From IMG/VR virus record IMGVR_UViG_2778261105_000011: 41,989 bases of DNA. One strand, 5' to 3'. This document shows positions 1 through 41,989 of this stretch, one piece after another. The position numbers were made by a program, and so were the translations under genes. This DNA comes from a virus. Its lineage: Duplodnaviria > Heunggongvirae > Uroviricota > Caudoviricetes. Each line of letters begins with the position of its first letter. Within the stretch, counting starts at the first letter, position 1. The notes beneath the pieces are model-generated. The model ran no database searches, was not told the origin of the DNA, and saw nothing but the letters and a program-made list of their open reading frames with translations.

Positions 1-1248
1 ATGGCACTGAATATTCCATTCAGAAATGCGTACTATCGTTTTGCATCCAGTTACTCATTTCTCTTTTTTATTTCCTGGTCGCTGTGGTGGTCGTTATACG
101 CTATTTGGCTGAAAGGACATCTAGGGTTGACAGGGACGGAATTAGGTACACTTTATTCGGTCAACCAGTTTACCAGCATTCTATTTATGATGTTCTACGG
201 CATCGTTCAGGATAAACTCGGTCTGAAGAAACCGCTCATCTGGTGTATGAGTTTCATCCTGGTCTTGACCGGACCGTTTATGATTTACGTTTATGAACCG
301 TTACTGCAAAGCAATTTTTCTGTAGGTCTAATTCTGGGGGCGCTATTTTTTGGCTTGGGGTATCTGGCGGGATGCGGTTTGCTTGATAGCTTCACCGAAA
401 AAATGGCGCGAAATTTTCATTTCGAATATGGAACAGCGCGCGCCTGGGGATCTTTTGGCTATGCTATTGGCGCGTTCTTTGCCGGCATATTTTTTAGTAT
501 CAGTCCCCATATCAACTTCTGGTTGGTCTCGCTATTTGGCGCTGTATTTATGATGATCAACATGCGTTTTAAAGATAAGGATCACCAGTGCGTAGCGGCA
601 GATGCGGGAGGGGTAAAAAAAGAGGATTTTATCGCAGTTTTCAAGGATCGAAACTTCTGGGTTTTCGTCATATTTATTGTGGGGACGTGGTCTTTCTATA
701 ACATTTTTGATCAACAACTTTTTCCTGTCTTTTATGCAGGTTTATTCGAATCACACGATGTAGGAACGCGCCTGTATGGTTATCTCAACTCATTCCAGGT
801 GGTACTCGAAGCGCTGTGCATGGCGATTATTCCTTTCTTTGTGAATCGGGTAGGGCCAAAAAATGCATTACTTATCGGAGTTGTGATTATGGCGTTGCGT
901 ATCCTTTCCTGCGCGCTGTTCGTTAACCCCTGGATTATTTCATTAGTGAAGTTGTTACATGCCATTGAGGTTCCACTTTGTGTCATATCCGTCTTCAAAT
1001 ACAGCGTGGCAAACTTTGATAAGCGCCTGTCGTCGACGATCTTTCTGATTGGTTTTCAAATTGCCAGTTCGCTTGGGATTGTGCTGCTTTCAACGCCGAC
1101 TGGGATACTCTTTGACCACGCAGGCTACCAGACAGTTTTCTTCGCAATTTCGGGTATTGTCTGCCTGATGTTGCTATTTGGCATTTTCTTCTTGAGTAAA
1201 AAACGCGAGCAAATAGTTATGGAAACGCCTGTACCTTCAGCAATATAG
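1..1248 (+). CDS. MFS transporter of the LacY / oligosaccharide:H+ symporter family (probably host gene flanking the prophage)
   Basis: 415 aa ORF starting with ATG at position 1; polytopic hydrophobic profile; overall similarity in length and motif layout to LacY-type permeases (for example the ...FDQQ..F... and GxxxGPxxNALLIG-like segments). Family call is from memory, not a search. Confidence 0.7.
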   Translation: MALNIPFRNAYYRFASSYSFLFFISWSLWWSLYAIWLKGHLGLTGTELGTLYSVNQFTSILFMMFYGIVQDKLGLKKPLIWCMSFILVLTGPFMIYVYEPLLQSNFSVGLILGALFFGLGYLAGCGLLDSFTEKMARNFHFEYGTARAWGSFGYAIGAFFAGIFFSISPHINFWLVSLFGAVFMMINMRFKDKDHQCVAADAGGVKKEDFIAVFKDRNFWVFVIFIVGTWSFYNIFDQQLFPVFYAGLFESHDVGTRLYGYLNSFQVVLEALCMAIIPFFVNRVGPKNALLIGVVIMALRILSCALFVNPWIISLVKLLHAIEVPLCVISVFKYSVANFDKRLSSTIFLIGFQIASSLGIVLLSTPTGILFDHAGYQTVFFAISGIVCLMLLFGIFFLSKKREQIVMETPVPSAI

Positions 1249-1271
1249 ACGTAAACTTTTTCCGGTTGTTG

Positions 1272-1307
1272 TCGATAGCTCTATATCCCTCAACCGGAAA
1301 ATAATAA
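1272..1307. terminator. Inverted repeat (CCGGTTG ... CAACCGG, 7 bp stem, long loop) just after the transporter stop
   Basis: Direct reading of sequence; no clean U-run on either strand, so terminator function is uncertain. Confidence 0.3.
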
Positions 1308-1777
1308 TAGTAAAATGCTTAGCCCTGCTAATAATCGCCTAATCCAAACGCCTCATTCATGTTCTGGTACAGTCGCTCAAATGTACTTCAGATGCGCGGT
1401 TCGCTGATTTCCAGGACATTGTCGTCATTCAGTGACCTGTCCCGTGTATCACGGTCCTGCGAATTCATCAAGGAATGCATTGCGGAGTGAAGTATCGAGT
1501 CACGCCATATTTCGCTATCAGGATTCTGTGTGATGGTTACATCGCCCGGCCCAGGGCTGTTTAGTCATCAGCGCTTTCTGACAGTGCTGAGATTTCAACC
1601 TGTTGCAGTAAAAATGAGTAGATATAAGGCAAGTGTGCTGCCAAACCCATCTTTTACGGGGTGAAGGTAGATTTCGTTTGAAGGGTATCTGGTGTCCCCT
1701 GCAGACATCTACTTGAGGCGGCAGGGGATTGATTGGAATGGTGTTTTTTAGATGTGAGAAATATTTTACCCGCTATT

Positions 1778-1978
1778 TTACCCATTAGCGCGGCTTAAGA
1801 GCTTATTTTTGAATTCACAATGGTCACGATATAACCATCGTGCTCGCCCGTGGATAACTTTGGCTTTTGGCAGGTCGCCGGACTTAATCCGGTCGTAGAT
1901 GAAGGTTTTACCAAAGCCAGTATCGGCCATGATGAATTTCAAATCAACCAGTGAATCAGGCTGTAGTTCGTGTTGCAT
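1778..1978 (-). CDS. AlpA-family phage regulatory / excisionase-like protein (likely Xis of this prophage)
   Basis: 66 aa; ATG start; motif pattern ...GFGKTFIYDRIKSGDLPKAKVIHGRARW... fits the AlpA/Xis helix-turn-helix family (TIY..I..G.FPKP...G.R...W). Last gene of the leftward operon. Confidence 0.6.
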   Translation of the reverse strand: MQHELQPDSLVDLKFIMADTGFGKTFIYDRIKSGDLPKAKVIHGRARWLYRDHCEFKNKLLSRANG

Positions 1979-2031
1979 GAGTGCTATCTCCGAATAGGGA
2001 ATCGAACCTGCAAATCAGGTAATAAAAAACC

Positions 2032-2052
2032 GCCATCAGGCGGCTTGGTGTT
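2032..2052 (-). terminator. Rho-independent terminator on minus strand (GCCGCC-TGAT-GGCGG then T6)
   Basis: Hairpin plus U-run read directly from the reverse complement of 2032-2052; lies between the zinc-ribbon gene and the AlpA-like gene. Confidence 0.55.
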
Positions 2053-2109
2053 CTTTCAGTTCTTCAATTCGAATATTGGTTACATTGTTTTAATATATGA
2101 ATAAATAAA

Positions 2110-2289
2110 TTAGCTTTTTTCGTTGCCTTCGCGTTCTTTATTAATTTTAACAAACTCGTTTTTACCACGCTCTCCAAATGCGTCTTTAGAGTCGTTGTAT
2201 CCGCAATCGCAGCACACATAATCACCAGACCATCCACGCATTGTTTTTTCTTTTGCAATATTTCCAGAACCGCATTTTGGACAAGACAT
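2110..2289 (-). CDS. Small zinc-ribbon protein (CPKCG ... CCDCG), hypothetical
   Basis: 59 aa from the internal ATG at 2289, which is preceded by a GGAGG Shine-Dalgarno; two CxxC pairs. The track ORF 2110..2322 is the N-terminally extended version. Confidence 0.5.
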   Translation of the reverse strand: MSCPKCGSGNIAKEKTMRGWSGDYVCCDCGYNDSKDAFGERGKNEFVKINKEREGNEKS

Positions 2290-2385
2290 ATCACTACCTC
2301 CAAAGCATGAGTGAGATGACAACGTAACATTGATTGGAGATTAACAATAGATTGCTGATGTAAAAGATATGTATAAGCTTCGCTT

Positions 2386-3000
2386 TCAAAGTGGAGGATC
2401 TGGTAGCGGCATCCAGTGTGACGGCTCACATACCCCTTCAACACCATTCATGTAAAAGAATTGAAATAACCCTTTACCTTTGTGAAACCCTACCATCTGC
2501 TCTTTTGTGTCTGAGCAATAAACCAAAACATCTTCTTCGTTTGGCATTCGCTCACTACAGCTTATCCAACCATCCGGAGTTACCGGATAGTTGCCGGGTT
2601 CTTTAATGTGCAAGCGAGGCTCACCATCTTTTGGCTCAGGCCACTGGCGCTCCATGTTGATCTTCAATTTATCTTCCATAGCAGCGGTAATTTCAGCATC
2701 GCTGATGCCAGCACGGCGCTGTGCATCCCACAACAGAAACTGCATATCAGCCCACTCGCTAAGATCGTCTGGTTCGGCTGCGGCTTCCAGTGCCTCTTTT
2801 GAGAGATGTTTCAGCTGACCAATGGGGCCAACGCAGCCAAATGTGGAGTCAGACCATTTGGCATGCTCGTGGCGAATCTGTTCGCGTTCCAGTGATGCCA
2901 GTGCAATTCGTGCCAGTTCCATTTGTTCGCCACGGGTAAGCCCGTTATCAAGCGGATTTTTAATGAATAATTCGATACGTTCTTTGGTTATAGCGCTCAT
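2386..3000 (-). CDS. Hypothetical early protein, C-terminal DUF551-like region
   Basis: Start ATG at 3000 preceded by AGGAGAG; C-terminal W..C.ERMP...VLVY...HWMPLP pattern typical of a phage early-protein domain. Track ORF 2386..3030. Confidence 0.45.
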   Translation of the reverse strand: MSAITKERIELFIKNPLDNGLTRGEQMELARIALASLEREQIRHEHAKWSDSTFGCVGPIGQLKHLSKEALEAAAEPDDLSEWADMQFLLWDAQRRAGISDAEITAAMEDKLKINMERQWPEPKDGEPRLHIKEPGNYPVTPDGWISCSERMPNEEDVLVYCSDTKEQMVGFHKGKGLFQFFYMNGVEGVCEPSHWMPLPDPPL

Positions 3001-3001
3001 A

Positions 3002-3838
3002 TCACTCTCCTTTGATGCGAATGCCAGCAAGCCAGTTTCTTATGCCGATATATTCAGCGTTCCTGAAACCGCTTTTTACATATATAAATGGCAAGCGAAG
3101 ATTGTGACCATTGGCTGCCAGGTAGTCTTTACAACCCTGTTCGGTGAAACAGCAGGTAACGAATTCATCAATATCTTTCACAGCAACGCGCCGCCATTTT
3201 TCTGGTGGCTCTCGAAAGTTTTCGTGAAGTAGTTCGAGACGACGACTTTGGCGTTTATTGGCTTCATTGCCATCTTCATCAACCCAGACAATCCGGTCAT
3301 AGTCATAATCAGCATCAACAACGATTTCGCGCTTTTGATACACACAAAACATGGGATCTGACGTTATTCGATTGTCCTGTGTCCGAATATTTTCACCGAT
3401 GATGCCAAACGAATCTGGTGCAGATTTTGTCTGCATCTCTCCGATACGTTCAGCCATCGCAGCACACTCTTCAAAGTTGCTTAATGCTTTTCGCTCCCAT
3501 TCAGCGCATTGTTTTTCCAGTTCTGCAATGCGCTTACCTCCATCCGCGATTACTCCATCGTAATACTCACGCTGCTCGTTGAGTTTTGATTTTGCTGCTT
3601 CAAGCTCAACACGCAGCTTCCCTACCGTTAGCGCAATTTCCTCGTTCTCCTGGTCGCGGGATTTGATGTATTGCTGGTTTCTTTCCCGTTCATCCAGCAG
3701 CGCCAGCACAATGTGTGGCGTTATCAGGGACTCAAATTCGGCAACAGCTTGCTCGCCTCGCTTGTAATTCTTAATCCCACCTAAATCTTTCGCGTTCTGC
3801 GCCGCCTCACGCAGTGCCTGATAGTTTATTTTGGTCAT
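3002..3838 (-). CDS. Hypothetical early protein with central coiled coil (Ead/Ea22-like)
   Basis: 278 aa ORF in the leftward operon, abutting neighbours with 1-2 bp spacing; family name is a guess from memory. Confidence 0.4.
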   Translation of the reverse strand: MTKINYQALREAAQNAKDLGGIKNYKRGEQAVAEFESLITPHIVLALLDERERNQQYIKSRDQENEEIALTVGKLRVELEAAKSKLNEQREYYDGVIADGGKRIAELEKQCAEWERKALSNFEECAAMAERIGEMQTKSAPDSFGIIGENIRTQDNRITSDPMFCVYQKREIVVDADYDYDRIVWVDEDGNEANKRQSRRLELLHENFREPPEKWRRVAVKDIDEFVTCCFTEQGCKDYLAANGHNLRLPFIYVKSGFRNAEYIGIRNWLAGIRIKGE

Positions 3839-3839
3839 A

Positions 3840-4139
3840 TCACATCACCCTGAAGCCGTTGCATTTACGTAAAAAATCGCAGATATAGCCCTTCATTTTT
3901 TCATGCCAATCTCGATCATTCCCATTGCACCAACCATCAGGTGGAGTCCAGTTTTCTATCAGAGCAGCCATTTTCTTTGCTTTCGCCGGAGTAGCTGTTG
4001 CGGTATCGCAGTAATGACGAGTGTCAACCAACGCATCCATACCATCGATATCAAGTACGCAAAACCATGTGTGATTCGGAATTCCTACAGGTGGTATTTG
4101 TTGCCCACGTCGACGTTTATCAATAAGATATACACTCAC
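3840..4139 (-). CDS. Hypothetical early protein
   Basis: Likely GTG start at 4139 preceded by AAGGAGG; 4 bp overlap with the stop of the upstream gene. Track ORF 3840..4160. Confidence 0.35.
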
Positions 4140-4303
4140 TGCTTGCCTCCTTTGCGCCACATCGCATTCAGATATTTGTTTTGATTTACTGACGGAAAAG
4201 AATTTCTCTTAAGCAATTCCTCTCTCGATGGCATTGGCTTTACGCGTTGGCGAATAATCATTTCTGCCGGAAGAATGCCGGGATTGTATGCAAGTCCTCT
4301 CAT
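4136..4303 (-). CDS. Hypothetical small protein
   Basis: ATG at 4303 preceded by GAGGAA; track ORF 4136..4336 is the extended form. Confidence 0.3.
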
Positions 4304-4313
4304 GGTAAATTCC

Positions 4314-4610
4314 TCAGTCATTACTGATAGCGCCATAGCGTGAGCGGTAATTACGCAGGCGCGGGTCGATATATTCAGGGAAGTGGGTATATATGGCTTT
4401 GCGGAATGGTCGGATTGATGTTTCGTTTATTCGGTCTTTTTCCTGTTTTTCTGCGAGTTGTATATCGCGTCGGTACTTCCGTTCTGCTTTTGTTTCTGGT
4501 GGCAGAGCAAGAAACGCGTCGAGATTATTCTTGATATTTTCCAGCACCTCCGATACGGAATTGCCGGAACAGCGGCGCGCGTCATCCGCACCATACAGAG
4601 GCGCTGGCAT
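4314..4610 (-). CDS. Hypothetical early protein (98 aa), in the position occupied by Abc-type genes in P22
   Basis: ATG at 4610 with AAGGA Shine-Dalgarno; operon position next to erf/SSB-like gene. Function not recognised. Confidence 0.4.
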
Positions 4611-4633
4611 AATGGAATCCTTATTTTGCTAAT

Positions 4634-5017
4634 TTAGAAGGGAATTGAATCGTCGTATTCAGGATTATTTTGATGATTGCTACTTTGCTGCTGTTGGCTG
4701 TTTCCTGAAGTTGCAAATCCAATCTTTGCATTCAGTAATTCAAGAGTGATTGATTGACCATTTTGCCCCTGATAAACATCAACCCTGATGTTTTCTCCGG
4801 TAATTTCCACAATGCCACCTTCAACAAGAACACTACGGTAGTAATCCGCTTGCGCTCCCGGCTTGGCAAATACAACGGCGCTGTAGTTTGTCCATTCTTT
4901 CTTTTTTGTCTGGCGATCGTAATACTGAACGCCAGCACGGATGTTGAATCCGATATTTTCCCCGGCCTGAAACTCTCTTGCGGGCTTGTTTAGTCTTACA
5001 GTAATCGAATGTGCCAT
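4634..5017 (-). CDS. SSB-like single-strand DNA-binding protein with acidic C-terminal tail (ends ...EYDDSIPF)
   Basis: 127 aa; AAGGAG Shine-Dalgarno; start overlaps the erf stop (TAATG); C-terminus resembles the SSB DDDIPF tail; Q/N-rich linker before the tail. Confidence 0.55.
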   Translation of the reverse strand: MAHSITVRLNKPAREFQAGENIGFNIRAGVQYYDRQTKKKEWTNYSAVVFAKPGAQADYYRSVLVEGGIVEITGENIRVDVYQGQNGQSITLELLNAKIGFATSGNSQQQQSSNHQNNPEYDDSIPF

Positions 5018-5622
5018 TAAGCAGCCGCTCCTTCTAATTCGTCTCGTCTGATGTTGTAAACGTCCTGCGCTTTGTGCTGCTCAGGTGTGCCTTCGAGCAT
5101 CTTCCACGCTTTGGCGAACGCCTGTTTAAGCTCTTCTACGGTGTTTTTCTGCATTGCTGCGTCAGTGAATGCCTTTAAAACCTGTTCAGGTGTAGGTGAT
5201 GGCTTTGATTGCTTTGCTGCTGCGTTCTGCTGATGTTTATGCTCGTCTGTATCTGCATCTTTCGCATCATCTATGCCGAACAAACCATTGAGGCAATACT
5301 TGCGTGCATAAGAGCTTGTAGCTCCAGTAACTTGTGCAGAATCCATTCCTTTCTTGCTTTCTTCCTCTCGTGCAAGGGCGGTTGCCGTATGACTGTTTTC
5401 GCCATCGGTAATAGTTGCCGTGGCTTTCACGTAATACCGATCACCAATCAACACAACTTCATCGCTGATTGATAAAAACAGGCCATTCAGTAGCGGCTTA
5501 ACGCCTTCAAGAATGTCTTCGCAGCTTCTGTATTTATATTTTCCGAATGAGTTGTACTGATTCTTTGGCGCGTTCAGATTCTCCTGAATGGCTGCCAGTC
5601 TTGCGTAAAATTCTTTGCTCAT
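5017..5622 (-). CDS. erf: Erf single-strand annealing recombinase (P22 Erf homolog)
   Basis: Translation MSKEFYARLAAIQENLNAPKNQYNSFGKYKYRSCEDILEGVKPLL... closely matches remembered P22 Erf; start taken at the internal ATG (5622) of track ORF 5017..5652. Confidence 0.85.
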   Translation of the reverse strand: MSKEFYARLAAIQENLNAPKNQYNSFGKYKYRSCEDILEGVKPLLNGLFLSISDEVVLIGDRYYVKATATITDGENSHTATALAREEESKKGMDSAQVTGATSSYARKYCLNGLFGIDDAKDADTDEHKHQQNAAAKQSKPSPTPEQVLKAFTDAAMQKNTVEELKQAFAKAWKMLEGTPEQHKAQDVYNIRRDELEGAAA

Positions 5623-5631
5623 ATGATTGTT

Positions 5632-5802
5632 CTCAGAATGGACATGGCCCAAGGAAATAACGCTGATTTAATACTTCAGTCTTTGCCGCATTTAAAAATA
5701 CGCGAACACCTTCACGATCTCCCTTCTGGCGATACATTAACGCCTGCTGCGTGTACATGCGTCTCTGTAACTTGCTCTCCTTCACTGTGGTTGCAAGTGA
5801 CA
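5632..5802 (-). CDS. Small ORF (56 aa) upstream of erf, Arf/Kil-position small protein
   Basis: ATG at 5802 preceded by GAAGGAGAT; not in the supplied track (<60 aa). Overlaps the alternative ORF 5712..5882 out of frame, so only one of the two is likely real. Confidence 0.3.
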
Positions 5803-5882
5803 TGAATATCTCCTTCGTTACCGATTAATTCTTTCATCTGACGAATGAATTCTTCGTCTGACCAGTTATCTGTAAAACTCAT
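5712..5882 (-). CDS. Small ORF (56 aa from the internal ATG), alternative to 5632..5802
   Basis: ATG overlaps the stop of the kil-like ORF (ATGA); track ORF 5712..5897 is the extended form. Confidence 0.25.
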   Translation of the reverse strand: MSFTDNWSDEEFIRQMKELIGNEGDIHVTCNHSEGEQVTETHVHAAGVNVSPEGRS

Positions 5883-6031
5883 TTCCTGCGATACCACGGA
5901 AGATTGATAGCTGATTTCATCGCTTTATTTGCTTCAAGCCACATTTTGGAATCACCAATAAATCTGGCTATTACTGCTTTGTTCTGTGCAGCACGAAGCA
6001 TCTGGTGATTGATGGCTATTTCATTGCGCAT
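5879..6031 (-). CDS. Kil-like small early protein (50 aa)
   Basis: ORF MRNEIAINHQMLRAAQNKAVIARF... directly downstream of cIII, with coupled start/stop overlaps on both sides; assignment is by position only. Confidence 0.3.
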   Translation of the reverse strand: MRNEIAINHQMLRAAQNKAVIARFIGDSKMWLEANKAMKSAINLPWYRRK

Positions 6032-6147
6032 AATAAGACCTCAACTCTTTTCCATCCGTCACGTAATTTACGGGTGATTCGTTCAAGTAAAGATTCATTT
6101 AATTGGAAGGCACCCATGCGAGCGCCTCCCGCGATTGCGTAAATCAT
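6016..6147 (-). CDS. cIII: CIII-like protein (FtsH inhibitor, lysogeny establishment)
   Basis: 43 aa ORF MIYAIAGGARMGAFQLNESLLERITRKLRDGWKRVEVLLCAMK; the ESLLERITRKLRDGWKR core matches lambda CIII. Not in the supplied track. Confidence 0.6.
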   Translation of the reverse strand: MIYAIAGGARMGAFQLNESLLERITRKLRDGWKRVEVLLCAMK

Positions 6148-6171
6148 GGGTGGTTCCTTATGTTGGTTTTA

Positions 6172-7140
6172 TTAGTAGGTTATTTTTGTTGCGAATACTT
6201 CGCCTTTTACGATGGCTGTTATGATATTTTTAGCAACATCTTCTGATGCGCCAACCTTGATAAGGTCAGCAAGTATTTTGTTATTTACTTCTTTCCGGTG
6301 AGCTTTATCCTTTGCTCTACGCTCTTCTTCGTCCTTGATTCTTTTTTCTTCTGCTATTCTGGCTTGCTCTTTTGCTTCAGCCTCACGACGGATTCGTTCA
6401 GCCTCCTCCTGTGCTTTTCTGCGTTCTGCTTCAATTGCTGCCTGCTTTTCTCTTTCAGCTCGTTCTGCTGCCTCTTTTGCTTCGCGCTGTGCTCGTTGCT
6501 CGGCTTCAATGCGTTCACGCTCTGCACGTTCCGCTGCGGCCTTAGCTTCTGCTTCTCGCCTTGCTGCTGCTTCAATTTCGGCTTTTGCCTTTGCTTCGGC
6601 TTCTGCTCTGGCTTTCTCTTCAGCTTCTCTTTTTAAGCGTTCTTCATGCTCTCGCTTTTCCTGCTCCGCTTTGAGTCTTGCCTCTTCTCTTTGGCGGTCA
6701 AATTCGCGATCCATCAAAATCGCTATTTCATGGTCAGACTCAATTTGCTTTGCGAGAGCTTCAGCTGCTGCCTTAGCTTCTTCTTCGGCTTTAATCCGCG
6801 CCTGTTCTTCCTCATAATCAGTAAGAGGCTGGCGTACCTTGGCTTTCAGCTCATCAAGGCGATCACGCACTGTCTTGCGGTTGGCATCAATTAGCTTTGG
6901 AATTTCCTTCAGTTCAGCAACAAGGTCTTTGCCAAGACCATCGAGATATGTTTTCGTCTGCGCAACTTTATACGCCAGAGAAGCGATCTCCTTTCTGCCC
7001 TTTGCCGTTGCGATATCAGGCACAAAGGACATAACTTCACGTTCAACCTTTTGAAGGATTTCTTCAATCTGGTCGGCAGACTGAAATACAGTCATTGCAT
7101 TTGCTTTTTCAATAACAACTAAATCTGTTACTTCACTCAT
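6172..7140 (-). CDS. Hypothetical protein with very long E/R/K/A-rich predicted single alpha-helix / coiled-coil segment
   Basis: Start ATG at 7140 preceded by GGAGGA; about 150 aa of KAEEEAKAAAE / RREAEAK-type repeats; plus-strand ORFs 6298..6894 are low-complexity shadows of this gene. Confidence 0.5.
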   Translation of the reverse strand: MSEVTDLVVIEKANAMTVFQSADQIEEILQKVEREVMSFVPDIATAKGRKEIASLAYKVAQTKTYLDGLGKDLVAELKEIPKLIDANRKTVRDRLDELKAKVRQPLTDYEEEQARIKAEEEAKAAAEALAKQIESDHEIAILMDREFDRQREEARLKAEQEKREHEERLKREAEEKARAEAEAKAKAEIEAAARREAEAKAAAERAERERIEAEQRAQREAKEAAERAEREKQAAIEAERRKAQEEAERIRREAEAKEQARIAEEKRIKDEEERRAKDKAHRKEVNNKILADLIKVGASEDVAKNIITAIVKGEVFATKITY

Positions 7141-7152
7141 ATATCCTCCGTC

Positions 7153-7179
7153 AAAAAAATTGCCCTCACACTGGAGGGC
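7153..7179 (-). terminator. Rho-independent terminator on minus strand (GCCCTC-CAGTGT-GAGGGC then AATTTTTTT)
   Basis: Read from the reverse complement; sits between the 3-gene cassette and the coiled-coil gene. Confidence 0.55.
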
Positions 7180-7283
7180 GAAGAAGATTTCCAATAATCA
7201 GAACAAGTCGGCTCCTGTTTAGTTACGAGCGACATTGCTCCGTGTATTCACTCGTTGGAATGAATACACAGTGCTTATTCGTA

Positions 7284-7754
7284 CTAATAAAATACCCAAT
7301 TTTCTGTTTCTTGGTTGTGTCCAAAGTTATATTCAATATCTGGTGTTGATGTATCAATATTCTTCATCCCATCAACAAGAGTTGATACAACAGCCAAATC
7401 TTGTTTGATTCTCATTAAATGGTATTTCTTCCGGCGCAATAAACTCTCAATGGCAAGTTTCTTCGTTGGGAATGCAAAAGATCTTTCTGCATTTTTTGCT
7501 ACTTTCTTAATTGCATATCTATTTCTCCTTTGTTTCCATTCCTGTAACCACTGATTTGGTGCTGGTTTAAAATTAACAATCCAATGCGCAGGAACCAACC
7601 ATGCATAATGCTCTGTCTGATGAAAAGCTATATATTGAAGTGCGAATATTTTGATTCCATCTTCTTCAACTGTCGCTTGGAATCTCCAGAAAACAGGCAT
7701 TCCCTCATGTTCAGTTTCTGATTCAGGAAAAGGTACGCTCCATGATTTTGTCAT
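7284..7754 (-). CDS. Hypothetical protein (156 aa), third gene of cassette downstream of N
   Basis: ORF with ATG start, tightly spaced after the stop of the upstream gene; AT-rich codon usage relative to neighbours; no recognised domain. Confidence 0.5.
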   Translation of the reverse strand: MTKSWSVPFPESETEHEGMPVFWRFQATVEEDGIKIFALQYIAFHQTEHYAWLVPAHWIVNFKPAPNQWLQEWKQRRNRYAIKKVAKNAERSFAFPTKKLAIESLLRRKKYHLMRIKQDLAVVSTLVDGMKNIDTSTPDIEYNFGHNQETENWVFY

Positions 7755-7757
7755 ATA

Positions 7758-8087
7758 TTACTCATCTCCAAGGGCTTTGCTGATTGCTGACTGTGCTTTC
7801 GATACTTCATCAGGATAATGGTCATTCCAGTTTTGCTTGTATGCCTTGTTTAGCATTGCTTGCAGGGCATTTAAAAGGTCTGGTGCTGCCGCTATTAGAT
7901 GGGCATTAGCGATTGTTTTATCGAAAGAAGTCTGATTGCATCCTCCAATTATTGAAGGAGTGCTCTGGAGATATGCAATTTCATGCAGTGACTCAGATGA
8001 ATTAATTTCTATGCAAGCCACGCTTGCGTCACTTGCGCTGCTGTGAGAAAAACTCCATTTACCAGGAGTACCATTAAACTCTTTCAT
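7758..8087 (-). CDS. Hypothetical protein (109 aa), second gene of cassette downstream of N
   Basis: ATG at 8087 preceded by GAGGTG; the track start at 8093 is a GTG codon. Confidence 0.5.
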   Translation of the reverse strand: MKEFNGTPGKWSFSHSSASDASVACIEINSSESLHEIAYLQSTPSIIGGCNQTSFDKTIANAHLIAAAPDLLNALQAMLNKAYKQNWNDHYPDEVSKAQSAISKALGDE

Positions 8088-8124
8088 CTTCACCTCTGTT
8101 GTTTATGCCAAAAATAAAGGCCGA

Positions 8125-8748
8125 CTATGCGGCCTCGGAAGGAAGTCCAATCATCTTATTCAAATCTTCTACCCGTAAAGCAGGAAGTGCTGTACTTGCT
8201 TTATCTGCTTCTTTTGGTAGCAATTCTTTGCTTTCAGGCCAAACCTCAATAAGTCGCTTAACTGTTGTGACTGAGTTCAAAGCAGCCCATACATTTGATT
8301 CGATATCCTTTTTCTTGGCTTCAAGTTTTTGTTGCAATGCGCAGATTTCATCAAACCTTTTTGTTATTTCGTGTTCTGCGCTAAACATGCATTTATCTTC
8401 GTTCGGAGTAGGGAGCAATATATCTTCGCCGTTGCCGTCTTTCCCATATGAAAGCCATCCAACCCTTCTGCCAGATACAGTCAGATAAATTGAAATAGAA
8501 CGAACATCGTATGAGTAAAATGAACATCCCATCTTTCCAAGTTCTTCACTTATAGCTACCAACTTGGATGATAACTGATCCACTTCCTCAGTTTTCTTTT
8601 TACCGCCAAACGCAATAACTCTGGCGTCAAGTGCAAGCTGGTTCTTTAACTTTGTTACTTCTTCAAGTTCAGTGAAAACCCCAGACTTAATTAAAGCGTT
8701 ACGAGCGATTTCCTCTTTCATTCTCGTAGTTAAGCGGATTGATGACAT
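8125..8748 (-). CDS. Hypothetical protein (207 aa), first gene of cassette immediately downstream of N
   Basis: ATG at 8748 preceded by GAGAGGAA; track ORF 8125..8808 is an extension that would overlap N. No recognised domain. Confidence 0.5.
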   Translation of the reverse strand: MSSIRLTTRMKEEIARNALIKSGVFTELEEVTKLKNQLALDARVIAFGGKKKTEEVDQLSSKLVAISEELGKMGCSFYSYDVRSISIYLTVSGRRVGWLSYGKDGNGEDILLPTPNEDKCMFSAEHEITKRFDEICALQQKLEAKKKDIESNVWAALNSVTTVKRLIEVWPESKELLPKEADKASTALPALRVEDLNKMIGLPSEAA

Positions 8749-8759
8749 ATTAATTCCTC

Positions 8760-9059
8760 TCAAATAAGTGGTTTGCTGCCTAATTTCATTTTCTGGCGAC
8801 CAACACAAGTCACACCCATTTCACTGCGTGGCTTGCGGTAGTAAATACGATTCTGTTTACGCTCGACTTCTTCTGCCTTCTTGCAGCGAAGGCTTCCGAG
8901 TGATGCTGCTTTATCTGCTCTGACGCAACCAGAGAGCTTTAGCGCAATCTTTCGCGCCAGTCGCTGCTCTTGCATTGCCTGTTCACGTTGAGCCTGTCTG
9001 CGTGCTCTGCGGCGATTTCTGGCGTTATCGTCAGCCAGATATGTAATGACTACTGTCAT
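8760..9059 (-). CDS. N: N-type transcription antitermination protein
   Basis: C-terminus ...RIYYRKPRSEMGVTCVGRQKMKLGSKPLI parallels lambda N ...RTWYSKPGERGITCSGRQKIKGKSIPLI; N-terminal arginine-rich motif NARNRRRARRQAQ; ATG at 9059 with AGGAGG Shine-Dalgarno. Track ORF 8760..9131 is over-extended. Confidence 0.8.
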   Translation of the reverse strand: MTVVITYLADDNARNRRRARRQAQREQAMQEQRLARKIALKLSGCVRADKAASLGSLRCKKAEEVERKQNRIYYRKPRSEMGVTCVGRQKMKLGSKPLI

Positions 9060-9099
9060 GTTGACCTCCTGGAAGGTACACATCCTTGTGTGTCGATGA

Positions 9100-9219
9100 T
9101 TATTTGTTTTTGCGTTCCCACATCCAGTCATCTACTTCAGACCAGATAGTGAAACCGAAGCAGATGGCGAATGTGGTAACTAAACCACCGAGAATTGGGT
9201 TGGTCATGATGTCTAACAT
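9100..9219 (-). CDS. Small hydrophobic peptide (39 aa, one predicted transmembrane helix) between nutL and N
   Basis: ORF MLDIMTNPILGGLVTTFAICFGFTIWSEVDDWMWERKNK; ATG at 9219 preceded by GAGGA at 7 nt; not in the supplied track. Confidence 0.35.
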   Translation of the reverse strand: MLDIMTNPILGGLVTTFAICFGFTIWSEVDDWMWERKNK

Positions 9220-9389
9220 TTTCTGTTCCTCAGATGATTAGCTTTGGTGGTGTGGTAGGTGGGAGACCCATTTCGCCCCGCTTCGTCCGACTTCAATTCG
9301 GCAATAGTCCCGCATGCCTCGCCGCTTTACGTGCGGCATATTCCCGTCCATGAACCCTTCACCACACCCCAAAGCCAACTACTCTTTGG

Positions 9390-9431
9390 TTCCCGCATTT
9401 CGGCGGGACAATCCCATCAATGTTAAAGAGC
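9390..9431 (-). promoter_or_regulatory. nutL site: boxA-like GCTCTTTAAC followed by boxB hairpin CCCGC-CGAAAU-GCGGG
   Basis: The same 19 nt boxB sequence occurs in the opposite orientation at nutR (10546-10565); boxA resembles the CGCTCTTTA consensus. Confidence 0.6.
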
Positions 9432-9469
9432 CTGCCAATCTGTTCCGTTTGGCTACCAGCGTCCTGCTG

Positions 9470-9560
9470 ATGGCTTAAATTTAAGATCTCTTTAATTAAT
9501 GGTCAAGAGTATTTTTGAAGAAAACTTAAATTTTCTTTCGTAACTTAAGTTTGGCTTTGA
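9470..9560 (-). promoter_or_regulatory. pL / OL operator region
   Basis: Several TTAAG/CTTAA-containing operator-like half-site repeats similar to those in the OR region; located between nutL and the 3' end of the repressor gene. Confidence 0.45.
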
Positions 9561-9573
9561 TTTTTAAAGGAAA

Positions 9574-9598
9574 TAAAAAAAAGGGGCGAATGCCCCCT
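9574..9598 (-). terminator. Rho-independent terminator immediately after the repressor gene (GGGGGC-ATTC-GCCCC then T8)
   Basis: Read from the reverse complement of 9574-9598. Confidence 0.6.
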
Positions 9599-10248
9599 TA
9601 TGGAAGGTTTGCTAGTTTTGCATCGACAACTACGCCGATGATTTTGCAGTTTCCGTTGATCTCGATCATCGGATATTGTGGGTTAAGTGGTTTTAGAAAC
9701 TTCCTGCCTGCATCAATAACTAACTTCTTGAAAGTTGCCTCGTTTTCTCCTTCGAGCTTTGCAACTACCAGTTTCCCGTTACGCGGCTCTACTTCAGGAT
9801 CGACAAGTATTATCATTCCTTCAGGGATACTGAGACCGGCCGGAGCCGTCATTGAGTCTCCCTTCACGTCCAACCAAAACGAATCTTCTGAACAGTCTAC
9901 GGTTGTATCGTACCAGTTATCTATTGCACGCTTATGATATGGTTCTACAGCTTCCATCCAGCATCCTGCGCTCACCCAGCTAATCAGAGGGAATGACCCT
10001 CTTGGATCATGCCTACTGTGATAGGCAATGTTTGAAAGACTTTCCTCTCCTTTCATCAGATAGTCAGGGGAACACTTCAACGCATTAGCCAGGGCGAGAA
10101 GATTCTCTCCATTTGGCTCTGTCTCAGAGCGTTCCCACTGAGATATGGCAACATTAGACACGCCGACCATCTTTCCAAGTGCGGCCTGCCTGATCTTGAG
10201 TTCTTTTCTCCGAGCGCGAATGCGCTCTCCCATCAATTGAGTTTTCAT
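9598..10248 (-). CDS. c2: P22 c2-type immunity repressor (HTH N-terminal domain, LexA-like S24 peptidase C-terminal domain)
   Basis: 216 aa translation is near-identical over its length to remembered P22 C2 (...GERIRARRK.LKIRQAALGKMVGVSNVAISQWERSETEPNGENLLAL...); no Shine-Dalgarno before the ATG, consistent with a leaderless pRM transcript. Confidence 0.95.
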   Translation of the reverse strand: MKTQLMGERIRARRKELKIRQAALGKMVGVSNVAISQWERSETEPNGENLLALANALKCSPDYLMKGEESLSNIAYHSRHDPRGSFPLISWVSAGCWMEAVEPYHKRAIDNWYDTTVDCSEDSFWLDVKGDSMTAPAGLSIPEGMIILVDPEVEPRNGKLVVAKLEGENEATFKKLVIDAGRKFLKPLNPQYPMIEINGNCKIIGVVVDAKLANLP

Positions 10249-10250
10249 AG

Positions 10251-10314
10251 TTAAGACATCTTAAATAAACTTGACTTAAGATTCCTTTAGTGGATAATTT
10301 AAGTGTTCTTTAAT
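10251..10314. promoter_or_regulatory. OR operator region with pR (TTGACT 10271-10276, GATAAT 10293-10298) and divergent pRM
   Basis: Three 14-18 bp partially palindromic sites of the TTAAGA...TCTTAA type between the repressor and cro genes. Confidence 0.7.
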
Positions 10315-10328
10315 TTCGGAGCGAGTCT

Positions 10329-10514
10329 ATGTACAAGAAAGATGTTATCGACCACTTCGGAACCCAGCGTGCTGTAGCTAAAGCGTTAGGCATTAGCGAC
10401 GCAGCAGTCTCTCAGTGGAAGGAAGTCATCCCAGAGAAAGACGCCTATCGACTGGAAGTCGTTACAGCTGGCGCCCTGAAGTATCAAGAAAGCGCTTACC
10501 GCAAAGCGGCATAA
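10329..10514 (+). CDS. cro: Cro repressor (P22 Cro)
   Basis: 61 aa translation MYKKDVIDHFGTQRAVAKALGISDAAVSQWKEVIPEKDAYRLE... matches remembered P22 Cro almost exactly. Confidence 0.95.
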   Translation: MYKKDVIDHFGTQRAVAKALGISDAAVSQWKEVIPEKDAYRLEVVTAGALKYQESAYRKAA

Positions 10515-10520
10515 GCAAAT

Positions 10521-10565
10521 TGCTCTTTAACAGTCATGGTCCTCATTCCCGCCGAAATGCGGGAA
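10521..10565 (+). promoter_or_regulatory. nutR site: boxA TGCTCTTTAACA and boxB hairpin CCCGC-CGAAAU-GCGGG
   Basis: Identical boxB to nutL in the opposite orientation; positioned between cro and cII as in lambda and P22. Confidence 0.6.
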
Positions 10566-10622
10566 TACAACGCGCATAAGTTGATGCGCATAACTTCTTA
10601 TTTGCTAAGGAAATACTTACAT

Positions 10623-10901
10623 ATGGAACTTACAAGTACTCGCAAGAAAGCGAATGCAATTACAAGCAACATCCTGAATCGAATTGCTGTACGTGGTCAG
10701 CGAAAGGTTGCTGATGCATTAGGGATCAATGAATCGCAAATTTCGCGATGGAAAGACAGCTTTATCCCAAAGATGTCCATGCTTCTGGCTGTACTGGAGT
10801 GGGGTGTTGAAGACGAGGAGTTGGCGGAACTGGCTAAGAAAGTAGCCAGAATGCTGACAAAAGAAAAAGCCCCGAAGAACGGCGAATTCTTCGAGGCCTG
10901 A
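10623..10901 (+). CDS. c1: CII-type transcriptional activator (P22 c1)
   Basis: ...ITSNILNRIAVRGQRKVADALGINESQISRWKDSFIPKMSMLLAVLEWGV... matches the lambda CII / P22 C1 family; start moved to the internal ATG at 10623 because the track ORF 10536 start would include nutR boxB. Confidence 0.85.
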   Translation: MELTSTRKKANAITSNILNRIAVRGQRKVADALGINESQISRWKDSFIPKMSMLLAVLEWGVEDEELAELAKKVARMLTKEKAPKNGEFFEA

Positions 10902-10935
10902 TGTAGAAAGACTGGATCAATCCACAGGAGTAATT

Positions 10936-11097
10936 ATGACAAAACGTCGTAAGAAATACCAGGAAAAAGAAGAGATTCGACACCCTGATTCACCTGAGGG
11001 ATTAGTGGTAGCCGCAGCAAATAACAGGGCGTTCGCAGAGCGCCTTGTTGGTGTTTACAGACTAGCCAAAGCAGGAGTGAAACATGGGCGTCGTTAA
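10936..11097 (+). CDS. Small basic ORF (53 aa) between cII and the replication initiator gene
   Basis: ATG preceded by AGGAG; overlaps the upstream start of the O-like ORF by 14 nt; not in the supplied track. Confidence 0.25.
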   Translation: MTKRRKKYQEKEEIRHPDSPEGLVVAAANNRAFAERLVGVYRLAKAGVKHGRR

Positions 11098-11974
11098 GTT
11101 AGCTGATTACAGGCATAACCCTGTACAACATCAGGAGGCATCCAGTATGGGGTATGTCTCTATACACCGCCAGTTTATGGACAGCAGGCTCTATAAGGAC
11201 TCTCAGGCAGTACATCTTTGGCTTCACTTAATCCTCAAGGCTAATCACGAATCTACTGTCGTCAATACGGATATCGGTCCGATAACTGTTGATCGCGGTC
11301 AGATGATAACTGGACGCCCGTCGCTGGTCAGAGAAACATTCATCCCCGACAACAAAGTTCGGAGCTTATTACGGACTTTTGAGTCGAAAGGTATGCTTAA
11401 TATTTGCTCGATGGGGAAGAAATTTAGCCTGTTTACAATCGTTAAATATGACGATTTTCAGGCAAAAAATTGTCCAACGGTTGTCCAACGGTTGTCCAAC
11501 GCAAACACCAGTAATGGCGCGGCTCTCAGCGGAGATTGTCCAACGGTTGTCCAACGGTTGTCCATAAACAATAATATAAATAATATCTCTAATACTGACG
11601 TATTAGAGAGTGCCACAGCAGACAAAAAGTCTGACAAGAAAAAACCTTCCGTTAGCTGTCAGGATGTTGTCGATGCTTACCACGAAATCCTTCCTGAAGC
11701 GCCAAGAATCCGCGCACTGAATGACAAGCGTAAAAACCAGATCCGAACGTTCTGGCGCAAAGCCGGAGTGATAACCCGACAGCTTGACGGGCATGGTTTC
11801 ACGATGCAGGACTGGAGAAATTATTTGAGCTACGTAGGCGAAAATTGCCGATGGATGTTCGAAGAGCGTCCAAACCATCAACGCGGAACCGTCTGGCACA
11901 AAAAGGGATTTGATTTCCTGCTTAACGATAATACCTACCTGAAAGTTCGTGAGGGTGAACACGATGACCGATAA
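11084..11974 (+). CDS. Replication initiator (lambda O / P22 gene 18 type) containing the origin iterons
   Basis: Gene position immediately upstream of the DnaB-like helicase; iteron repeats and AT-rich tract inside the coding sequence; AGGAG Shine-Dalgarno before ATG 11084 (an alternative start at 11147 with AGGAGG is also possible). Confidence 0.8.
   Translation: MGVVKLADYRHNPVQHQEASSMGYVSIHRQFMDSRLYKDSQAVHLWLHLILKANHESTVVNTDIGPITVDRGQMITGRPSLVRETFIPDNKVRSLLRTFESKGMLNICSMGKKFSLFTIVKYDDFQAKNCPTVVQRLSNANTSNGAALSGDCPTVVQRLSINNNINNISNTDVLESATADKKSDKKKPSVSCQDVVDAYHEILPEAPRIRALNDKRKNQIRTFWRKAGVITRQLDGHGFTMQDWRNYLSYVGENCRWMFEERPNHQRGTVWHKKGFDFLLNDNTYLKVREGEHDDR
11470..11600. repeat. Replication origin: five to six direct 11 bp iterons (TTGTCCAACGG) in two clusters (11470-11502, 11536-11566) followed by an AT-rich tract
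   Basis: Direct reading; classic lambdoid ori architecture embedded in the initiator gene. Confidence 0.8.
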
Positions 11975-13400
11975 TTTTTATGCGCCGCCCCATAGCATCG
12001 AGGCAGAGCAGGCGGTGATTGGTGGATTGCTTCTGGATGATGACAGCAGTGAGCGCGTCCGGAAAGTTCTGGCGATGCTGAAGCCTGATTCATTTTACAG
12101 CCGACCACACAAAATCCTTTTCGAAGAAATAACCAGAATGCACCGGGAGCAAAAGCCAGTAGATGGGCTGACGCTTTTCGATGAACTGGAGCGTAAATCG
12201 TTAACGGCGTCTGTTGGCGGTTTTGCTTATATCGCTGAGATCGCAAAGAACACGCCAAGCGCAGCAAACATCGTTGCCTATGCAATGCAGGTTCGTGAAA
12301 CCGCAATGGAACGCTACGCCATCAACCGCATGACTGAAGCGACGGAATTGCTCTATTCCCGCAACGGAATGACTGCGACGCAGAAGTACGAAGCTATTCA
12401 GTCGATTTTCACGCAACTGACAGATCATGCAAAAACCGGATCGCGTCGCGGCCTTCGTTCATTTGGTGAGGTCATGGAAGACTGGGTTAGCGACCTTGAG
12501 AAGCGATTTGACCCATCAGGCGAACAACGGGGAATGAGCACAGGGATCCCATCGCTGGACAGGATGCTGTCACCGAAAGGTCTGGTGAAAGGCTCTCTGT
12601 TTGTCATTGGCGCTCGCCCTAAGATGGGGAAAACGACGCTATACAGCCAGATGGCAATCAACTGCGCAGTGCATGAGAAAAAGCCCGCTCTGATGTTCAG
12701 CCTTGAAATGCCCGGTGACCAGATACTGGAAAAACTGGTAGGACAGAAGTCAGGTGTTAACCCGAATATTTTTTACCTTCCGGCGACAAATGACGCTGAT
12801 GACGGCTATCAGGGTGATTACGATGGTGACTTCAACAGGGCGATCGAAACAGCTAATCGCTTGAGTGAAATCGACATGCTTTACATCGACGACACGCCGG
12901 GATTATCTCTGGCTCAAATCGTCAGCGAAAGCCGTCGAATCAAGCGAGAAAAAGGATGTGTTGGCATGATTCTGGTCGATTACCTGACACTAATGACCGC
13001 TGAGAAGGCCGATCGCAACGACCTTGCTTACGGCATGATCACCAAAGGACTGAAGAACCTTGCCAAAGAGCTTGATTGCGTTGTTGTGCTTCTGACACAG
13101 CTTAACCGCGCACTGGAAAGCCGAACCAATAAACGCCCATTACCAAGTGACTCACGAGATACAGGGCAGATTGAACAGGATTGCGATTATTGGGTTGGGA
13201 TCCATCGTGAAGGCGCTTTTGATGACAGTGTTCCACCTGGTGAAACCGAACTAATCCTTCGTCTCAATCGTCATGGCAATACCGGCACGGTGTATTGCAT
13301 TCAGGCAAATGGCGCTATTTATGACACAGACCAACAGTCTGCTGAAATGCGCCGACGTGAACGCGAGGAACCGCAGTCCAAGAAGAAAGGAGGATTCTGA
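11964..13400 (+). CDS. DnaB-family replicative helicase (P22 gene 12 type)
   Basis: N-terminal ...PPHSIEAEQAVIGGLLLD... DnaB N-domain signature, Walker A GARPKMGKTT, and DnaB-like C-terminal motifs; start taken at ATG 11964 (the track start 11949 is GTG). Confidence 0.9.
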   Translation: MTDNFYAPPHSIEAEQAVIGGLLLDDDSSERVRKVLAMLKPDSFYSRPHKILFEEITRMHREQKPVDGLTLFDELERKSLTASVGGFAYIAEIAKNTPSAANIVAYAMQVRETAMERYAINRMTEATELLYSRNGMTATQKYEAIQSIFTQLTDHAKTGSRRGLRSFGEVMEDWVSDLEKRFDPSGEQRGMSTGIPSLDRMLSPKGLVKGSLFVIGARPKMGKTTLYSQMAINCAVHEKKPALMFSLEMPGDQILEKLVGQKSGVNPNIFYLPATNDADDGYQGDYDGDFNRAIETANRLSEIDMLYIDDTPGLSLAQIVSESRRIKREKGCVGMILVDYLTLMTAEKADRNDLAYGMITKGLKNLAKELDCVVVLLTQLNRALESRTNKRPLPSDSRDTGQIEQDCDYWVGIHREGAFDDSVPPGETELILRLNRHGNTGTVYCIQANGAIYDTDQQSAEMRRREREEPQSKKKGGF

Positions 13401-13430
13401 TGACCATCTACATCACTGAGCTAATAACAG

Positions 13431-13457
13431 GCCTGCTGGTAATCGCAGGCCTTTTTA
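13431..13457 (+). terminator. Rho-independent terminator downstream of the helicase gene (GCCTGC-loop-GCAGGC then T-run)
   Basis: Read directly. Confidence 0.55.
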
Positions 13458-13476
13458 TTTGGGGGAGAGGGAAGTC

Positions 13477-13917
13477 ATGAAAAAACTAACCTTTGAAATT
13501 CGATCTCCAGCACATCAGCAAAACGCTATTCACGCGGTACAGCAAATCCTTCCAGACCCAACCAAACCAATCGTAGTAACCATTCAGGAACGCAACCGCA
13601 GCTTAGACCAAAACAGGAAGCTTTGGGCTTGCCTTGGTGACGTCTCTCGTCAGGTTGAATGGCATGGTCGCTGGCTGGATGCAGAAAGCTGGAAGTGTGT
13701 GTTTACCGCAGCATTAAAGCAGCAGGATGTTGTTCCTAACCTTGCCGGGAATGGCTTTGTGGTAATAGGCCAGTCAACCAGCAGGATGCGTGTAAGCGAA
13801 TTTGCGGAGCTATTAGAGCTTATACAGGCATTCGGTACAGAGCGTGGCGTTAAGTGGTCAGACGAAGCGCGACTGGCTCTGGAGTGGAAAGCAAGATGGG
13901 GAGACAAGGCTGCATGA
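13477..13917 (+). CDS. ninB: NinB (Orf-family recombination mediator)
   Basis: 146 aa translation matches remembered lambda NinB nearly end to end. Confidence 0.9.
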   Translation: MKKLTFEIRSPAHQQNAIHAVQQILPDPTKPIVVTIQERNRSLDQNRKLWACLGDVSRQVEWHGRWLDAESWKCVFTAALKQQDVVPNLAGNGFVVIGQSTSRMRVSEFAELLELIQAFGTERGVKWSDEARLALEWKARWGDKAA

Positions 13918-14759
13918 TAAATGTCGTTAGTTTCTCCGGTGGCAGGACGTCAGCATATTTGCTCTGGCTAATGGAGCAAAAGCGACAGGCTGGTGAAGAC
14001 GTGCATTACGTTTTCATGGATACAGGGGCAGAGCACCCTAAAACATATGAGTTCATCCGAAATATCGTCAGTAACTGGAAAATAGACTTACATTGCCTTC
14101 GTGTAATACCTAATCCAGAAATGGGGAAGGCCAGTAGTTATGAAGAGATAGGTGTCACTGATATTGGTCCAGATCTTATACCGTGGAAAAGGATGTTGAA
14201 TAAATACGGACATCCATATATCGGCGGTGCGTTCTGTACCGACAGAATGAAGTCTGTTCCATTCACCAAATATTGTCAGGAAAAGTTTGGGAAAGGAAAT
14301 TACATCACATGGCTTGGCATTCGCACAGATGAACCAAACAGGCTCAAAAGGGCTAATGGTTTTAGGTACTTGGCTGATATAAGCGATTTTGAAAAACAGG
14401 ATGTGCTTGATTGGTGGAGTGAGCAGAAGTTTGATCTTGGCATACAGGAGCATCTTGGTAATTGTGTTTTCTGTATAAAAAAAAGTATGCAAAAGGTTGC
14501 GCTGGCAGCCATGGATGAGCCAGAACTTGCAGATGCATTTATCAACATCCTTGATACAGAAATAAAAACAGGAAAGGAACCGGTTATGTATCGAGGGAAT
14601 AATACACTTAAATCACTGATTGCCTTGTTTAGTGATATATCAAGAGATGAGTTAGCCTCAAGAATGACATCAATGCGACAGTATGATTCAGGTTCGTGTT
14701 CTGAATCATGTGAAGCATTTTCATGTCAGCTTGGATTTAATTTTGAGGATGCGACATGA
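13914..14759 (+). CDS. ninC: NinC (PAPS-reductase-like fold protein)
   Basis: [24 protein letters not shown]... matches lambda NinC; ATGA overlap with the ninB stop. Confidence 0.85.
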
Positions 14760-14932
14760 GACGACAGCGACGAAGTATCACCGACATAATCTGCGAAAAC
14801 TGCAAATACCTTCCAACGAAACGCTCCAGAAATAAACGCAAGCCAATCCCAAAAGAATCTGACGTAAAAACCTTCAACTACACGGCTCACCTGTGGGATA
14901 TCCGGTGGCTAAGACATCGTGCGAGGAAATGA
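14756..14932 (+). CDS. ninD: NinD
   Basis: 58 aa [23 protein letters not shown]... matches lambda NinD; not in the supplied track. Confidence 0.75.
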
Positions 14933-15294
14933 CAATGGATTATTCACAGTTAAGTGATTTTGAAATTAACAAGCGAGTGGCAATTTGCTGTGGATTTACT
15001 CCCGAAGATTGCGAAATCGCAAAGTTGGGAACATCAATCGTTGGTGTTGAGTGGGATGACGAAACTGGTTATGCAATAAAAACGGTTGATTACTGTAAAA
15101 GCCCATCAGACGCAGAGCCGATTATCGTAGAGAACAGAATTGGCATTATTCCAGCGCCAGAAAATGGATTATGGAAGGCAGCGCATAGAAAAGTTGGCAG
15201 TGATAGTACCCCATATCATATGACTCAAGATGAAAACCCACTCCGCGCCGCCATGATTGTCTTTCTCATGATGCAGGACGCCAATAATGCTTAG
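14929..15294 (+). CDS. NinX-like hypothetical protein
   Basis: ATG overlapping the ninD stop (ATGA), GAGGA Shine-Dalgarno; track ORF 14893..15294 is the extended form. Confidence 0.5.
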
Positions 15295-15463
15295 CCCATC
15301 CCAATCCCTTCAATACCAGAAAGAAAGCGTCGAGCGAGCTTTAACGTGCGCTAACTGCGGTCAGAAGCTGCATGTTCTGGAAGTTCACGTGTGCTCCGAT
15401 TGCTGCGCAGAGCTTATGAGCGATCCGAATAGCTCAATGTACGAGGAAGAAGACGATGAATGA
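15287..15463 (+). CDS. ninF: NinF
   Basis: 58 aa with C..C...C..CC zinc-ribbon-like pattern, as in lambda NinF; not in the supplied track. Confidence 0.65.
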   Translation: MLSPSQSLQYQKESVERALTCANCGQKLHVLEVHVCSDCCAELMSDPNSSMYEEEDDE

Positions 15464-16178
15464 GTTAATAAATGGCAATGCCATCAAAATGACAAGCATT
15501 GAAATCGCTGAGTTGGTTGGTAAGCGTCATGACAATGTGAAACGTACCATCGAAACGCTGGCTAAAAATGGTGTTATCCGGCTTCCTCAAATTGAGGTTT
15601 CCGAAAGAATCAATAACTTAGGGTTCAATGTTCAGTACGAGCATTACGTTTTCGAAGGCGAACAAGGTAAGCGAGACAGTATTGTCGTTGTTGCCCAGTT
15701 GTCGCCGGAATTCACCGCTCGCCTTGTTGACCGCTGGCGAGAGCTTGAAGAAGCTGCGGTTAATATCCCCAAAACGCTACCAGAAGCGTTGCGCCTTGCT
15801 GCTGATCTTGCTGAGCAGAAAATGCAACTGGAAAACCAGCTCGCAATTGCCGCACCTAAAGTTGAGTTTGCCGATCGCGTTGGCGAGGCCAGCGGAATTT
15901 TGATTGGAAACTTTGCAAAGGTTGTCGGTATTGGTCCAAACAAACTGTTTGCGTGGATGCGCGATCACAAAATCCTTATTGCTTCAGGTTCCCGGCGCAA
16001 TGTGCCAATGCAGGAATATATGGATCGCGGCTATTTCACAGTGAAAGAAACAGCGTTCAACACAAATCACGGAATACAGATATCGTTCACCACAAAAATC
16101 ACCGGGCGTGGTCAACAGTGGCTGACCAGAAGGCTGCTCTATAGCGGAATGCTGAAAGTAACAGGGGAGGCTGCTTAA
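15456..16178 (+). CDS. Rha-family phage regulatory protein with C-terminal antirepressor (KilAC/Ant-like) domain
   Basis: N-terminal ...TSIEIAELVGKRHDNVKRTIETL... Rha-type motif; C-terminal region resembles the Ant C-terminal domain. Inserted in the nin region. Confidence 0.55.
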   Translation: MNELINGNAIKMTSIEIAELVGKRHDNVKRTIETLAKNGVIRLPQIEVSERINNLGFNVQYEHYVFEGEQGKRDSIVVVAQLSPEFTARLVDRWRELEEAAVNIPKTLPEALRLAADLAEQKMQLENQLAIAAPKVEFADRVGEASGILIGNFAKVVGIGPNKLFAWMRDHKILIASGSRRNVPMQEYMDRGYFTVKETAFNTNHGIQISFTTKITGRGQQWLTRRLLYSGMLKVTGEAA

Positions 16179-16468
16179 TGGCTAAACTACGCAAAGAAGC
16201 GCGCGGCAGAGAATGCCAGGTACGTATTTACGGCGTATGCAATGGTAATCCTGAAACTACAGTTCTGGCACATTACCGGATGGCTGGAATTTGCGGAACG
16301 GGAATGAAGCCTGACGACCTGATCGGCGCATGGGCTTGTAGCGCGTGTCACGATGAAATCGACCGACGCACCCATAATCTCGACAACAAAGACGCCAGAC
16401 TTTACCACCTCGAAGGCGTGATCAGGACGCAGGCGATACTACTGAAGGAGGGGAAGATTAAGCCATGA
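16178..16468 (+). CDS. YbcO-like protein (DUF1364, putative zinc-binding nuclease)
   Basis: 96 aa with Cys/His-rich pattern resembling DLP12 YbcO; located directly upstream of rusA as in DLP12. Confidence 0.55.
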   Translation: MAKLRKEARGRECQVRIYGVCNGNPETTVLAHYRMAGICGTGMKPDDLIGAWACSACHDEIDRRTHNLDNKDARLYHLEGVIRTQAILLKEGKIKP

Positions 16469-16827
16469 ACGAATATCAGTTTGTGCTTCCATACCCGCCG
16501 TCGGTGAATACCTACTGGCGAAGACGGGGAAGCCAATACTACATCAGCGATAAAGGCCAGAAATACCGAAAAGACGTTCAGCAAATCATCCGCCAACTTA
16601 AGTTAGACATTTTCACCAAATCACGACTCCGCATCAAAGTCATCGCAGACGTTCCAGACTCCCGCCGCCGCGACCTCGATAACATCCTGAAAGGTTTACT
16701 CGACTCCCTTATCCACGCCGGATTTGCGGAAGACGACGAGCAATTCGATGACATTCGCGTAATTCGTGGTGTGAAAGTACCAGGCGGACGGCTTGGAATA
16801 AAAATCACCGAACTGGAGAACGTATGA
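16465..16827 (+). CDS. rusA: RusA Holliday junction resolvase
   Basis: 120 aa; ...LPYPPSVNTYWRRRG... and ...DSRRRDLDNILKGLLDSL... match the RusA family. Confidence 0.85.
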   Translation: MNEYQFVLPYPPSVNTYWRRRGSQYYISDKGQKYRKDVQQIIRQLKLDIFTKSRLRIKVIADVPDSRRRDLDNILKGLLDSLIHAGFAEDDEQFDDIRVIRGVKVPGGRLGIKITELENV

Positions 16828-17012
16828 ACGCCACAATTCAAACGATACCAGAGCTTCTTATCCAGACACGAGGCAATCAGACCGAAGTGGCGAGGATACT
16901 TTCCTGCGCAAGAGGAACAGTGCTCAAGTACAACCGAGACAGCAAAGGCGAGCGTCACGTAATAGTTAACGGCGTCCTGATGGTCAAACAGGGCAAGAGG
17001 GGAAGACGATGA
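16824..17012 (+). CDS. ninH: NinH
   Basis: ...TIPELLIQTRGNQTEVARILSCARGTVLKY... parallels lambda NinH ...TIPDMLVEAYGNQTEVARRLKCSRGTVRKY... Confidence 0.75.
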   Translation: MNATIQTIPELLIQTRGNQTEVARILSCARGTVLKYNRDSKGERHVIVNGVLMVKQGKRGRR

Positions 17013-17632
17013 GACTCGAAAGCGTAGCTAAATTTCATTCGCCAAAAAGCCCGATGATGAGCGACTCACCACGGGCCACGGCTTCTGACTCTCTTTCCGG
17101 TACTGATGTGATGGCTGCTATGGGGATGGCGCAATCACAAGCCGGATTCGGAATGGCTGCATTCTGCGGTAAGCATGAACTCAGCCAGAACGACAAACAA
17201 AAGGCTATCAACTATCTGATGCAATTTGCACACAAGGTATCGGGGAAATACCGTGGTGTGGCAAAGCTTGAAGGAAATACTAAGGCAAAGGTACTGCAAG
17301 TTCTCGCAACATTCGCTTATGCGGATTATTGCCGTAGTGCCGCAACGCCGGGTGCAAGATGCAGAGATTGTCACGGTACAGGCCGTGCGGTTGATATAGC
17401 AAAAACAGAGCAGTGGGGGAGAGTTGTTGAGAAAGAATGCGGAAGATGCAAAGGTGTCGGCTATTCAAGGATGCCAGCAAGCGCCGCATATCGCGCTGTA
17501 ACGATGCTAATCCCAAACCTTACTCAACCCACCTGGTCACGCACTGTTAAGCCGCTGTATGACGCTCTGGTGGTGCAATGCCACAAAGAAGAGTCAATCG
17601 CAGACAACATTTTGAATGCGGTCACACGTTAG
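17009..17632 (+). CDS. Q: Q late-gene antiterminator (lambda Q)
   Basis: 207 aa translation is essentially identical to remembered lambda Q. Confidence 0.95.
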   Translation: MRLESVAKFHSPKSPMMSDSPRATASDSLSGTDVMAAMGMAQSQAGFGMAAFCGKHELSQNDKQKAINYLMQFAHKVSGKYRGVAKLEGNTKAKVLQVLATFAYADYCRSAATPGARCRDCHGTGRAVDIAKTEQWGRVVEKECGRCKGVGYSRMPASAAYRAVTMLIPNLTQPTWSRTVKPLYDALVVQCHKEESIADNILNAVTR

Positions 17633-17672
17633 CAGCATGATTGCCACGGATGGCAACATATTAACGGCATGA

Positions 17673-17702
17673 TATTGACTTTTTGAATAAAGTTGGGTAA
17701 AT
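17673..17702 (+). promoter_or_regulatory. pR' late promoter with adjacent qut site (TTGACT ... TAAATT)
   Basis: Sequence TTGACTTTTTGAATAAAGTTGGGTAAATTTGAC is nearly identical to the lambda pR' region. Confidence 0.8.
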
Positions 17703-17845
17703 TTGACCAAACGATGGGTTAATTCGCTCGTTGTGGTAGTGAGATGAAAAGAGGCGGCGCTTACTACCGATTCCGCCTAGTTGGTCACTTCGACGCATCG
17801 TCTGGAACTCCAACCATCGCAGGCTGAGAGGTCTGTAAAATGCAA

Positions 17846-17902
17846 TCCCGAAACAGTTCGCAGGTAATAGTTAGAGCCTGCATAACGGTTTCGGGATTTT
17901 TT
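17846..17902 (+). terminator. tR' terminator (end of the 6S late leader RNA)
   Basis: Long hairpin TCCCGAAAC ... GTTTCGGGA followed by TTTTTT, as in lambda tR'. Confidence 0.8.
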
Positions 17903-18176
17903 ATATCTGTGTAACAGGTAAGAGCATTCTCCCTTATGGGGCTTGGCTTAAATGCACCGAGTGCTCTTATCGTTGTGGCAGCACAACGATAGTTTTCGTC
18001 AGAGTTGGCGACTTTGCGGTTTTTTAGAAACTGACCACAAAGATAAATGCAAACGATGATGTTGTTCTGATGGCGGCGTAATAGCCTGTAAGTCAGCAAG
18101 GTCTTCCGACTCCTTGTAAACAAATTCGGCGCACTGGCCCGGTGTGATTAATAATGGGCACACAACAGGTAAGAGC

Positions 18177-18230
18177 ATTGCGCGCCTGACGAGTCCATGA
18201 GGGACGAAACGCATTAGCGTCGCGCGGAGT
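18177..18230 (+). ncRNA. Candidate type I hammerhead ribozyme (self-cleaving RNA) in the late transcript leader
   Basis: Core CUGACGA (18186-18192), stem II GUCC/GGAC with 5 nt loop (18193-18205), GAA (18206-18208), stem III ACGC/GCGU with AUUA loop (18209-18220), C17 at 18221, and stem I 18181-18185 paired with 18222-18226 (CGCGC/GCGCG). Predicted cleavage after 18221. Confidence 0.7.
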
Positions 18231-18692
18231 ATCCCCAGCCGGGGAATAACTGGATACCAGGGGAGACAACCCTAAGCGCATTTACGAATGTGTTTAGGGC
18301 GTGGGTCGGCAATGACTCCCTGTGCAGCCGACATCTGGCCCGGCAACATACAGTGCTCTTTCCGTTGTGCTGAATTAAGCGAATACCGGAAGCAGAACCG
18401 GATCACCAAATGCGTACAGGCGTCATCGCCGCCCAGCAACAGCACAACCCAAACTGAGCCGTAGCCACTGACTATCCTGAATTCATCAGTGATAGTTATG
18501 CTGCGGCCTTCTACACATGACCTTCGTGAAAGCGGGTGGCAAGAGGTTGCACTAACAACCTCATGCCGTTTTGCCCGTGCATATCGGTCACGAACAAATC
18601 TGATTACTAAACACAGTAGCCTGGATTTGTTCTATCAGTAATCGACCTTATTCCTAATTAAATAGAGCAAATCCCCTTATTGGGGGTAAGAC

Positions 18693-19016
18693 ATGAAGAT
18701 GCCAGAAAAACATGACCTGTTAGCCGCCATTCTCGCGGCAAAGGAACAAGGCATCGGGGCAATCCTTGCGTTTGCAATGGCGTACCTTCGCGGCAGATAT
18801 AATGGCGGTGCGTTTACAAAAACAGTAATCGACGCAACGATGTGCGCCATTATCGCCTGGTTCATTCGTGACCTTCTCGACTTCGCCGGACTAAGTAGCA
18901 ATCTCGCTTATATAACGAGCGTGTTTATCGGCTACATCGGTACTGACTCGATTGGTTCGCTTATCAAACGCTTCGCTGCTAAAAAAGCCGGAGTAGAAGA
19001 TGGTGGAAATCAATAA
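18693..19016 (+). CDS. S: Holin S (lambda S105/S107)
   Basis: 107 aa translation essentially identical to lambda S including the dual start MKMPEK. Confidence 0.95.
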
Positions 19017-19476
19017 TCAACGTAAGGCGTTCCTCGATATGCTGGCGTGGTCAGAGGGGACAGATAACGGACGTCAGAAAACCAGAAATCATGGTTATGA
19101 CGTCATTGTTGGCGGAGAGCTATTTACTGATTACTCCGATCACCCTCGCAAACTTGTCACGCTAAACCCCAAACTCAAATCAACAGCAGCCGGACGTTAC
19201 CAGCTTCTTTCCCGTTGGTGGGATGCCTATCGTAAGCAGCTTGGCCTGAAAGACTTCTCTCCCAAAAGCCAGGACGCTGTGGCATTGCAGCAGATTAAAG
19301 AGCGTGGCGCTTTACCGATGATTGATCGCGGTGATATCCGTCAGGCTATCGACCGTTGCAGCAATATCTGGGCTTCACTGCCGGGGGCTGGTTATGGTCA
19401 GTTCGAGCATAAGGCTGATAGCCTGATTGCAAAATTCAAAGAAGCTGGCGGAACGGTCAGAGAGATTGAGGTATGA
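19000..19476 (+). CDS. R: Endolysin R (lambda lytic transglycosylase)
   Basis: 158 aa translation near-identical to lambda R. Confidence 0.95.
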
Positions 19477-19943
19477 GCAGAGTAACCGCGATTATCTCCG
19501 CTCTGGTTATCTGCATCATCGTCTGCCTGTCATGGGCGGTCAATCATTACCGTGATAACGCCATCGCCTACAAAGAGCAGCGAGATAAAAAAGTCAGTGA
19601 GCTGAAGCAGGCGACCGCCACCATTACTGACATGCAGCAACGCCAGCGTGCTGCTGATGTACTCGATGCTAAATACACGAAGGAGTTAGCTGATGCGAAA
19701 GCTGAAAATGATGCTCTTCGTCGCAAGCTTGATAATGGTGGCAGGGTGCTCGTCAAAGGAAAATGCCCTGTGCCATCCTCAGCCGAAACCTCCGGCGCCT
19801 CCGGCATGGGCAATGATGCCACCGTCGAACTCTCTCCAGTTGCTGGACGAAACGTTCTCGGTGTCCGGGACGGAATTATCCGCGACCAAACAGCACTGAG
19901 AACGCTTCAGGAATACATCAGGACGCAATGCCTTCGGCGATAG
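19473..19943 (+). CDS. Rz: Rz spanin (i-spanin)
   Basis: N-terminal transmembrane segment and coiled-coil; N-terminal half near-identical to lambda Rz, C-terminal half diverged. Confidence 0.9.
19693..19899 (+). CDS. Rz1: Rz1 outer-membrane lipoprotein spanin (o-spanin), embedded in the +1 frame of Rz
   Basis: Signal sequence with lipobox ...VAGC..., proline-rich mature part; same embedded arrangement as lambda Rz1. Confidence 0.7.
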
Positions 19944-20113
19944 CGATAATTTTACTCATCATCCTTCACATCTGGCTCTGTAGACAGGGTGGTGATCACT
20001 TCTGGAGTGAATCCAGATTAAACATCTCATTGCTGATGCTTGATATTGAGCATCTGGCGCGCGGTAAGGGGCTGCGTTGAGATAAGAGCCAGTCATTACA
20101 AATACCAGGATTT

Positions 20114-20138
20114 AGCCTCGCATTTGCGGGGCTTTTTT
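20114..20138 (+). terminator. Rho-independent terminator after the lysis cassette (AGCCUCGC-AUUU-GCGGGGCU then U6)
   Basis: Read directly. Confidence 0.6.
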
Positions 20139-20284
20139 ACATCTGCAGTAAACCGCGCATCGCAGCGCGTAACAATCCCGAGTCTTTCAGAAAGCTGAGC
20201 CTGAGAACTGCCGTATATGGTGGCGACCATCTCGGGGACGGCTTTTCTGTGCGAACAGGCTCATCTTTCTAAAAGGTAAACGCT

Positions 20285-20770
20285 ATGAATAACTTTGTTG
20301 AAATTACCTCAAGAATTGGTCGCATGTACCAAGATTTTCTTATAAGTGGAAAGGGGTCTGGCGACATCATAGAGGAAATTGACAAGCTAAGTGCAGAGCT
20401 GAGAAGGAATGGGTGTGTTAATTCTATCTTTTTTGAAACTTTGCTAAAGCAAGGCTTCATGTTTGACATGATTAATTACAACAAAGTCGCACCCAGTGCT
20501 TCGCAAAAATCATATGTGTACGTTCTGCATGCTGAAGATAGTGGGCTAACAAAAATAGGGTTTAGTCGCAGGGTTAATAAACGAATTTCAGAGATATCTC
20601 GCATGAGTGGTGGGAAGCTAAATCTAATTGCAAGGATTCCGGCCGATAGAGAGCTTGAAACCAAATTGCACCAAAAATATTACAACTATAGGTCGCACGG
20701 GGAGTGGTTTAGCCTCAATCGTTGTCATTTGAAAGAGCTAAAAGAAATGCCTGGTAACGAACTGAAATAA
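20285..20770 (+). CDS. T5orf172 / GIY-YIG-like (MUG113-type) domain protein with an N-terminal domain of unknown function
   Basis: C-terminal region YVYVLHAEDSGLTKIGFSRRVNKRISEI...RELETKLHQKYYNYRSHGEWF fits the T5orf172 pattern (YVYxL...KIGxT...R...E...H...EWF). Own upstream terminator and AAGG Shine-Dalgarno. Confidence 0.55.
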   Translation: MNNFVEITSRIGRMYQDFLISGKGSGDIIEEIDKLSAELRRNGCVNSIFFETLLKQGFMFDMINYNKVAPSASQKSYVYVLHAEDSGLTKIGFSRRVNKRISEISRMSGGKLNLIARIPADRELETKLHQKYYNYRSHGEWFSLNRCHLKELKEMPGNELK

Positions 20771-21017
20771 TCCCCGGGCTCACTAATTAACGGCAGTACA
20801 GCGAAACAACCCAAGCCAGAAAGTGGGGAAATAACACTGGCAGCCACTGAAAGATGAACCTCCAGCCTTATGGCAAAAAAGATTCTTTGTGGTGGCGGAC
20901 TGATGGAAAGACATCGGTTATTGCAGAGGCCATTCAATGAGTGGTCTCGACAATGGCTTATACCCTACACGGGATAACTTAACTGATATCCCTTTTAACG
21001 GATAAACGGAGCCAACA

Positions 21018-21260
21018 ATGGCAGAGATTATTCCCATGACTGAAGAACAGAAATTCCAGTTAGAGATTTACAAACTGGTCATGAACCAGAACGCAGCCGC
21101 AGAGGAAGCATTTCAGTTCATTGGCACTGACGAACTGAAGCTTGAGCTATTCAAAATTCACTTCCAGTCAGGCGGCGCTAATTCAGATATCACGACCCGC
21201 ACAATCGAAGCGGTGCGTAAATCGAAGGAAGCGTTAGACCTGTTCACTACCGGAGCATGA
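21018..21260 (+). CDS. Hypothetical protein (80 aa)
   Basis: ORF with GGAG Shine-Dalgarno upstream; no recognised domain. Confidence 0.4.
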   Translation: MAEIIPMTEEQKFQLEIYKLVMNQNAAAEEAFQFIGTDELKLELFKIHFQSGGANSDITTRTIEAVRKSKEALDLFTTGA

Positions 21261-21261
21261 T

Positions 21262-21441
21262 GTGAGCCGCGTAATCAATTTGGGTAAGGAGAAGAAATTC
21301 CCAATTACTCAAGAGCTATACGAGCGGCTGGAAAGCGTCATCCATGATTACGATGGTGAAATCAGTTTATGCGAGGCGATTGGTACACTCGAATTACTGA
21401 AGCAGTCACTGATTGAAGGCGCGAAAGAGTCCTCAGCCTGA
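21262..21441 (+). CDS. Possible small ORF (59 aa, GTG start)
   Basis: GTG preceded by GGAG; begins 2 nt after the upstream stop; not in the supplied track. Confidence 0.2.
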   Translation: MSRVINLGKEKKFPITQELYERLESVIHDYDGEISLCEAIGTLELLKQSLIEGAKESSA

Positions 21442-21458
21442 AATGACAATTAAGTGAG

Positions 21459-21887
21459 ATGAATATGGCGACTGAACCAAAAGCTGGTCGCCCCTCTGAT
21501 TATATGCCGGAGGTGGCTGACGATATCTGCTCGTTGCTTTCTTCTGGCGAAAGTTTGCTGAAAGTATGTAAGCGTCCTGGTATGCCGGATAAGTCCACTG
21601 TTTTCCGCTGGTTGGCAAAGCATGAGGATTTTCGCGACAAGTACGCGAAGGCAACTGAGGCACGAGCTGATTCTATTTTCGAAGAGATATTCGAAATTGC
21701 TGACAATGCGATTCCAGATGCTGCTGAGGTGGCAAAGGCAAGACTTCGCGTTGATACCCGCAAATGGGCGCTGGCCCGAATGAATCCCCGTAAGTATGGC
21801 GACAAGGTAACTAACGAGCTTGTCGGTAAGGACGGCGGCGCAATTCAGATTGAAACATCACCGATGAGCACTCTATTCGGAAAATGA
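21459..21887 (+). CDS. Terminase small subunit (Sf6 gp1 type)
   Basis: Translation MATEPKAGRPSDYMPEVADDICSLLSSGESLLKVCKRPGMPDKSTVFRWL... matches remembered Sf6 small terminase; ATGA overlap with the large terminase start. Confidence 0.85.
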   Translation: MNMATEPKAGRPSDYMPEVADDICSLLSSGESLLKVCKRPGMPDKSTVFRWLAKHEDFRDKYAKATEARADSIFEEIFEIADNAIPDAAEVAKARLRVDTRKWALARMNPRKYGDKVTNELVGKDGGAIQIETSPMSTLFGK

Positions 21888-23299
21888 CCTCGATTAATCC
21901 TATCTTTGAACCGTTCATTGAGGCGCATCGCTACAAAGTCGCCAAAGGCGGTCGAGGTAGCGGTAAGTCATGGGCAATTGCGAGGCTGCTTGTTGAAGCG
22001 GCGCGTCGGCAGCCAGTGCGTATTCTCTGCGCTCGTGAACTGCAAAACAGTATCAGCGATTCGGTAATCCGGTTGCTTGAAGACACTATCGAGCGTGAAG
22101 GGTATTCGGCTGAGTTTGAAATTCAGCGTTCCATGATTCGTCATCTCGGAACGAATGCTGAATTCATGTTCTACGGCATCAAAAACAACCCGACGAAGAT
22201 TAAATCGCTCGAAGGTATTGATATCTGCTGGGTGGAGGAAGCGGAAGCGGTAACGAAGGAATCATGGGATATTCTGATACCGACCATCCGTAAGCCGTTC
22301 TCTGAAATATGGGTAAGTTTCAACCCGAAAAACATCCTCGACGATACCTATCAGCGATTCGTCGTAAACCCTCCTGATGATATTTGTCTGCTGACGGTGA
22401 ACTACACCGACAACCCGCACTTTCCTGAAGTCCTCCGTCTGGAGATGGAAGAGTGCAAACGCAGAAATCCGACGCTGTATCGTCACATCTGGCTTGGCGA
22501 GCCAGTAAGCGCAAGTGATATGGCAATCATCAAACGTGAATGGCTTGAAGCCGCAACCGATGCGCACAAGAAACTCGGATGGAAAGCGAAAGGCGCTGTT
22601 ATTTCTGCGCATGACCCATCAGATACAGGGCCAGATGCTAAAGGTTACGCATCGCGTCACGGCTCGGTGGTTAAGCGCATTGCCGAAGGTCTACTGATGG
22701 ACATCAACGAGGGCGCTGACTGGGCTACTTCTCTGGCGATTGAAGACGGCGCTGACCACTACTTGTGGGATGGTGATGGTGTTGGTGCAGGTCTACGCAG
22801 ACAGACAACGGAAGCGTTCTCCGGTAAGAAAATCACCGCCACGATGTTCAAGGGCAGCGAATCGCCATTCGATGAGGATGCGCCTTATCAGGCCGGAGCA
22901 TGGGCTGATGAAGTCGTACAGGGCGACAACGTTCGCACTATTGGTGATGTGTTCCGCAATAAGCGAGCGCAATTCTATTACGCGCTGGCTGACAGGCTGT
23001 ATCTGACATATCGGGCGGTTGTCTACGGTGAGTATGCAGACCCCGACGACATGCTGAGTTTCGACAAAGAAGCGATAGGCGAGAATATTCTGGAGAAGCT
23101 GTTTGCAGAACTGACGCAGATCCAACGCAAATTCAACGGTAACGGGAAGCTTGAGCTGATGACCAAAGTCGAGATGAAGCAAAAGCTCGGTATTCCATCT
23201 CCTAACCTGGCTGATGCGCTGATGATGTGTATGCATTGCCCGGAGTCGGCTGCGCAACCCGACTATTCCAGTTACTCAATTCCTTGTGGTGTAGGTTGA
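21884..23299 (+). CDS. Terminase large subunit (Sf6/P22 type)
   Basis: 471 aa; Walker A-like GGRGSGKS near the N-terminus and nuclease-domain acidic residues in the C-terminal half. Confidence 0.9.
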   Translation: MTSINPIFEPFIEAHRYKVAKGGRGSGKSWAIARLLVEAARRQPVRILCARELQNSISDSVIRLLEDTIEREGYSAEFEIQRSMIRHLGTNAEFMFYGIKNNPTKIKSLEGIDICWVEEAEAVTKESWDILIPTIRKPFSEIWVSFNPKNILDDTYQRFVVNPPDDICLLTVNYTDNPHFPEVLRLEMEECKRRNPTLYRHIWLGEPVSASDMAIIKREWLEAATDAHKKLGWKAKGAVISAHDPSDTGPDAKGYASRHGSVVKRIAEGLLMDINEGADWATSLAIEDGADHYLWDGDGVGAGLRRQTTEAFSGKKITATMFKGSESPFDEDAPYQAGAWADEVVQGDNVRTIGDVFRNKRAQFYYALADRLYLTYRAVVYGEYADPDDMLSFDKEAIGENILEKLFAELTQIQRKFNGNGKLELMTKVEMKQKLGIPSPNLADALMMCMHCPESAAQPDYSSYSIPCGVG

Positions 23300-23300
23300 T

Positions 23301-25499
23301 ATGGCAGAAAAAAAGATGACTGACTGGCATCGCAAGGTGCTGTGCAACTTTGATAATGCCTGGTCAGCAACGCAGGATATGCGTGAGCAGATTATTGAGG
23401 CTCAACGTTTCGTCCGGGTATCCGGCGCACAGTGGGAAGGCAGCACAAACGCTGGTTACTCATTTGATGAAGGCAGGTTTGAGCATTACCCGCGCTTTGA
23501 ACTGAATAAGATTGCCCGTGAATGTGATCGCATCATTGGCGAGTATCGACAGAATCGCATCAGCGTTAAATTCAGGCCGAAGGACGATAAGGCATCGGAA
23601 GCGTTAGCCGAAAAGATGAACGGCAAATTCCGCGCTGACTATCAGGAAACATCCGGTGGCGAAGCGTGTGATAACGCATTTGATGATGCTGTAACGGGCG
23701 GATTCGGTTGTTTCCGCATGTGTGCCGATTACGAAGATGAAATGGACCCAAGTAACGAGCAGCGACGCATCAGCCTTCTTCCTGTTTACGACCCGGCCAC
23801 ATGCGTCTTCTTCGATCAGGACAGCAAACAATATGACCGCTCTGATGCTATGTGGGCTATGGAAATGTTCTCCATGACGCCCAAAGCGTTCGAGGCTGAA
23901 TACCCTGATTCCATCGCAGCAAGTCTTTCTCGTGATGACACTGGCACTCAATATGACTGGTCAACTCCTGATGCTATCTATGTTGGACGCTACTACGAAG
24001 TTCGCATAGAGAAGGTGAAGCTCACGGCGTGGCGCAACCCTGTTAGCGGAGAAACGGCAATCTATGATGAAGATCAAATCAAAGATATTGTTGACGAGCT
24101 AACCGACGGTGCATTCGAGCTGATCGGTGAGAGGACAGTGAAGAAACGCAGAGTTTATTGCGGTCTTCTGTCTGGCGCTGAATGGCTGGAAGAACCGAAG
24201 CGTATTCCGGGCGAACATATTCCTCTCATCCCGGTATATGGGCGTCGTTCATTTGTTGATAATCAGGAGCGAATCGAAGGCCACGCAGCAAAAGCGATGG
24301 ATGCACAGCGTCTTGAGAACCTGATGGTTTCCATGATTGCAGATAACGCTACTCAGGCTGGCGGTGATGGCATTCCTGTAGTTGATGTTGACATGATTCC
24401 TGGTCCTCTCGCCACTCATTGGGCGGAGCGCAACAAAAAGCGCCCGGCGTTCCTCCCGATGGTCAGTCTGAAAAACAAAAACGGAGATATTACTGCGCAG
24501 GCTCAGGTCAGCAGTTATACGCCTCCGACACAAATGCCTCCAGCTCTTGCCGGGCTATTGCAGTACACCGGAACGGCTATTCAGCAAATTACAGGTGCGT
24601 CGCAGCTTGAGAACATGCCGAGCAACGTCGCCACCGATACCGTTGATAGCATCTTTAACCGGATGGACACGCAGTCCTATATCTACATGGACAACATGGC
24701 TAAATCCATGCGTCGTGCTGGCGTCGTGTGGCTTTCTATGGCTCGTGAAGTCTATGGCAGCGATACGCCAATGCGCATCGTTAATGAGGATGGCAGCGAT
24801 GACGTGGCGCTGATGACTGGTGAAGTGGTTGACCGTCAGACAGGGCAGGTTATCGCGCTTAACGACCTTTCGCAGGGTAACTACGAAGTGACTGTCGATG
24901 TCGGTCAGTCGTTCGCTACTCGCCGTGATGCAACGGTTAAGTCGTTACTTTCCATGCTGGCACTTATCCCGCCAGGAACGCCGAAGCACGACCTTGTATC
25001 GTCGATGATTCTCGACAATATGGACGGCGAAGGGATGGACGACCTGAAAGAATACAACCGCAATCAGTTGCTTCTGTCTGGCGTTATCAAGCCGAGAACG
25101 CCTGAAGAACAGCAGATGGTTGAACAGGCGAAACAACAACAGGCCAGTCAGCCAGATCCGGCTATGGTTGCAGCGCAAGGTCAGCTTCTGGCTGGTCAGG
25201 CTGAATTGCAGAAAGCGCAGAACGAACAGGCAGCCATTCAGGTTAAAGCATTCCAGGCACAGACTGATGCTCAGGTTGCAGCGGCAAATGTTGTGAAAAT
25301 CCTCGCATCTGCCGATAGCCAGCAGAAATCTGATATCCGCGAGGCTCTGAAACTGCTCGGACAGTTCCAGCAACAGCAAGGAGACAATGCCCGTGCTGAT
25401 GCAGAGCTTGTCCTGAAAAGTCAGGCACAGGGCCATGCGCAGCGCATGGACATCAGCAGCATCCTGCAAAAATCAACTCAGCAACAACCACAGCAGTAA
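23301..25499 (+). CDS. Portal protein (P22 gp1 type)
   Basis: 732 aa, position after the large terminase gene, Q-rich C-terminal tail as in P22-like portals. Confidence 0.85.
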   Translation: MAEKKMTDWHRKVLCNFDNAWSATQDMREQIIEAQRFVRVSGAQWEGSTNAGYSFDEGRFEHYPRFELNKIARECDRIIGEYRQNRISVKFRPKDDKASEALAEKMNGKFRADYQETSGGEACDNAFDDAVTGGFGCFRMCADYEDEMDPSNEQRRISLLPVYDPATCVFFDQDSKQYDRSDAMWAMEMFSMTPKAFEAEYPDSIAASLSRDDTGTQYDWSTPDAIYVGRYYEVRIEKVKLTAWRNPVSGETAIYDEDQIKDIVDELTDGAFELIGERTVKKRRVYCGLLSGAEWLEEPKRIPGEHIPLIPVYGRRSFVDNQERIEGHAAKAMDAQRLENLMVSMIADNATQAGGDGIPVVDVDMIPGPLATHWAERNKKRPAFLPMVSLKNKNGDITAQAQVSSYTPPTQMPPALAGLLQYTGTAIQQITGASQLENMPSNVATDTVDSIFNRMDTQSYIYMDNMAKSMRRAGVVWLSMAREVYGSDTPMRIVNEDGSDDVALMTGEVVDRQTGQVIALNDLSQGNYEVTVDVGQSFATRRDATVKSLLSMLALIPPGTPKHDLVSSMILDNMDGEGMDDLKEYNRNQLLLSGVIKPRTPEEQQMVEQAKQQQASQPDPAMVAAQGQLLAGQAELQKAQNEQAAIQVKAFQAQTDAQVAAANVVKILASADSQQKSDIREALKLLGQFQQQQGDNARADAELVLKSQAQGHAQRMDISSILQKSTQQQPQQ

Positions 25500-25589
25500 T
25501 TAACCCATAACGTGCAATGGCTGTCTTTATGAGGCCTGGCACCCTATTGCCTTCCGATGGGCTGAACATCGAGTAAACAGGGGTAACAA

Positions 25590-26483
25590 ATGGACCAGAT
25601 GGCAGAAAACACACCAGAAGTTGAAATCGAAACCGACGCGTCAGAGCAGATTCCTGATGATGTCGAACTGGCTGAAGAAGTCGAAACAGAAGATGGCAGT
25701 GAGTCCTCCGGCAATGATGCAGAGGAAGCTACTGAAACTGATGACGACGAATCAGAACAGGAATTCTACTTTGGTGACGAAAAGCTGGATTCGCCAACCA
25801 GCGAAGATAGCGCAGAGCATGGACTGGTAAAACACCTGCGCAAGACGATTAAAGAGAAAGACCGCGAGCTGAAAGAGCTGATGCGTCAGTCTCAGAAACC
25901 CGTCGAGCAGCAGCCGGTAATCACTCAACCACCGCGAATGCCAAAACTGGATGATGAGGACATCGGTTTCGATGAAGAAATCTATCAGCAACGCATGGCT
26001 AAGTGGGCAGAGGATAACGGAAAGTACCAGCAACAGGAGATGGCTCGCAAGCAGAAGGAGCAGGAGCTTCAGGCTGCCTATCAAGAGCGATTATCCAAAT
26101 ATCAGCACCGTGTTAAGGCTCTCAAAGTTCCTGGCTATCAGGAAGCTGAGCAGGCCGTACTCGAGGAAATTCCCATCGAGACACAAAACGCGATCCTGTT
26201 TGAGTCAGAGAAGCCGGAAATCGTTGTTCTGGCACTCGGTCGCAACGCTGAACTGCGCAAGCAACTGGCAGAAGCTACCAACCCCGTAGCAATTGGTCGT
26301 CTGCTGGAACGTATCGAATCGAAGGCCAGAATCATGCCAAAAGCAAAAACCACGGCAGCCACAACCCCGACAGTTAAGGGGAGCAACGGCGCAGTAATCA
26401 ACAACCTCGACAAATTGAAAGCCAAGGCGCTGGAAACTGGTGACTGGACGCCGTATTTCGCCGCTAAAAAGGCAAAAAAATAA
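25590..26483 (+). CDS. Scaffolding protein (P22 gp8 type)
   Basis: 297 aa, highly acidic N-terminus, helical/charged composition, positioned between portal and coat genes. Confidence 0.75.
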   Translation: MDQMAENTPEVEIETDASEQIPDDVELAEEVETEDGSESSGNDAEEATETDDDESEQEFYFGDEKLDSPTSEDSAEHGLVKHLRKTIKEKDRELKELMRQSQKPVEQQPVITQPPRMPKLDDEDIGFDEEIYQQRMAKWAEDNGKYQQQEMARKQKEQELQAAYQERLSKYQHRVKALKVPGYQEAEQAVLEEIPIETQNAILFESEKPEIVVLALGRNAELRKQLAEATNPVAIGRLLERIESKARIMPKAKTTAATTPTVKGSNGAVINNLDKLKAKALETGDWTPYFAAKKAKK

Positions 26484-26501
26484 CCTATCGGAGCATTAAG
26501 C

Positions 26502-27755
26502 ATGGCTAACCAATTAGCAAAAGACCTTGAAATCATGTTCGAAAACTACGTTGAAGGCTTTGAGGCCGCCTGCGTAGTTTCCCGTAACGCTAAAAAATTC
26601 CGTCCCGGTGATACAGCAATGCAGCGAGCAGGTGATGTTCTGTATCGCCCGCAGCATTACCACATGAACATTGAGGAAGGCCTCGATCTCAGCAGCAAAA
26701 CGCCTACCGCACTGGTTCAGCGCCTTGTTCCTTCTGTGTTCAAGGAGCCGAAAAACATTCTGTACACTCTGGATGCGCGTGAAATGCGTGACCCGGAACA
26801 TAAAACTGAGGCTGGTCGAGCCGCAGGTATGCGCCTTGCTGCACAGATTGACTCTGACCTGATTTCCATGGTCACGCAGCGTGCTACTAACGTGATCACG
26901 ATGGCTGACTCAACCACAGGTACACAGGGCCGTGATTTGTGGAACTGTGCGGCAGGTATTGATGCCACCATGACGGCGATAGGTGTACCGCAGGGTATCA
27001 ACCGTCGCTCTTTCTGGAACCCCTTCAACTACAAAGACCTTGCTGGCGAGCTTGGTCACCGTGCCTATGCTCAGGGCGCAACCCTGACAGCATACGAAAA
27101 AGCGCAGATCCCTCCGGTTGCTTCCTTTGATAGCTACAAGACCGATATTTCTGGTCGATTACCGAAAGGAAGCACTGAATCCTTGACAGTATCAGGCCAA
27201 CCTGAACACAAGGTTGAAGCGAAAGATTCAAATGGTATGCCAGTTGATAACCGACAGGGGACTATTACGGTATCTGCATCTGGCTTGCAGGTTGGTGATG
27301 CGTTCACCATTGCCGGTGTGAATTCCGTACACCAGATCACAAAAGATACCACCGGTCAACCGCAGGTATTCCGTGTTCTGGCTGTTAGCGGAACTACCGT
27401 AACAATTTCTCCAAAGATTCTCCCTGTTGAAAATACTGATGTTGCGAGTCGTCCATATGCAAACGTCGATGCCAAACCGGCAGAATCAGCAGCAATCACC
27501 ATTCTCAACAAGAACGCAGCACCTGCTAACCTGTTCTGGGCTGATGGTTCTGTTGAGCTGATGTACGGCAAACTGGCGTTCCCGACTGGTCAGGGTCCAC
27601 AGGTAATGACAGCAACCACAGAGCAGGGCGCTACGCTGATCATGTCTTACGCCTTCGACCACATCAAAGGCGTAACCACTGCTCGTTTCACCACTCTGTA
27701 CGGTTGCTCTGTACTTGTTCCTGAATATACGGGCATCGTTATTGCCGGGCAGTAA
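26502..27755 (+). CDS. Major capsid (coat) protein (P22 gp5 / Sf6 gp5 type)
   Basis: 417 aa, position and size; followed by a strong terminator. Confidence 0.85.
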   Translation: MANQLAKDLEIMFENYVEGFEAACVVSRNAKKFRPGDTAMQRAGDVLYRPQHYHMNIEEGLDLSSKTPTALVQRLVPSVFKEPKNILYTLDAREMRDPEHKTEAGRAAGMRLAAQIDSDLISMVTQRATNVITMADSTTGTQGRDLWNCAAGIDATMTAIGVPQGINRRSFWNPFNYKDLAGELGHRAYAQGATLTAYEKAQIPPVASFDSYKTDISGRLPKGSTESLTVSGQPEHKVEAKDSNGMPVDNRQGTITVSASGLQVGDAFTIAGVNSVHQITKDTTGQPQVFRVLAVSGTTVTISPKILPVENTDVASRPYANVDAKPAESAAITILNKNAAPANLFWADGSVELMYGKLAFPTGQGPQVMTATTEQGATLIMSYAFDHIKGVTTARFTTLYGCSVLVPEYTGIVIAGQ

Positions 27756-27761
27756 TTTTGG

Positions 27762-27785
27762 TGGGGCTTCGGCCCCATTTTTATT
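27762..27785 (+). terminator. Rho-independent terminator after the coat gene (UGGGGC-UUCG-GCCCCA then U-run)
   Basis: Read directly. Confidence 0.7.
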
Positions 27786-27796
27786 GGGAGAAGACA

Positions 27797-27985
27797 ATGG
27801 CACGAACAATGCTCTATAAGCCTGGCAACATGATCACCTGTGGTCAGTTTGCTGTCGATTACATCATTGTTGATGACGAAGAAGTTAAATCTCACCTGAA
27901 AAAAGGCTGGGTAAAAACTCCTGAAGAAACCGCAACGAAGCATAAAGTGGCTAAGGCGGAAGAAGATGGCGAAAACGAAGGGTGA
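27797..27985 (+). CDS. Small hypothetical protein (62 aa)
   Basis: ATG at 27797 with GGGAGAAG Shine-Dalgarno; track ORF 27758..27985 is the extended form. Confidence 0.35.
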   Translation: MARTMLYKPGNMITCGQFAVDYIIVDDEEVKSHLKKGWVKTPEETATKHKVAKAEEDGENEG

Positions 27986-28427
27986 TCTCGTTCTTAAGGC
28001 TTTACGAAAAGCCGGGCTGTATTCCAATGCCACGTTGACAGATGCTGACCCTCAGGCAATTGAAGATGCCATTAATGACCTCGAAGACATGATGGCAGCA
28101 TGGCAGGCTAAAGGTATCGAGCTTGGATATCAGTTTGCTGATACAGAAAACGGCATCATGCCGTTACCTGACGATGATTCAGGTATCCCTGCATGGGCAA
28201 ATGATGGCGTCGCTTTGAAGCTCGCTGTGCAGGTGTGCATGGATAACGTCATTCAGCCGTCAGACGCTCTCCTTACCGCTGCTGACAGTGCATATCAGAC
28301 AATCTGCATCGCTTTAACCAAAATACCACCACTTGAGCGGCGAAATGACATGCCTCGCGGTAGTGGTAACAAAAGCGCGTTTACGTGGAATCGGTTTTAC
28401 ATCGAGAAAGATGATCCGAGTACGTGA
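27966..28427 (+). CDS. Head-to-tail adaptor (P22 gp4 type)
   Basis: N-terminus ..KTKGDLV..ALRK.G...ATLTD..PQ...DA..DLE.MMA.W matches remembered P22 gp4. Confidence 0.7.
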   Translation: MAKTKGDLVLKALRKAGLYSNATLTDADPQAIEDAINDLEDMMAAWQAKGIELGYQFADTENGIMPLPDDDSGIPAWANDGVALKLAVQVCMDNVIQPSDALLTAADSAYQTICIALTKIPPLERRNDMPRGSGNKSAFTWNRFYIEKDDPST

Positions 28428-28436
28428 GGTGAATAA

Positions 28437-29855
28437 ATGCCGATTCAGCAACTTCCGCTTATGAAAGGTGTCGGCAAAGACTTTAGAAACGCTGACTATA
28501 TCGACTATCTGCCAGTGAATATGTTGGCTACACCCAAAGAAATACTCAACAGCAGCGGATATCTTCGCTCATTCCCGGGCATTGCCAAACGTTCTGATGT
28601 GAACGGTATATCGCGCGGCGTCGAGTACAACATGGCGCAGAATGCTGTTTATCGTGTGTGTGGTGGAAAGCTCTACAAAGGCGAAAGTGAAGTCGGTGAC
28701 GTCGCCGGAAGTGGCCGTGTATCAATGGCGCATGGTCGGACATCACAGGCGGTAGGCGTTAACGGGAAACTGGTCGAGTATCGCTATGATGGCACGGTTA
28801 AAACCGTCTCAAACTGGCCTACAGACAGCGGATTCACGCAGTATGAGTTAGGCTCAGTCCGCGACATTACGCGATTACGTGGGCGTTATGCGTGGTCAAA
28901 AGACGGCACTGATTCATGGTTTATCACTGACCTTGAAGACGAATCGCATCCTGACCGTTACAGCGCACAATATCGTGCCGAGTCTCAGCCGGACGGCATC
29001 ATCGGTATCGGGACATGGCGAGACTTCATCGTCTGCTTTGGTTCATCGACTATTGAATATTTCTCCCTGACTGGCGCAACCACCGTTGGTGCTGCTTTGT
29101 ATGTCGCACAGCCATCACTGATGGTGCAAAAAGGCATCGCCGGGACTTACTGCAAAACGCCGTTTGCTGATTCGTATGCGTTCATCAGCAATCCGGCAAC
29201 GGGTGCGCCGTCTGTGTATATCATCGGCTCCGGTCAGGTGTCACCAATTGCCAGCGCGAGCATTGAGAAAATCCTCCGCTCCTACACTGCTGATGAACTG
29301 GCTGATGGCGTGATGGAATCGCTGCGATTTGATGCGCATGAGTTGCTGATTATCCACCTTCCGCGCCATGTTCTGGTGTACGACGCATCTTCAAGTGCCA
29401 ATGGTCCGCAATGGTGTGTGCTGAAAACAGGCCTGTATGACGATGTGTACCGCGCTATCGACTTCATTTACGAAGGCAATCAGATAACGTGCGGCGATAA
29501 GCTTGAATCGATGACAGGAAAATTGCAGTTCGATATCAGCAGCCAGTACGACAAGCAACAGGAACACCTGCTGTTTACTCCGTTGTTCAAAGCGGATAAC
29601 GCCAGAGTTTTCGACCTTGAAGTTGAATCGTCAACTGGAGTTGCGCAGTACGCCGACCGCCTGTTCCTCTCTGCAACCACTGACGGCATAAATTATGGTC
29701 GTGAGCAGATGATTGAGCAGAATGAACCGTTCGTTTACGACAAACGCGTTTTGTGGAAGCGTGTCGGGCGAATCAGGAAAAATGTTGGCTTCAAATTGCG
29801 CGTTATCACGAAGTCACCTGTAACTCTTTCTGGCGCTCAGATAAGGATTGAGTAA
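28437..29855 (+). CDS. Tail hub / head completion protein (P22 gp10 type)
   Basis: 472 aa, same length as P22 gp10 and conserved gene order. Confidence 0.8.
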
Positions 29856-30556
29856 TGGCGGATTCGAATCTCAACACTCCTGTTATTGTGCAGGCGACGC
29901 GGCTCGATACATCAATCCTTCCACGCAATATCTTCAGCCAGTCTTACCTGTTGTATGTCATTAATCAGGGGGCTGATGTCGGCGCAATTGCCGGGAAGGC
30001 AAATCAGGCTGGTCAGGGCGCTTACGATGCACAGGTGAAAAACGATGAACAGGATGTCGAACTGGCTGATCACGACGCAAGAATCACCGCAAACACAAAA
30101 GCGATAAATCTCCTTGAGGTCAGGTTAACAACCGCCGAAGGGAAGATAGTCGTACTGCGTAGCGATGTTGATTACTTGCTGGATGAGGTTATCGATATTC
30201 AGGCGCATCTGGTCACTGTTGACCAAAGACTGGATGACGTAGAAAACGATGTCTCTGGCATTAAGAGTGATTACGTATCGAAAACCGTAACAGAATCGCA
30301 GTCTCTTGCGTCACCGCTGGATGTAAAAACATCATATTCAGTTGATGGAATTCAGGTCGTTGGAGCAAGGCAGACCGGATGGACAGCGGCCACAGGCACA
30401 CCACTTCTTGGCTCATTCAACGCTAACCAGTCATACACGGTCGGCACTACGTACACACAATCCGAAGTCGCAGCTATCGCTACAGGTTTGCAGCAGGCGC
30501 GGCAGCGTATTCTGGCGCTTGAAACAGCACTTAGATTACATGGGCTGATTGACTGA
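29855..30556 (+). CDS. Tail needle protein (P22 gp26 type)
   Basis: 233 aa; N-terminus [36 protein letters not shown]... and C-terminus ...[19 protein letters not shown] match remembered P22 gp26. Confidence 0.9.
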
Positions 30557-31011
30557 TGATTACATTCAAACCAACGCGAAACATCGACCTGATCGAAGCA
30601 GTAGGAAATCACCCTGACATTATCGCCGGGAGCAACAACGGTGATGGATATGACTACAAACATGAATGCCGTTACTTTGAGGTTAACGTGCACGGGCAGT
30701 TCGGCGGAATTGTTTACTATCAGGAGATTCAGCCGCTGACCTTTGATTGCCACGCCATGTACCTGCCAGAGATTCGCGGATTCAGCAAGGAAATCGGGCT
30801 GGCTTTCTGGCGATACATTCTGACTAACACCACCGTTCAGTGCGTCACATCGTTCGCTGCACGCAAATTCCGCCACGGTCAGATGTACTGCGCAATGATT
30901 GGCCTTAATCGTGTAGGAACCATCAAAAAATACTTCAAAGGCGTGGATGACGTGACGTTTTACAGCGCCACACGCGAAGAACTAATCGACTTCCTGAATC
31001 ACGGGAGATAG
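30556..31011 (+). CDS. P22 gp14-type protein
   Basis: 151 aa, gene order after the needle gene as in P22. Confidence 0.6.
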   Translation: MITFKPTRNIDLIEAVGNHPDIIAGSNNGDGYDYKHECRYFEVNVHGQFGGIVYYQEIQPLTFDCHAMYLPEIRGFSKEIGLAFWRYILTNTTVQCVTSFAARKFRHGQMYCAMIGLNRVGTIKKYFKGVDDVTFYSATREELIDFLNHGR

Positions 31012-31013
31012 CC

Positions 31014-31706
31014 ATGTTATATGCATTTAAGCTGGGCAGAAAACTGCGCGGCGAGGAACCTTATTGCCCTGAAAAAGGCGGGAAAGGTGGCAGTTCTGAT
31101 AAAAGCGCAAAGTATGCCGCAGAAGCTCAGAAGTATGCCGCAGACCTGCAAAATCAGCAGTGGCAGACGATCATGAAAAACCTTGCTCCGTTCACGCCGC
31201 TTGCGGAGCAGTATGTTAACCAGCTTCAGAATCTTTCCAGTTTAGAAGGTCAGGGGCAGGCACTTAATCAGTATTACAATTCTCAGCAGTATAAAGACCT
31301 TGCAGGTCAGGCTCGTTACCAGAGTCTTGCTGCTGCGGAAGCGACTGGCGGACTTGGTTCGACAGCCACAAGCAATCAACTGGCTACGATCGCGCCGACA
31401 CTCGGTCAGTCTTGGTTATCAAACCAGATGAGCAATTACAACAATCTGGCAAACGTTGGGCTTGGTGCGCTGCAAGGTCAGGCAAACGCCGGGCAGACGT
31501 ACGCCAACAACATGAGCAGCATTGCACAGCAAAGCGCAGCTCTTGCCGCTGCTAATGCCAATAAACCATCAAGTCTTCAGACTGCAATTAGTGGCGGAAC
31601 GTCTGGTGCGATTGCCGGTGCAGGTCTTGCCAGTCTTTTGGGAACATCAACGCCTTGGGGCGCTGGCATTGGTGCTGGTATCGGATTGCTTGGCTCGTTG
31701 TTTTAA
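31014..31706 (+). CDS. Ejection (internal) protein, P22 gp7 type
   Basis: 230 aa, Q/A/G-rich with C-terminal glycine-rich hydrophobic segment; order gp14-gp7-gp20-gp16. Confidence 0.7.
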   Translation: MLYAFKLGRKLRGEEPYCPEKGGKGGSSDKSAKYAAEAQKYAADLQNQQWQTIMKNLAPFTPLAEQYVNQLQNLSSLEGQGQALNQYYNSQQYKDLAGQARYQSLAAAEATGGLGSTATSNQLATIAPTLGQSWLSNQMSNYNNLANVGLGALQGQANAGQTYANNMSSIAQQSAALAAANANKPSSLQTAISGGTSGAIAGAGLASLLGTSTPWGAGIGAGIGLLGSLF

Positions 31707-31715
31707 GGGGTAATC

Positions 31716-33122
31716 ATGGCTACTTGGCAAGGAACAAACGGCGGATTGTTAGCTGGTATCGGCGGCGTCAACTCAAACGCTCCGAGCGTAAATGACATCG
31801 GCAATACGCTTCAGTTTATCAGGCAGAACAATGATATTGAGCGTTCAGGCGCTAACAATGTTGGGCTGACTGCTTTGCAAGGCCTTTCAGGTATTGCGGG
31901 GGTGTTTCAGCAGGAAAAGCAGGCTCAGCGGCAGAAAGAATTTCAGCAGGCATACGCTAATGCTTATGCGTCTGGTGATCGCGGTGCTTTGCGTCAGTTG
32001 GCTACTCAATATCCAGAACAGATTGAATCCGTTCGTAAAGGCATGGGATTCATTGATGAAGATCAGCGTAATTCTATCGGCACCTTAGCGGCTGGCGCAC
32101 GCCTTGCGTCATCGTCTCCAGAAGCAATGCAATCATGGCTGCAAAACAACGCCAATGAGCTGGCGCGCGTCGGTGTTGACCCTAATAACGTTGCTCAGAT
32201 GTATCAGCAGAATCCTTCAGGATTTGGTGAGTTTGTTGATCACCTTGGAATGGCTGCTCTTGGTCCGATTGATTACTTCAATGTTCAGGACAAGATGGCT
32301 GGTCGTGAGATTGATCGCGGAAAACTTGCAGAGACAATCCGCAGCAATCAGGCTGGCGAGGCACTTCAGGCGAGAGGGCAAAACCTTTCCTATCAGTCAG
32401 CAATGACTGGGCACAATATCGCAGCACAACGCTTGGCTCTGGATCAGCAAGAGTTCGGGTTTAAAATGCAGCAAGCGCAGGAAAAGGCTCAGCAGTTGAT
32501 TAGCGAAGCACCTAAGCTGTCAGTAAACATGGAAAAAGGCATCGAGACGGCTGTAAACAATGCTACAGCATCAGCAAACTCAGCCAATTCTATGAGTGCG
32601 CTTGCTCAACAGTTCAGAGCAGAAAAACCAACGACAGGTTTGTTCGGTAACGCACAGAACATGTTCGCAAAACTTACCGGAAGCGATACGACATTGCGTG
32701 ATTTGCGCATTCGCCAAAATGCCCTTGTTAACAGTCAGGTTCTTAAATTCCTACCTCCCGGCCCAGCAACGGATAAAGACGTTGAGATCGTTCGACAGGG
32801 TGCGCCAACTGACATGGATAACCCTGAGACGGTCGCAAGATGGCTTGATGCAATGGCAAACCTTGAGCGACGAAACGCGCAGTTTAATGAGTTTAAAGCT
32901 GAGTGGATGAGCGCGAATGGCAACCCTGGACAATCGCGTAATGGCGGTCAGATATTGGGGTTGGATGTTAAAAAAGGTGAATCATTGGGGAGTGCCGTTA
33001 AGCGGTATATGTCAATGAATACTGACGCAGCACCAGCGCAAGATTCGACACCTTCAGGAGAACCACGGAATCAGGTTGGATCATATACCTCAAAATCAGG
33101 CATTCAATTTACGGTGGAATGA
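31716..33122 (+). CDS. Ejection protein, P22 gp20 type
   Basis: 468 aa, size and order. Confidence 0.7.
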
Positions 33123-34960
33123 TGAAAGTAACTGCAAACGGTAAGACATTTACCTTCCCTGATGGTACGAGCACGGAAGATATTGGATCTGCCATTGATG
33201 AGTATTTTGCTGGACAGTCTGTTCAGCAACAAACTGTCAGCCAGGATAGCAATGAACCAGCACGTGAAGAACCATCATTGATGCAACAAGCTGGCGATTG
33301 GCTCACTGGTGGTCAAAGTGCAGGGCAAATTGCAGAACAGGCTGGTCGTGGTCTGGTAAACATACCATTTGACGTATTGCAGGGTGGCGCAAGTCTGATT
33401 AATGCAATCAGTCAGGGGCTTGGTGGACCCAAGGTTTTGGATGATGTTTATCGTCCAGTAGACAGACCGACAGACCCCTACGCGCAAGCCGGTGAAACAA
33501 TTGGTGGGTATTTAGTTCCAGGAGTTGGAACGGCAGGAAGCATGGCTATTGGCTCACTGGCAGAGGCTGCAAATCAGAAAGGCGATTTCGCACAAAATGC
33601 AGCAAGAAACGCCGGAGTTAACCTTGCCGCTCAGGGGGTTCTTTCCGCAGCAGCAAAGGGAATAGGGCGTGGAATAACGGCTATAAAAGGTGATATTGCG
33701 CCAGAAGTGGCGAAGAAAATTGCCACATCAGAATCGATGGGCGTGACACCAATGACATCTGATGTTATCCCGCCGAAAAATGCTTTCACTCGCGGCCTTA
33801 CTCAGGATGCCGAGGGGGCTTTGCTCGGGACAGGCTCAAAGAGAGCGGAGCAATATGCAACGCGTAGTAAGCTGGTAAGCAATTATTTTGACCGTTTTGG
33901 TGAGTACAACCCTGATGATGTGGTGAAATCTCTGACCACCACGTTAAGGGGGCGGAAGGATGCCGCTGGCGCTGTTATCAATGACGTCACCAATAAAATG
34001 GGTAATGCCGCAGTTGATACCACAAATACCATGAATGCTCTGAATACAGCGATCGCAAGACAGGAACGGCTTGGGACTTCAGCCAATCAAAGCCTGCTTA
34101 CATCCTTGCGTAACCTACGTGAAGAATTAGCAAACCCTGCAACTGATTTGGATGTTACGTTTGATCTCTTGCGTCAGCACAGAACAGCATTTAGATCTAA
34201 TGTTCAGGGAGATTCTATGGTCTTCCCCAACCAGGCAAAAGCAGCTACCAATATGGTAGAGAATGCAATGTCAAAAGACCTTCGTAACGCAGTTGCAAAA
34301 AACCTCGGTGCGTCAGACGCAGCAAAATACCTTAAAGCAAATTCCGATTATGCAAACGTTTATAATAAGGTGCTTAATAAAAACATTGCTAACAAGCTCA
34401 ACAAGGCAAGCAGTGAAGCCAGTCCTGAACTTATAAATACCGTTGTATTAAGCAGAAAGCCATCTGACGTGAAACGAATCTGGAGCGCATTGGATGATAA
34501 AGGGAAAGATGCTATGCGTGCAGCTTACGTCAGCAAAATAGCGGAAAAGGCCGGTGACTCTCCAGCCAAGTTCATCACTGAAGTTAATAAGCTTAAATCT
34601 CAGTCAGGCGGTGAAATTTACAACACTATTTTTTCTGGAAAGCACATGAAAGAGCTTGATGCTCTTCATGAAGTTCTACAGCAAACAGCAAGGTCAGACA
34701 CCGCAAATGTAGTAACTCAGACGGGGCAATCACAAGCCAACAGGATAAGGACGATTGGCGCAACTGCGACTCTTGGAGTATCAATGGGGCTTGAGGCTGG
34801 CTTTGGTGCAATGATGCGTTTGTATGAGTCCAAAGCCGCAAGGAATATGCTTCTTCGTTTGGCAAACACCAAAGCAGGAACACCAGCCTATGAAAGAGCG
34901 CTAAATAACGCTGCGAATGCCATCAGACCGCTGTTTGCTACTGAGGCAACACAGCAGTAA
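33119..34960 (+). CDS. Ejection protein, P22 gp16 type
   Basis: 613 aa, size and order; ATGA overlap with the gp20-type gene. Confidence 0.7.
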
Positions 34961-34984
34961 CGTATGGGAAATTGGATTCAATCG

Positions 34985-35374
34985 CTAACATTTTCTTTTT
35001 ACTTTTCCAACAAAAGCTTTGGTTGAATCCATATTTCCATAACCGGAAATGGTTTTTGACATTAAAACTGTTCCAGTAGGATGTATTACCCATGAGTCGA
35101 TAACGCGTTGAGTTTCGCCATTCGCGCCGATTCCTATGATGGAGTTTTTAGACAATGCTTTGTAAGCCATGCCGCCCGCATCTGTCCCAGAATATGTGAT
35201 GCTGGCATCTTCACCGCTTGTCTTAATGATGAATGTTCCACTAAAACCATCTTCTTCCGGATGGAAATTATTTCGTTCTGAATAGCTTATTCCGCGCATA
35301 TCTCCAACGACCCAGCACTCTGCTGTAGCCCCAAAAGATATGAATAAGAACATAGCAGCAAGAAATTGCTTCAC
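34985..35374 (-). CDS. Secreted (periplasmic) protein of unknown function, moron in the sieA position
   Basis: GTG start at 35374 preceded by TAAGGAGG; N-terminal signal peptide KQFLAAMFLFISFGATA; track ORF 34985..35449 is the extended form. Confidence 0.5.
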   Translation of the reverse strand: MKQFLAAMFLFISFGATAECWVVGDMRGISYSERNNFHPEEDGFSGTFIIKTSGEDASITYSGTDAGGMAYKALSKNSIIGIGANGETQRVIDSWVIHPTGTVLMSKTISGYGNMDSTKAFVGKVKRKC

Positions 35375-35438
35375 ACCAACCTCCTTAGTTTTGAGCAGGA
35401 TACCAGATGATAATGTGTAGTTGGAGTAGCGCGGTTGT

Positions 35439-35530
35439 AATGCAAGCATTTTGTTTTAGTTTTATGCTTGCTTGTATGTGTGCACAGTGTATATAATGCA
35501 AGCATAAATCACAACAAAGGTGCTTGCATT
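35439..35530. promoter_or_regulatory. Divergent promoter region with four copies of an 8-10 bp motif TGCAAGCA / TGCTTGCA in alternating orientation (35441, 35466, 35498, 35522)
   Basis: Direct reading; the last copy overlaps the ribosome-binding region of the downstream gene. Confidence 0.45.
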
Positions 35531-36499
35531 ATGACTGAAAAGAAAAGTGGCGAAGGGAAAGCTAAGGGCGGGATCGCTCGCGCAAAGTCGCTGACTAAAG
35601 AGCAGCGTTCTGAAATAGCAAAGAAAGCAGCTGCTGCAAGATGGAAAAGTAAGATTCTCAGGGCAACTCATCGTGGTAACTTTTTAGATGATTTTGGCAT
35701 TGATGCTGAATGTTATGTACTGGATGACGAGTCGAAAACTGTCGTTGTTACGAAAACTGGATTATCTCAGTTGCTAGGGATTGGTGAACATGCCAGGGAT
35801 TTAGATCAACTGCTTGGCGCTCAGTATATGAGCAAATACCGAGATCTAGAATTGCAGCGAAAAATGGAAAATCCCTATAAATTTCAACTTACTTCGAAGT
35901 CTAAAACCGTTCATCAAGCGTTAGGTTATGACATTACAGCAATTGTTGATATTGGTAGGGCACTAATAGAAGCCAAAGATAATGACGATCTACCACAATC
36001 ACGGTTAAAGGCAGCCGCCGCAGCACAGAGACTTATTAATGCCTCCGCTAAGGCGGGAATTAAGGGGGTTGCGTATGCGCTTGCTGGTTATCGTCCAGAA
36101 GTTCAGGCTGTCATTGACGAGTTCAAAGCGTTTGTTCGTGAAGAGGCTCGTCAATATGAAAAGGAATTTCCAGATGAGCTATACGAGGAGTGGTATCGAC
36201 TGTACGGCCTGAATAGGCCAGAGAAAGGACGGCCTATTCGTTTTGGGCAGCTAACCAACATGCAGATATACACCCCGCTAGCAAAGAGTAAAGGTAAAAT
36301 CCTTGAACAGATTCGAGCCAGCCGAGACGAGAACGGAAAACAATCTGATAAGTTGCATCTGTTCCTTTCTGAAATTGGTGTCAAGGCTTTGCGTCAGCAT
36401 ATCGGTAAGCTTCTTGGGGTCGCAGCGATGAGTGAGACAAGAGAAGAATACGAAAAAGGAATAGAAAAGGTTTTTGGAAGAATGAAACCAGAAATCTAA
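35531..36499 (+). CDS. Hypothetical protein (322 aa) with basic N-terminal segment, in the sieA position of the immI region
   Basis: ATG at 35531 (track ORF 35468..36499 extended); N-terminus ...KGGIARAKSLTKEQRSEIAKKAAAARW...; remainder unrecognised. Confidence 0.5.
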   Translation: MTEKKSGEGKAKGGIARAKSLTKEQRSEIAKKAAAARWKSKILRATHRGNFLDDFGIDAECYVLDDESKTVVVTKTGLSQLLGIGEHARDLDQLLGAQYMSKYRDLELQRKMENPYKFQLTSKSKTVHQALGYDITAIVDIGRALIEAKDNDDLPQSRLKAAAAAQRLINASAKAGIKGVAYALAGYRPEVQAVIDEFKAFVREEARQYEKEFPDELYEEWYRLYGLNRPEKGRPIRFGQLTNMQIYTPLAKSKGKILEQIRASRDENGKQSDKLHLFLSEIGVKALRQHIGKLLGVAAMSETREEYEKGIEKVFGRMKPEI

Positions 36500-36505
36500 T
36501 TATGA

Positions 36506-36532
36506 AACCCACCGTCAGGTGGGTTTTTTGTA
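36506..36532. terminator. Bidirectional rho-independent terminator (AACCCACC-GUCA-GGUGGGUU flanked by U/A runs)
   Basis: Read directly; the mnt stop codon lies in the loop. Confidence 0.7.
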
Positions 36533-36766
36533 CAAATCCTTCAGCGTATCAAACACCATCTTCTTAACAAGTTCGGACTGCTCATCAGCGAGTCGTTCTG
36601 CATCGTCGCGATATCCAGTCACAGGCGATGGTTTTGATAGAGCATCTTGGACGATTTGTAACAACTCGGAGTTCATTGATCTCCCATTCGCCTCCGCCCT
36701 GAATTTTAATTTCTCCCTTACTTCCATAGGCATACGGAAGTTAAAGTGCGGATCATCTCTAGCCAT
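36515..36766 (-). CDS. mnt: Mnt repressor (ribbon-helix-helix)
   Basis: 83 aa translation MARDDPHFNFRMPMEVREKLKFRAEANGRSMNSELLQIVQDAL... essentially identical to remembered P22 Mnt. Confidence 0.9.
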   Translation of the reverse strand: MARDDPHFNFRMPMEVREKLKFRAEANGRSMNSELLQIVQDALSKPSPVTGYRDDAERLADEQSELVKKMVFDTLKDLYKKPT

Positions 36767-36788
36767 GCCATCACTCCAAGTTAGTGTA

Positions 36789-36840
36789 TTGACATGATAG
36801 AAGCACTCTACTATATTCTCAATAGGTCCACGGTGGACCT
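36789..36840 (+). promoter_or_regulatory. Pant promoter with Arc operator (36794-36814) and 17 bp palindromic Mnt operator AGGTCCACGGTGGACCT (36824-36840)
   Basis: TTGACA at 36789-36794 and TATATT at 36812-36817 with 17 bp spacing; operator sequences match the P22 immI region. Confidence 0.85.
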
Positions 36841-36856
36841 ATATTGTGAGGTGAAT

Positions 36857-37018
36857 ATGAAAGGAATGAGCAAGATGCCGCAGTTCAATTTGCGGTGGCC
36901 TAAAGAAGTATTGGATTTGGTACGCAAGGTGGCGGAAGAGAATGGTCGGTCTGTTAACTCTGAGATTTATCAGAGAGTAATGGAAAGCTTTAAGAAGGAA
37001 GGGCGCATTGGCGCGTAA
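36857..37018 (+). CDS. arc: Arc repressor (ribbon-helix-helix)
   Basis: 53 aa [53 protein letters not shown] matches P22 Arc; track ORF 36794..37018 is the extended form. Confidence 0.9.
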
Positions 37019-37022
37019 AGTT

Positions 37023-37054
37023 GAAGCCCCAACTGCGGGAACAGTCAGGGCTTC
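37023..37054. terminator. arc-ant intergenic hairpin (GAAGCCC ... GGGCUUC), likely terminator for arc and for an antisense sar-like RNA
   Basis: Read directly; position corresponds to the bidirectional terminator of the P22 sar/arc region. Confidence 0.45.
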
Positions 37055-37086
37055 GGTATCAACAAATCGGATTAGGAAATATTGAC

Positions 37087-37965
37087 ATGAAAAGTATAGC
37101 AAAGGCACAAAACGATTTCACCATCTTCAAATTCGGCGACAGTGAAATCCGCGTCATCAACAAATGCGGTGAGCCGTGGTTTGTAGCAAAAGATGTTTGT
37201 GATGCTTTAACCCTGACTAACTCACGCAAGGCGCTTACTGCACTTGATGACGATGAAAAGGGAGTAACTTTAAGTTACACCCTTGGTGGTGAGCAGAATC
37301 TAAGCATTGTTAGCGAATCAGGTATGTATACATTGGTTCTGCGCTGCCGCGATGCTGTCAATAAAGGTTCGGTCCCGCACAAATTCCGCAAGTGGGTAAC
37401 AGCAGAAGTTCTACCTTCAATTCGCAAACATGGCGAGTATGTGAAAGGCAAGAAAACCACTGTTGAGGAAAGAACGGCGCTACGCGATGCAGTAAACATG
37501 CTGGTAGGAAAGAAAGGACTTCGCTATGACGATGCATACAATATGGTTCATCAGCGTTTTGGTATTGACAGCATTGATGAACTTTCAATTGAACAAATCC
37601 CGCTGGCCGTAGAGTACATCCACAGGGTAGTGCTTGAAGGCGAGTTTATCGGCAAACAAGAGAAGAAAGCAAACGAGCTTTCTGCAAAAGAAGCAAACAG
37701 CCTTGTATGGCTATGGGATTATGCTAACCGTTCACAGGCATTATTCTGCGAACTGTATCCGGCATTAAAACAAATTCAATCGAACTATTCCGGCAGATGC
37801 TACGACTACGGTCATGAATTCTCGTATGTTATCGGAATGGCGAGAGACGTTTTAATCAATCACACACGAGATGTTGATATCAATGAGCCAGACGGACCAA
37901 CGAATCTTTCCGCATGGATGAGACTTAAGAATAAAGAATTACCTCCTTCAGTACATAACTACTGA
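37087..37965 (+). CDS. ant: Antirepressor Ant (Bro-N / Ant-type)
   Basis: ...[15 protein letters not shown]...LDDDEKG...[23 protein letters not shown]...[18 protein letters not shown]... matches the P22 Ant N-terminal domain; start taken at ATG 37087. Confidence 0.8.
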
Positions 37966-37984
37966 CAGATAACCAACGCGACAA

Positions 37985-38007
37985 CCCAGCTTCGGCTGGG
38001 TTTTTTT
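37985..38007 (+). terminator. Rho-independent terminator after ant (CCCAGC-UUCG-GCUGGG then U7)
   Basis: Read directly. Confidence 0.7.
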
Positions 38008-38065
38008 ATGCCCAAAATTCATCGTAGCCATGCTTCGGTGATTCCTTGTATCTGGAGCAAATTAA

Positions 38066-40135
38066 ATGACAGATTCAATAAATGCCAATGTTGTAGTGAG
38101 CATGCCTTCTCAACTCTTCACTATGGCGCGTTCTTTTAAAGCGGTTGCCAATGGCAAAATTTATATCGGTAAAATTGACACTGATCCGGTAAATCCTGAA
38201 AACCAGATTCAGGTTTATGTGGAAAACGAAGACGGTTCTCACATTCCTGTTTCGCAACCAATCATCATTAACGCTGCTGGTTACCCGGTATATAACGGGC
38301 AGATTGCCAAGTTCGTAACTGTGCAAGGCCATTCTATGGCTGTATATGATGCGTATGGTGCGCAGCAGTTCTATTTTCCTAATGTGCTGAAGTATGACCC
38401 TGACCAACTAAGACAGGAGTTAGATGGTGTTGGTGGGGTTAATTTAGTAAATGGGGCATTACATGGTGCCATGGATTCAGATCCAAATGTTGGTTTTAAA
38501 ATCACCACATCCTCAGGTGAGATTTACGAATATGCTCCGGGAATTACAGGTCTTGCCGATGGGTTTTCGGTATCAGCATCACAGTTATATTTAACAAGGA
38601 ATGGCCTATCTTATAAATACTCTTCACCTCATAACACACTGGTTTGGCCATCTCAGTATATCGATACGAGTGCTGATGCGAAATATTCAATTGAATCTAT
38701 TATGGCGCACGGATTGAATGTGGACCTTAACGGAACTACAGTTAAAGCCAGCACCATCAATATTACGAAAGATTTGATTAATGGTGAAATTGTTGCTATC
38801 GGAGATGAAGGATCATTTATAACAGTAAACTCATGCATGCTTAACAATATTAAAGTTAACTGCAATATGATGGCAATTAGAAGGCCTGTTCATATCAAAA
38901 CAGGGGCTGTTAATCCAGTAGTTAAGAATGTTGATGTTTTTGATAGTAATGGTTCTCAACTAACTTATGGTATTTTCATAGATGCAAATTCTGTATTGAA
39001 TTTTGTCGTTGATAACATATCAATACATAATATTACCACCATTGGAAATGGTATTCAGGGTGATGTAATTGGGCCATGTCGAGGGATTCTTGTAGGAACG
39101 GCACTTGATCCAGTACCATCAAATGATGATGAGGTATCAAGTGGAGTTATAAGTAACGTAAGGATTTACAAGCTAAACCCTTGGGAAGATGCTGATGGTG
39201 TTGTTATTCAGATTTACAACTCATCATCAAATATGCTCAGCGGGAAGAAAATAAAGGTTGATGGCGTTTATACTTACAATGCACTTAAGCGAGCAGTCAA
39301 AGTTCAGGCCAATGATGTTACAGTAACAAATGTATTTGCGGTTTGTGATGACGCCTCAGCAACTAACCCTATGTATAGTTGTGTTAGTGTTTATGGTAGT
39401 TCCTGTGTTGTTCGTGGTGTTAGTGGGCGAGGAAGGATTGGCAATGGTGTTGATTCATCTGATGGGTTCAATACTATCAGTGATGTTTATCTTAAGACGA
39501 CAGCAACCTATGAGCTAAGCGCAGGTCTACAGATAACTTCCGGGCAGGTAAACGCGAATAACATTCACTCTGAAGGATCAAGATACATAGTCGCAATTCG
39601 GGCAGTTAATAACACAACACCGTATGTAAATATTAATGGCATATATGGGCAAGGTTATGACGGGGCGATTTTGTTAGAAATCAGATACGGATTTAATATT
39701 GGTAATGTTTACTTAAGTGATATTTCAGTATCAAGTTCAAATCCCACAAGGTCTTCATTCTTCTTTGATATATTATCAGGTGGAAGTATATCTCTGATCA
39801 GCGTGTCAGACGTCAAGAGAATCAGTCAGGCATTTAACGGAGCAGATATAAACATTTCTGGTGGGGTTGCAAAAGCTATTGTTAAAAATTCAGTTTTTGA
39901 GAGTGGTTCGTCAAGCGTTGGTGTATCAATGACAACTGGTACTTTAGTTGCATCAAATATATCAGCACAAAGTAAATCTTATGCTGTCAACGCTGTACAA
40001 ACCACAAATTCACTTATAAATAACATTGATGGAATCGTTAGGGTTGATAGCACAACCAACAGTAATGTCGGCCTTTACAGAGGGATTACCTCTGTTGGGA
40101 CTAACACAGGACTGAAAACTGTTTTCTATCAATAA
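38066..40135 (+). CDS. Tailspike protein: P22-type N-terminal head-binding domain with a divergent beta-helix receptor-binding / O-antigen depolymerase domain
   Basis: First ~120 aa ([61 protein letters not shown]...) match the P22 gp9 N-terminus; the rest is S/T/N/G/V-rich as in beta-helix tailspikes but is not P22-like; low GC. Confidence 0.85.
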
Positions 40136-40741
40136 TTATATATAACCTTTTGATGTTTTATATGATGTTATCTTGGCAGGGACGCCAGCAATAGTGCAAT
40201 TTCCATCTTTAAAATCTTTGTTAACGACTGCATTCGCGCCTATTGCACAATTGTCACCTATAACTATCTTTCCGTAAATTTTTGCTCCAGGACCAATGTA
40301 GCAATTATCACCAATTACAGGGGATTCAAGTCCTGCTCCAGCTGATGTGCCAATATTCGTACCTACATGAATTCGGCAATTTGCACCTATCCTGGCTCCT
40401 GCGTTAACAACTATGTTACCATAATGTGGTATTGATAACCCTGGACCAAAGGTATTGATAGGTATTGAAAATCCAAGTTTCATTTGAATTTTGCGTAACC
40501 TAAGTCTTGTAATCAGAATTAAAACTTTATTTCCTTTGCAATTAGTAAGATACTCCAACCTCCTTAGCAATCTAAGGAATCTCCATATATCGTTGAATAT
40601 TATATTTTTTAACCTTGACCCCTGAAGCCTCATAGCCTTTTCGTCAAGGAGAAGGTATGACTTGTAATCTTCCTTGCTGCTTATCATTCTATGCTCGCCA
40701 GAAATGTGAATAGGTGTAAAGATTAAGAAAAACCTCAACAT
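40136..40741 (-). CDS. Hexapeptide-repeat (left-handed beta-helix) acetyltransferase of the CysE/LacA/NodL type; probable lysogenic-conversion (surface polysaccharide O-acetylation) gene
   Basis: C-terminal half ...GANCRIHVGTNIGTSAGAG...PVIGDNCYIGPGAKIYGKIVIGDNCAIGANAVVNKDFKDGNCTIAGVPAKI... shows hexapeptide repeats and the ...AGVPA.. motif; very low GC; convergent with and abutting the tailspike stop. An alternative start at 40687 is possible. Confidence 0.65.
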   Translation of the reverse strand: MLRFFLIFTPIHISGEHRMISSKEDYKSYLLLDEKAMRLQGSRLKNIIFNDIWRFLRLLRRLEYLTNCKGNKVLILITRLRLRKIQMKLGFSIPINTFGPGLSIPHYGNIVVNAGARIGANCRIHVGTNIGTSAGAGLESPVIGDNCYIGPGAKIYGKIVIGDNCAIGANAVVNKDFKDGNCTIAGVPAKITSYKTSKGYI

Positions 40742-40831
40742 TTTGCAAGATTAAGGTTAATCATAGTAAATGACAGTTGATCTGAATGCGCCTTAAGACT
40801 ACTGTGTATGCATGCAGTGATGTAGGTGGCA

Positions 40832-41989
40832 CTACCCCTCCTTTTCATCAAGCCAATCCGCCCACCACTGCATCATTTCTCTGCGCTTATCGAGATACTG
40901 AGCATGGTTGTAAATACCGCGCACAGATCCACCGTTGGCATGTGCCAGCTGCACTTCAATAGCGTCAGCAGGCCATTCGTGCTCGTTCATAATCGTGCTG
41001 AATTCATGCCTGAATCCGTGACCGCTTTCCAGACCTTCATAGCCGATTTGTTTGATCACAAGCAATACCGCGTTCTCGCAGATTGGCTTCTTCTTATCGT
41101 TGCGCCCGGCAAAAACAAACTCTGAGACTGGTTTGGTGATTGAGCTTAGCGTAGTGAGAAGTTCAACCACCTGGTCTGACATCGGGACCACATGAATTTT
41201 GCGTCCCTTCATCACACTGGCGTCGATGGTGATAATCCTGTTTTCAAAATCGACGTTCTTCCATAGCATGGAACGAAGCTCTTTCGTTCTTAGGGCTGTA
41301 TAACGTAAAACTTTGGTCGCAATGAGCGATACGATGCTTCCTGAAAATGTTGCCAGTGCTTTGTTGAATGCAGGGATCTGGTCTGCTGGAAGAAACGGGA
41401 AGTTCTTCTTGCGGTATCCTTTCATGGCATCTGCAAGGTCAGGTGCCGGGTTATATTTAGCCCTGCCGGTGACAATAGCGTAACGGAAAACCTCGCCGCA
41501 TCTTCTGCGGGCTTTGTTGGCTCTCTCCATTGCACCGCGATCTTCAAATCTGCGGATTACTTCAAGAAGTTGCATCGGCTCAATATCCTGAATCTCAAGA
41601 CCGCCGATGATGGGTAAAATGTCGTCATCAAACATTTTGGCAAGTTCAGTTGCATAGCCTACTGACCAGACTTGCTTCTTGTGCTCGTACCATTCCTTGT
41701 AAATCGCACTAAATGAATTGTTGTTAGACGAAGCCTTTTTCGCCTTTACCGGATCGATGCCAACCGAGATGTCTTTCCTCGCAGTCCATGCCTTATCCCT
41801 TGCTTCCTGCAAAGTCATAAGCGGATATTTTCCGACAGTCAGGATTTTCTCCTTACCGTCAATCTTGTAGCGAAGCTGCCATACCTTTTTCCCTGATACA
41901 GGGACATAAAGGTACAGGCCATTACCATCGAGTAGGCGGTATGGTTTTTCTTTCGGCTTTGCTGCTTCAATCTGCTTAACGGTGAGCAT
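40832..41989 (-). CDS. int: Tyrosine integrase of the P4 / IntS-like family
   Basis: 385 aa; N-terminal LTVKQIEAAKPKEKPYRLLDGNGLYLYV... (P4-type arm-binding domain) and C-terminal catalytic region with R...H.R...Y-type motifs (GHGFRHEFST...RGIYNHAQYL); the ATG is the last three bases of the window. Confidence 0.9.
   Translation of the reverse strand: MLTVKQIEAAKPKEKPYRLLDGNGLYLYVPVSGKKVWQLRYKIDGKEKILTVGKYPLMTLQEARDKAWTARKDISVGIDPVKAKKASSNNNSFSAIYKEWYEHKKQVWSVGYATELAKMFDDDILPIIGGLEIQDIEPMQLLEVIRRFEDRGAMERANKARRRCGEVFRYAIVTGRAKYNPAPDLADAMKGYRKKNFPFLPADQIPAFNKALATFSGSIVSLIATKVLRYTALRTKELRSMLWKNVDFENRIITIDASVMKGRKIHVVPMSDQVVELLTTLSSITKPVSEFVFAGRNDKKKPICENAVLLVIKQIGYEGLESGHGFRHEFSTIMNEHEWPADAIEVQLAHANGGSVRGIYNHAQYLDKRREMMQWWADWLDEKEG

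Follow-up and report, generated by a model that had tools for sequence, protein, structure and literature searches.

A KplE1/HK620/Sf6-type recombination module at a very probable torI-side prophage junction in argW, with a conserved box upstream of torI

Introduction

The integrase and excisionase genes of Sf6, HK620, KplE1, and Kapi1 are stated to lie at opposite ends of the prophage, with attP in between (PMC8787464). KplE1, or CPS-53, is a cryptic prophage of Escherichia coli K-12, and its excisionase is TorI, which according to the literature shares the winged-helix excisionase fold. Published work shows that KplE1 excision requires IntS, TorI, and IHF on attL and attR. A 135-bp attR, bounded by the primer attR-IHF2, works in vitro with these three proteins (PMC3509656). 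Excision in the KplE1-type family is proposed to be controlled mainly through the excisionase gene.

The module described here resembles those of lambda and P22 in its heterobivalent tyrosine integrase, small winged-helix excisionase, and arm and core sites, and in an upstream intrinsic terminator that requires read-through. In lambda and P22, attP is located beside the int-xis pair, and the two genes stay together in the prophage, whereas in this module attP separates the two genes. Panis 2010 gives the consequence that int needs its own promoter inside attL, and reports such a promoter for intS, since intS is uncoupled from torI.

The window, meaning the whole stretch of 41,989 nucleotides that was analysed (IMG/VR record IMGVR_UViG_2778261105_000011), begins in a transporter gene and ends at an integrase gene. 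Its positions 1249-2060 very probably represent the torI-side host/prophage junction of a mosaic P22-like prophage in the tRNA-Arg(CCU) gene argW. The recombination module carried by this phage is of the KplE1/HK620/Sf6 type. The layout of the junction is already published for P22-like argW phages, and nothing in the architecture is new.

KplE1 and the window share an identical TorI, the core (pawZ), the T-loop-like box discussed below, the argW target, and intS at the opposite end, and their P arms are the same apart from a few substitutions. However, KplE1 is a 10.2-kb remnant flanked by dsdC, whereas the window holds a full-length prophage of ~40 kb flanked by the csc spacer. The KplE1 core has 16 nt against 15 nt in the window, and to the right of ~2028 KplE1 has ypdJ/yfdT where the window has eag. 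HK620, Sf6, Kapi1, CUS-3, and phiv205-1, whose virion genomes share the order int, attP, and xis, show 96-98% DNA identity over 1690-2083, extending up to 2330 in HK620, which also has the same eag-terminator junction. Sf6 differs by having oac beside int, where the window has a hexapeptide acetyltransferase gene. The nearest relatives of the prophage are phiv205-1, CUS-3, Kapi1, and HK620, all argW integrators. A single phage covers at most 64% of positions 1690-25000, so the prophage is a mosaic.

Recombination genes and gene order

The genes of the module and the terminator that precedes torI are as follows.

1778-1978, minus strand: torI, 66 aa, recombination directionality factor (excisionase) and TorR inhibitor, annotated torI in relatives
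40832-41989, minus strand: intS, 385 aa, P4-type tyrosine integrase at the far prophage end
2027-2046, minus strand: intrinsic terminator after eag, found by a terminator scan as an 8-bp stem followed by TTTTTTATT

The first-pass annotation, made from the sequence of the window, placed an AlpA/Xis-like gene and a P4-like integrase at opposite ends of the prophage, with attP between them in the circular phage. This arrangement is confirmed. The open reading frame at 1778-1978 is identical to TorI (PDB 1Z4H, E 6.6e-43) over its full length. The predicted excisionase function holds, while the AlpA part of the name does not: TorI scores 12.7 bits (E 0.12) against Pfam Phage_AlpA (PF05930), under the gathering threshold of 21 bits, and a search of NCBIfam with TorI gives no match. 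TorI is thus only loosely AlpA-like and is not a member of that family at the level of profile models. IntS contains the Pfam domains Arm-DNA-bind_3, Phage_int_M, and Phage_integrase, matches NCBIfam PRK09692 with E 3.5e-70, and is annotated as intS in relatives with 95-99% DNA identity. The right end of the window is exactly the intS start codon.

The virion genomes of HK620 and Sf6 have the order int, attP core, and hkaC/gene 18, the latter being TorI, which agrees with the published statement for these phages (PMC8787464) and shows that the module is phage-borne. The free genomes of Midgardsormr38, Emek, and phiEt88 also have attP between xis and int. The eag terminator marks a mosaic boundary, where P22-like phages match the window from 2021 rightwards with P22-type eaG DNA, and the divergence of K-12 from the window begins after 2028.

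In the circular phage, the order would be eag, terminator, torI, P arm, core, P′ arm, and intS. IntS would recombine the core of 15-16 nt with the argW 3′ end, which has the same sequence. In the integrated state, intS would adjoin the reconstituted argW just beyond 41989, and torI, the P arm, and the duplicated 15-nt tRNA end (1690-1704) would come to lie ~40 kb away, beside host DNA.

The att core and the position of the junction

The core region comprises three overlapping features.

1690-1704, minus strand: att core, the last 15 nt of argW, sense strand CTGCAGGGGACACCA
1691-1709, minus strand: inferred crossover dyad, with GATGTC at 1704-1709, TGCAGGG at 1697-1703, and GACACC at 1691-1696
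1695-1702 and 1721-1728: inverted repeat TCCCCTGC / GCAGGGGA with an 18-nt spacer, found by a repeat search, one arm lying inside the core

On the plus strand, the core reads TGGTGTCCCCTGCAG and occurs once in the window. It is identical to argW at 7097-7111 of locus L002, and it is the core of KplE1, HK620, and Sf6; the site is annotated in K-12 as the argW pseudogene pawZ. The published KplE1 core is the 16-nt sequence CTGCAGGGGACACCAT (PMC2951348), of which the window has 15 nt. The last base is absent, CCA being followed by G in the host flank here and by T in K-12. The core lies ~75 bp downstream of the torI stop codon, and the offset is +76 in 20 related loci. Homology to HK620 virion DNA starts exactly at window position 1690. 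The left prophage boundary had been proposed to lie between 1250 and 1780, and these observations place it there, at 1690-1704. The earlier label attL does not hold, as published usage names the torI-side junction attR.

The argW gene matches the window in two places, over 15 nt at 1690-1704 and over 16 nt at 1998-2013. In 200 shuffled windows, a longest argW match of 15 nt arises once and one of 16 nt never. Further argW matches longer than 11 nt are absent from the window, and so there is no other att copy in it. The second copy was expected beyond 41989. Strain KD602, with 99.3% identity in the int region, has argW on the minus strand, and 162 nt separate the intS start from the 3′ end of this tRNA gene. 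The second core copy is present within the argW beside intS in both KD602 and K-12. This argW-side junction falls outside the window and is seen in close relatives only (99.3% over the int region).

The uninterrupted locus confirms the junction. A synthetic attB was composed of window 1300-1704, the rest of argW, and the yfdC flank, and was searched in 5,426 complete E. coli genomes. It occurs uninterrupted at 100% identity, and at least 80% of the construct is covered in 1,414 genomes. The annotated empty site has the order cscK, cscB, spacer, tRNA-Arg, and yfdC. Because the synthetic attB is found uninterrupted, the insertion is precise: cscB and positions 1249-1689 are chromosomal, and the DNA from 1705 rightwards is phage.

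Among 49 distinct xis-side cores, TGCAGGG is flanked on the left by G(A/G)TGT(C/A) and on the right by GAC(A/G)CC, which form an inverted repeat. TGCAGGG (1697-1703), flanked by GRTGTC / GACACC, would be the 7-bp overlap region, the crossover position being read from the dyad symmetry alone. The two arms of the TCCCCTGC / GCAGGGGA repeat change jointly in Edwardsiella (TCCCTGCA / TGCAGGGA) and likewise in Rouxiella (CCCCTACA / TGTAGGGG).

The host side of the junction

The DNA to the left of the core comprises a transporter gene and a spacer with remnants of other elements.

1-1248, plus strand: cscB, sucrose/oligosaccharide MFS permease, a host gene
1249-1689, no strand: host intergenic spacer, 441 bp, from cscB to the native argW 3′ end
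1337-1623, minus strand: decayed remnant of the interior of a DUF4942 gene (~aa 38-151 of 281), interrupted by a frameshift and an in-frame stop
1628-1642, minus strand: hairpin resembling a terminator, 48-62 nt past the native 3′ end of argW, from a consensus scan only

CscB matches Pfam LacY_symp with E 1.3e-193, and its relatives are annotated as cscB or oligosaccharide MFS transporter. The gene adjoins argW in prophage-free genomes, and published work locates the csc regulon between dsdX and the variable region at argW (PMC3032704). The spacer is found at 100% identity over its 441 bp in many E. coli genomes, some with a prophage and others without, and in empty sites it runs directly into argW. 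It is native argW-downstream DNA of csc-positive strains. That cscB and the spacer are instead phage cargo, with the true prophage end to the left of the window, has practically no probability and is already refuted, as the order cscB, spacer, argW, and yfdC is contiguous at 100% identity in prophage-free genomes, the spacer is equally conserved in both kinds of genome, and phage genomes match only from 1690 rightwards; the cargo reading arose only from the window starting at cscB. Neither outcome named as contrary to the first-pass reading, a transporter gene and spacer borne by the phage or att repeats elsewhere in the window, is observed.

The interval 1249-1777 (529 bp) was noted to be free of open reading frames of 60 aa or more, and this is correct, the longest having 44 aa. 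An att core, a host gene remnant, or a small RNA had been suggested for it. The first two are present, the core at 1690-1704 and the remnant as a DUF4942 pseudogene. The small RNA is not borne out: a search of Rfam over 1000-2600 at E≤10 gives nothing significant, the best hit reaching 24 bits (E 0.75) where the gathering score is 55.

The DUF4942 fragment is found by tblastn with the DUF4942 protein of strain Nissle (E 1e-18, 50% identity over 76 aa). Residues 76-151 align to 1337-1564 on the minus strand with one in-frame stop, and residues 38-65 align in another frame up to 1623. The RefSeq annotation of the spacer also has a partial DUF4942 pseudogene, and intact copies of the gene have 72-76% DNA similarity over window 1345-1546. 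The intact gene closes a conserved module of CP4-type islands that consists of antirestriction, RadC, CbeA/CbtA, and DUF4942 genes. Because the relic matches the end gene of this module, the spacer is read as debris that an earlier CP4-type island left at the argW hot spot. The likeness to CP4-type islands (CP4-44, CP4-57) comprises the DUF4942 fragment itself and its orientation, which fits an island once attached to argW. In contrast to these islands, the window keeps only ~114 disrupted codons and has no integrase or other island genes. The hairpin at 1628-1642 is possibly the argW terminator, which would now stand downstream of torI and attR.

The phage arm of attR

The phage-derived part of attR has two features.

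1705-1801, minus strand: P arm of the published attR, overlapping the torI 3′ end, from primer mapping
1762-1783, minus strand: two direct repeats TATTTTACCC (sense GGGTAAAATA), 12 nt apart, from a repeat search

With 1 mismatch, window 1782-1801 matches attR-IHF2, the primer at the limit of the 135-bp attR, and the functional arm therefore covers about 1705-1801. The two direct repeats are kept as GGGTAAAA in relatives, again in two copies. Published IntS sites on the P′ arm of attL contain the motif TAAA (PMC2951348). The repeats at 1762-1783 resemble these TAAA-containing arm sites and are candidate arm-type (P) sites for IntS.

The T-loop-like box upstream of torI

The second argW match in the window lies upstream of torI, in a region with a predicted promoter in HK620.

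1998-2013, minus strand: T-loop-like box, 16-mer TTGCAGGTTCGATTCC, identical in 16/16 positions to argW nt 46-61
1985-2023, minus strand: region homologous to HK620 pI, a predicted 'phage integration' promoter with a putative cII site, from the GenBank annotation

A tRNA-like T-loop string had been noted near this place. The string exists, but its coordinates are 1998-2013 and not 1985-2003. Its plus-strand form GGAATCGAACC lies at 1998-2008, and the family-conserved core GTTCGATTCC at 1998-2007, 19-29 nt upstream of the torI ATG. The minimal attR does not include the box, which stands between the eag terminator and the Shine-Dalgarno sequence of torI. The box is phage-borne, being present in HK620, Sf6, and K-12 KplE1. 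In argW, the 16-mer directly abuts the 15-nt core. Antisense nt 1-15 of argW correspond to window 1690-1704 and nt 15-30 to 1998-2013, with order and orientation kept.

The sample for the box comprises 24 Enterobacterales loci, five sequenced phages, and 87 IMG/VR loci, of which 99 are usable. The 87 IMG/VR loci were found with two distant excisionases, those of Emek and phiEt88, as queries. A query of IMG/VR with the TorI alignment returned only E. coli copies with 100% identity. With at most one mismatch, GTTCGATTCC occurs ~29 nt upstream of the xis ATG in 78 of the 99 related loci, which is the unbiased figure. Sixteen representatives, which have less than 80% mutual identity over the surrounding 75 nt and were chosen for having the box, show 99% conservation in the 10 box columns, 51% in the 5′ flank, and 72% in the Shine-Dalgarno region. 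The form AG-GTTCGATTCC is shared across the family, and only the E. coli lineage has the additional TTGC. In Erwinia phage Midgardsormr38, the box occurs twice in tandem, 16 nt apart. Several lineages (L137, L314, L319, L322, and L324) lack it entirely. In some, the loss looks like an indel of 25-27 nt, and a few copies are degenerate.

Several simple roles are rejected. One of them is a tRNA: as first noted, the string does not form a full one, ARAGORN detects none in the window, Rfam has no tRNA match, and the match to argW is limited to 16 nt. An RNA mimic of the T-arm is rejected on RNAalifold, which predicts no conserved pairs across 11 diverse box regions, a T-arm-like stem being possible only in Edwardsiella, Serratia, and phiEt88. 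Lineages differ by 1 nt in the spacing between box and ATG, so the reading frame is not kept and a coding role falls away. A consensus scan finds no sigma-70 promoter at the box. The box is thus a conserved 10-nt element in the torI control region, and is neither a tRNA nor a part of the minimal attR.

Possible roles of the box

The candidates for the function of the box, as they appear from sequence comparison, are an Int site, a TorI site, a part of the predicted pI promoter, or something else. Panis et al. describe the torI promoter as non-characterised, and a literature search found no paper on it. A tentative proposal, possible though still improbable, is that GTTCGATTCC is a new cis-regulatory element of argW-integrating phages in which the T-loop half of attB is copied. 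It would serve as a docking site for the core-binding domain of IntS, for TorI, or for both, and would link excisionase expression to the integration machinery.

The IntS form of this idea, taken by itself, is rather unlikely. The box would mimic the T-loop half of attB, which would be the core-type B half-site of the integrase, and IntS would bind upstream of the torI ribosome-binding site and restrain the excisionase. In argW, 10 bp identical to the box directly adjoin TGCAGGG, the inferred 7-bp overlap. It is constant while the types of excisionase sites and arm sites (GGGTAAAA versus GGGCATA) change, and the argW target is the only other constant. However, the strongly conserved half-site of the phage is GRTGTC and not GATTCC, which would make the box a weak Int site. 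The box also stands alone as a half-site, and the lineages named above do without it.

A sixth TorI binding site, through which TorI would autoregulate its own gene, is unlikely to a similar degree. The TorI sites on attL are 8-nt elements with the cores GTTCG, GATCG, or GTCCG, and TorI is already known to repress PintS (PMC2951348). The box contains a perfect GTTCG and is like site I4 (TGGTTCGC), the tandem pair of Midgardsormr38 would suit such a site, and PtorI is described as uncharacterised. Against this, L305, L311, and L312, in which the excisionase has a different recognition helix (TAKYFYSQINAG) and the int-side repeats are GACGTTAC / CACATTAC and not GTTCG, retain GTTCGATTCC, and phiEt88 likewise retains it despite int-side repeats other than GTTCG. 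The int-side repeats of these three loci and phiEt88 are of the RTTAC or GTAAC type. The conserved stretch also runs five bases (ATTCC) past the 8-nt TorI site. Because the box does not co-vary with excisionase specificity, the TorI operator is weakened as a general explanation.

The third reading, in which the box is the spacer or the -10 region of a predicted cII-activated pI upstream of hkaC, is held in comparable doubt. The promoter annotated at 1664-1702 in the HK620 GenBank record corresponds to window 1985-2023, and its cII site at 1689-1701 to 2010-2022 (offset 321); the same promoter is annotated in Sf6. These HK620 features are, however, predictions of the annotators. The putative cII repeats are spaced by 5 nt and not 6, and the window has TTAC instead of TTGC. 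The upstream half is unconserved in other lineages, whereas the box is conserved, and the sigma-70 scan is empty here.

A functionless relic is very unlikely. An ancestral attP would have had ~30 nt of argW, later split by an insertion of 293 bp comprising torI and the P arm. The two argW pieces do abut exactly in argW, with the same order and orientation. However, the 10-nt centre of the box is invariant in the 16 representative lineages, while the flanks fall to ~51% column identity. The T-loop-like TTCGATGTA is already beside the core in most relatives outside E. coli, which makes a split unnecessary, and among the matches listed (at least 120 IMG/VR contigs) the contiguous 30-mer occurs only within a complete argW gene. 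Only AG-GTTCGATTCC is common to the family, the extra TTGC being limited to the E. coli lineage. The related idea that torI was inserted into a 3′ fragment of the tRNA gene is rejected on the same two observations, the place of TTCGATGTA in relatives and the 30-mer in full argW genes.

Significance

The junction represents one more P22-like lysogen at the argW hot spot. The KplE1-type layout has reportedly been described already by Panis et al., Clark et al., and Casjens et al., and it is also described in the Kapi1 study. For annotation, the prophage boundary is fixed to the base at 1690-1704, cscB and the spacer are assigned to the chromosome, and the spacer free of open reading frames is explained as island debris. 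The conserved T-loop-like box is the only part of possible scientific weight, and it is a modest lead. As a 10-mer that is strictly conserved and keeps a constant distance from the xis start, the box is an obvious candidate for an excision control point: int and xis are uncoupled, published work places the main control of excision at the excisionase gene, and the promoter of this gene is described as uncharacterised.

Host spacer left of the att core

The host DNA left of the att core contains two features.

1337-1623, minus strand: internal fragment of a disrupted DUF4942 gene, within the spacer
1628-1642, minus strand: terminator-like hairpin, about 50 nt past the 3' end of native argW

The DUF4942 fragment is found in empty sites and lysogens alike, and is a remnant left at argW by a CP4-type island. 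The hairpin would lie, in the lysogen, downstream of torI and attR.

Att core and P arm

An inverted repeat and a short reading frame overlap the core and the adjoining phage arm (P arm).

1695-1702 and 1721-1728: 8-nt inverted repeat, one arm within the att core
1654-1785, minus strand: 43-aa ORF across the core, counterpart of HK620 hkaB and Sf6 gene 17

Among the related loci L141, L143, and L140, the repeat arms co-vary in Edwardsiella (TCCCTGCA and TGCAGGGA), and both are altered jointly in Rouxiella (CCCCTACA and TGTAGGGG). Such paired changes in sequence suggest that the repeat is a functional element of the P arm. The 43-aa ORF is probably not a real gene, because its C-terminus is altered by integration. 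In two other loci, L131 and L297, the xis-side core runs on into GGGGACAATCC or GGGGACATTCC rather than into a sequence ending in ACACCA, and in L297 a different integrase-like gene comes next. These departures suggest either that elements are arrayed in tandem at argW or that crossover there has given alternative products.

Gene between the tailspike gene and intS

40136-40741, minus strand: hexapeptide-repeat acetyltransferase gene, flanked by the tailspike gene and intS

The gene is labelled 'serine O-acetyltransferase' in relatives. In Sf6 its place is occupied by the O-antigen acetylase gene oac. The gene in the window may be a seroconversion gene from another enzyme family.

Excisionase gene and its candidate sites

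Strain JNE132847 (locus L003) has an additional 345-nt ORF (2505-2849) in the torI-eag interval, at about window 2020-2100, and this extra ORF occurs in some prophages that are otherwise identical. The difference is a 438-bp indel, which falls exactly on the mosaic boundary beside the T-loop-like box. Erwinia phage Midgardsormr38 (L233) has CAGGTTCGATTCCC twice in tandem at L233 1857-1884, 16 nt apart, 5' of the excisionase gene.

The int-side arm, from the core to the int -35, was compared between loci L305, L311, L312, and L237 and loci L006, L233, and L266. Tandem 8-nt repeats adjoining the int promoter co-vary with the excisionase recognition helix across these loci: helix GKTFIYDRIKSG pairs with GTTCG-type repeats, and helix TAKYFYSQINAG with RTTAC-type repeats. 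The pairing is a clear example of a protein and its binding site co-evolving inside one module family.

What the first reader, a model, noticed from the sequence alone, without database searches (positions are those of the whole stretch)
7153..8748. Three-gene cassette of unknown function inserted directly downstream of N in the pL operon
Three tightly linked ORFs (207, 109 and 156 aa at 8125-8748, 7758-8087 and 7284-7754) with translational coupling follow N. I do not recognise any of them as P22 or lambda early genes such as ral, sieB, c3 or kil. The block is more AT-rich than its neighbours and is followed by its own rho-independent terminator (7153-7179) and a second hairpin (7243-7270). 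The N-proximal position in lambdoid phages is a known hotspot for accessory genes such as superinfection exclusion, restriction alleviation and anti-defence functions. This makes the cassette a candidate for a novel defence or counter-defence module expressed early or from the prophage.
Basis: partly seen in the sequence, partly recalled or inferred. Interest (0 to 1): 0.7.

Follow-up and report, generated by a model that had tools for sequence, protein, structure and literature searches.

The report
Three unrelated accessory genes after N
The three genes after N are real early phage genes of unknown function, but they are three independently shuffled, already catalogued modules in a known variable slot of lambda-like phages, not one new defence cassette.

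Summary
Three ORFs lie at the stated coordinates, they are AT-rich, and both the terminator and the hairpin are real.

It splits the block into g1 and g2-g3.

The "three-gene cassette" reading does not hold.
- **g1** is a Pfam Nmad5 protein. It is 94-99% identical to genes in HK542, mEp235, HK244 and Stx phages.
- **g2** belongs to a widespread small phage family (phrog_1273, PF27050).
- **g3** is HK97 gp45 / 933W L0079.

Among 71 phage contigs with a 96-100% identical N gene, the N-to-kil distance ranges from 525 to 2781 nt. g1, g2 and g3 occur alone, in pairs, in either order, or not at all, at about the frequencies expected for independent assortment.

No promoter-like site lies inside the block, and no protein matches a known defence model. 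No solved structure resembles g1 or g3, though the g3 model is weak.

Most likely these are separate, dispensable pL-operon early genes. g1 would be made together with N, and g2 and g3 only after antitermination. They probably act by binding rather than catalysis. Their functions remain unknown. The finding is ordinary and of low to moderate interest.

The parts
8760..9059 (-). N-like antiterminator gene (99 aa). It is the upstream anchor of the variable slot.
   Evidence: phrog_271 'anti-termination protein N-like', E 3.5e-37. Weak Pfam N_peptide hit. The C-terminus is 57% identical to lambda N.
8125..8748 (-). g1: 207-aa protein of the Nmad5 family (PF18757). It is the first gene after N and lies upstream of the first intrinsic terminator.
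8117..8136 (-). Terminator-like hairpin (GGCCG-CATAGT-CGGCC) followed by TTTATTTTT. It overlaps the g1 stop codon and is the first terminator downstream of pL.
   Evidence: Terminator scan. Fold energy -11 kcal/mol, z = -1.5. It lies within the conserved 82-nt joint 8054-8135.
7758..8087 (-). g2: 109-aa member of a small phage protein family (phrog_1273, precomputed PF27050). The family has conserved ends and a swapped middle.
   Evidence: phrog_1273, E 3.2e-23. 235 homologues, all carrying PF27050. The alignment shows a conserved MKEFKGTPGKW, LIAAAPDLLEALQ and AISKALG with variable segments between them. Found in many unrelated phages, almost always annotated 'hypothetical protein'.
7284..7754 (-). 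g3: 156-aa homologue of HK97 gp45 / 933W L0079, with a basic central region.
7240..7271 (-). Strong 14-bp hairpin just after the g3 stop codon, with no T-run.
   Evidence: -18.8 kcal/mol, z = -6.0, and 0 of 200 shuffles fold as well. Conserved together with the following terminator in HK542, HK97 and Dewey.
7153..7179 (-). Intrinsic terminator (GCCCTC-CAGTGT-GAGGGC plus AATTTTTTT) that closes the variable slot.
   Evidence: Terminator scan. Fold energy -11.4 kcal/mol, z = -2.5. The homologous position is annotated as a putative terminator in the HK97 record.
9478..9506 (-). pL-like promoter (TTGACC, 17-nt spacer, TAAATT). It is the only promoter-like site on the coding strand upstream of the block.
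   Evidence: Promoter scan of 6000-10400. It lies between the P22 C2-like repressor gene (92% identity) and N.

Best explanation
The block is a stack of three independent mosaic modules in the hypervariable N-to-cIII/kil slot of the pL operon. The host is a P22-like E. coli phage or prophage.

**Shown here**
- Each gene belongs to its own widespread phage protein family.
- Each is found without the others.
- Homology breaks at conserved joints. Compared with HK542, the window carries an extra g2-g3 segment (about 7275-8094). Compared with HK97, it carries an extra g1-terminator-g2 segment (about 7783-8758).

**Inferred from the layout**
- All three genes are transcribed only from pL, during infection or induction.
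- g1 lies before the first intrinsic terminator, so it would be made together with N as an immediate-early product.
- g2 and g3 lie between two terminators, so they would need N antitermination.
- None is expected to be expressed from the repressed prophage.

**Inferred, weaker**
- These are dispensable accessory proteins that act by binding host or phage macromolecules rather than by catalysis.
- g1 is a helical-bundle protein with a small beta-sheet. Its relatives in lytic phages sit in replication, recombination and nucleotide-metabolism modules. It most plausibly modulates DNA metabolism or an early host response.
- g3 has a strongly basic centre and may bind nucleic acid.
- g2 is a small acidic modular protein.
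- Their actual targets are unknown.
For: **Identity of the genes**
- g1 is Nmad5.
- g3 is HK97 gp45 / 933W L0079.
- g2 is phrog_1273 / PF27050.

**Independence**
- In 71 IMG/VR loci with a 96-100% identical N gene: 27 have none of the three, 17 have g3 only, 12 have g2 only, 9 have g1 only, 3 have g3+g2, 3 have g1+g3, and 0 have all three.
- These counts are close to the products of the single-gene frequencies.
- Both orders, g3-g2 and g2-g3, occur. One locus has N-g1-g3-g2.
- HK542 has g1 only, HK97 has g3 only, STEC384 has g1-g3, ST131 prophages have g1 - a short g2 variant - g3, and Dewey has g3-g2.
- The joints are mapped.
- In 5426 complete E. coli genomes, g1 is present in 209, g3 in 593, and this g2 allele in 10.

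**Expression logic**
- The only coding-strand promoter-like site is pL. Terminators lie at 8136-8117 and 7179-7162.
- In a Serratia prophage, the g1 homologue is the first called gene after the repressor.

**Non-enzymatic nature**
- No PDB sequence homologues exist for any of the three.

**Context of g1 relatives**
- Pollock gp49 lies between thymidylate synthase and the exonuclease, primase, Sak4 and SSB genes. YuA gp15 lies beside a thymidylate-synthase-like gene.
Against: - No experiment bears on function, so the functional part is inference from position, fold class and charge.
- The promoter scan covers only sigma-70 consensus sites. Weak or activator-dependent promoters, and Rho-dependent terminators, would be missed.
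- The hairpin at 8136-8117 is only modestly more stable than shuffled sequence (z = -1.5).
- g2 and g3 are separated by 3 nt here, in ST131 prophages and in L090. A functional g2-g3 link in that arrangement is therefore not excluded.
- The g3 model is weak (pLDDT 62), so 'no structural homologue' is not informative for g3.
- The IMG/VR samples are the best 80 matches per query and are dominated by E. coli prophages.
Confidence: 0.7

Rival explanations
1. The three genes form one co-functional defence or counter-defence cassette, whose products work together and are inherited as a unit.
For: - The genes are adjacent, on the same strand and compact, with only 3 nt between g2 and g3.
- The slot is known to hold ral, sieB and 17 in lambda and P22.
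- The same order, g1-g2-g3, recurs in ST131 prophages with a different g2 allele.
Against: - The genes assort independently in loci with a near-identical N gene. Each occurs alone, and the order is variable.
- A terminator separates g1 from g2.
- Only 1 of 5426 complete E. coli genomes carries this block.
- There are no PADLOC hits.
Confidence: 0.06
2. g1 is an enzyme or essential cofactor of a DNA or nucleotide modification pathway, as the family name suggests. The block would then modify phage DNA to evade restriction.
For: - The Pfam and RefSeq name is 'nucleotide modification associated domain 5'.
- Relatives in YuA and Pollock lie next to thymidylate-synthase-like genes.
- A Dhillonvirus study treats nmad5 as a DNA modification gene (PMC11846954).
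Against: - As far as I know, the family name rests on gene neighbourhood only.
- No kinase, thymidylate synthase or transferase partner lies near g1 in the window.
- A confident g1 model has no enzyme-like structural match.
- The invariant residues are mostly hydrophobic, Gly, Pro or basic, not an obvious catalytic set.
- Deleting nmad5 in Dhillonvirus did not change Tmn sensitivity.
Confidence: 0.1
3. One or more of the genes is a moron-type, prophage-expressed superinfection exclusion or abortive-infection gene that protects the lysogen.
For: - The slot holds sieB in lambda and P22.
- The block is AT-rich, as morons often are.
- Each module carries a terminator.
Against: - No sigma-70-like promoter lies on the coding strand within 7153-8760.
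- All three genes are co-oriented with pL, downstream of the repressed promoter.
- There is no PADLOC match.
- None of the proteins has a membrane segment; all have negative GRAVY scores.
Confidence: 0.1
4. g2 and g3 form a functional pair, for example a modulator and an effector, in the arrangement seen here. g1 is unrelated to them.
For: - The 3-nt spacing and shared reading frame recur in the window, in ST131 prophages and in L090.
- g2 co-occurs with g3 in 13 of 80 g3-anchored loci.
Against: - 63 of 80 g3-anchored loci lack g2. In 11 of the 13 loci where both occur, the order is reversed, and where examined (L091, L092, Dewey) the terminator-bearing joint lies between them.
- Observed g2+g3 co-occurrence (3 of 71) is no higher than the roughly 4.8 expected by chance.
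- g2 also occurs in unrelated phages that show no g3 nearby.
Confidence: 0.08

Closest known systems
HK97 gene 45 (gp45) / phage 933W L0079
   Same: g3 is about 97% identical at the DNA level. In those phages the gene also sits directly after N and is followed by the same hairpin-plus-terminator segment.
   Different: In HK97 and 933W the gene stands alone after N. Here g1 and g2 lie between N and it. No function has been reported in the papers I could search.
HK542_033 / HK244 / mEp235 / Stx-phage Nmad5-family gene (Pfam PF18757)
   Same: g1 is 94-99% identical. In those phages it also lies 11 nt after N and ends in the same terminator hairpin.
   Different: In HK542 the g1 terminator is followed at once by the hairpin-terminator segment. 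Here 820 bp (g2-g3) are inserted between them.
Nmad5 of Dhillonvirus (Tmn-escape locus) and of N4-like and YuA-like lytic phages
   Same: Same Pfam family and same predicted fold. The C-terminal signature T-x-K-[KR]-L-I-x-x-W-P-E is shared.
   Different: The Dhillonvirus protein matches only g1 residues 103-203 and has a different N-terminal part. It lies in the head-gene region. The N4-like and YuA-like copies lie in replication and nucleotide modules. The link to Tmn was shown only for Dhillonvirus (PMC11846954).
Lambda ral-orf28-sieB-ea10 and P22 ral-orf78-orf87-17-sieB/esc (N-to-cIII accessory interval)
   Same: Same genomic slot, same orientation for the pL-transcribed genes, and a terminator at the end of the slot (P22 gene 17).
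   Different: There is no sequence similarity to any of these proteins. No opposite-strand sieB-like gene with its own promoter is present in the window.

Membership tests
Pfam PF18757 Nmad5 (g1) | Full-length match to the family HMM above the gathering score | tested here: met
   240.5 bits against a cut-off of 27. Residues 4-203 match model positions 1-206 of 206.
Pfam PF18757 Nmad5 (g1) | Same predicted fold as other family members | tested here: met
   Foldseek against BFVD finds phage proteins named Nmad5 or 'nucleotide modification associated', E 1e-12 to 1e-4, TM up to 0.76.
Pfam PF18757 Nmad5 (g1) | Neighbourhood of nucleotide or DNA modification genes, which is the basis of the family name | tested here: not met
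   In the window the neighbours are N, g2 and g3. No thymidylate synthase, kinase or transferase lies nearby. The association is seen in YuA and Pollock.
Pfam PF18757 Nmad5 (g1) | Biochemical nucleotide-modifying activity | not testable with these tools
HK97 gp45 family, phrog_1636 (g3) | Full-length profile match and near-identity to HK97 gp45 | tested here: met
   phrog_1636, E 7e-112, 1-156 of 156. 97% DNA identity to HK97 gene 45.
phrog_1273 / PF27050 (g2) | Profile match | tested here: met
   phrog_1273, E 3.2e-23. All 120 listed homologues carry a precomputed PF27050 hit. That model is absent from the local Pfam copy, so it was not scored directly.
Known anti-phage defence systems (PADLOC-DB v2) | Match of any of the three proteins to a defence-system model | tested here: not met
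   No hit for g1 or g2. The only hit for g3 is a chance-level E 0.018 to Cas1.
Multi-gene system (operon inherited as a unit, for example a toxin-antitoxin or three-component defence system) | The genes co-occur and keep their order across genomes | tested here: not met
   0 of 71 N-anchored loci carry all three. Singles and pairs occur at chance frequencies, and the order varies.
Moron (autonomously expressed prophage gene) | Own promoter upstream and terminator downstream | tested here: inconclusive
   Terminators are present. No sigma-70-like promoter lies on the coding strand inside the block, but the scan detects consensus-like sites only.
Lambda/P22 early-left accessory proteins (Ral, SieB, Esc, gp17, Ea10) | Sequence similarity | tested here: not met
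   tblastn and profile searches of the lambda and P22 early-left regions gave nothing below E 0.6 for g1-g3.

The most novel reading that the evidence does not exclude
At least one of the three is a new counter-defence or host-takeover factor. g1 is the most likely candidate, because it is co-transcribed with N before any terminator. Its conserved C-terminal motif (TVKRLIEVWPE...LNKMIGLP) would engage a host protein and could be what Tmn-type immunity senses. Lambdoid phages carrying g1 would then differ from g1-free siblings in sensitivity to specific E. coli defence systems.
Probability: 0.2. Interest if true: 0.55.

Novelty: already known. Interest (0 to 1): 0.25.

Why it matters
The genes are common. 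Among 5426 complete E. coli genomes, g3 is in about 11% and g1 in about 4%, including Stx-converting phages and ST131 prophages. They are among the first phage genes transcribed, yet none has a known function.

The useful results are negative and organisational:
- The genes should be studied one at a time, not as a system.
- The name 'nucleotide modification protein' for g1 rests on gene neighbourhoods in other phages and does not fit this context.
- Natural sibling prophages share a near-identical N gene but carry every combination of g1, g2 and g3. This offers a ready-made comparison set for testing phenotypes.

Tried and rejected
- **Sequence libraries.** Pfam, NCBIfam and PADLOC scans gave no functional hit for g2 or g3, and only the Nmad5 name for g1.
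- **PDB sequence search.** Profile searches for all three gave only chance coiled-coil matches, E >= 0.4.
- **Fusion trick.** Folding g1 and g2 in one job was abandoned because MAFFT misaligned the mixed homologue set.
- **Distant g3 relatives.** They hit only unknown-function PHROGs and no Pfam family.
- **Literature.** Searches on HK97 gp45, 933W L0079, lambdoid anti-defence and hotspot surveys found nothing on these genes. The original Nmad paper is not in the library.
- **Rfam.** No RNA family was found in or near the block.
- **Spurious ORFs.** This idea was rejected on conservation.
- **Toxin-antitoxin pair for g2-g3.** This was rejected on co-occurrence.

Full report
**Setting.** The window is a P22-like E. 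coli phage or prophage.
- It carries a sar RNA at 37019-37085.
- Its repressor (9598-10248, minus strand) is 92% identical to P22 C2.
- Its nearest relatives are phiv205-1, CUS-3 and HK620, which match in mosaic patches.
- The early-left operon reads on the minus strand in this order:
  - a pL-like promoter at 9506-9478;
  - a leader of about 420 nt;
  - N at 8760-9059 (phrog_271);
  - the three ORFs of the finding;
  - a 322-aa coiled-coil 'TolA-like' ORF at 6172-7140;
  - cIII, kil, erf, abc2 and Ead/Ea22 genes.

**Observation check.**
- They are AT-rich: 40.4%, 42.1% and 36.1% GC, against 46.6% for the window.
- The terminator at 7179-7162 plus its T-run is real (-11.4 kcal/mol, z = -2.5).
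- The hairpin at about 7240-7271 is real: 14 bp, -18.8 kcal/mol, z = -6.0, with no T-run.
Its loop contains the g1 stop codon.
- The gaps are 11 nt (N to g1), 37 nt with that terminator (g1 to g2), and 3 nt (g2 to g3). Translational coupling is therefore plausible only for g2 to g3.

**What the genes are.**
- **g1** is a full-length member of Pfam PF18757, Nmad5 (240.5 bits). RefSeq names it 'Nmad5 family putative nucleotide modification protein'. Genes 94-99% identical sit right after N in HK542, HK244, mEp235 and many Stx phages.
- **g3** is HK97 gp45 / 933W L0079, about 97% identical at the DNA level. It belongs to phrog_1636. A library-wide profile search found a wider family of 87 representatives, each about 140-150 aa. 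All fall in unknown-function PHROGs and none in Pfam.
- **g2** belongs to phrog_1273 and to precomputed PF27050. Members share MKEFKGTPGKW, a central LIAAAPDLLEALQ helix and a terminal AISKALG. The segments between these are swapped. The family occurs in many unrelated phages, almost always annotated as hypothetical.
- None of the three resembles lambda or P22 Ral, SieB, Esc, gp17, Ea10, cIII or Kil. None matches PADLOC or NCBIfam models or any PDB sequence.

**Are they a unit? No.**
- I fetched 80 IMG/VR loci anchored on each gene and scored their ORFs with profiles of the three families.
  - Of 80 g1 loci, 12 also have g2, 8 have g3 and none has both.
  - Of 80 g3 loci, 4 have g1 and 13 have g2. 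Eleven of those 13 are in the order g3-g2 and two in the order g2-g3.
  - One g3 locus has all three, in the order N-g1-g3-g2.
- A less biased sample was anchored on N (96-100% identical N gene, 71 loci with enough downstream sequence).
  - 27 loci had none of the three, 17 had g3 only, 12 had g2 only and 9 had g1 only.
  - 3 had g3+g2, 3 had g1+g3 and none had all three.
  - From the single-gene frequencies one expects about 3.9 loci with g1+g3, 4.8 with g2+g3, 2.5 with g1+g2 and 0.8 with all three. There is no positive association.
  - The N-to-kil distance ranges from 525 to 2781 nt. The window, at 2729 nt, is near the top of that range.
- Named examples cover every arrangement:

| Source | Arrangement |
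|---|---|
| HK542 | g1 only |
| HK97 | g3 only |
| STEC384 | g1-g3 |
| ST131 prophages | g1 - 83-aa g2 variant - g3 |
| Dewey | g3-g2 |
| A prophage in a strain labelled DH5alpha | g2 with other neighbours |
| DP051 | the same block as the window |

- Among 5426 complete E. coli genomes, g1 is in 209, g3 in 593 and this g2 allele in 10. The whole block is in one genome.

**Mosaic joints.**
- HK542 matches window 8095-8840 and then jumps to 7156-7274. Relative to HK542, g2-g3 (about 820 bp) is therefore extra sequence between two tandem terminators.
- HK97 matches 7154-7782 and then the end of N. Relative to HK97, g1-terminator-g2 is extra.
- The 82-nt piece 8054-8135 holds the g1 stop codon, the terminator, a ribosome-binding site and the first 34 nt of g2. 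It recurs at 95% identity downstream of g3 in Dewey, L091 and L092. It behaves as a conserved joint in front of g2-family genes.
- The hairpin-plus-terminator segment 7156-7281 follows whichever gene is last in the slot.

**Expression (inferred).**
- The only sigma-70-like site on the coding strand between 10400 and 6000 is pL.
- No terminator lies between pL and the end of g1, so g1 should be co-transcribed with N before antitermination.
- g2 and g3 lie between the two terminators and should depend on N.
- In a Serratia prophage, the g1 homologue is the first called gene after the repressor.
- This layout argues for early lytic expression and against expression from the repressed prophage.
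- Limits: the scans use consensus sequences only and cannot see Rho-dependent termination.

**Structure and mechanism.**
- **g1** folds confidently (pLDDT 85.5, pTM 0.70). The model has three long N-terminal helices, a small beta-sheet (residues 86-122), a long helix (127-158) and short C-terminal helices.
  - Foldseek against viral models finds only other Nmad5 proteins.
  - The invariant residues do not form an obvious catalytic set.
  - The family name comes from gene neighbourhoods (my knowledge of Iyer et al. 2013; the paper was not available).
  - That association is visible in YuA and Pollock, where the homologue lies next to thymidylate-synthase-like genes and to replication and recombination genes. 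It is absent here.
- **The only experimental link for g1's family** is a Dhillonvirus study (PMC11846954). A K-to-E change in nmad5 escaped the Tmn defence system, deletion did not, and the gene could not be cloned. If the numbering follows the 254-aa Pandora71 protein, that residue aligns with g1 R165 in the signature TVKRLIEVWPE motif. This mapping is tentative.
- **g3** has a basic centre and a weak model (pLDDT 62). **g2** is small and acidic (pI 5.2).
- My best reading is three separate binding-type accessory proteins: g1 linked to DNA metabolism or an early host response, and g3 possibly binding nucleic acid. These functional statements are inference.

**Verdict.**
- The sequence features are real.
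- The hotspot idea is right, and lambda and P22 hold ral, sieB and 17 in the same slot.
- The 'novel three-gene cassette' is not supported. It is a rare stacking of three known, independently assorting, functionally uncharacterised early genes.
- A counter-defence role for any one of them remains possible but untested.

Noticed in passing
window 7156-7281 (- strand): A perfect 14-bp hairpin (7240-7271, -18.8 kcal/mol, z = -6) lies next to the terminator at 7179-7162. Together they form a segment of about 125 nt that is 97% conserved after whichever gene is last in the N-proximal slot (HK542, HK97, Dewey). It may be an RNA stability or processing element.
   Followed up: partly
window 9060-9478 (- strand): The leader between pL and N is about 420 nt long. 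It holds a boxA-like GGCTCTTTAACA (9432-9421), a hairpin CCCGC-CGAAAU-GCGGG (9407-9392) that is a candidate nutL boxB, and a 39-aa hydrophobic ORF at 9100-9219 matching phrog_7482 (E 8e-25).
   Followed up: no
window 6172-7140 (- strand): A 322-aa coiled-coil protein rich in Glu, Ala, Lys and Arg, annotated 'TolA' in related records (phrog_1376). It is itself present or absent among loci with a near-identical N gene, so it is a fourth variable module of the same slot.
   Followed up: partly
window 8054-8135: An 82-nt joint holding the g1 stop codon, a terminator, a ribosome-binding site and the first 34 nt of g2. It recurs at 95% identity downstream of g3 in phage Dewey and in loci L091 and L092. 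The sequences just upstream of the g1 and g3 start codons also resemble each other (GAGAGGAATTAATATG and GAGATGAGTAATATATG). These look like conserved recombination joints.
   Followed up: partly
window 9598-10248 and 37019-37085: The repressor is 92% identical to P22 C2, and a sar antisense RNA (Rfam RF00262, 71.6 bits) marks an immI region. This E. coli phage therefore carries a P22-type dual immunity system.
   Followed up: no
window 2386-3030 (- strand): A fusion of a dATP/dGTP pyrophosphohydrolase domain (PF04447) with DUF551 lies in the ea region. Nearby are DUF7739 (3840-4160) and an Ead/Ea22-like protein (3002-3838).
   Followed up: no
L332 (phage Pollock) 3998-4630; L330 (YuA) 4710-5270; L331 (Pandora71) 3533-4297: Nmad5 relatives in lytic phages occupy three different contexts. 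In N4-like Pollock the gene lies between thymidylate synthase and the exonuclease, primase, Sak4 and SSB genes. In YuA it lies beside a thymidylate-synthase-like gene. In a Dhillonvirus it is inserted in the opposite orientation within the head-gene region.
   Followed up: partly

Follow-up and report, generated by a model that had tools for sequence, protein, structure and literature searches.

A conserved gene for a predicted small membrane protein between the N-leader hairpin and N of a P22-like lambdoid phage

The window analyzed here, a stretch of 41,989 nucleotides (IMG/VR record IMGVR_UViG_2778261105_000011), comes from a P22-like lambdoid phage with phage-21-type immunity, and the interval between its nutL site and its N gene is the distal part of the early-left (pL) leader, with all features of the interval located on the minus strand. 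Sequence comparison identifies two elements in this interval: a long-range RNA hairpin that, by its closing stem and its position, is homologous to the N-leader hairpin of lambda (where RNase III processing at this site modulates N translation), and a 39-codon open reading frame (ORF) that is a genuine, conserved and mostly unannotated gene, placed just before N. We consider it likely that this reading holds as a whole, that is, that a homologue of the N-leader hairpin is followed by a bona fide membrane-peptide gene whose product is an early lytic effector. The structured leader is already known in kind and represents no new element, and current understanding is not overturned by these results; what they provide is a well-defined, testable small-protein candidate.

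A conserved small gene ahead of N

The ORF occupies positions 9100..9219 of the minus strand (39 aa in the ORF list; MLDIMTNPILGGLVTTFAICFGFTIWSEVDDWMWERKNK) and its Shine-Dalgarno sequence, read from the sequence as GAGGA (9227..9231), lies 7 nt before the AUG; the preliminary description had noted a 39-aa ORF with a good Shine-Dalgarno sequence, and its placement of the ORF between nutL and N was also correct, with boxB ending at 9391 and N starting at 9059. The N antiterminator gene itself (8760..9070, minus strand; Shine-Dalgarno AGGAGG at 9070-9065, AUG at 9059, 99 aa) encodes an arginine-rich motif near its N-terminus, matches the N-like family phrog_271 with an E value of 4.8e-37 (and Pfam N_peptide weakly), and shares ~98% DNA identity with the annotated N of phages Gally and CUS-3.

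The ORF was intact, with ATG, 39 codons and stop, in 40/40 loci, which represent 19 DNA variants and 15 peptide variants. Its length is fixed at 39 codons over a range of 72-100% DNA identity, and the Shine-Dalgarno sequence lies 7 nt upstream in every ORF type (GGAGA, AGGAA or GAGGG in the divergent homologues). Peptide conservation, proposed earlier as a check on the reality of the gene, is evident as purifying selection, with a median dN/dS of 0.17 (0.05-0.21 when the window's copy is compared with the most divergent ones), variable sites distributed 16/10/33 over the three codon positions and 21 invariant residues (NPILG, FT.WS, DWMW.RKNK); part of this conservation represents recent spread, since the 3' half of the ORF is nearly identical in the window-type and closest copies.

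The surroundings of the ORF vary in a way that is consistent with a mobile module that has entered the leader between its hairpin and the N ribosome-binding site. That is, the ORF follows at least five leader-hairpin cassettes (and in one locus precedes the hairpin), is associated with at least three boxB types, precedes about eight kinds of N N-terminus, and is separated from N by 40 nt in most copies (37-57 nt overall). It was present in 31/5426 E. coli genomes and in 35 IMG/VR contigs, was not found at the DNA level in about 50,000 deposited phage genomes, and is missing from the corresponding junction of Gally, CUS-3, phage 21 and lambda. A contig scan using one genome per species returned a sole partial relative, on a contig of a Thermococci-labelled MAG, a label that is probably due to contamination. 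RefSeq leaves the ORF unannotated in 30/30 listed E. coli genomes carrying it; for annotation purposes, a real 39-codon gene, belonging to a phage family of no assigned function, has been missed, and the short stretch from the stem to the N ribosome-binding site represents a hot spot for the insertion of extra small genes.

Alternatively, the ORF might act only in cis, by keeping ribosomes on the long leader, by coupling to or opening the N ribosome-binding site, or by countering Rho-dependent polarity, in which case the peptide would be irrelevant or the ORF would be there by chance. Upstream ORFs with such roles exist, and both the short distance to N and the presence of a conserved small hairpin in between would fit; this hairpin (ACACA-AGGA-UGUGU, 9078..9091, minus strand), located past the ORF stop codon and before the N Shine-Dalgarno sequence, moves with the ORF module and shows compensatory changes (GCACA/UGUGC, GACACACAU/AUGUGUGUC, GCAC/GUGC). 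However, the amino-acid conservation, in terms of dN/dS, invariant residues and the fixed 39 codons, exceeds what a cis role needs, unrelated lytic phages encode members of the same protein family away from any N gene, and N is expressed without the ORF in most lambdoid phages. We regard a purely cis-acting ORF as most unlikely and favor a gene selected for its peptide.

The leader hairpin and its counterpart in lambda

The closing helix of the leader hairpin comprises 18 bp, formed by a 5' arm at 9378-9361 (UUGGCUUUGGGGUGUGGU) and a 3' arm at 9256-9238 (ACCACACC-A-CCAAAGCUAA, with A9248 bulged), plus three more pairs (9358-9356 with 9259-9257); the 5' arm contains a boxC-like GGUGUG motif. 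A long-range complementary pair had been noted here before: one of its arms (9362-9375, CCACACCCCAAAGC on the plus strand) was placed correctly, whereas the other lies at 9241-9255 rather than 9240-9254, and the helix is longer than was stated. The 171-nt segment folds with -63 kcal/mol compared to -50.0 +/- 3.8 for shuffled sequences (z = -3.4; 0/200).

We assessed covariation in 77 lambdoid leaders, representing 43 distinct stem types, which were gathered using conserved-motif anchors, keeping the best-pairing 3' anchor and at least 14/17 pairs. The closing stem was paired in 92.3% of cells compared to 70% when shuffled (0/500) and 33-42% with slid partners, and compensatory changes occurred at 14/19 of its pairs (158 cells, 43 distinct stem types); choosing the best-pairing anchor inflates the percentage paired but leaves the count of compensatory pair types unaffected. 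Further, a bulged purine is found at the position equivalent to 9248 in 43/43 stem types (A in 36 and G in 7). The covariation among relatives that the preliminary description had suggested looking for is therefore present, in the closing helix and across 43 leader types, and this helix is a long-range one, of about two turns, that has been maintained in evolution. The length enclosed by homologous stems ranges from 33 to about 233 nt across leaders. In other words, the lambda N-leader stem is covariation-conserved across many lambdoid leader types, with its contents being freely exchanged.

For lambda, the relevant passage of PMC5725501 (citing Wilson 1997 and Wilson 2002) states that N and Nus factors at NutL repress N translation and that the intervening leader is 'highly structured', and the N leader is mentioned as an RNase III target in PMC5371410 (for Steege 1987) and PMC9032294 (for Kameyama 1991); the lambda mechanism as used here is based on these secondary citations and on general background. 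The hairpin of the window shares with that of lambda its location immediately behind the nutL boxB of the pL transcript, a nearly identical stem with a bulged A (GGCUUUGGGGUGUG.../...CACACCACCAAAGCU), and a ribosome-binding site a few nt past the 3' arm. In the interval from nutL to the first ribosome-binding site, the arms are UUGGCUUUGGGGUGUGGUG / CACCACACCACCAAAGCUAA in the window vs. AAGGCUUUGGGGUGUGUG / CACACACCACCAAAGCUAA in lambda, and direct alignment with NC_001416 shows the window stem to be homologous to lambda GGCUUUGGGGUGUGUG / CACACACC-A-CCAAAGCU. The two leaders differ in their interiors, that of lambda being unrelated to the 933W/HK97/phi80-type interior of the window, and in the cistron behind the hairpin, which in the window is the 39-aa ORF, with N 160 nt further on. 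That is, the N Shine-Dalgarno sequence lies 168 nt past the 3' arm of the closing helix and the ribosome-binding site of the ORF comes first, whereas in the ORF-less relatives the N ribosome-binding site directly follows the 3' arm. The earlier statement that this interval contains no gene in lambda is thus right as far as the ORF is concerned, but lambda does carry the same structured element, which had gone unrecognized.

The rrn leader (boxB-boxA-boxC) is organized in a comparable way, with a boxA site for Nus-factor loading followed by a boxC element in a long-range helix of the RNase III-cut kind (PMC2724277, PMC8632103). The counterpart of boxC here is the GGUGUG motif; however, the RNase III stems of the rrn leader bracket 16S rRNA, and the helix here encloses about 100 nt of non-rRNA sequence.

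Interchangeable contents of the hairpin

The interior of the hairpin is a '933W-type' cassette (9258..9360, minus strand) for which the RNAalifold consensus predicts four hairpins: H1 (9355-9340), H2 (9337-9321), H3 (9318-9275) and H4 (9270-9260). H2 is the internal GCCGC/GCGGC hairpin pointed out previously (arms 9321-9325 / 9333-9337). The entire hairpin module, stem and interior, is shared at 87-94% identity with the N leaders of 933W, HK97 and phi80, and the 5' half of the cassette is identical in these three phages. They differ from the window in the specificity types of their nutL and N and in lacking the ORF module; the cassette directly adjoins the N ribosome-binding site in 933W, HK97 and Louie, and phi80 is likewise without the ORF module.

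A possibility raised by this cassette is that the 102-nt interior is itself a functional RNA, freed by RNase III cuts and acting in trans early, with the stem being a generic 'cassette holder' similar to the boxC/RNase III stems of 16S rRNA. Interiors of the 933W type are 87-94% identical in 98 phage records (933W, HK97 and phi80 included) despite unrelated flanks (nutL and N types), which would be consistent with such a function, but this high identity may also reflect recent horizontal spread. Similarly, the four predicted hairpins are accompanied by 2 compensatory pairs in H3 and by a C-to-U change in H2 that keeps a G-U pair, but variation at this level is too low to prove the fold. The same slot holds tRNA-like cloverleaves in the leaders L008, L160, L162 and L097, and the inner stem of the window's cassette, as read from the sequence, is followed by ACCA, resembling an acceptor stem and 3' end; nonetheless, ARAGORN called no tRNA or tmRNA in the window, and its cassette thus differs from those of L008 and L097 in not being tRNA-like. 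No Rfam family matched within 9238-9378, in searches of the whole window at the gathering threshold and of 8700-9700 at E values up to 10, and the literature searches made turned up neither a description of a stable excised RNA nor relevant work on tRNA-like elements of N leaders. Finally, the presence of unrelated interiors elsewhere, or of a bare 33-nt hairpin (leader L068), indicates that no particular cassette is required for the leader to work. We thus find a trans-acting interior RNA unlikely, and prefer to view the cassette as exchangeable content of a conserved N-leader hairpin.

It is tempting to extend the functional-RNA view to the conserved N-leader stem in general, which would then be an RNase III 'excision frame' delivering interchangeable structured RNAs at the start of infection, with the 39-aa peptide co-delivered as an immediate-early factor for counter-defence or exclusion. 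The cargo would be the 102-nt four-hairpin 933W-type RNA here and tRNA-like cloverleaves elsewhere. If true, the interval would encode two trans-acting early effectors, beyond the translational control of N; we consider this scenario rather improbable.

Two other assignments of the cassette were rejected. The prophage sRNAs AgvB/AsxR and the Pas sRNAs are located at the pR'/Q region and not in the N leader, and are thus not relatives of the cassette. The annotation of Louie presents the cassette, in the sense direction, as a 44-aa 'hypothetical protein', but a TAA breaks the frame in phi80 and VT2phi_272 and the first ATG is gone in L134. The only Rfam match of the window, sar RNA, lies elsewhere in it.

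Predicted nature of the peptide

The peptide matches the phage family PHROG 7482, to which no function has been assigned, over its whole length (phrog_7482, E = 8.1e-25, residues 1-39 on profile positions 1-39 of 46); the divergent variant and Sf18 gp86 match the same profile with E values of 1e-19 and 1.6e-29, respectively. The family is small, comprising 6 clusters in a set of 5.8 billion proteins, with 7 representatives; a homologue search was run with the in-frame upstream codon (K) prepended to the 39-aa query. The 46-aa 'putative membrane proteins' of Mooglevirus phages in PHROG 7482 (e.g., gp86 of Shigella phage Sf18) share with the peptide the N-terminal MLDII.NPIL.G, the hydrophobic helix and the charged tail; they differ in overall sequence (about 35% identity), in the tail itself (DWMWERKNK in the window vs. 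DKLFDKKLLAMQNQNK) and in their setting, being encoded by lytic myoviruses and outside an N-leader context. Pfam returned only a sub-threshold match of the peptide to TrbC (E = 0.064, 13.9 bits vs. a cut-off of 27.9), NCBIfam and PADLOC returned no match and PDB only chance matches, and a full-text literature search with the peptide sequence and the PHROG identifier retrieved no paper.

The preliminary description of the peptide as a single hydrophobic helix with a charged tail agrees well with its hydropathy (19-residue mean of 1.74 at residues 9-27), with the placement of all Lys/Arg residues within the C-terminal tail, and with an AlphaFold2 model consisting of one helix (residues 8-38, pLDDT 84.7). 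The peptide is accordingly predicted to be a single-pass inner-membrane helix with the N-terminus out and the charged, Trp-rich tail in the cytoplasm.

Such a peptide is reminiscent of type I toxins (Hok, TisB, ZorO, DinQ) and of exclusion proteins (T4 Imm, HK97 gp15), which likewise combine small size and a single hydrophobic helix with a structured 5' UTR, but it shows no sequence similarity to them, and neither an antisense RNA promoter nor a lysogen-active promoter was found here. Under a toxin hypothesis, the peptide would be a type-I-toxin-like depolarizer that the leader and an antisense RNA silence at the level of translation until leader processing activates it. Translation that is switched on by processing is typical of tisB, zorO and dinQ, and the long structured 5' UTR would suit this arrangement; in the minimum free energy (MFE) fold of the window, CC at 9389-9388 is paired with the GG of the ORF's Shine-Dalgarno sequence, the unpaired probability being 0.07. 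The peptide also resembles such toxins in its predicted character as a small, hydrophobic membrane peptide with a charged tail. Yet no counterpart was found here of the antisense RNA with its own promoter that defines type I systems, a consensus scan of the plus strand of 8700-9650 having detected no promoter-like site, and the hairpin is a general N-leader feature that most lambdoid phages possess without the ORF. Homologues of the peptide are present in the strictly lytic Mooglevirus phages, PADLOC matched no defence or toxin model, and a depolarizing toxin encoded by the first pL cistron would hurt the phage's own development. Hence, a toxin of this kind seems very unlikely, and we do not think that the peptide is a self-killing one.

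Expression from pL and a possible early role

Alignment with phage 21 places the pL promoter (9478..9506, minus strand; -35 TTGACC, 17-nt spacer, -10 TAAATT) opposite the pL and transcription start annotated there, and we infer that the transcript starts at ~9471, the A of AUCAGCAGGACGC. The promoter is followed by nutL (9391..9431, minus strand), composed of boxA (GCUCUUUAACA, 9431-9421) and the boxB hairpin UCCCGC-CGAAAU-GCGGGA (9408-9391). This nutL lines up with the boxA-L and nutL annotated in phage 21, and CUS-3 and Gally carry an identical one. A consensus scan of 8700-9650 identified pL as the sole promoter-like site, and the promoter/terminator scan of the same region detected no terminator after the ORF on the ORF's strand. 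The cI transcript meets a strong terminator at 9599-9580, upstream of pL.

These features bear on whether the peptide is instead a prophage-expressed factor for lysogenic conversion or superinfection exclusion. Lambdoid membrane exclusion proteins are known, HK97 gp15 and P22 SieA being precedents, and a small membrane protein whose gene forms an additional module at a known hot spot of mosaicism would fit among them. As with a classical moron (Juhala et al. 2000), the ORF is an extra gene at a mosaic junction that is absent from related genomes; it differs from one in lacking a promoter and a terminator of its own for expression from the prophage. With only the repressor-controlled pL to transcribe it, the cI transcript stopping before it, and homologues residing in lytic phages, we judge a classical moron to be highly improbable. 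Since pL is the only promoter found, the peptide is expected immediately after infection or induction and not in lysogens, in line with the early lytic effector that we favor.

For this phage we infer RNase III cleavage, translational control of the ORF and a function of the peptide along the following lines. The ORF lies between the hairpin and the N ribosome-binding site, and thus takes the position that N has in lambda. By analogy with lambda, N and Nus factors at nutL of the same transcript would repress this first cistron behind the hairpin, and an RNase III cut in the stem would part nutL from it, freeing its ribosome-binding site; N would be translated from its own strong Shine-Dalgarno sequence, 40 nt after the ORF. 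The peptide would be the very first phage protein made from pL, with N not being needed for its expression. With the peptide, not N, being first behind a lambda-type RNase III site, a brief immediate-early pulse of membrane peptide is predicted, and the autoregulation of N may possibly be altered. The earlier suggestion that the structured leader could regulate the peptide or N translation is upheld insofar as a conserved RNA structure is placed so as to control the next cistron, but the hairpin did not evolve to regulate the peptide, since it also occurs in phages without the 39-aa ORF.

Our best guess is that the peptide serves as an early lytic-cycle effector on a target in the host inner membrane, for instance by blocking the DNA entry of competing phages or by blocking a membrane-associated host function. 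An exclusion role is possible, though not in the lysogen, given that pL is the sole promoter found and that the cI terminator lies upstream of it.

Finally, complementarity of at least 6 bp between the 23 nt upstream of the hairpin and the 5' arm of its closing helix was observed in 41/42 leader types, including covarying variants, a frequency to which the shuffle control was only weakly inferior. In the window, this complementarity involves an upstream CCAAAG copy (9383..9388, minus strand) and CUUUGG in the 5' arm, and could provide either an alternative local hairpin or a longer base of the closing helix.

The leader hairpin of the early-left transcript

About 98% identical to the Lederbergvirus relatives Gally, IME10 and CUS-3, the window comes from a P22-like phage or prophage. 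That its genome is P22-like and has an ant/immI region is confirmed by a match to sar, the antisense RNA of P22 immI (37019-37085, minus strand; Rfam RF00262, 71.6 bits). Its immunity region is phage 21-like, with cro and cII to the right of the cI-like repressor (9598-10248, minus strand). The early-left transcript, read from the minus strand, includes the 39-codon ORF studied here, the leader hairpin, nutL and N. A single promoter-like site, pL (TTGACC-17-TAAATT, 9506-9478), stands in 8700-9650. Its transcript, by alignment with the annotated phage 21 start, would begin at about 9471; nutL follows with boxA (GCUCUUUAACA, 9431-9421) and a boxB hairpin (UCCCGC-CGAAAU-GCGGGA, 9408-9391), and the 99-aa N starts at 9059 (phrog_271, E = 4.8e-37). 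The C-terminal two-thirds of N are phage 21-like, whereas its Arg-rich N-terminus (8990-9059, MTVVITYLADDNARNRRRARRQ...) is not, and the boxB hairpin also differs from that of phage 21, which, at the sequence level, fits an exchanged N-boxB specificity pair.

Between nutL and N, the preliminary description had placed a structured segment bounded by a long-range complementary pair. This pair is real and longer than stated: 9378-9361 pairs with 9256-9238 in an 18-bp stem with a bulged A9248 (one arm had been set off by one base), and three further pairs extend the helix. The 171-nt segment has a folding energy of -63 kcal/mol, vs. -50 +/- 3.8 for shuffles (z = -3.4). In a leader alignment that took in lambda, 933W, Louie, phage 21, CUS-3 and Gally, the closing stem is common to the window and lambda; the lambda stem (AAGGCUUUGGGGUGUGUG ... 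CACACACC-A-CCAAAGCUAA) is followed by the N ribosome-binding site, whereas that of the window (UUGGCUUUGGGGUGUGGUG ... CACCACACC-A-CCAAAGCUAA) is followed by the ribosome-binding site of the ORF. Judged by sequence comparison, the structured segment is the counterpart of lambda's large N-leader hairpin, another instance of an already known element. The 5' arm of the closing stem also contains GGUGUG, a boxC-like motif. PMC2724277 describes boxC as part of the lambda nut regions. According to PMC5725501, PMC5371410 and PMC9032294 (citing Steege 1987, Kameyama 1991, Wilson 1997 and Wilson 2002 as the primary lambda papers), the lambda hairpin is processed by RNase III, which in this way activates N synthesis: N and Nus factors repress translation from NUTL, and processing relieves this repression.

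To assess the stem more broadly, we collected 77 lambdoid leaders from IMG/VR by their conserved pL transcript 5' end (CATCAGCAGGACGC). All are built alike: boxA and boxB are followed by NNNUUUGG and a variable 7-9 nt arm; then come an interior whose length runs from 33 to ~233 nt, the complement of the arm, a purine bulge and CC(A/U)AANNN, and finally the Shine-Dalgarno sequence and N. Among 43 distinct stem types, 92.3% of the stem cells are paired, vs. 70% in shuffles (0/500 reach the observed value) and 33-42% with the partners slid, noting that the 3' anchor was picked by best pairing, which inflates the percentage paired but not the number of pair types. The covariation analysis proposed earlier for the helix-forming segments revealed, in these 43 types, compensatory changes in 14/19 stem pairs (158 cells). 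A second CCAAAG copy at 9383-9388 (minus strand) is complementary to CUUUGG of the 5' arm (9374-9369), and such a copy stands 7-9 nt before the 5' arm in most leader types, the complementarity spanning 6 bp or more in 41/42, with covarying variants (CCAAAC/GUUUGG, CCAGAAC/GUUUUGG). The upstream copy and the two arms could form a 1:2 vs. 2:3 alternative-pairing arrangement, for which the shuffle control is only weakly lower (6.7 bp observed vs. 5.7 bp).

The interior of the hairpin is interchangeable between phages. That of the window (9258-9360) is of the 933W type, which 98 phage records (933W, HK97 and phi80 among them) share at 87-94% identity; in 933W and HK97, the hairpin with this interior adjoins the N ribosome-binding site. 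RNAalifold predicts four internal hairpins, including the GCCGC/GCGGC hairpin (9321-9337) pointed out previously, and the fold is supported by two compensatory pairs in the third hairpin (9318-9275) and one C-to-U change retaining a G-U pair in GCCGC/GCGGC, a limited support because there is too little variation for more. No Rfam family matched the cassette. A sense ORF annotated within it in phage Louie (CDS0041, 44-aa 'hypothetical protein', 705-839 of our Louie locus) is interrupted in phi80 and VT2phi_272 and is probably an annotation artefact, as is, probably, the N start annotated in lambda records at an upstream ATG inside the leader hairpin (35438, 133 aa).

Alternatively, the closing stem might frame exchangeable functional RNAs for excision by RNase III, as suggested by the very strong conservation of the 933W-type interior among phages with unrelated flanks and by the tRNA-like cloverleaves that occupy the same slot in related prophages (L008, 1401-1482; L160 and L162, 892-973; L097, 691-760). 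We consider this unlikely. The cloverleaves are called tRNA-Pro(tgg) or tRNA-Leu(tag) by ARAGORN ('tRNA-OTHER' by PGAP in L008), and all score under the Rfam tRNA gathering score. Their acceptor stem is the leader's inner stem (GGUGUG/CACACC, then ACCA), and the GGUGUGG/CCACACC-A-CCA motif is also present in the window, lambda and 933W. Among deposited phages, the L008-type cloverleaf is found only in Salmonella phage P6.

The ORF encodes a conserved, predicted membrane peptide

The ORF is exactly as first described (9100-9219, minus strand, GAGGA 7 nt before the ATG). Its DNA has no match in 50,697 phage records; it is present in 31/5426 complete E. coli genomes (annotated in 0/30 of the listed carriers), 35 IMG/VR contigs and several metagenome contigs. 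Protein databases contain only six clusters of the peptide family and seven representatives at 50% identity, one of these seven being a spurious repeat protein and two being frameshifted copies. The sole match among GTDB species representatives, a partial one (1201-1251 of locus L139, on the 6.4-kb contig CAZTOS010000089.1), belongs to a MAG labelled 'uncultured Thermococci archaeon' and most likely reflects enterobacterial phage contamination of the bin.

Across 40 loci, with 19 DNA and 15 peptide variants, the ATG, 39 codons and stop are retained in every case, variable sites fall 16/10/33 by codon position, and dN/dS has a median of 0.17 (0.05-0.21 for the window vs. copies of 72-84% DNA identity). 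Conservation of the peptide, a check suggested at the outset, extends to 21 invariant residues (N7-P8-I-L-G11, F23-T24, W26-S27, D31-W-M-W34, R36-K-N-K39). This strong constraint on the amino-acid sequence contradicts the alternative that the ORF acts only in cis, as a uORF. The peptide matches PHROG 7482 (unknown function; E = 8e-25), which also includes 46-aa 'putative membrane proteins' of the lytic Mooglevirus phages; we found no informative match in Pfam, NCBIfam, PADLOC or PDB, and no paper mentioning the sequence in a literature search. Essentially unannotated so far, the ORF belongs to a known phage protein family of unassigned function. A single-pass topology, N-terminus out and tail cytoplasmic, is predicted from the mean hydropathy of residues 9-27 (1.74), from the confinement of all Lys/Arg to the C-terminal tail and from an AlphaFold2 model (helix 2-6, break at N7-P8, helix 8-38; pLDDT 84.7).

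Proposed expression and role

Where lambda has N, as the first cistron behind the leader hairpin, the window has the ORF. Because, in addition, pL is the sole promoter found and the cI transcript ends at its terminator (9599-9580), the peptide would depend on pL activity for its synthesis, would be the earliest phage protein and would not need N. If the lambda analogy applies, N and Nus factors on nutL would repress translation of the ORF in cis, instead of or besides that of N, and RNase III cutting of the stem would relieve this repression. The computed fold pairs the GG of the ORF Shine-Dalgarno sequence (unpaired probability 0.07) with CC 9389-9388, where the extended helix has its base; this predicted pairing fits activation by processing. 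A type I toxin would be another explanation for such a small hydrophobic peptide, but it lacks an antisense promoter, pL being the only promoter-like site that a consensus scan finds in 8700-9650. Timing, predicted membrane location and lytic-phage relatives favor an early lytic-cycle effector acting on a host inner-membrane target, and speak against a role in lysogenic conversion or self-toxicity.

A mobile module in an insertion slot

Every ORF type is preceded at 7 nt by a Shine-Dalgarno-like run, even where the surrounding sequence differs. Five or more kinds of leader hairpin (933W-type, tRNA-like, Gally-like, short CUS-3/21-like and others) are found before the ORF, boxB is likewise of several types, and the N that follows, its start mostly 37-40 nt downstream, has about eight different N-termini; exceptionally, in contig L164, the ORF precedes a short leader hairpin. 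A small hairpin between its stop codon and the N Shine-Dalgarno sequence (ACACA-AGGA-UGUGU, 9078-9091, minus strand) travels with the module, and compensatory changes preserve it in other loci (GCACA/UGUGC, GACACACAU/AUGUGUGUC, GCAC/GUGC). Given these varied hairpin, boxB and N contexts, the ORF behaves as an independent, mobile, selected gene module in a mosaic hot spot, and the insertion slot appears previously undescribed in the literature searched. On the plus strand, the small hairpin is followed by a T-rich run and has a terminator-like score. An 8-nt direct repeat, UAAUCAUC, stands on both sides of the module (9233-9240, in the linker after the 3' arm, and 9095-9102, overlapping the stop codon; minus strand), and relatives lacking the ORF have AAUCAUC just once ahead of the N Shine-Dalgarno sequence; the repeat may be a recombination junction or a coincidence.

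CUS-3-like phages (~880-1110 of L001, the CUS-3 locus; also L036, L039 and L056) carry a different module between the leader hairpin and N, with a strong Shine-Dalgarno sequence, a start-stop mini-ORF (AGGAGGAUUUAUGUGA) and a G+C-rich hairpin, annotated in CUS-3 only as 'boundary sequence bsq5'. Together with contig L157, where an extra ORF of ~48 aa precedes the 39-aa ORF, this module marks the slot between the leader hairpin and N as an insertion hot spot.

Follow-up and report, generated by a model that had tools for sequence, protein, structure and literature searches.

What does the late leader of this prophage encode in the interval that sets it apart from lambda, and why does the same 16-mer stand on both sides of that interval? 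In the window, i.e., the whole analysed stretch of 41,989 bp (all promoter and RNA features given below lie on its plus strand), the Q ORF at 17009-17632 is followed by the late promoter pR' (TTGACT-17-TAAATT, 17675-17703), recognized by its identity to the lambda/HK620 pR'/qut region, and by the lambda-identical tR' terminator hairpin with its U run (17844-17904), where the 6S-type short transcript ends. The 16-mer AACAGGTAAGAGCATT is present exactly twice, at 17913-17928 and 18164-18179, and allowing three mismatches brought no more matches. Alignment to lambda bore out that the 235 bp between the two copies (17929-18163) have no lambda counterpart and that both flanks are otherwise lambda-identical. 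The first-pass annotation had taken this arrangement for a target-site duplication or a recombination scar around an insert which might be a small mobile or structured RNA element associated with a ribozyme.

The duplication itself is genuine, but it is not confined to 16 bp. The partner strand of the 16-mer, AGTGCTCTT(A/T)(T/C)CGTTGTG, is doubled too (17960-17977 and 18352-18369), with two matches found in 0 of 100 shuffles, and the repeat proved to form the 5' side of a conserved hairpin cassette, which we call H. In H copy 1 (17910-17977; fold of -25.5 kcal/mol, z = -3.7, and family covariation) the 5' strand UGUAAC-A-GG-U-AAGAGCAUU, which includes the first repeat (17913-17928), is joined to the 3' strand AGUGCUCUU-A-UC-GUUGUG by a 31-nt loop (17929-17959) whose sequence recurs in Klebsiella phage MK54 and in P1-type plasmids. 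H copy 2 (18161-18369; inverted-repeat pairing, lambda alignment and family covariation) has the 5' strand CACAAC-A-GG-U-AAGAGCAUU, including the second repeat (18164-18179), a loop of 172 nt (18180-18351) and the 3' strand AGUGCUCUU-U-CC-GUUGUG (18352-18369). Across the family the 17-bp stem is paired in 92% of cells and shows compensatory changes at 10 of its 17 pairs, while the loops are hypervariable (26-172 nt) and may hold ribozyme or T-arm-like hairpins. Lambda has one H copy, at 44,79x-44,87x, and this window two. Moreover, an insertion alone does not account for the difference between the window and lambda, as the single lambda hairpin with its 39-nt loop corresponds here to a hairpin with a 172-nt, hammerhead-bearing loop.

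As the same flank is found in unrelated genomes, the repeat is one strand of a covarying hairpin and the partner strand is doubled as well, we conclude that the repeat is not a target-site duplication; a simple insertion scar is not borne out either. A small mobile element, possibly ribozyme-associated, that duplicated a 16-bp target site on entering the lambda late leader would account for the exact repeat, for the single copy at the 'empty' site of lambda and for the many genomic contexts of the insert. However, we regard it as extremely improbable: the repeat travels with the element as a hairpin strand, in other phages the flanks are the same cassette or a promoter and not varying duplications, and there is a further difference from lambda past the second copy. 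In addition, the element comes with no transposase, terminal inverted repeats or integrase site, and the hammerhead accompanies it in only 2 of the 137 E. coli genomes that carry it. Homologous recombination at the shared hairpin arms explains the exchanges better, for example between O26 and this window.

The geometry of the H stem fits a putative RNase III site (an interrupted stem of about 20 bp). Like the RNase III processing hairpins of the T7 early region and the lambda late leader, H has an interrupted stem of about 17 bp, with one bulge and one mismatch, and sits between functional RNA units, the lambda late leader included. Unlike H, RNase III sites are not known for hypervariable loops with ribozyme or T-arm-like hairpins. 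In lambda, RNase III sites have been mapped in the late leader, according to the passage of PMC7547250 that cites Daniels et al. 1988. Could H be a permuted acceptor stem from which the loop is excised as an intervening segment? A G3-U70 pair would then appear if the 5' end lay 1 nt into the loop. We rejected this, because the loops do not start with NCCA, some copies have C-G in place of the G-U pair, and the stem is not preceded by a T-arm. Nor is H an ordinary tRNA-like unit in general, though T-arms are present in some loops. A separate observation is that U-CCA follows the 3' arm of H in arrays of the CCAGUUUUCG type.

Other elements of the region could be located more precisely. The hairpin ATCGTTGTG-GCAG-CACAACGAT, previously described as 9 bp long, is present and has 10 bp (17968-17977 with 17982-17991), with a folding energy of -13.8 kcal/mol that was equalled in 0 of 200 shuffles. 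This mini-hairpin (17968-17991, found by folding and by inverted-repeat search) reads UAUCGUUGUG-GCAG-CACAACGAUA, then UUUUCG; it is an 'empty', terminator-like GUUGUG...CACAAC module which has its GUUGUG in common with H copy 1, as an alternative pairing, and covarying versions exist in L070 (GCGA loop) and L139 (GAUGC/GCAUC). The U-rich tract noticed in the insert was found at 18020-18025. As had been stated, a hammerhead begins directly after the second repeat copy, at 18180. It has the canonical three-way junction fold and lies in the loop of H copy 2 (18180-18227), its core being read from the sequence and its junction being the minimum-energy fold: stem I is formed by 18180-18185 with 18222-18227, stem II by 18193-18205 and stem III by 18209-18220, and the core consists of CUGACGA (18186-18192), GAAA (18206-18209) and C17 at 18221, with cleavage predicted between 18221 and 18222. 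The conserved core (CUGANGA...GAAA...H), three stems and opening at stem I identify it as type I, though it reaches 24.7 bits with the Rfam model Hammerhead_1 (RF00163), short of the gathering score of 34. Further downstream, 18364-18448 is a module closed by GUUGUGCUG/CAGCACAAC (-27.7 kcal/mol, z = -3.95), identical to the lambda late leader and of the same class as the stem-closed modules found downstream of H in other phages; a search for YrlA or another known family among such neighbouring modules gave sub-threshold noise only. The minus-strand ORFs predicted at 17785-18281 had been considered probably non-coding, and protein coding was rejected here too: there was no Pfam match, PHROG matches were at noise level and no frame stays open across 37 copies.

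The main content of the interval is an RNA. Between the two H copies, 17988-18163 encodes a structured RNA of about 175 nt that has the parts of the middle of a tmRNA, namely a frame-setting context, a frame that resembles a degradation tag and lacks a start codon, a helix whose loop holds the stop codon, and two pseudoknots. Many enterobacterial phages carry modular arrays built of stem-closed RNA cassettes, of which this RNA is one unit; such arrays adjoin phage tRNA genes or, in lambdoid phages, sit in the late leader. In the window a single-stranded linker, AAAGAUAAAU (18039-18048), ends in the frame-setting context, so that ...GAUAAAU is followed by the resume codon GCA (18042-18051). The U at -5 is found in 38 and the A at -4 in all of 39 versions of the RNA. 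These nucleotides correspond to U85 and A86 of tmRNA, which have a frame-setting role (PMC2481249). The tag frame (18049-18081) reads GCA AAC GAU GAU GUU GUU CUG AUG GCG GCG UAA, i.e., ANDDVVLMAA*. In every copy the frame has ten codons and a stop, with UAA, UAG and UGA all used at codon 11. The peptides, of which there are more than 15 variants, keep to one pattern: replacements are conservative, synonymous variants occur at codons 1, 2, 7 and 10, and Cba120 and L054 encode the same peptide with three synonymous differences. The other reading frames show no conservation.

The structure downstream of the resume codon is kept too. An analogue of helix 5 (18067-18096; CUGA/UCAG + GGC/GCC) holds the stop codon in its loop; it is 95.8% paired, with a compensatory G-C to A-U change in 12 sequences. 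Pseudoknot a (18097-18129) consists of CAAGG/CCUUG (18097-18101 with 18112-18116) and CCGA/UCGG (18106-18109 with 18126-18129), paired in 98.9% and 100%, respectively, with double changes at 7 of 9 pairs and with versions in HK620 and P1. In pseudoknot b (18130-18159), CGCACU/GGUGUG (18130-18135 with 18141-18146) and GCCC/GGGC (18137-18140 with 18156-18159) are both supported by covariation, and the AUUAAUAAU loop is conserved. In total, six helices, including the two pseudoknots, passed the covariation check proposed for the insert: their 26 pairs are paired in 93.2% in comparison to 31-45% in controls with slid partners, and double changes affect 14 pairs in comparison to 3-5, values reached in 0 of 500 shuffles. 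Thus, of the suggestion of a ribozyme-associated structured RNA, the structured RNA stands, and the association does not, the hammerhead being present in 2 of 5,426 E. coli genomes and the RNA in 137.

Is this RNA then a tmRNA? The likeness to tmRNA (SsrA; Rfam RF00023, clan CL00001, with RF04321 for the permuted form) extends from U-5/A-4 before the GCA resume codon, through a start-less ten-codon tag of the type A-N-D/E-...-A-A (ANDENYALAA in E. coli), to the stop codon in the loop of a helix 5 analogue, the H-type pseudoknots downstream and the frequent position beside tRNA genes. The differences are that the phage RNA has two pseudoknots after the tag in place of the three of canonical tmRNA (PK2-4), no tRNA-like domain, no clear PK1, and a 5' region which is antisense to tmRNA itself. 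ARAGORN found nothing in the whole window, and at default settings it called none of 45 family loci while the positive-control tmRNAs were called. No T-loop motif was found within 17900-18450, and the RNA itself has neither a G3-U70 acceptor stem nor a T-arm nor a 3' CCA. The Rfam tmRNA models match the tag/helix 5/pseudoknot part only and stay below their gathering thresholds (tmRNA_permuted, 26.3 bits for the window and 33.1 for L003 vs 47; beta_tmRNA, 17.2 vs 84; alpha_tmRNA, 21.1 vs 50). At the position of PK1 there is a weak candidate, UUUGCGG/CCACAAA, with one mismatch; it is absent in IME11, P1 and L070, its nucleotides overlap the antisense arm, and no consistent PK1-like fold of the 5' domain was found across the variants. 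A complete tmRNA was therefore rejected on the default ARAGORN result, the relaxed calls in L024, L026 and L059 being ones that borrow a neighbouring T-arm module.

The same calls bear on the idea of a self-sufficient split tmRNA, in which the coding piece would be completed by a phage tRNA-like module, an H cassette or another phage RNA, the complementarity to the host being incidental. At a 90% threshold ARAGORN joins the 5' region to a downstream true T-arm module in those three loci; Cba120 has tRNA-like units with a T-arm and encoded CCA just downstream, some H loops contain T-arm hairpins, U-CCA is frequent after H, and permuted two-piece tmRNAs do exist in viral contigs. However, the T-arm module of L024 has its own, better-matching 5' strand, so that repetition of GUUGUGG probably produced a spurious call, and one relaxed call in L059 puts the '5' domain' in the -10 region of a promoter. 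Most arrays, including those of this window, C1 and MK54, contain no T-arm, no G3-U70 acceptor stem and no partner with CCA, the H stem does not place a conserved G-U pair at the required position, and the antisense arm would be left unexplained. We therefore consider a self-sufficient split tmRNA quite improbable. The two-piece (permuted) tmRNAs of alpha- and beta-proteobacteria, cyanobacteria and some phages are nevertheless alike in that the message piece is separate and joined by base pairing only. Unlike in the phage RNA, a single permuted gene gives rise to both of their pieces, the coding one carrying the 5' acceptor strand (as in L143), whereas the presumed partner of the phage RNA is a complete host tmRNA, with pairing at PK1 and the message and not at helix 2 and the acceptor stem.

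The search for further copies showed that the insert recurs elsewhere with the same flanking sequence. The RNA is present in 758 of 50,697 phage records from unrelated groups, with a coverage of at least 80% in 334; carriers include P1, HK620 and N4-, Felix-O1- and Vi1-like phages. It is also found in 137 of 5,426 E. coli genomes and on about 600 P1-type plasmids. Its loci are always unannotated or labelled 'hypothetical', and they often adjoin tRNA genes or a consensus sigma-70 promoter. H brackets the RNA in unrelated phages and occurs alone in lambda and in P1-type plasmids. The RNA is thus a widespread, covariation-supported phage RNA family which is not in Rfam, and in the literature searched we found no description of it, nor of any natural RNA that targets tmRNA. 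This distribution bears on a further possibility, a cis-acting leader that supplies processing or stability elements for the late mRNA and whose resemblance to tmRNA and antisense match have no function. Such a leader would agree with the late-leader location, in the region where lambda has mapped RNase III sites as reported in the cited passage of PMC7547250; processing could plausibly occur at the H cassettes and the hammerhead, and lambda manages without the body. However, the same RNA is also encoded outside mRNA leaders. In virulent phages it stands behind its own consensus promoter inside tRNA arrays (in P1 it is in the ban leader), and its sequence, structure and tag frame are kept across unrelated phage groups, so that we judge a cis-acting leader to be improbable.

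The 5' part of the RNA (17988-18038) is complementary to the host tmRNA (E. coli ssrA). The first ~50 nt of the RNA give an almost contiguous alignment to the reverse complement of ssrA 68-106, a target span that runs from the 3' strand of PK1 over the resume codon into the tag, as far as codon 6. Within this arm, 17990-18000 pair with tmRNA nt 96-106 (tag codons 3-6) at 11 of 11 positions, 18008-18013 with nt 86-91 across the resume codon G90, 18014-18026 with nt 68-80 (the 3' strand of PK1 and the A run) and, in a weaker stretch, 18031-18036 with nt 57-62. The predicted duplex has 43 pairs and -49.4 kcal/mol. Since unrelated 61-nt windows reach -41 to -43 kcal/mol vs -51.5 for the arm, duplex free energy was downgraded and an alignment-based antisense score was used as the main statistic in its place. 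The arm scored 36, in comparison to a maximum of 27 in 13,369 controls, made up of 8,369 other windows from the same sequence (mean 15.0 ± 2.1, maximum 27) and 5,000 shuffles (maximum 27), and to 13 for the sense strand. All 49 distinct arms of the family align to ssrA 68-106, with a mean score of 28.2, and 24 of them lie above every control, while some score just 20-23; the Kolesnikvirus copies pair with different sub-segments of the same target. In a predicted full-length cofold, ddG was -15.3 in comparison to -4.7 ± 2.4 with the arm shuffled. Moreover, the arms have perfect complementarity to the host tag over 8-11 nt in 37 of 39 versions and to their own tag over 4-5 nt in 39 of 39. In the host, ssrA 55-107 is near-invariant among 118 species of the enterobacterial genera that host the carriers, which leaves no host variation for the arms to track. 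Different tags are known from Yersinia (ANDSQYE...), Pasteurellaceae (ANDEQYALAA) and Pseudomonas (ANDDNYALAA).

An arm that is a mere relic of a tmRNA 5' region, with its resemblance to the D-loop motif AUAGGAUCGACAGAG, was also considered. The 5' regions of genuine tmRNAs pair with the tmRNA target at background level, so that the relic was rejected and the complementarity of the arm is derived. The resemblance to the D-loop motif of permuted tmRNAs means that conservation of the arm may partly have other causes. Apart from this, many arrays have a GAAAAC in their upstream hairpin with which the arm segment GUUUUC pairs as well.

That pairing to this part of tmRNA can have consequences is known from synthetic oligonucleotides complementary to tmRNA, which block trans-translation; an oligonucleotide against wild-type tmRNA has been used beside an engineered tmRNA variant that was not blocked (PMC3384345, PMC7038980). 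These anti-ssrA oligonucleotides, employed in cell-free translation and ribosome display, resemble the phage arm in their complementarity, but they are man-made DNA and bring no replacement template. The classical one presumably covers the tag-coding stretch ...GTAGTTTTCGTCGTTTGCGAC... that the phage arm matches.

All evidence on the tmRNA-like RNA is computational. It suggests that phages may block or re-programme ribosome rescue through this RNA. Our tentative preference, at slightly less than even chances, is a template swap in which the RNA pairs with host tmRNA, covers the template there and supplies a replacement. In this prophage, pR' is the sole promoter-like site upstream of the RNA, and the RNA would therefore be made only by Q-antiterminated read-through. 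Release from the late transcript would then occur at the hairpins on either side and through self-cleavage of the hammerhead at 18221/18222. Annealed to host tmRNA from the 3' half of PK1 through the resume codon to tag codon 6, the RNA would mask the host template and place the phage resume codon 10-12 nt past the duplex, close to the 11-12 nt that separate PK1 from the resume codon in tmRNA. Alanyl-tmRNA-SmpB could still rescue stalled ribosomes, which would continue on the phage template, the phage RNA thus borrowing the alanyl-tRNA-like domain and SmpB of the host. Rescued proteins would receive AANDDVVLMAA (including the tmRNA alanine) or, with the P1 version, AANDDLMMVAA, in place of AANDENYALAA, and escape from, or redirection of, ClpXP/SspB-dependent proteolysis are candidate consequences. 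It is possible, if a little more doubtful, that P1, HK620 and hundreds of enterobacterial phages thereby form a natural, trans-assembled chimeric host-phage tmRNA with a C-terminal tag chosen by the phage. This template swap requires PK1 to open, and we know of no case in which a ribosome resumes on a template merely base-paired to tmRNA. Also against re-programming is the position of the RNA in this window, downstream of tR' and lacking a dedicated promoter.

The main alternative is a pure anti-tmRNA inhibitor or sponge, which would shut down trans-translation in lytic growth by annealing or RNase III cleavage. The tmRNA-like 3' part would then be untranslated, acting as a decoy for S1, SmpB or RNase R, as a stabilising body, or persisting as a relic. 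The antisense evidence (pairing, scores and cofold) applies to it identically, synthetic antisense oligonucleotides to the same region abolish tmRNA function, and no unprecedented ribosomal step is required. In addition, a duplex of about 40 bp is a classical target and good substrate of RNase III, which favours destruction of tmRNA over re-programming. There is also a phage precedent, as a partial tmRNA encoded by mycobacteriophage DS6A is reported to act against trans-translation in the host (Mao et al. 2009, cited by PMC4131195 and PMC11915505). The DS6A RNA is the complementary half, with a tRNA-like domain and no tag frame, and titration of SmpB rather than base pairing was proposed. However, a pure inhibitor would leave unexplained why a tag frame of the translated type is kept (ten codons, three different stops, synonymous and conservative changes), why U-5/A-4 are retained, why the phage's own tag avoids complementarity to the arm, and why compensatory changes preserve helix 5 and two pseudoknots. 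We hold a pure inhibitor to be less likely and prefer, with the caution expressed above, masking combined with template replacement.

Prophage RNAs that act on host non-coding RNA by base pairing are known from the same neighbourhood. The anti-sRNAs AgvB and AsxR of EHEC prophages likewise lie downstream of pR' in lambdoid prophages and share CACAACA motifs with the phage RNA; they are primary transcripts of 51-60 nt with their own promoter and terminator, depend on Hfq and target GcvB and FnrS (PMC4104026). They have no sequence similarity to the phage RNA, which is ~175 nt long and highly structured and has tmRNA as its predicted target. Identity with AgvB, which the CACAACA motif might bring to mind, was rejected on size, on its own promoter and terminator, and on location.

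The tmRNA-SmpB system is nearly universal in bacteria, and some phages, such as lambda-immP22 and Mu, require tmRNA. The phage tmRNA genes recorded by tmRNA curators are those of mycobacteriophages and Bacillus phage G only. The 'hypothetical proteins' annotated over the tmRNA-like RNA in many phage records need correction, and tmRNA inhibitors or programmable tagging could be modelled on this natural RNA. It also raises the questions of what a phage would gain from a changed degradation tag, whether a ribosome can use a template tethered by base pairing only, and whether the lambda late leader is the empty scaffold of a phage tmRNA-like system. If our reading is true, an overlooked RNA would block or re-programme ribosome rescue during lytic growth across a large and well-studied set of phages, including P1, HK620, the lambdoid prophages of EHEC O26 and the N4-, Felix-O1- and Vi1-like phages of therapy and typing.

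The window is a lambdoid prophage in which Roi and NinH are followed by Q (17009-17632), the late promoter pR' (17675-17703), a tR' terminator identical to that of lambda (17844-17904) and, 3' of the leader region, lambda-type S, R and Rz genes (from 18693). A match to sar RNA (Rfam RF00262), the antisense RNA of the P22 immI (ant) region, was also found at 37019-37085 on the minus strand (71.6 bits, gathering score 43), thus this lambda-like prophage also has a second, P22-type immunity region. In the late leader, the first-pass annotation had described a 235-bp insertion between 16-bp direct repeats. A search of the window returned exactly two copies of the 16-mer AACAGGTAAGAGCATT (17913-17928 and 18164-18179) and no third, even with three mismatches allowed, and alignment confirmed that the 235 bp separating them have no counterpart in lambda, which is otherwise identical on both flanks. 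The hairpin is present at 17968-17991 and is 10 bp long, the U tract lies at 18020-18025 and the hammerhead starts at 18180. The minus-strand ORFs are, as had been suspected, probably non-coding, being without family support; every reading frame, on both strands, is interrupted in at least one copy of the element.

The origin proposed for the repeats, a target-site duplication or recombination scar, perhaps of a ribozyme-linked mobile element, was assessed by comparing related loci. The 16-mer is part of the 5' strand of a hairpin whose partner strand, AGTGCTCTT(A/T)(T/C)CGTTGTG, is likewise duplicated (17960-17977 and 18352-18369). Together they form a long interrupted stem, which we call H: CACAAC-A-GG-U-AAGAGCAUU / AGUGCUCUU-U-CC-GUUGUG. 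In a set of 37 distinct H sequences, drawn from phages and prophages, its 17 pairs are 92.1% paired (41-58% with partners slid) and 10 of them show changes on both sides, values attained by 0 of 500 shuffles. The outer stem varies by context (CACAAC/GUUGUG, CUAUC/GAUAG or GAAAAC/GUUUUC); in the first window copy it is UGUAAC/GUUGUG, kept via G-U pairs. Since the repeat is a covarying hairpin arm, and its partner is duplicated too, a target-site duplication is contradicted, and we give a transposon, which the paired repeats had brought to mind, only a very small share of probability. The prophage of O26:H11 strain 11368 shares the window's sequence exactly from tR' up to and including the second 16-mer, then switches to an HK620-type loop and module, thus modules are swapped at shared arms. 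This exchange is best read as homologous recombination between mosaic phages, not transposition.

The loops of H, which range from 26 to 172 nt, are hypervariable and fall into about 39 families unrelated in sequence; T-arm-like hairpins are present in some of them, and the hammerhead sits in the loop of the second window copy. Identical loops recur in differing phages and positions, resembling exchangeable cargo, and one common loop (AAAGAACUGGCAAAGAGCUUAACGG...) resembles a helix-turn-helix coding fragment broken by a stop. Lambda has one H only, with a 39-nt loop, followed by a module closed by GUUGUGCUG/CAGCACAAC (about 650-735 of our lambda excerpt, L248; 18364-18448 in the window). Having H and module only, it represents the empty scaffold of the cassette array, without the tmRNA-like body. 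In many phages (loci L004-L060 and others; for example L001 2735-2875 and L157 2265-2360) the module following H is closed by GUUGUGGUG...CACCACAAC and contains a D-arm-like hairpin (AAUGCGCAGGCUGAUGCGC), a variable centre and a GCCGGAGAUCAGCACCGGC hairpin, with a canonical T-arm (GGUUCGAUUCC) in L024 and L059. In some arrays (L011, L021, L038, L039, L093, L132 and L134) a variant hairpin (CCCACCAAUGAGAGCAUU...AGUGCUCUC-UUUA-GUGGG) comes after the body and precedes a conserved block, GUAACAACGGGCAUG...CCGUAAGCCACACGAAACGUGGC. Searches of Rfam gave no family covering the H cassette, the post-H modules or the body. CACAAC(A) occurs at every module boundary in all arrays (18161-18167 and 18440-18448 in the window), and the R1 seed of GcvB has CACAACA as its consensus target, a motif that the prophage anti-sRNA AgvB employs (PMC4104026). 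GcvB might be sponged by the arrays, incidentally or deliberately, although for most CACAAC(A) copies base pairing is predicted.

Of 50,697 phage records, 758 share the 3' 175 nt of the "insert" (17988-18163) in whole or in part, 334 of them across at least 80% of that stretch. The carriers belong to unrelated groups: Jersey- and C1-like siphoviruses, N4-like Gamaleyavirus, Felix-O1-like and Kolesnik viruses, Vi1-like Ackermannviridae, P22-like HK620 and phage P1. The element is also present in 137 of 5,426 E. coli genomes and on about 600 P1-type plasmids; the exact window arrangement, hammerhead included, occurs in only 2 of the 5,426 complete genomes. It always lies in unannotated DNA or beneath "hypothetical protein" calls, often within tRNA gene arrays or after a consensus promoter, TTGACA-17-TAGATT. 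In HK620 it occupies the Q-S leader, at the same position as in the window, and in P1 the C1-controlled ban leader, flanked by an annotated "dicF-like region" and tRNA-Asn/Thr. The P1 copy is complete (NC_005856 68,880-69,060; L156) with the tag ANDDLMMVAA, and is unannotated in the reference record. Set beside these locations, a leader structure acting purely in cis is to us a minor possibility. In GenBank records of ZBSTP8, Bas77-81, PJ16 and other phages, "hypothetical protein" CDSs are drawn over the RNA; these are probably false gene calls. Two host labels look doubtful, through contamination or mislabelling: "Campylobacter phage CJLB-4" (MW057783.1) has 96.9% identity with lambda across the Q-S flanks shared by window and lambda, and "Acinetobacter phage vB_AbaM_AB4P2" (OR544125.1) carries a 90.8% copy of the enterobacterial element.

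Rfam tmRNA models gave local matches below threshold, spanning a tag region and the part downstream. In the window, ...GAUAAAU is followed by GCA AAC GAU GAU GUU GUU CUG AUG GCG GCG UAA, encoding ANDDVVLMAA, whereas the E. coli tmRNA tag is ANDENYALAA. More than 15 peptide variants occur in the family, including ANEEMYLAVA, ANDEQFLAVA, ANDDLMLMAA and ANDNTFLAVA, all of 10 codons with a stop (TAA, TAG or TGA) as codon 11. Synonymous codons occur at Ala10 (GCC, GCT or GCG) and Leu7 (CTG or TTG), and the tag frames of Cba120 and L054 specify one and the same peptide despite three synonymous differences. No start codon opens the frame. In tmRNA the frame is set by U85 and especially A86, at positions -5 and -4 (PMC2481249), and these are kept here (U-5 in 38 and A-4 in 39 of 39 versions). 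Covariation supports a downstream helix, with the stop codon in its loop, and two H-type pseudoknots, CAAGG/CCUUG with CCGA/UCGG and CGCACU/GGUGUG with GCCC/GGGC. Over 26 pairs the body is 93.2% paired (31-45% in slid controls) with double changes in 14 (3-5 in controls), and 0 of 500 shuffles attained these values. The predicted architecture is that of the middle part of a tmRNA.

ARAGORN found no tRNA or tmRNA across the whole window and, by default, called none of 45 family loci, while ordinary tmRNAs found via the same motif are called. Relaxed settings gave a complete tmRNA in three loci, which we rejected: the call joins the 5' region to a neighbouring module whose T-arm is genuine and which possesses a better 5' strand of its own. 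Reading H as a permuted or ordinary acceptor stem also failed, as NCCA, a conserved G3-U70 and an adjacent T-arm were not found. A self-sufficient split tmRNA, which would use neighbouring tRNA-like modules, is a minor alternative; the promoter-to-terminator arrays of C1 and MK54 contain no T-arm. In Cba120 (L158, about 1660-1900) the tmRNA-like RNA is immediately followed by a pair of tRNA-like units, each with a canonical T-arm and an encoded CCA end (...GAAGGUUCGAGUCCUUCCUCCAAUCCCA and ...UUGGGUUCGACUCCCUAAAACGGCUCCA); neither has a normal anticodon arm, and ARAGORN calls neither. Separately, viral contigs L067, L123 and L143 carry permuted (two-piece) tmRNA genes with tags ANDNFAPQELALAA, ANDNFAPQELAQAA and ANDNFAIEDFALAA and the 5' half of a tRNA-like domain (GGGGCUGAAAUAGGAUCGAC), L143 also with an acceptor end ...CACCUCCACCA upstream; ARAGORN misses them in the excerpts used. 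According to tmRNA curators, phage tmRNA genes are recorded only from mycobacteriophages and Bacillus phage G; a tRNA-like-domain-only form, in DS6A, is reported to inhibit host tmRNA, and no message-part-only form is described (PMC4131195, PMC11915505).

The 5' arm of the RNA was compared with ssrA of E. coli K-12. UAGUUUUCGUC (17990-18000) is a perfect complement of ssrA 96-106, tag codons 3-6; GCGACU (18008-18013) pairs with ssrA 86-91, spanning the resume codon G90; and UUUGCGGUUUUUU-A (18014-18026) pairs with ssrA 68-80, the PK1 3' strand and A run. Altogether the prediction gives 43 pairs linking 17988-18038 to ssrA 55-107. The duplex energy of the arm, -51.5 kcal/mol, stood far outside its shuffled controls; as unrelated stretches in a scan of the entire 42-kb window reached -41 to -43, we replaced it with a stricter local-alignment score against the reverse complement of the entire tmRNA. 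The arm scored 36, the other 8,369 windows 15.0 ± 2.1 (maximum 27), 5,000 dinucleotide shuffles at most 27 and the sense strand 13. The 49 distinct family arms all match one and the same segment of tmRNA, with a mean score of 28.2; 24 of them outscore every control, and some members complement tmRNA more weakly. Kolesnikvirus arms match ssrA 80-108 via other sub-segments, which argues for selection on the target and not on one fixed sequence. Genuine tmRNA 5' regions, superficially like the arm, pair with the target at background level. Full-length cofolding favours the heterodimer (ddG -15.3 vs -4.7 ± 2.4 with the arm shuffled). Perfect complementarity to the host tag runs to 8-11 nt in 37 of 39 versions, but to merely 4-5 nt for the phage's own tag (39 of 39). 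The ssrA target is near-invariant across Enterobacterales, in agreement with the host range of the carriers. By computation, the arm is antisense to host tmRNA; part of its conservation may stem from pairing with an upstream hairpin in some arrays.

The computed picture is of an RNA family with a common fold, a translated-looking tag frame, no tRNA-like domain and an antisense arm. In the window prophage the RNA would be carried within the Q-dependent late transcript and set free at the hairpins on either side; Daniels et al. (1988) reportedly mapped RNase III sites in the late leader of lambda. The hammerhead, expected to cut between 18221 and 18222, would also free it. The freed RNA would anneal to host tmRNA, whose message region is single-stranded, turning the host resume codon and tag double-stranded. 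Synthetic oligonucleotides complementary to tmRNA inhibit trans-translation, and one against wild-type tmRNA spared an engineered variant in the same reaction (PMC3384345, PMC7038980). A purely inhibitory antisense RNA, which might work via RNase III cleavage of the duplex, is the main rival, one we hold rather unlikely; it requires no unprecedented ribosomal step, but leaves the conserved frame, stop codon, U-5/A-4 and pseudoknots unexplained. We tentatively prefer, at somewhat short of even chances, that rescue proceeds on the phage template and the tag is swapped, which would account for the absent tRNA-like domain and the coding-type conservation. After annealing, the phage resume codon would lie 10-12 nt past the duplex, at the PK1 position, in agreement with the spacing of 11-12 nt in tmRNA.

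No prior description of this RNA was found in the literature searched. It acts like part of a tmRNA but, without a tRNA-like domain, is not a member of that class; it resembles a phage anti-sRNA, but differs from AgvB and AsxR in size, structure and target. The nearest conceptual relative, the DS6A form, is the opposite half of tmRNA. We class it as a combination of two things, an RNA derived from tmRNA and a phage antisense RNA; tag swapping, if confirmed, would be a mechanism of a categorically new kind.

Follow-up and report, generated by a model that had tools for sequence, protein, structure and literature searches.

On comparative sequence evidence, the hammerhead ribozyme motif in the late leader of this prophage does not stand alone but is fused with a 125-nt double-pseudoknot domain, the two forming a composite RNA (~170 nt) whose 5′ arm is the hammerhead. 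We regard the whole unit as most likely being a non-coding RNA cassette that processes itself and moves horizontally. The analysis covers a 41,989-nt stretch of Caudoviricetes DNA (IMG/VR record IMGVR_UViG_2778261105_000011; hereafter the window) and follows up an initial annotation that had reported a type I hammerhead and taken it for a site, standing on its own, at which the lysis mRNA might be processed or regulated.

The window is a lambdoid prophage which combines a P22-type immI/ant immunity region, including the sar antisense RNA (RF00262; 37019-37085, minus strand; Rfam, 71.6 bits, E = 4e-13), with a late region of the lambda type. On the plus strand, Q (17009-17632) is followed by holin S (18693-19016), R (19000-19476) and Rz (19473-19943). 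The late promoter pR′ (TTGACT, 17 nt, TAAATT; 17675-17703, plus strand) was located by a promoter scan and by near-identity to the pR′ region of lambda; its −35 element starts at 17675 and its −10 element ends at 17703, and it reads through the hammerhead unit, in agreement with the initial assignment of the motif to the strand transcribed from pR′. The tR′ terminator, which forms the 3′ end of the 6S RNA, aligns with that of lambda at 17845-17907 (plus strand), and the alignment and gene map together bear out the position of the motif between tR′ and holin S. As the element lies downstream of tR′, it would be made only by Q-antiterminated or read-through transcripts.

The leader between Q and S is 1060 nt long and, apart from one replaced segment, ~97% identical to that of lambda in our alignment. 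This segment comprises 422 nt (17929-18350) and stands in place of the 39-nt lambda loop that is flanked by GGTAAGAGCATT and CAGTGCTCTTTCCGTTGTG. Alignment of the two leaders confirms that lambda is devoid of an equivalent element. The initial annotation gave about 40 nt of the lambda leader as replaced; the replacement is 422 nt and is not the hammerhead alone, and the segment also houses a tmRNA-like module. E. coli CH4794 (NZ_CM166349, hit H58) has an HNH endonuclease gene inside its copy of the Q-S leader, a further sign of an insertion hot spot. We also observed, 3′ of the unit at 18369-18420 (plus strand), a hairpin of the form CCGG(N8-9)CCGG followed by (U/C)CACCA, which is common to lambda-type leaders and virulent phages (lambda, L003, L027, L028, L035) and is reminiscent of a minihelix carrying an ACCA tail.

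The motif itself occupies 18181-18226 of the plus strand. The span of 18177-18230 given previously does contain it and is a few bases too wide. Stem I (5 bp) pairs CGCGC at 18181-18185 with GCGCG at 18222-18226, and encloses the core C3-A9 (CUGACGA, 18186-18192), stem II (GUCC-AUGAG-GGAC, 18193-18205, 4 bp with the G10.1-C11.1 pair), G12A13A14 (18206-18208), stem III (ACGC-AUUA-GCGU, 18209-18220, 4 bp with the A15.1-U16.1 pair) and C17 at 18221. All of the sequence and structure features that define a hammerhead are found here, among them the published list of invariant positions C3 U4 G5 A6 N7 G8 A9, G12 A13 A14, A15.1, U16.1 and H17 (PMC3088659), and the three core-adjacent pairs G1.1-C2.1, G10.1-C11.1 and A15.1-U16.1 are intact. 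Stem I is open to the flanks and loops cap stems II and III, which is the type I topology. The claims of a complete invariant core in a canonical type I hammerhead and of a predicted cleavage site after C18221 thus stand, C17 being position 18221.

A strict type I descriptor finds this single site when both strands of the window are searched, and finds none in 300 dinucleotide-preserving shuffles of the window; a loose version of the descriptor gives 0.01 matches per shuffled window. The three-way junction is the minimum-free-energy (MFE) fold both of the motif alone and within 18160-18370. Together with the compensatory changes described below, these observations indicate that the motif is very probably a genuine self-cutting hammerhead RNA.

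The Rfam type I model (Hammerhead_1, RF00163) scores the site at 24.7 bits (E = 4e-4 in a 201-nt search, 1.7e-3 in 851 nt), below its gathering score of 34 bits, and nothing is reported in the window at curated thresholds, which explains why the motif is unannotated. Locus L001 reaches 28.7 bits, and none of 14 related loci attains 34. The deficit arises because the model mis-pairs stem I: its alignment to the window flags three non-standard pairs on each stem I strand. By the initial annotation, the lack of a covariance hit above threshold would count against the motif; such a hit is formally lacking for Rfam, but the result is misleading, as the core and helices are present and covary. A gathering score is a detection threshold and not a biochemical definition.

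Loop II varies freely among family members (AUGAG, ACACG, AUACG, UGAAAU, GCA), and is not conserved, and the family sequences give no evident sign of the tertiary contact between stem I and loop II that fast natural hammerheads have. The junction of the end of stem I with helices P1 and Px of the adjoining domain could substitute for this contact. For a minimal hammerhead with a 5-bp stem I and no evident tertiary contact, the rate at cellular Mg2+ is uncertain.

The family was retrieved with an 18-nt string located 3′ of the hammerhead and outside it. This yielded 23 distinct members from IMG/VR, metagenomes and GenBank phages, 19 of them in the arrangement of the window (Form A) and four in a permuted arrangement (Form B). 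The full hammerhead core is present in 21 of 21 distinct upstream sequences, where the anchor was the 5′ part of the domain only. Variation in the core is limited to N7 (C in 9, U in 8, A in 3) and position 17 (C in 12, A in 8, never G); these are the positions that working hammerheads let vary, which points to selection on catalysis. Stem II shows changes on both sides at two pairs and stem III at one, with stem swaps such as those from GUCC/GGAC to GUCUU/AAGAC and from ACGC/GCGU to AUAC/GUGU. Stem I is constant in Form A; in the Form B locus L131 the 1.1-2.1 pair is U-A instead of G-C. One sequence, L006, is altered in stems I and II and retains the complete core. In 1.18 Mb of phage loci the strict hammerhead descriptor matched 31 sites, and all 31 are homologues of the window site and followed by the domain, which leaves no false positives. 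Judged from these alignments, the hammerhead is maintained under selection with type I connectivity. With this constant fusion the stand-alone site proposed initially, in which the 125-nt partner had been missed, is not supported.

The domain (18222-18347, plus strand), as defined by an alignment of 19 sequences (A2), pair counts and a covariance model, starts exactly at the predicted hammerhead cut. It comprises P1 (18229-34/18252-57), Px (18238-43/18339-44), P3 (18260-67/18314-21), the P4 hairpin (18270-99) and P5 (18305-10/18327-32), all on the plus strand. Px crosses P1 in one H-type pseudoknot and P5 crosses P3 in another, and the helix order P1-Px-P1′-P3-P4-P5-P3′-P5′-Px′ places the two side by side. 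With hammerhead stems I-III included, the model has eight helices and 51 pairs; 99.0% of the alignment cells are paired and 19 pairs are changed on both sides. None of 500 column shuffles equalled this pairing, and sliding the partners by 1-3 columns left just 33-47% of cells paired. The joining strands GGAAUAACU, CGUGG, UGCA and CAAC are invariant, P1 also never varies, and the first 14 nt of the domain (GCGCGGAGUAUCCC) are identical across all 19 sequences of Form A.

A covariance model trained on 10 family members from other phages, outside E. coli, recovers 18178-18351 with a score of 196 bits (E = 3e-62), the sole copy in the window. No extra or hammerhead-less copies of the domain were found elsewhere in the window or in 860 kb of loci sharing the tmRNA-like module. 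Invariant G-U pairs (19 of 19 sequences at the base of P3) make the fold strand-specific, a feature of plus-strand RNA. A palindrome or recombination site at the DNA level was rejected on the same grounds, as these pairs become C-A mismatches on the opposite strand.

The identity of the domain was also searched among known RNAs. No Rfam 15 family fits it at E ≤ 10 in a search of 17850-18700. An HDV-like or theta ribozyme was rejected, having no Rfam match at E ≤ 10 and a topology that is not of the nested HDV type (P1-P1.1-P2-P3-P4). The resemblance of GGGGAAUAACUGGAUACCAG to the 5′ end of tmRNA suggested a tRNA-like or acceptor piece of tmRNA; this too was discarded, and 18222-18347 contains no T-loop, CCA, G3:U70 or tmRNA model match. 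We further considered the "drum" RNA motif as a ribozyme-associated candidate. It has no Rfam match here, and its source paper (PMC5737381) describes something else.

In enterobacterial copies, hammerhead and domain are seated in the loop of a further helix, P0. In the window its 5′ strand (CACAACAGGUAAGAGCAUU, 18161-18179, plus strand) pairs with 18352-18369 (AGUGCUCUUUCCGUUGUG, plus strand) in the MFE fold; the 3′ strand is additionally supported by the lambda alignment and by covariation. P0 covaries in other phages, with CAUAGUAAUGAGAAUAUU/AGUAUUCUCUUUACUAUG in locus L132, and the lambda late leader has the P0 helix closed by its 39-nt loop (L023, ~990-1065). The window contains a first P0-type hairpin at 17908-17978 (plus strand; 5′ strand 17908-28, 31-nt loop 17929-59, 3′ strand 17960-78), which marks the 5′ edge of the 422-nt replacement. 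Separately, a terminator-like hairpin at 17967-17992 (plus strand), AUCGUUGUG-GCAG-CACAACGAU followed by AGUUUUCGU, is built from the 3′ strand of this first copy and the sequence just 5′ of the tmRNA-like module, and could compete with P0. In other phages more than 20 unrelated inserts, 31-172 nt long, occupy the P0 slot, and several resemble tRNAs in having GGUUCGAAUCC T-arms. The slot has the appearance of a stem at which interchangeable small RNAs are docked or processed; processing by RNase III would be our guess.

Form B, a circular permutation of the RNA, occurs at four metagenomic or IMG/VR loci (L015, L131, L141, L143). Its order is P4(3′ strand)-CGUGGG-P5-P3′-P5′-Px′-linker-hammerhead-GCGCGGA-P1-Px-P1′-P3-P4(5′ strand), so that the hammerhead is internal and the ends lie within a long P4+P3 terminal stem of ~13-19 bp in MFE folds. 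A cap, in one case a small hairpin, takes the position of P0. All Form B helices are complementary though their sequences differ, and both permutations retain the stem I/P1/Px junction and every helix. The existence of two natural connectivities of one fold suggests that what is selected is the three-dimensional assembly, hammerhead included.

The tmRNA-like module that shares the replaced segment (17988-18163, plus strand) was recognized by weak Rfam matches of 26 and 17 bits to tmRNA models (tmRNA_permuted, beta_tmRNA), tag variants and pseudoknots, and is independent of the hammerhead unit, of which it is no part. Its tag reading frame, ANDDVVLMAA* (18049-18081, plus strand), is of the resume-codon type (GCA AAC GAU ... 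UAA) with the stop codon inside a hairpin, and two pseudoknots follow at 18098-18129 and 18137-18163 (plus strand), the first of which covaries. A tag frame with a hydrophobic ...LAA-type tail and pseudoknots behind it is what a tmRNA would have, and among related loci (98 of 100) the frame always has 10 codons, in 11 variants of the pattern AN[DE][DEQ]xxL[AM][AV]A. The tRNA-like domain of a tmRNA (acceptor stem, T-arm, 3′ CCA) was not found for the module: a T-arm with CCA is absent within −700 to +1500 nt in 82 of 100 loci, and the 5′ flank is not conserved. A canonical tmRNA was rejected, as ARAGORN calls none in the window or in 145 loci. Phages of Klebsiella (Webervirus), Escherichia, Salmonella and Erwinia, virulent ones included, and N4-like phages widely carry the module, and in locus L004 it has its own sigma-70 promoter. 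Phage tmRNAs are already known; we found no description in the literature of a tag module that has no tRNA-like domain.

The hammerhead unit is rare, being present in 15 of 5426 complete E. coli genomes and 4 of 50,697 GenBank phage records; E. coli CFSAN018748 and EC6622 contain the locus in full. A GTDB scan of ~100,000 species-representative genomes returned four chance matches only and no unit. It is unannotated at every occurrence, and its orientation matches that of the flanking genes or tRNAs in every case. In E. coli lambdoid late leaders it sits just 3′ of tR′-type terminators, with or without the tmRNA-like module. Another E. coli prophage carries it between the portal and Gp49 genes. 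In the T7-like Enterobacter phage SDFMU_EhYP (OQ884031, L001; Autographiviridae) it separates the capsid region from tail tubular protein A; there, a ~200-bp cassette at 2500-2700 composed of hammerhead and domain with the P0 flanks included is 95% identical to the E. coli lambdoid prophage copies. Such identity across unrelated phage types argues for recent transfer.

Transfer RNA genes lie near the unit in nine loci. Four of these units are inside dense tRNA arrays (L014, L019/L128, L140), where the upstream tRNA is 13 nt from the unit and the next tRNA begins 3-4 nt after the domain; the metagenomic contigs that bear arrays reach ~150 kb and some are IMG/VR viral contigs. In Pectobacterium and Dickeya phages a tRNA-Met is directly 3′ of the unit. 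The Form B copy at L131 lies 5′ of a tRNA and ~80 nt 3′ of the rtcB ligase gene of a phage (Pfam RtcB, E = 1.7e-118).

Based on these observations, we consider it, on balance, somewhat probable that the purpose of the hammerhead is the autonomous maturation of the RNA attached to it. Once Q-modified RNA polymerase had passed tR′, the hammerhead would fold in the nascent pR′ transcript. Hammerhead cleavage yields a 2′,3′-cyclic phosphate and a 5′-OH. The predicted cut of the window hammerhead at 18221/18222 would accordingly leave the cyclic phosphate on the upstream piece, after C18221, and the 5′-OH on G18222, with which the domain begins. The ribozyme would in this way set a defined 5′ end of the domain in any transcript in which the cassette had landed, doing for a non-tRNA domain what RNase P does for the neighbouring tRNAs. 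A cassette that carries its own device for forming a 5′ end can work in any transcript. Cleavage, the maturation role and the domain as functional product are what we infer from conservation and context, and "maturation of a functional RNA" should be read in this sense, as an interpretation of sequence comparisons. In the prophage, detachment of the late leader from the mRNA for lysis and morphogenesis would be a side effect and not the purpose.

The closed architectures qualify this picture. In the P0-closed or permuted form the pieces should stay base-paired, so a cut would not physically release the domain. According to the structural models, the biologically relevant product may be the nicked complex, and "nicking" fits the closed architectures at least as well as "release".

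The alternative closest to the original proposal is that the hammerhead processes or regulates the late mRNA, separating the 6S/tR′ leader from S-R-Rz and altering stability or translation. The motif does lie 3′ of tR′ and 5′ of S, on the strand read from pR′, which favours this reading, and 10 of 15 distinct lambdoid copies lie in late leaders directly 3′ of the terminator. Cleavage would leave a 26-kb late RNA with a structured 5′-OH end. In E. coli, a structured 5′-OH end could slow the 5′-end-dependent decay initiated by RNase E. However, the unit is found at 79-95% identity in T7-like structural genes, tRNA arrays and the portal/Gp49 region, and its occurrence in settings that have no lysis genes argues against a lysis-specific role; the lysis-mRNA function originally suggested for it is not upheld. 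Lambda and most of its relatives manage without the unit, as its rarity among E. coli genomes shows, and the reading leaves the 125-nt invariant partner unexplained. We therefore consider it unlikely.

The partner takes the central place if the hammerhead is an allosteric "aptazyme", in which the domain senses a metabolite, ion, protein or tRNA and switches cleavage through stem I. The domain does look like a riboswitch, with invariant joining strands, two pseudoknots and helices of variable sequence; it meets stem I through an invariant GA and the invariant P1, its linkage to a hammerhead is obligatory, and the stem I/P1/Px junction is preserved in the circular permutations. We know of no natural hammerhead riboswitch. 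We saw no conserved alternative helix that would break up the hammerhead; the genomic contexts have no common gene class for control by a single ligand; and the members in tRNA arrays have nothing downstream to regulate. Gated cleavage is thus quite unlikely in our view, and so, to the same degree, is the bolder version in which the domain is a new functional RNA class that senses a cellular signal and gates the hammerhead, the P0 slot carrying the two as a mobile cassette. If true, the gated unit would be the first natural allosteric hammerhead, and the P0 slot would belong to a modular locus for phage RNAs, hitherto unrecognised, with the tmRNA-like tag RNA as another of its products.

A third possibility makes the nick itself the product: the 2′,3′-cyclic phosphate and 5′-OH, held together, would mimic a nuclease-nicked tRNA and engage, induce or decoy the RNA repair of the host or RNA nucleases that act against phages (RtcB/RtcR-type). 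P0-closed Form A and Form B, closed by the P4+P3 stem, would indeed give an equal nicked and non-dissociating product, tRNA genes are frequent neighbours, and one Form B copy is next to phage rtcB. Yet this adjacency occurs at one locus only, and close phage RtcB relatives (79-90% identity) occur without the RNA; a general link to RtcB ligases was rejected for these reasons. In addition, the domain is free of tRNA-like features (T-loop, CCA), and the closing helix is absent in the tRNA-array members, in which the hammerhead piece should fall off. We judge this mimicry very unlikely. That the motif is a chance resemblance or an inactive, decaying relic, to which the score below the Rfam gathering threshold and the two stem mutations in L006 might point, is extremely unlikely and effectively refuted by the comparative data, namely the empty shuffles and a core that is invariant in 21 distinct, otherwise divergent sequences with compensated stems II and III.

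Autonomous maturation of the attached RNA remains our preferred reading. Hammerheads are abundant in prophages and their role there is largely unclear. Here one is found in an E. coli lambda-type prophage, the most tractable phage system, with the pR′ promoter, an inducer and easy genetics, and its conserved, covarying partner domain is undescribed by databases; whether the RNA cuts, what the product is and what binds it are directly testable questions. At the curated cut-offs of Rfam, an entire lineage of phage hammerheads goes undetected. The lambda late leader itself contains a conserved helix, into which different phages dock very different small structured RNAs.

Among known systems, the hammerhead (types I-III) and twister families each include natural circular permutations of one fold. 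Here the ends shift between P0 and P4 of the entire assembly, beyond the three hammerhead stems. A parallel to the proposed function comes from engineered guide RNAs and tRNAs processed by a 5′ hammerhead, in which the 3′ strand of stem I is formed by the first bases of the cargo. Such fusions give an exact 5′-OH end of the cargo, independent of promoter context. Those constructs are synthetic, whereas the present arrangement is natural and has an invariant cargo start.

The topology is that of RF00163 type I, and GUCC...GGAC and ACGC...GCGU of the window are near-exact to stems II and III of the model; stem I, in contrast, is shorter and of other sequence, with no evident bulge contacting loop II, and the host is a phage. 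Theta ribozymes, minimal HDV-like ribozymes proposed to substitute for host RNases in forming RNA ends, are likewise small self-cleaving RNAs within phage tRNA arrays, though of a different class (PMC10879173). They cut the 3′ end of a tRNA, whereas a hammerhead of the window type is predicted to cut the 5′ end of a non-tRNA domain and, unlike theta, would leave a ~60-nt trailer on any upstream tRNA.

Another precedent is the survey of Perreault et al. 2011 (PMC3088659), who described bacterial hammerheads in intergenic regions of phages and prophages and proposed that they cut long phage RNAs; E. coli, lambda and enterobacteria are unmentioned there, and we found nothing specific in the literature on hammerheads in lambdoid late leaders or on an association of phage hammerheads with tRNA arrays. 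The window hammerhead has in common with theirs the consensus core and an intergenic location in polycistronic phage transcripts. Their set included the first natural type II hammerheads and several that flank genes, in contrast to the single type I hammerhead fused to a domain that we find here. The window hammerhead thus belongs among the prophage hammerheads, and what sets it apart is its obligatory, hitherto undescribed double-pseudoknot domain and the natural permutations of the two.

What the first reader, a model, noticed from the sequence alone, without database searches (positions are those of the whole stretch)
34985..36499. Two-gene cassette replacing sieA in the immI region, with a repeated operator-like motif in the divergent promoter
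In P22 the interval between the ejection protein gp16 gene and mnt carries the superinfection-exclusion gene sieA. Here it instead carries a minus-strand gene for a small secreted protein (signal peptide, 34985-35374) and a plus-strand gene for a 322 aa protein with a basic, alanine-rich N-terminus (35531-36499). The divergent promoter region between them contains four copies of TGCAAGCA/TGCTTGCA in alternating orientation, suggesting dedicated regulation by a DNA-binding protein. The position and moron-like structure suggest a superinfection-exclusion or anti-phage function.
Basis: partly seen in the sequence, partly recalled or inferred. Interest (0 to 1): 0.65.

Follow-up and report, generated by a model that had tools for sequence, protein, structure and literature searches.

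The report
Self-regulated mobile P63C gene in prophage
The repeated motif is real: it is a four-site control region that travels with the 322-aa P63C gene through many bacterial phyla, prophage accessory slots and an IS1-type jumping element, while the small secreted-protein gene next to it is a separate passenger.

Summary
Both ORFs and the four TGCAAGCA/TGCTTGCA sites are at the stated coordinates (one site is 7/8).

The "two-gene cassette" reading does not hold. The sites belong only to the 322-aa gene, a P63C-domain protein (PF10546).

The same F-R-F-R array lies upstream of P63C homologues in about 60 of 80 bacterial species from many phyla and in 70 of 80 viral contigs. Spacing is the same, and so is the relation to a sigma-70 promoter, the ribosome-binding site and the ATG. 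A 29%-identical paralogue downstream of cI in phage ST104 has it too.

In at least 22 species the array and gene are cargo of an IS1-family transposon with 8-bp target duplications.

Arm substitutions are not compensated, and the predicted transcription start lies past site 3. The sites therefore look like DNA operators, not an RNA hairpin. The likely binder is the protein's own N-terminal basic helix: homologues without the helix lack the sites.

The small gene encodes a periplasmic 8-stranded beta-barrel. It uses the same leader as sieA and occurs independently, in sister prophages in an mnt–Rap1a operon.

The parts
34985..35374 (-). Gene for a 129-aa secreted protein: cleavable signal peptide, then an 8-stranded beta-barrel with conserved Cys20 and Cys129. 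It is an independent accessory gene in the sieA slot.
35365..35427 (-). Conserved leftward leader (SD AAGGAGG 35380-86 and upstream). Different leftward genes of this slot share it; it acts as a recombination joint.
   Evidence: 92-98% identical in Emek, epsilon34 and E. coli phages E212, EC.P3 and phiv205-1. The same leader precedes sieA in L086 and another leftward ORF in L090.
35441..35448 (+). Operator site F1 (TGCAAGCA).
   Evidence: At least 92% conserved per position in 51 arrays. In the IS copies its reverse complement supplies the -35 (TTGCAt) of the transposase promoter.
35465..35472 (+). Operator site R2 (TGCTTGCT, 7/8). It overlaps the -35 hexamer TTGCTT (35468-35473).
   Evidence: The -35 reads TTGCA[T/A] in 40 of 51 arrays and TTGCTT in 6.
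35492..35497 (+). -10 hexamer TATAAT. Its last T is the first base of site F3. The spacer to the -35 is 18 bp here, 17 bp in most arrays.
   Evidence: TAnnnT sits at this fixed position in 37 of 51 arrays. The simple consensus scan did not list it, because the -35 matches only 3 of 6.
35497..35504 (+). Operator site F3 (TGCAAGCA), covering the -10/+1 region. The predicted transcription start is about 35503-35505.
   Evidence: The start site is inferred from promoter geometry and has not been mapped.
35516..35520 (+). Shine-Dalgarno AAAGG of the P63C gene, in the F3-R4 spacer.
   Evidence: An SD-like triplet lies in the last 9 nt of this spacer in 43 of 51 arrays. In the reverse complement of the F1-R2 spacer it occurs in only 6 of 51.
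35521..35528 (+). Operator site R4 (TGCTTGCA), between the SD and the ATG.
   Evidence: The start codon overlaps or directly follows R4 in 44 of 51 arrays.
35531..36499 (+). Gene for the 322-aa P63C-domain protein. Regions: basic helix aa 11-39 (35561-35647); conserved beta-rich domain aa 43-135; variable helical region aa 71-170; P63C domain aa 199-286 (36125-36388).
   Evidence: Pfam PF10546, E 6.8e-14. PHROG 2384, E 1.7e-104. 1682 homologues. Alignment A1. AF2 pLDDT 73. Conservation profile.
36505..36526 (.). Hairpin AAACCCACC-GTCA-GGTGGGTTT followed by a T run. It acts as a terminator between the convergent P63C gene and mnt, and the mnt stop codon lies in its loop. Homology to P22 resumes here.
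   Evidence: Read from the sequence. P22 matches start at query position 1607, which is window 36506. The terminator scan did not list it.

Best explanation
Bases 35438-36499 are one self-contained, mobile gene module: a P63C-family gene with its own sigma-70 promoter set inside four 8-bp operator sites.

Layout (shown):
- R2 overlaps the -35.
- F3 overlaps the -10/+1.
- R4 lies between the ribosome-binding site and the ATG.
- F1 lies 24 bp upstream of R2.

Mechanism (inferred):
- The product binds these sites through its N-terminal basic helix (aa 11-39). That shuts off its own promoter and keeps expression low and constant in the lysogen.
- The module looks like an escaped copy of the cargo of an IS1-family transposon. 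There the same array lies between the transposase gene and the P63C gene and also overlaps the transposase promoter.
- In prophages the module behaves as an accessory gene ("moron") that lands in many accessory slots.

Effector role (inferred, weak): the protein body has a conserved beta-rich domain, a hypervariable middle region and the P63C domain. It most likely acts on DNA, or on proteins of competing mobile elements or incoming phages. Nothing tested here shows this.

The minus-strand gene is a separate accessory gene. It encodes a periplasmic, disulfide-closed 8-stranded beta-barrel in the sieA position, plausibly an envelope immunity or inhibitor protein.
For: Family:
- The protein is a P63C family member.

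The array travels with the gene:
- 52 of 82 sequences (80 species loci plus L001 and the window) have the strict F-N14-19-R-N18-28-F-N13-19-R array. About 10 more have the sites with altered spacing.
- 70 of 80 IMG/VR loci have the full array, and the other 10 keep F3/R4.
- ST104 orf23 is only 29% identical and sits downstream of cI, yet has the full array.

Promoter geometry and site conservation:
- The -35 TTGCA lies in R2, TAnnnT ends on F3, the SD precedes R4, and the ATG follows R4.
- Each site is at least 90% conserved per position, while the spacers are not.
- The sites occur nowhere else in 411 kb of flanks.

Specificity:
- In viral contigs, 62 of 120 pattern matches abut a P63C gene, with a 15-16 bp spacer. 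The other 58 have a flat spacer distribution typical of chance.

DNA rather than RNA:
- Arm substitutions are almost never compensated: 1 against 26 for F3/R4.
- The F1/R2 pair lies upstream of the promoter.

The helix as reading head:
- The 7 homologues whose N-terminus lacks the helix have no sites.
- An Acidobacteria variant helix goes with a variant inverted repeat, TATACTTGC...GCAAGTATA.
- The 933W paralogue has an altered helix and different palindromes.
- The same helix forms the C-terminus of the small gene that accompanies P63C in the IS.

IS cargo:
- The upstream divergent gene is an IS1-type transposase.
- The units end in the inverted repeats GGTAGTGnnTCAGTTTGAA.
- 22 of 23 units with both ends show perfect 8-bp target duplications.

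Accessory-gene behaviour:
- The module sits in the gene 16-mnt, cI-24, nin, Q-holin, tail-island and prophage-end slots.

Independence of the small gene:
-.
Against: - No binding, transcription-start or expression data exist. The binder is inferred from co-inheritance only.
- The helix/site correlation is confounded by phylogeny and by context. Helix-less homologues may simply sit in other genomic settings.
- In the window the -35 is weak (TTGCTT, 18-bp spacer), and the consensus scan did not call the promoter.
- F3 and R4 form a stable hairpin if transcribed (-15.8 kcal/mol, z -4.7).
- The AF2 model is only moderate (pLDDT 73; the helix region 53-67). It has no informative structural neighbour.
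- No defence-system model matches.
- The direction of transfer, IS to phage or phage to IS, is not established.
Confidence: 0.6

Rival explanations
1. The F3/R4 inverted repeat works at the RNA level. It forms a 5'-UTR hairpin that holds the SD in its loop and the ATG at its foot, and so controls translation or mRNA stability.
For: There is a perfect 12-13 bp inverted repeat, 35493-35504 with 35521-35532. The predicted hairpin is -15.8 kcal/mol with z -4.7. The SD lies in the loop and the ATG is adjacent.
Against: - The conserved -10 ends on the first base of F3, so the transcript should start at about the end of F3 and lack the 5' arm.
- An equally conserved F1/R2 pair lies upstream of the promoter.
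- Substitutions in one arm are not compensated in the other: 1 against 26.
- No Rfam family matches beyond generic long-hairpin noise.
Confidence: 0.1
2. One reading: the two divergent genes form one cassette, co-regulated from a shared operator region and acting together in superinfection exclusion.
For: The genes are adjacent and divergent in the sieA slot. The region 35438-35531 is an imperfect 94-bp dyad. In the IS copies the same array does overlap a leftward (transposase) promoter.
Against: - The genes occur separately in phages and genomes.
- The motif follows P63C in every context and never the barrel gene.
- The leftward leader is shared with sieA and other genes.
- In the window, the position equivalent to the IS transposase promoter's -10 reads AACTAC (compared).
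Confidence: 0.08
3. The sites are bound by something other than the P63C protein. Candidates are a host factor or, in the IS, the transposase or the small helix protein. Under this view P63C is not autoregulated.
For: In the IS, three proteins could bind. The small convergent protein carries the same helix, and the transposase has an HTH. R2 partly coincides with a -35-like TTGCA.
Against: The array is retained, with all four sites, in prophages that lack both the transposase and the small protein (window; L086-L090; ST104). P63C is the only common trans factor there. No universal host regulator spanning Acidobacteriota to Enterobacterales is known (general knowledge).
Confidence: 0.12
4. In the phage, the P63C gene is a hitch-hiking relic of an IS regulator, comparable in role to InsA of IS1. 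It has no benefit for phage or lysogen.
For: It is cargo of an IS1-family element, with the array overlapping the transposase promoter. The window keeps a remnant of the transposase-side sequence, ACCGCGCTAC. No defence model matches.
Against: - Intact, diversified alleles (54-100% identity) persist in the same P22-like slot and in at least five other prophage slots, always without a transposase.
- The protein has 320 aa and a conserved C-terminal domain, far more than a repressor needs.
- The mosaic, hypervariable middle region suggests selection on specificity.
Confidence: 0.15

Closest known systems
Pfam P63C domain family (PF10546; named after phage Mx8 p63) / PHROG 2384
   Same: The 322-aa protein matches PF10546 above the gathering score and matches PHROG 2384 over its full length. 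NCBI already annotates identical E. coli proteins as 'P63C domain-containing protein'.
   Different: The family has no assigned function. Searches of the held literature found no functional work on it. I found no description of the conserved four-site operator, the N-terminal helix link or the IS1 cargo status.
P22 SieA (inner-membrane superinfection-exclusion protein; PF26849)
   Same: Same genome slot between gene 16 and mnt. The small gene shares sieA's SD, GTG start and leader, and would be expressed leftward in the same way (PMC10883804).
   Different: Neither protein matches SieA. The small protein is a secreted beta-barrel, not a multi-pass membrane protein. P63C coexists with sieA in L086.
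IS1-family insertion sequences and their InsA repressor
   Same: Homologues of this gene are carried in elements with an IS1-type DDE transposase, GGnnnTG-type terminal repeats and 8-bp target duplications. A DNA-binding product placed to control the transposase promoter recalls InsA; the InsA comparison is from my own knowledge.
   Different: The window has no transposase and no terminal repeats. The putative regulator is a 320-aa multidomain protein. Its sites are internal, not in the terminal repeats. I could not check whether ISfinder lists these elements.
BstA of Salmonella prophage BTP1 (from my own knowledge, not checked here)
   Same: BstA is a prophage-expressed, roughly 300-aa DNA-binding protein of the KilA-N/Bro domain network. 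It sits in the slot downstream of the repressor, and a cis DNA element in its own locus modulates it. A P63C paralogue occupies that same slot in ST104.
   Different: No sequence or PADLOC match. No abortive-infection phenotype is known for P63C. Here the cis element is a promoter-operator array.
Arc/Mnt operators of the adjacent immI region
   Same: Both are small sets of short symmetric operators that overlap promoters and give tight autoregulation in a P22-like prophage (mnt, arc and ant lie at 36515-37965).
   Different: The sequences and the proteins are unrelated: ribbon-helix-helix for Arc and Mnt, a basic helix here. The P63C array is portable and is found far outside P22-like phages.
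Periplasmic immunity or inhibitor proteins (e.g. Rap1a, PF18602) and small lipocalin/avidin-like barrels
   Same: The small protein is periplasmic and is closed by a disulfide between its N- and C-termini. In sister prophages it is co-operonic with a Rap1a homologue downstream of mnt.

Membership tests
P63C domain family (PF10546) | Match to the Pfam HMM above the gathering score | tested here: met
   52.7 bits against a cut-off of 26.1, covering aa 199-286. All 40 aligned homologues match.
PHROG 2384 | Full-length profile match | tested here: met
   E 1.7e-104, covering aa 6-321. The family's function is unknown.
SieA superinfection exclusion (PF26849) | Sequence match to SieA; multi-pass inner-membrane protein | tested here: not met
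   No Pfam hit for either protein. A genuine SieA gene is recognised in the same slot of L086. The small protein is a signal peptide plus a soluble barrel.
Known anti-phage defence systems (PADLOC-DB v2) | HMM match to any component | tested here: not met
   No family at E up to 1 for either protein.
IS1-family transposable element (complete copy) | Adjacent IS1-type transposase gene | tested here: not met
   No transposase match in the window. It is present in about 42 of 80 homologous loci.
IS1-family transposable element (complete copy) | Terminal inverted repeats GGTAGTGnnTCAGTTTGAA with an 8-bp target duplication | tested here: not met
   No match in the window with up to 3 mismatches. 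22 of 23 IS copies elsewhere have them.
Cargo module of that IS (array + P63C gene) | F-R-F-R array in the same register with the promoter, SD and ATG, followed by a P63C gene | tested here: met
   The window array is 16/24/16 against the consensus 15-16/23-24/15-16.
Negatively autoregulated operator-promoter | Repeated specific sites overlapping the -35, -10/+1 and translation start of the regulator's own gene | tested here: met
   Sequence geometry is conserved in 51 arrays.
Negatively autoregulated operator-promoter | The gene product binds the sites and represses transcription | not testable with these tools
   Only correlation is available: helix-less homologues lack the sites, and variant helices go with variant sites.
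Structured cis-regulatory RNA (Rfam) | Match to a curated covariance model, or covariation that supports pairing | tested here: not met
   Only sub-threshold miRNA-precursor hits. Substitutions are not compensated.
Two-gene (toxin-antitoxin-like or defence) cassette | The two genes are inherited together | tested here: not met
   They occur separately in phages. Only 11 of 394 matching E. coli genomes carry both. The barrel gene sits in an mnt-Rap1a operon elsewhere.
Bro-N / Ant-N DNA-binding domain (for aa 43-135) | Sequence or fold match | tested here: inconclusive
   No Pfam Bro-N hit in any of the 40 members. Only weak Foldseek hits to Ant-N and Bro-N proteins: E 0.07-0.2, TM about 0.4-0.5 on the target.
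Rap1a-type T6SS immunity protein (for the small protein) | Match to PF18602 | tested here: not met
   No Pfam hit. The only link is neighbourhood with a Rap1a gene in sister prophages.

The most novel reading that the evidence does not exclude
The short basic helix (KGG-ARA-x2-L-x2-E-x-R-x2-IA-x-KAA-x-ARW) is an undescribed sequence-specific DNA-reading module for ATGCAAGCAT-type sites. With it, P63C proteins form a self-repressing, highly mobile gene unit that shuttles between IS1-type transposons and the accessory slots of many prophage types. There it acts as an exclusion or competition factor against other mobile elements, with the hypervariable middle region setting target specificity.
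Probability: 0.25. Interest if true: 0.75.

Novelty: new variant of a known kind. Interest (0 to 1): 0.6.

Why it matters
P63C is a large protein family with no known function. This search found 1682 relatives, in phages, prophages and chromosomes of many phyla.

The work here gives the family a concrete handle:
- a defined promoter-operator array;
- a candidate DNA-reading helix;
- membership in an active IS1-type transposon with 8-bp target duplications;
- repeated capture into classic prophage accessory slots next to known exclusion genes (sieA, and the slot downstream of cI).

Three questions become directly testable with simple experiments:
- Does the protein autoregulate?
- What does it do for a lysogen?
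- Why does a transposon carry it?

The result also shows that the gene 16-mnt interval of P22-like prophages is a two-sided swap site. Envelope-acting proteins (SieA, a periplasmic barrel, a Rap1a homologue) and cytoplasmic modules are exchanged there independently.

Tried and rejected
- PADLOC and NCBIfam gave nothing for either protein.
- Sequence search of the PDB with both profiles gave nothing useful.
- Rfam at E up to 10 returned only long-hairpin noise.
- Literature searches on P63C, PF10546, the motif itself, ISPa14 and ISMhu11 found nothing on function. The paper that defined the domain could not be fetched.
- I looked for IS ends in the window and found none.
- I considered a long 94-nt hairpin with F1/R4 and R2/F3 pairing. 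Spacer complementarity is only marginally above control (6.9 against 6.2 matches), and substitutions are not compensated, so I rejected it.
- I looked for a convincing leftward sigma-70 promoter for the small gene between 35375 and 35480 and found none.
- GC content of the cassette is only slightly below its flanks, 40-43% against 46-50%, so it is not diagnostic.
- Contexts of distant barrel homologues were mostly on contigs too short to help.
Full report
**Setting.** The window is a P22-like (Lederbergvirus) prophage or phage. A gp16-type ejection gene ends at 34960. Downstream lie mnt (36515-36766, minus strand), arc (36857-37018), ant (37021-37965) and a tailspike gene. The identical 1.66-kb stretch occurs in E. 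coli chromosomes such as ECONIH6 and O111:H8 TW05614, where NCBI calls the genes 'hypothetical protein' and 'P63C domain-containing protein'.

**Checking the observation.** Both ORFs are as described.
- The minus-strand gene (34985-35374) starts at GTG behind AAGGAGG. It encodes a 129-aa protein with a typical signal peptide ending in ATA|E.
- The plus-strand gene (35531-36499) encodes 322 aa with a basic, Ala-rich N-terminus.
- The four motif copies lie at 35441-48 (TGCAAGCA), 35465-72 (TGCTTGCT, 7/8), 35497-504 (TGCAAGCA) and 35521-28 (TGCTTGCA).
- Three of the four exact occurrences of this 8-mer in the 42-kb window fall within 88 bp.

**What the 322-aa protein is.**
- It matches Pfam P63C (PF10546, aa 199-286) and, over its full length, PHROG 2384, which has no known function.
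- It has no PADLOC or NCBIfam match and no PDB relative by sequence.
- The AF2 model is moderate (pLDDT 73). It shows an N-terminal helix, a beta-rich domain and a helical C-terminal half.
- The family is large, with 1682 hits, and strikingly conserved: 42-52% identity between Enterobacterales, Acidobacteriota, Myxococcota, Verrucomicrobiota and Firmicutes.

**The motif travels with this gene.** I fetched 80 homologous loci, one per species, and looked upstream.
- The same sites recur in the same order (F-R-F-R) with the same spacing. 52 of 82 sequences pass a strict pattern, and about 10 more have the sites with altered spacing.
- Each site is at least 90% conserved per position, while the spacers are free.
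- Outside the arrays the 8-mer is at background: 16 in 411 kb.
- In IMG/VR, 70 of 80 P63C loci have the full array. The other 10 sit at a prophage end next to a tRNA gene and keep F3/R4.
Of those 120 matches, 62 abut a P63C gene, with the spacer peaking at 15-16. The other 58 have a flat spacer distribution, as expected for chance.
- ST104 orf23 is only 29% identical and lies directly downstream of cI, yet carries the full array. Its annotated start codon lies inside the operator.

**Anatomy and likely mechanism.** Across 51 arrays:
- The -35 is TTGCA(T/A), inside R2, in 40 arrays.
- A TAnnnT -10 ends on the first base of F3 in 37 arrays.
- The usual promoter spacer is 17 bp; in the window it is 18 bp (TTGCTT 35468-73, TATAAT 35492-97).
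- An SD lies just before R4 in 43 arrays.
- The start codon overlaps or directly follows R4 in 44 arrays.

The sites therefore bracket a sigma-70 promoter and the translation start, which is the layout of a repressor-controlled promoter. Three points argue against an RNA or cruciform role:
- Transcription should start at about the end of F3, so the F3/R4 hairpin (stable if transcribed) would lack its 5' arm.
- The equally conserved F1/R2 pair lies upstream of the promoter.
- Substitutions in one arm are almost never compensated in the partner: 1 against 26 for F3/R4.

Rfam has no matching family.

**Who binds.** This step is inferred. In prophages the only trans factor that always accompanies the array is the P63C protein itself. 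Four observations point to its N-terminal helix:
- The helix (GG-ARA-x2-L-x2-E-x-R-x2-IA-x2-AA-x-RW) is among the most conserved parts of the protein.
- The seven homologues whose N-terminus lacks this helix have no sites.
- Acidobacteria variants with an altered helix (…IARAAIQARWEKAGK) carry a variant repeat, TATACTTGC…GCAAGTATA, around their promoter.
- The 933W paralogue has a divergent helix and different palindromes.

These correlations are not corrected for phylogeny.

**An unexpected origin: cargo of an IS1-family transposon.**
- In about 42 of 80 loci a divergent gene lies upstream of the array. It encodes an IS1-type transposase: weak Pfam DDE_Tnp_IS1 and InsA hits, NCBIfam transpos_IS1 at E 4e-14, and PGAP's name 'IS1 family transposase'.
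- In about 30 loci a small convergent gene follows P63C. Its product ends in the same basic helix. This family is very large, has no Pfam model, and is sometimes labelled 'histone H1'.
- The units end in the inverted repeats GGTAGTGnnTCAGTTTGAA. In 22 of the 23 units with both ends, perfect 8-bp target duplications flank them. Unit sizes are 2.25-4.7 kb.
- On the transposase side, the reverse complement of F1 supplies a -35. A -10 lies 17 bp beyond it and overlaps a fifth half-site, CTCAAGCATAAT. In the IS the array therefore sits over both divergent promoters.
- The window has no transposase and no terminal repeats. Left of F1 it keeps a remnant of the transposase-side sequence, ACCGCGCTAC.

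**Behaviour in prophages.** The array-plus-gene module occupies many accessory slots:
- gene 16-mnt in P22-like prophages, next to a bona fide sieA in Salmonella and as a 54%-identical allele in E. coli;
- downstream of cI in ST104;
- the nin region of 933W;
- between Q and the holin genes;
- a tail-gene island;
- the prophage end.

Among P22-like alleles, the leader, the array and the first ~37 codons are almost identical, while aa 71-170 diverge strongly. This mosaic is compatible with selection on specificity.

**The small gene is separate.**
- It is 98% identical in phages Emek and ST-35, which lack P63C. Emek carries a DUF4065 gene pair there instead.
- vB_EcoP-611R6 has P63C with a different leftward gene.
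- Only 11 of 394 matching E. coli genomes carry both genes.
- Its SD, GTG start and upstream leader (35365-35427) are the same as those of sieA in L086. It is therefore an alternative occupant of the sieA position.
- It belongs to a family of about 125-135-aa secreted proteins, with invariant Cys20 and nearly invariant (≥90%) Trp95 and Cys129.
- In other P22-like prophages an 87%-identical copy lies in an mnt-Rap1a-barrel operon. A distant relative lies in a row of small same-strand genes.
- This points to a periplasmic immunity or inhibitor role. That is guilt by association only.

**Function.** Nothing here demonstrates superinfection exclusion or defence. [quoted passage not shown] Lack of sieA is therefore common. 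I commit to the regulatory architecture with fair confidence, and to an exclusion or competition role for P63C only weakly.

**Verdict.** The gene family and the kind of system (an autoregulated prophage accessory gene) are known. I found no description, in the literature I could search, of three things:
- the deeply conserved operator array;
- its link to the N-terminal helix;
- its carriage by an IS1-family transposon.

Noticed in passing
L012-L084 (e.g. L082 2959-5208; L014; L017): An IS1-family transposable element of 2.25-4.7 kb. It has terminal repeats GGTAGTGnnTCAGTTTGAA and perfect 8-bp target duplications. It carries the transposase, the TGCAAGCA array, a P63C gene and often a small gene whose product ends in the same basic helix.
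   Followed up: yes
L093-L096, about 3399-4390: In sister P22-like prophages the barrel gene (87% identical) is the third gene of an apparent operon: mnt, then a Rap1a (PF18602, T6SS amidase immunity) homologue, then the barrel. So lysogen-expressed periplasmic proteins are attached to immI.
   Followed up: partly
L002 (phage Emek) 3842-4715: In the same slot, phage Emek carries a DUF4065-domain gene overlapping an orf161. This is another swapped-in two-gene module, possibly toxin-antitoxin-like.
   Followed up: no
L090 7047-7583: An E. coli P22-like prophage has a 178-aa CLP_protease-family gene between its P63C allele and mnt.
   Followed up: no
L003 (ST104) 2917-2952; also window 35468-35530: Annotated or longest-ORF starts of P63C genes run into the operator array: ST104 orf23 'MQAHFTTKSACIM…', and cluster representative P0001 at 339 aa. 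The real start is the ATG right after site R4. The translated array gives recurring pseudo-peptides (NASI, CKH, ACM, MLAM), and these first revealed the conservation.
   Followed up: yes
L004 (933W) 3880-3960: The 933W P63C paralogue, in the nin region next to roi, has a divergent N-terminal helix (no RW) and different upstream palindromes (GTGCA…TGCAC, TGCACGT-TACA-ACGTGCA). These may be a variant operator.
   Followed up: partly
L022, L025, L029, L031, L036, L038, L042, L049, L071 (upstream of the P63C gene): An Acidobacteria subfamily has an extended N-terminus and an InsA-like zinc-ribbon transposase. It uses a different inverted repeat, TATACTTGC…GCAAGTATA, around a TTGACT promoter.
   Followed up: partly
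window 36505-36530: The hairpin between the P63C stop codon and mnt holds the mnt stop codon in its loop. It is the exact point where homology to P22 resumes, so it is both a shared terminator and a recombination joint. The terminator scan did not list it.
   Followed up: partly
L130, L175, L177 (about 2860-3040): Some prophages carry the P63C gene at their very end, next to a tRNA-like sequence. The array is cut down to F3/R4 and has a different upstream promoter-like sequence (TTGACT).
   Followed up: partly
L181-L184, 8146-12127: A siphovirus-type prophage holds an accessory island inside its tail-gene region. The island contains P63C, a LexA/CI-like S24 repressor, an ORF6N protein and an NA37 nucleoid-associated protein.
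   Followed up: no
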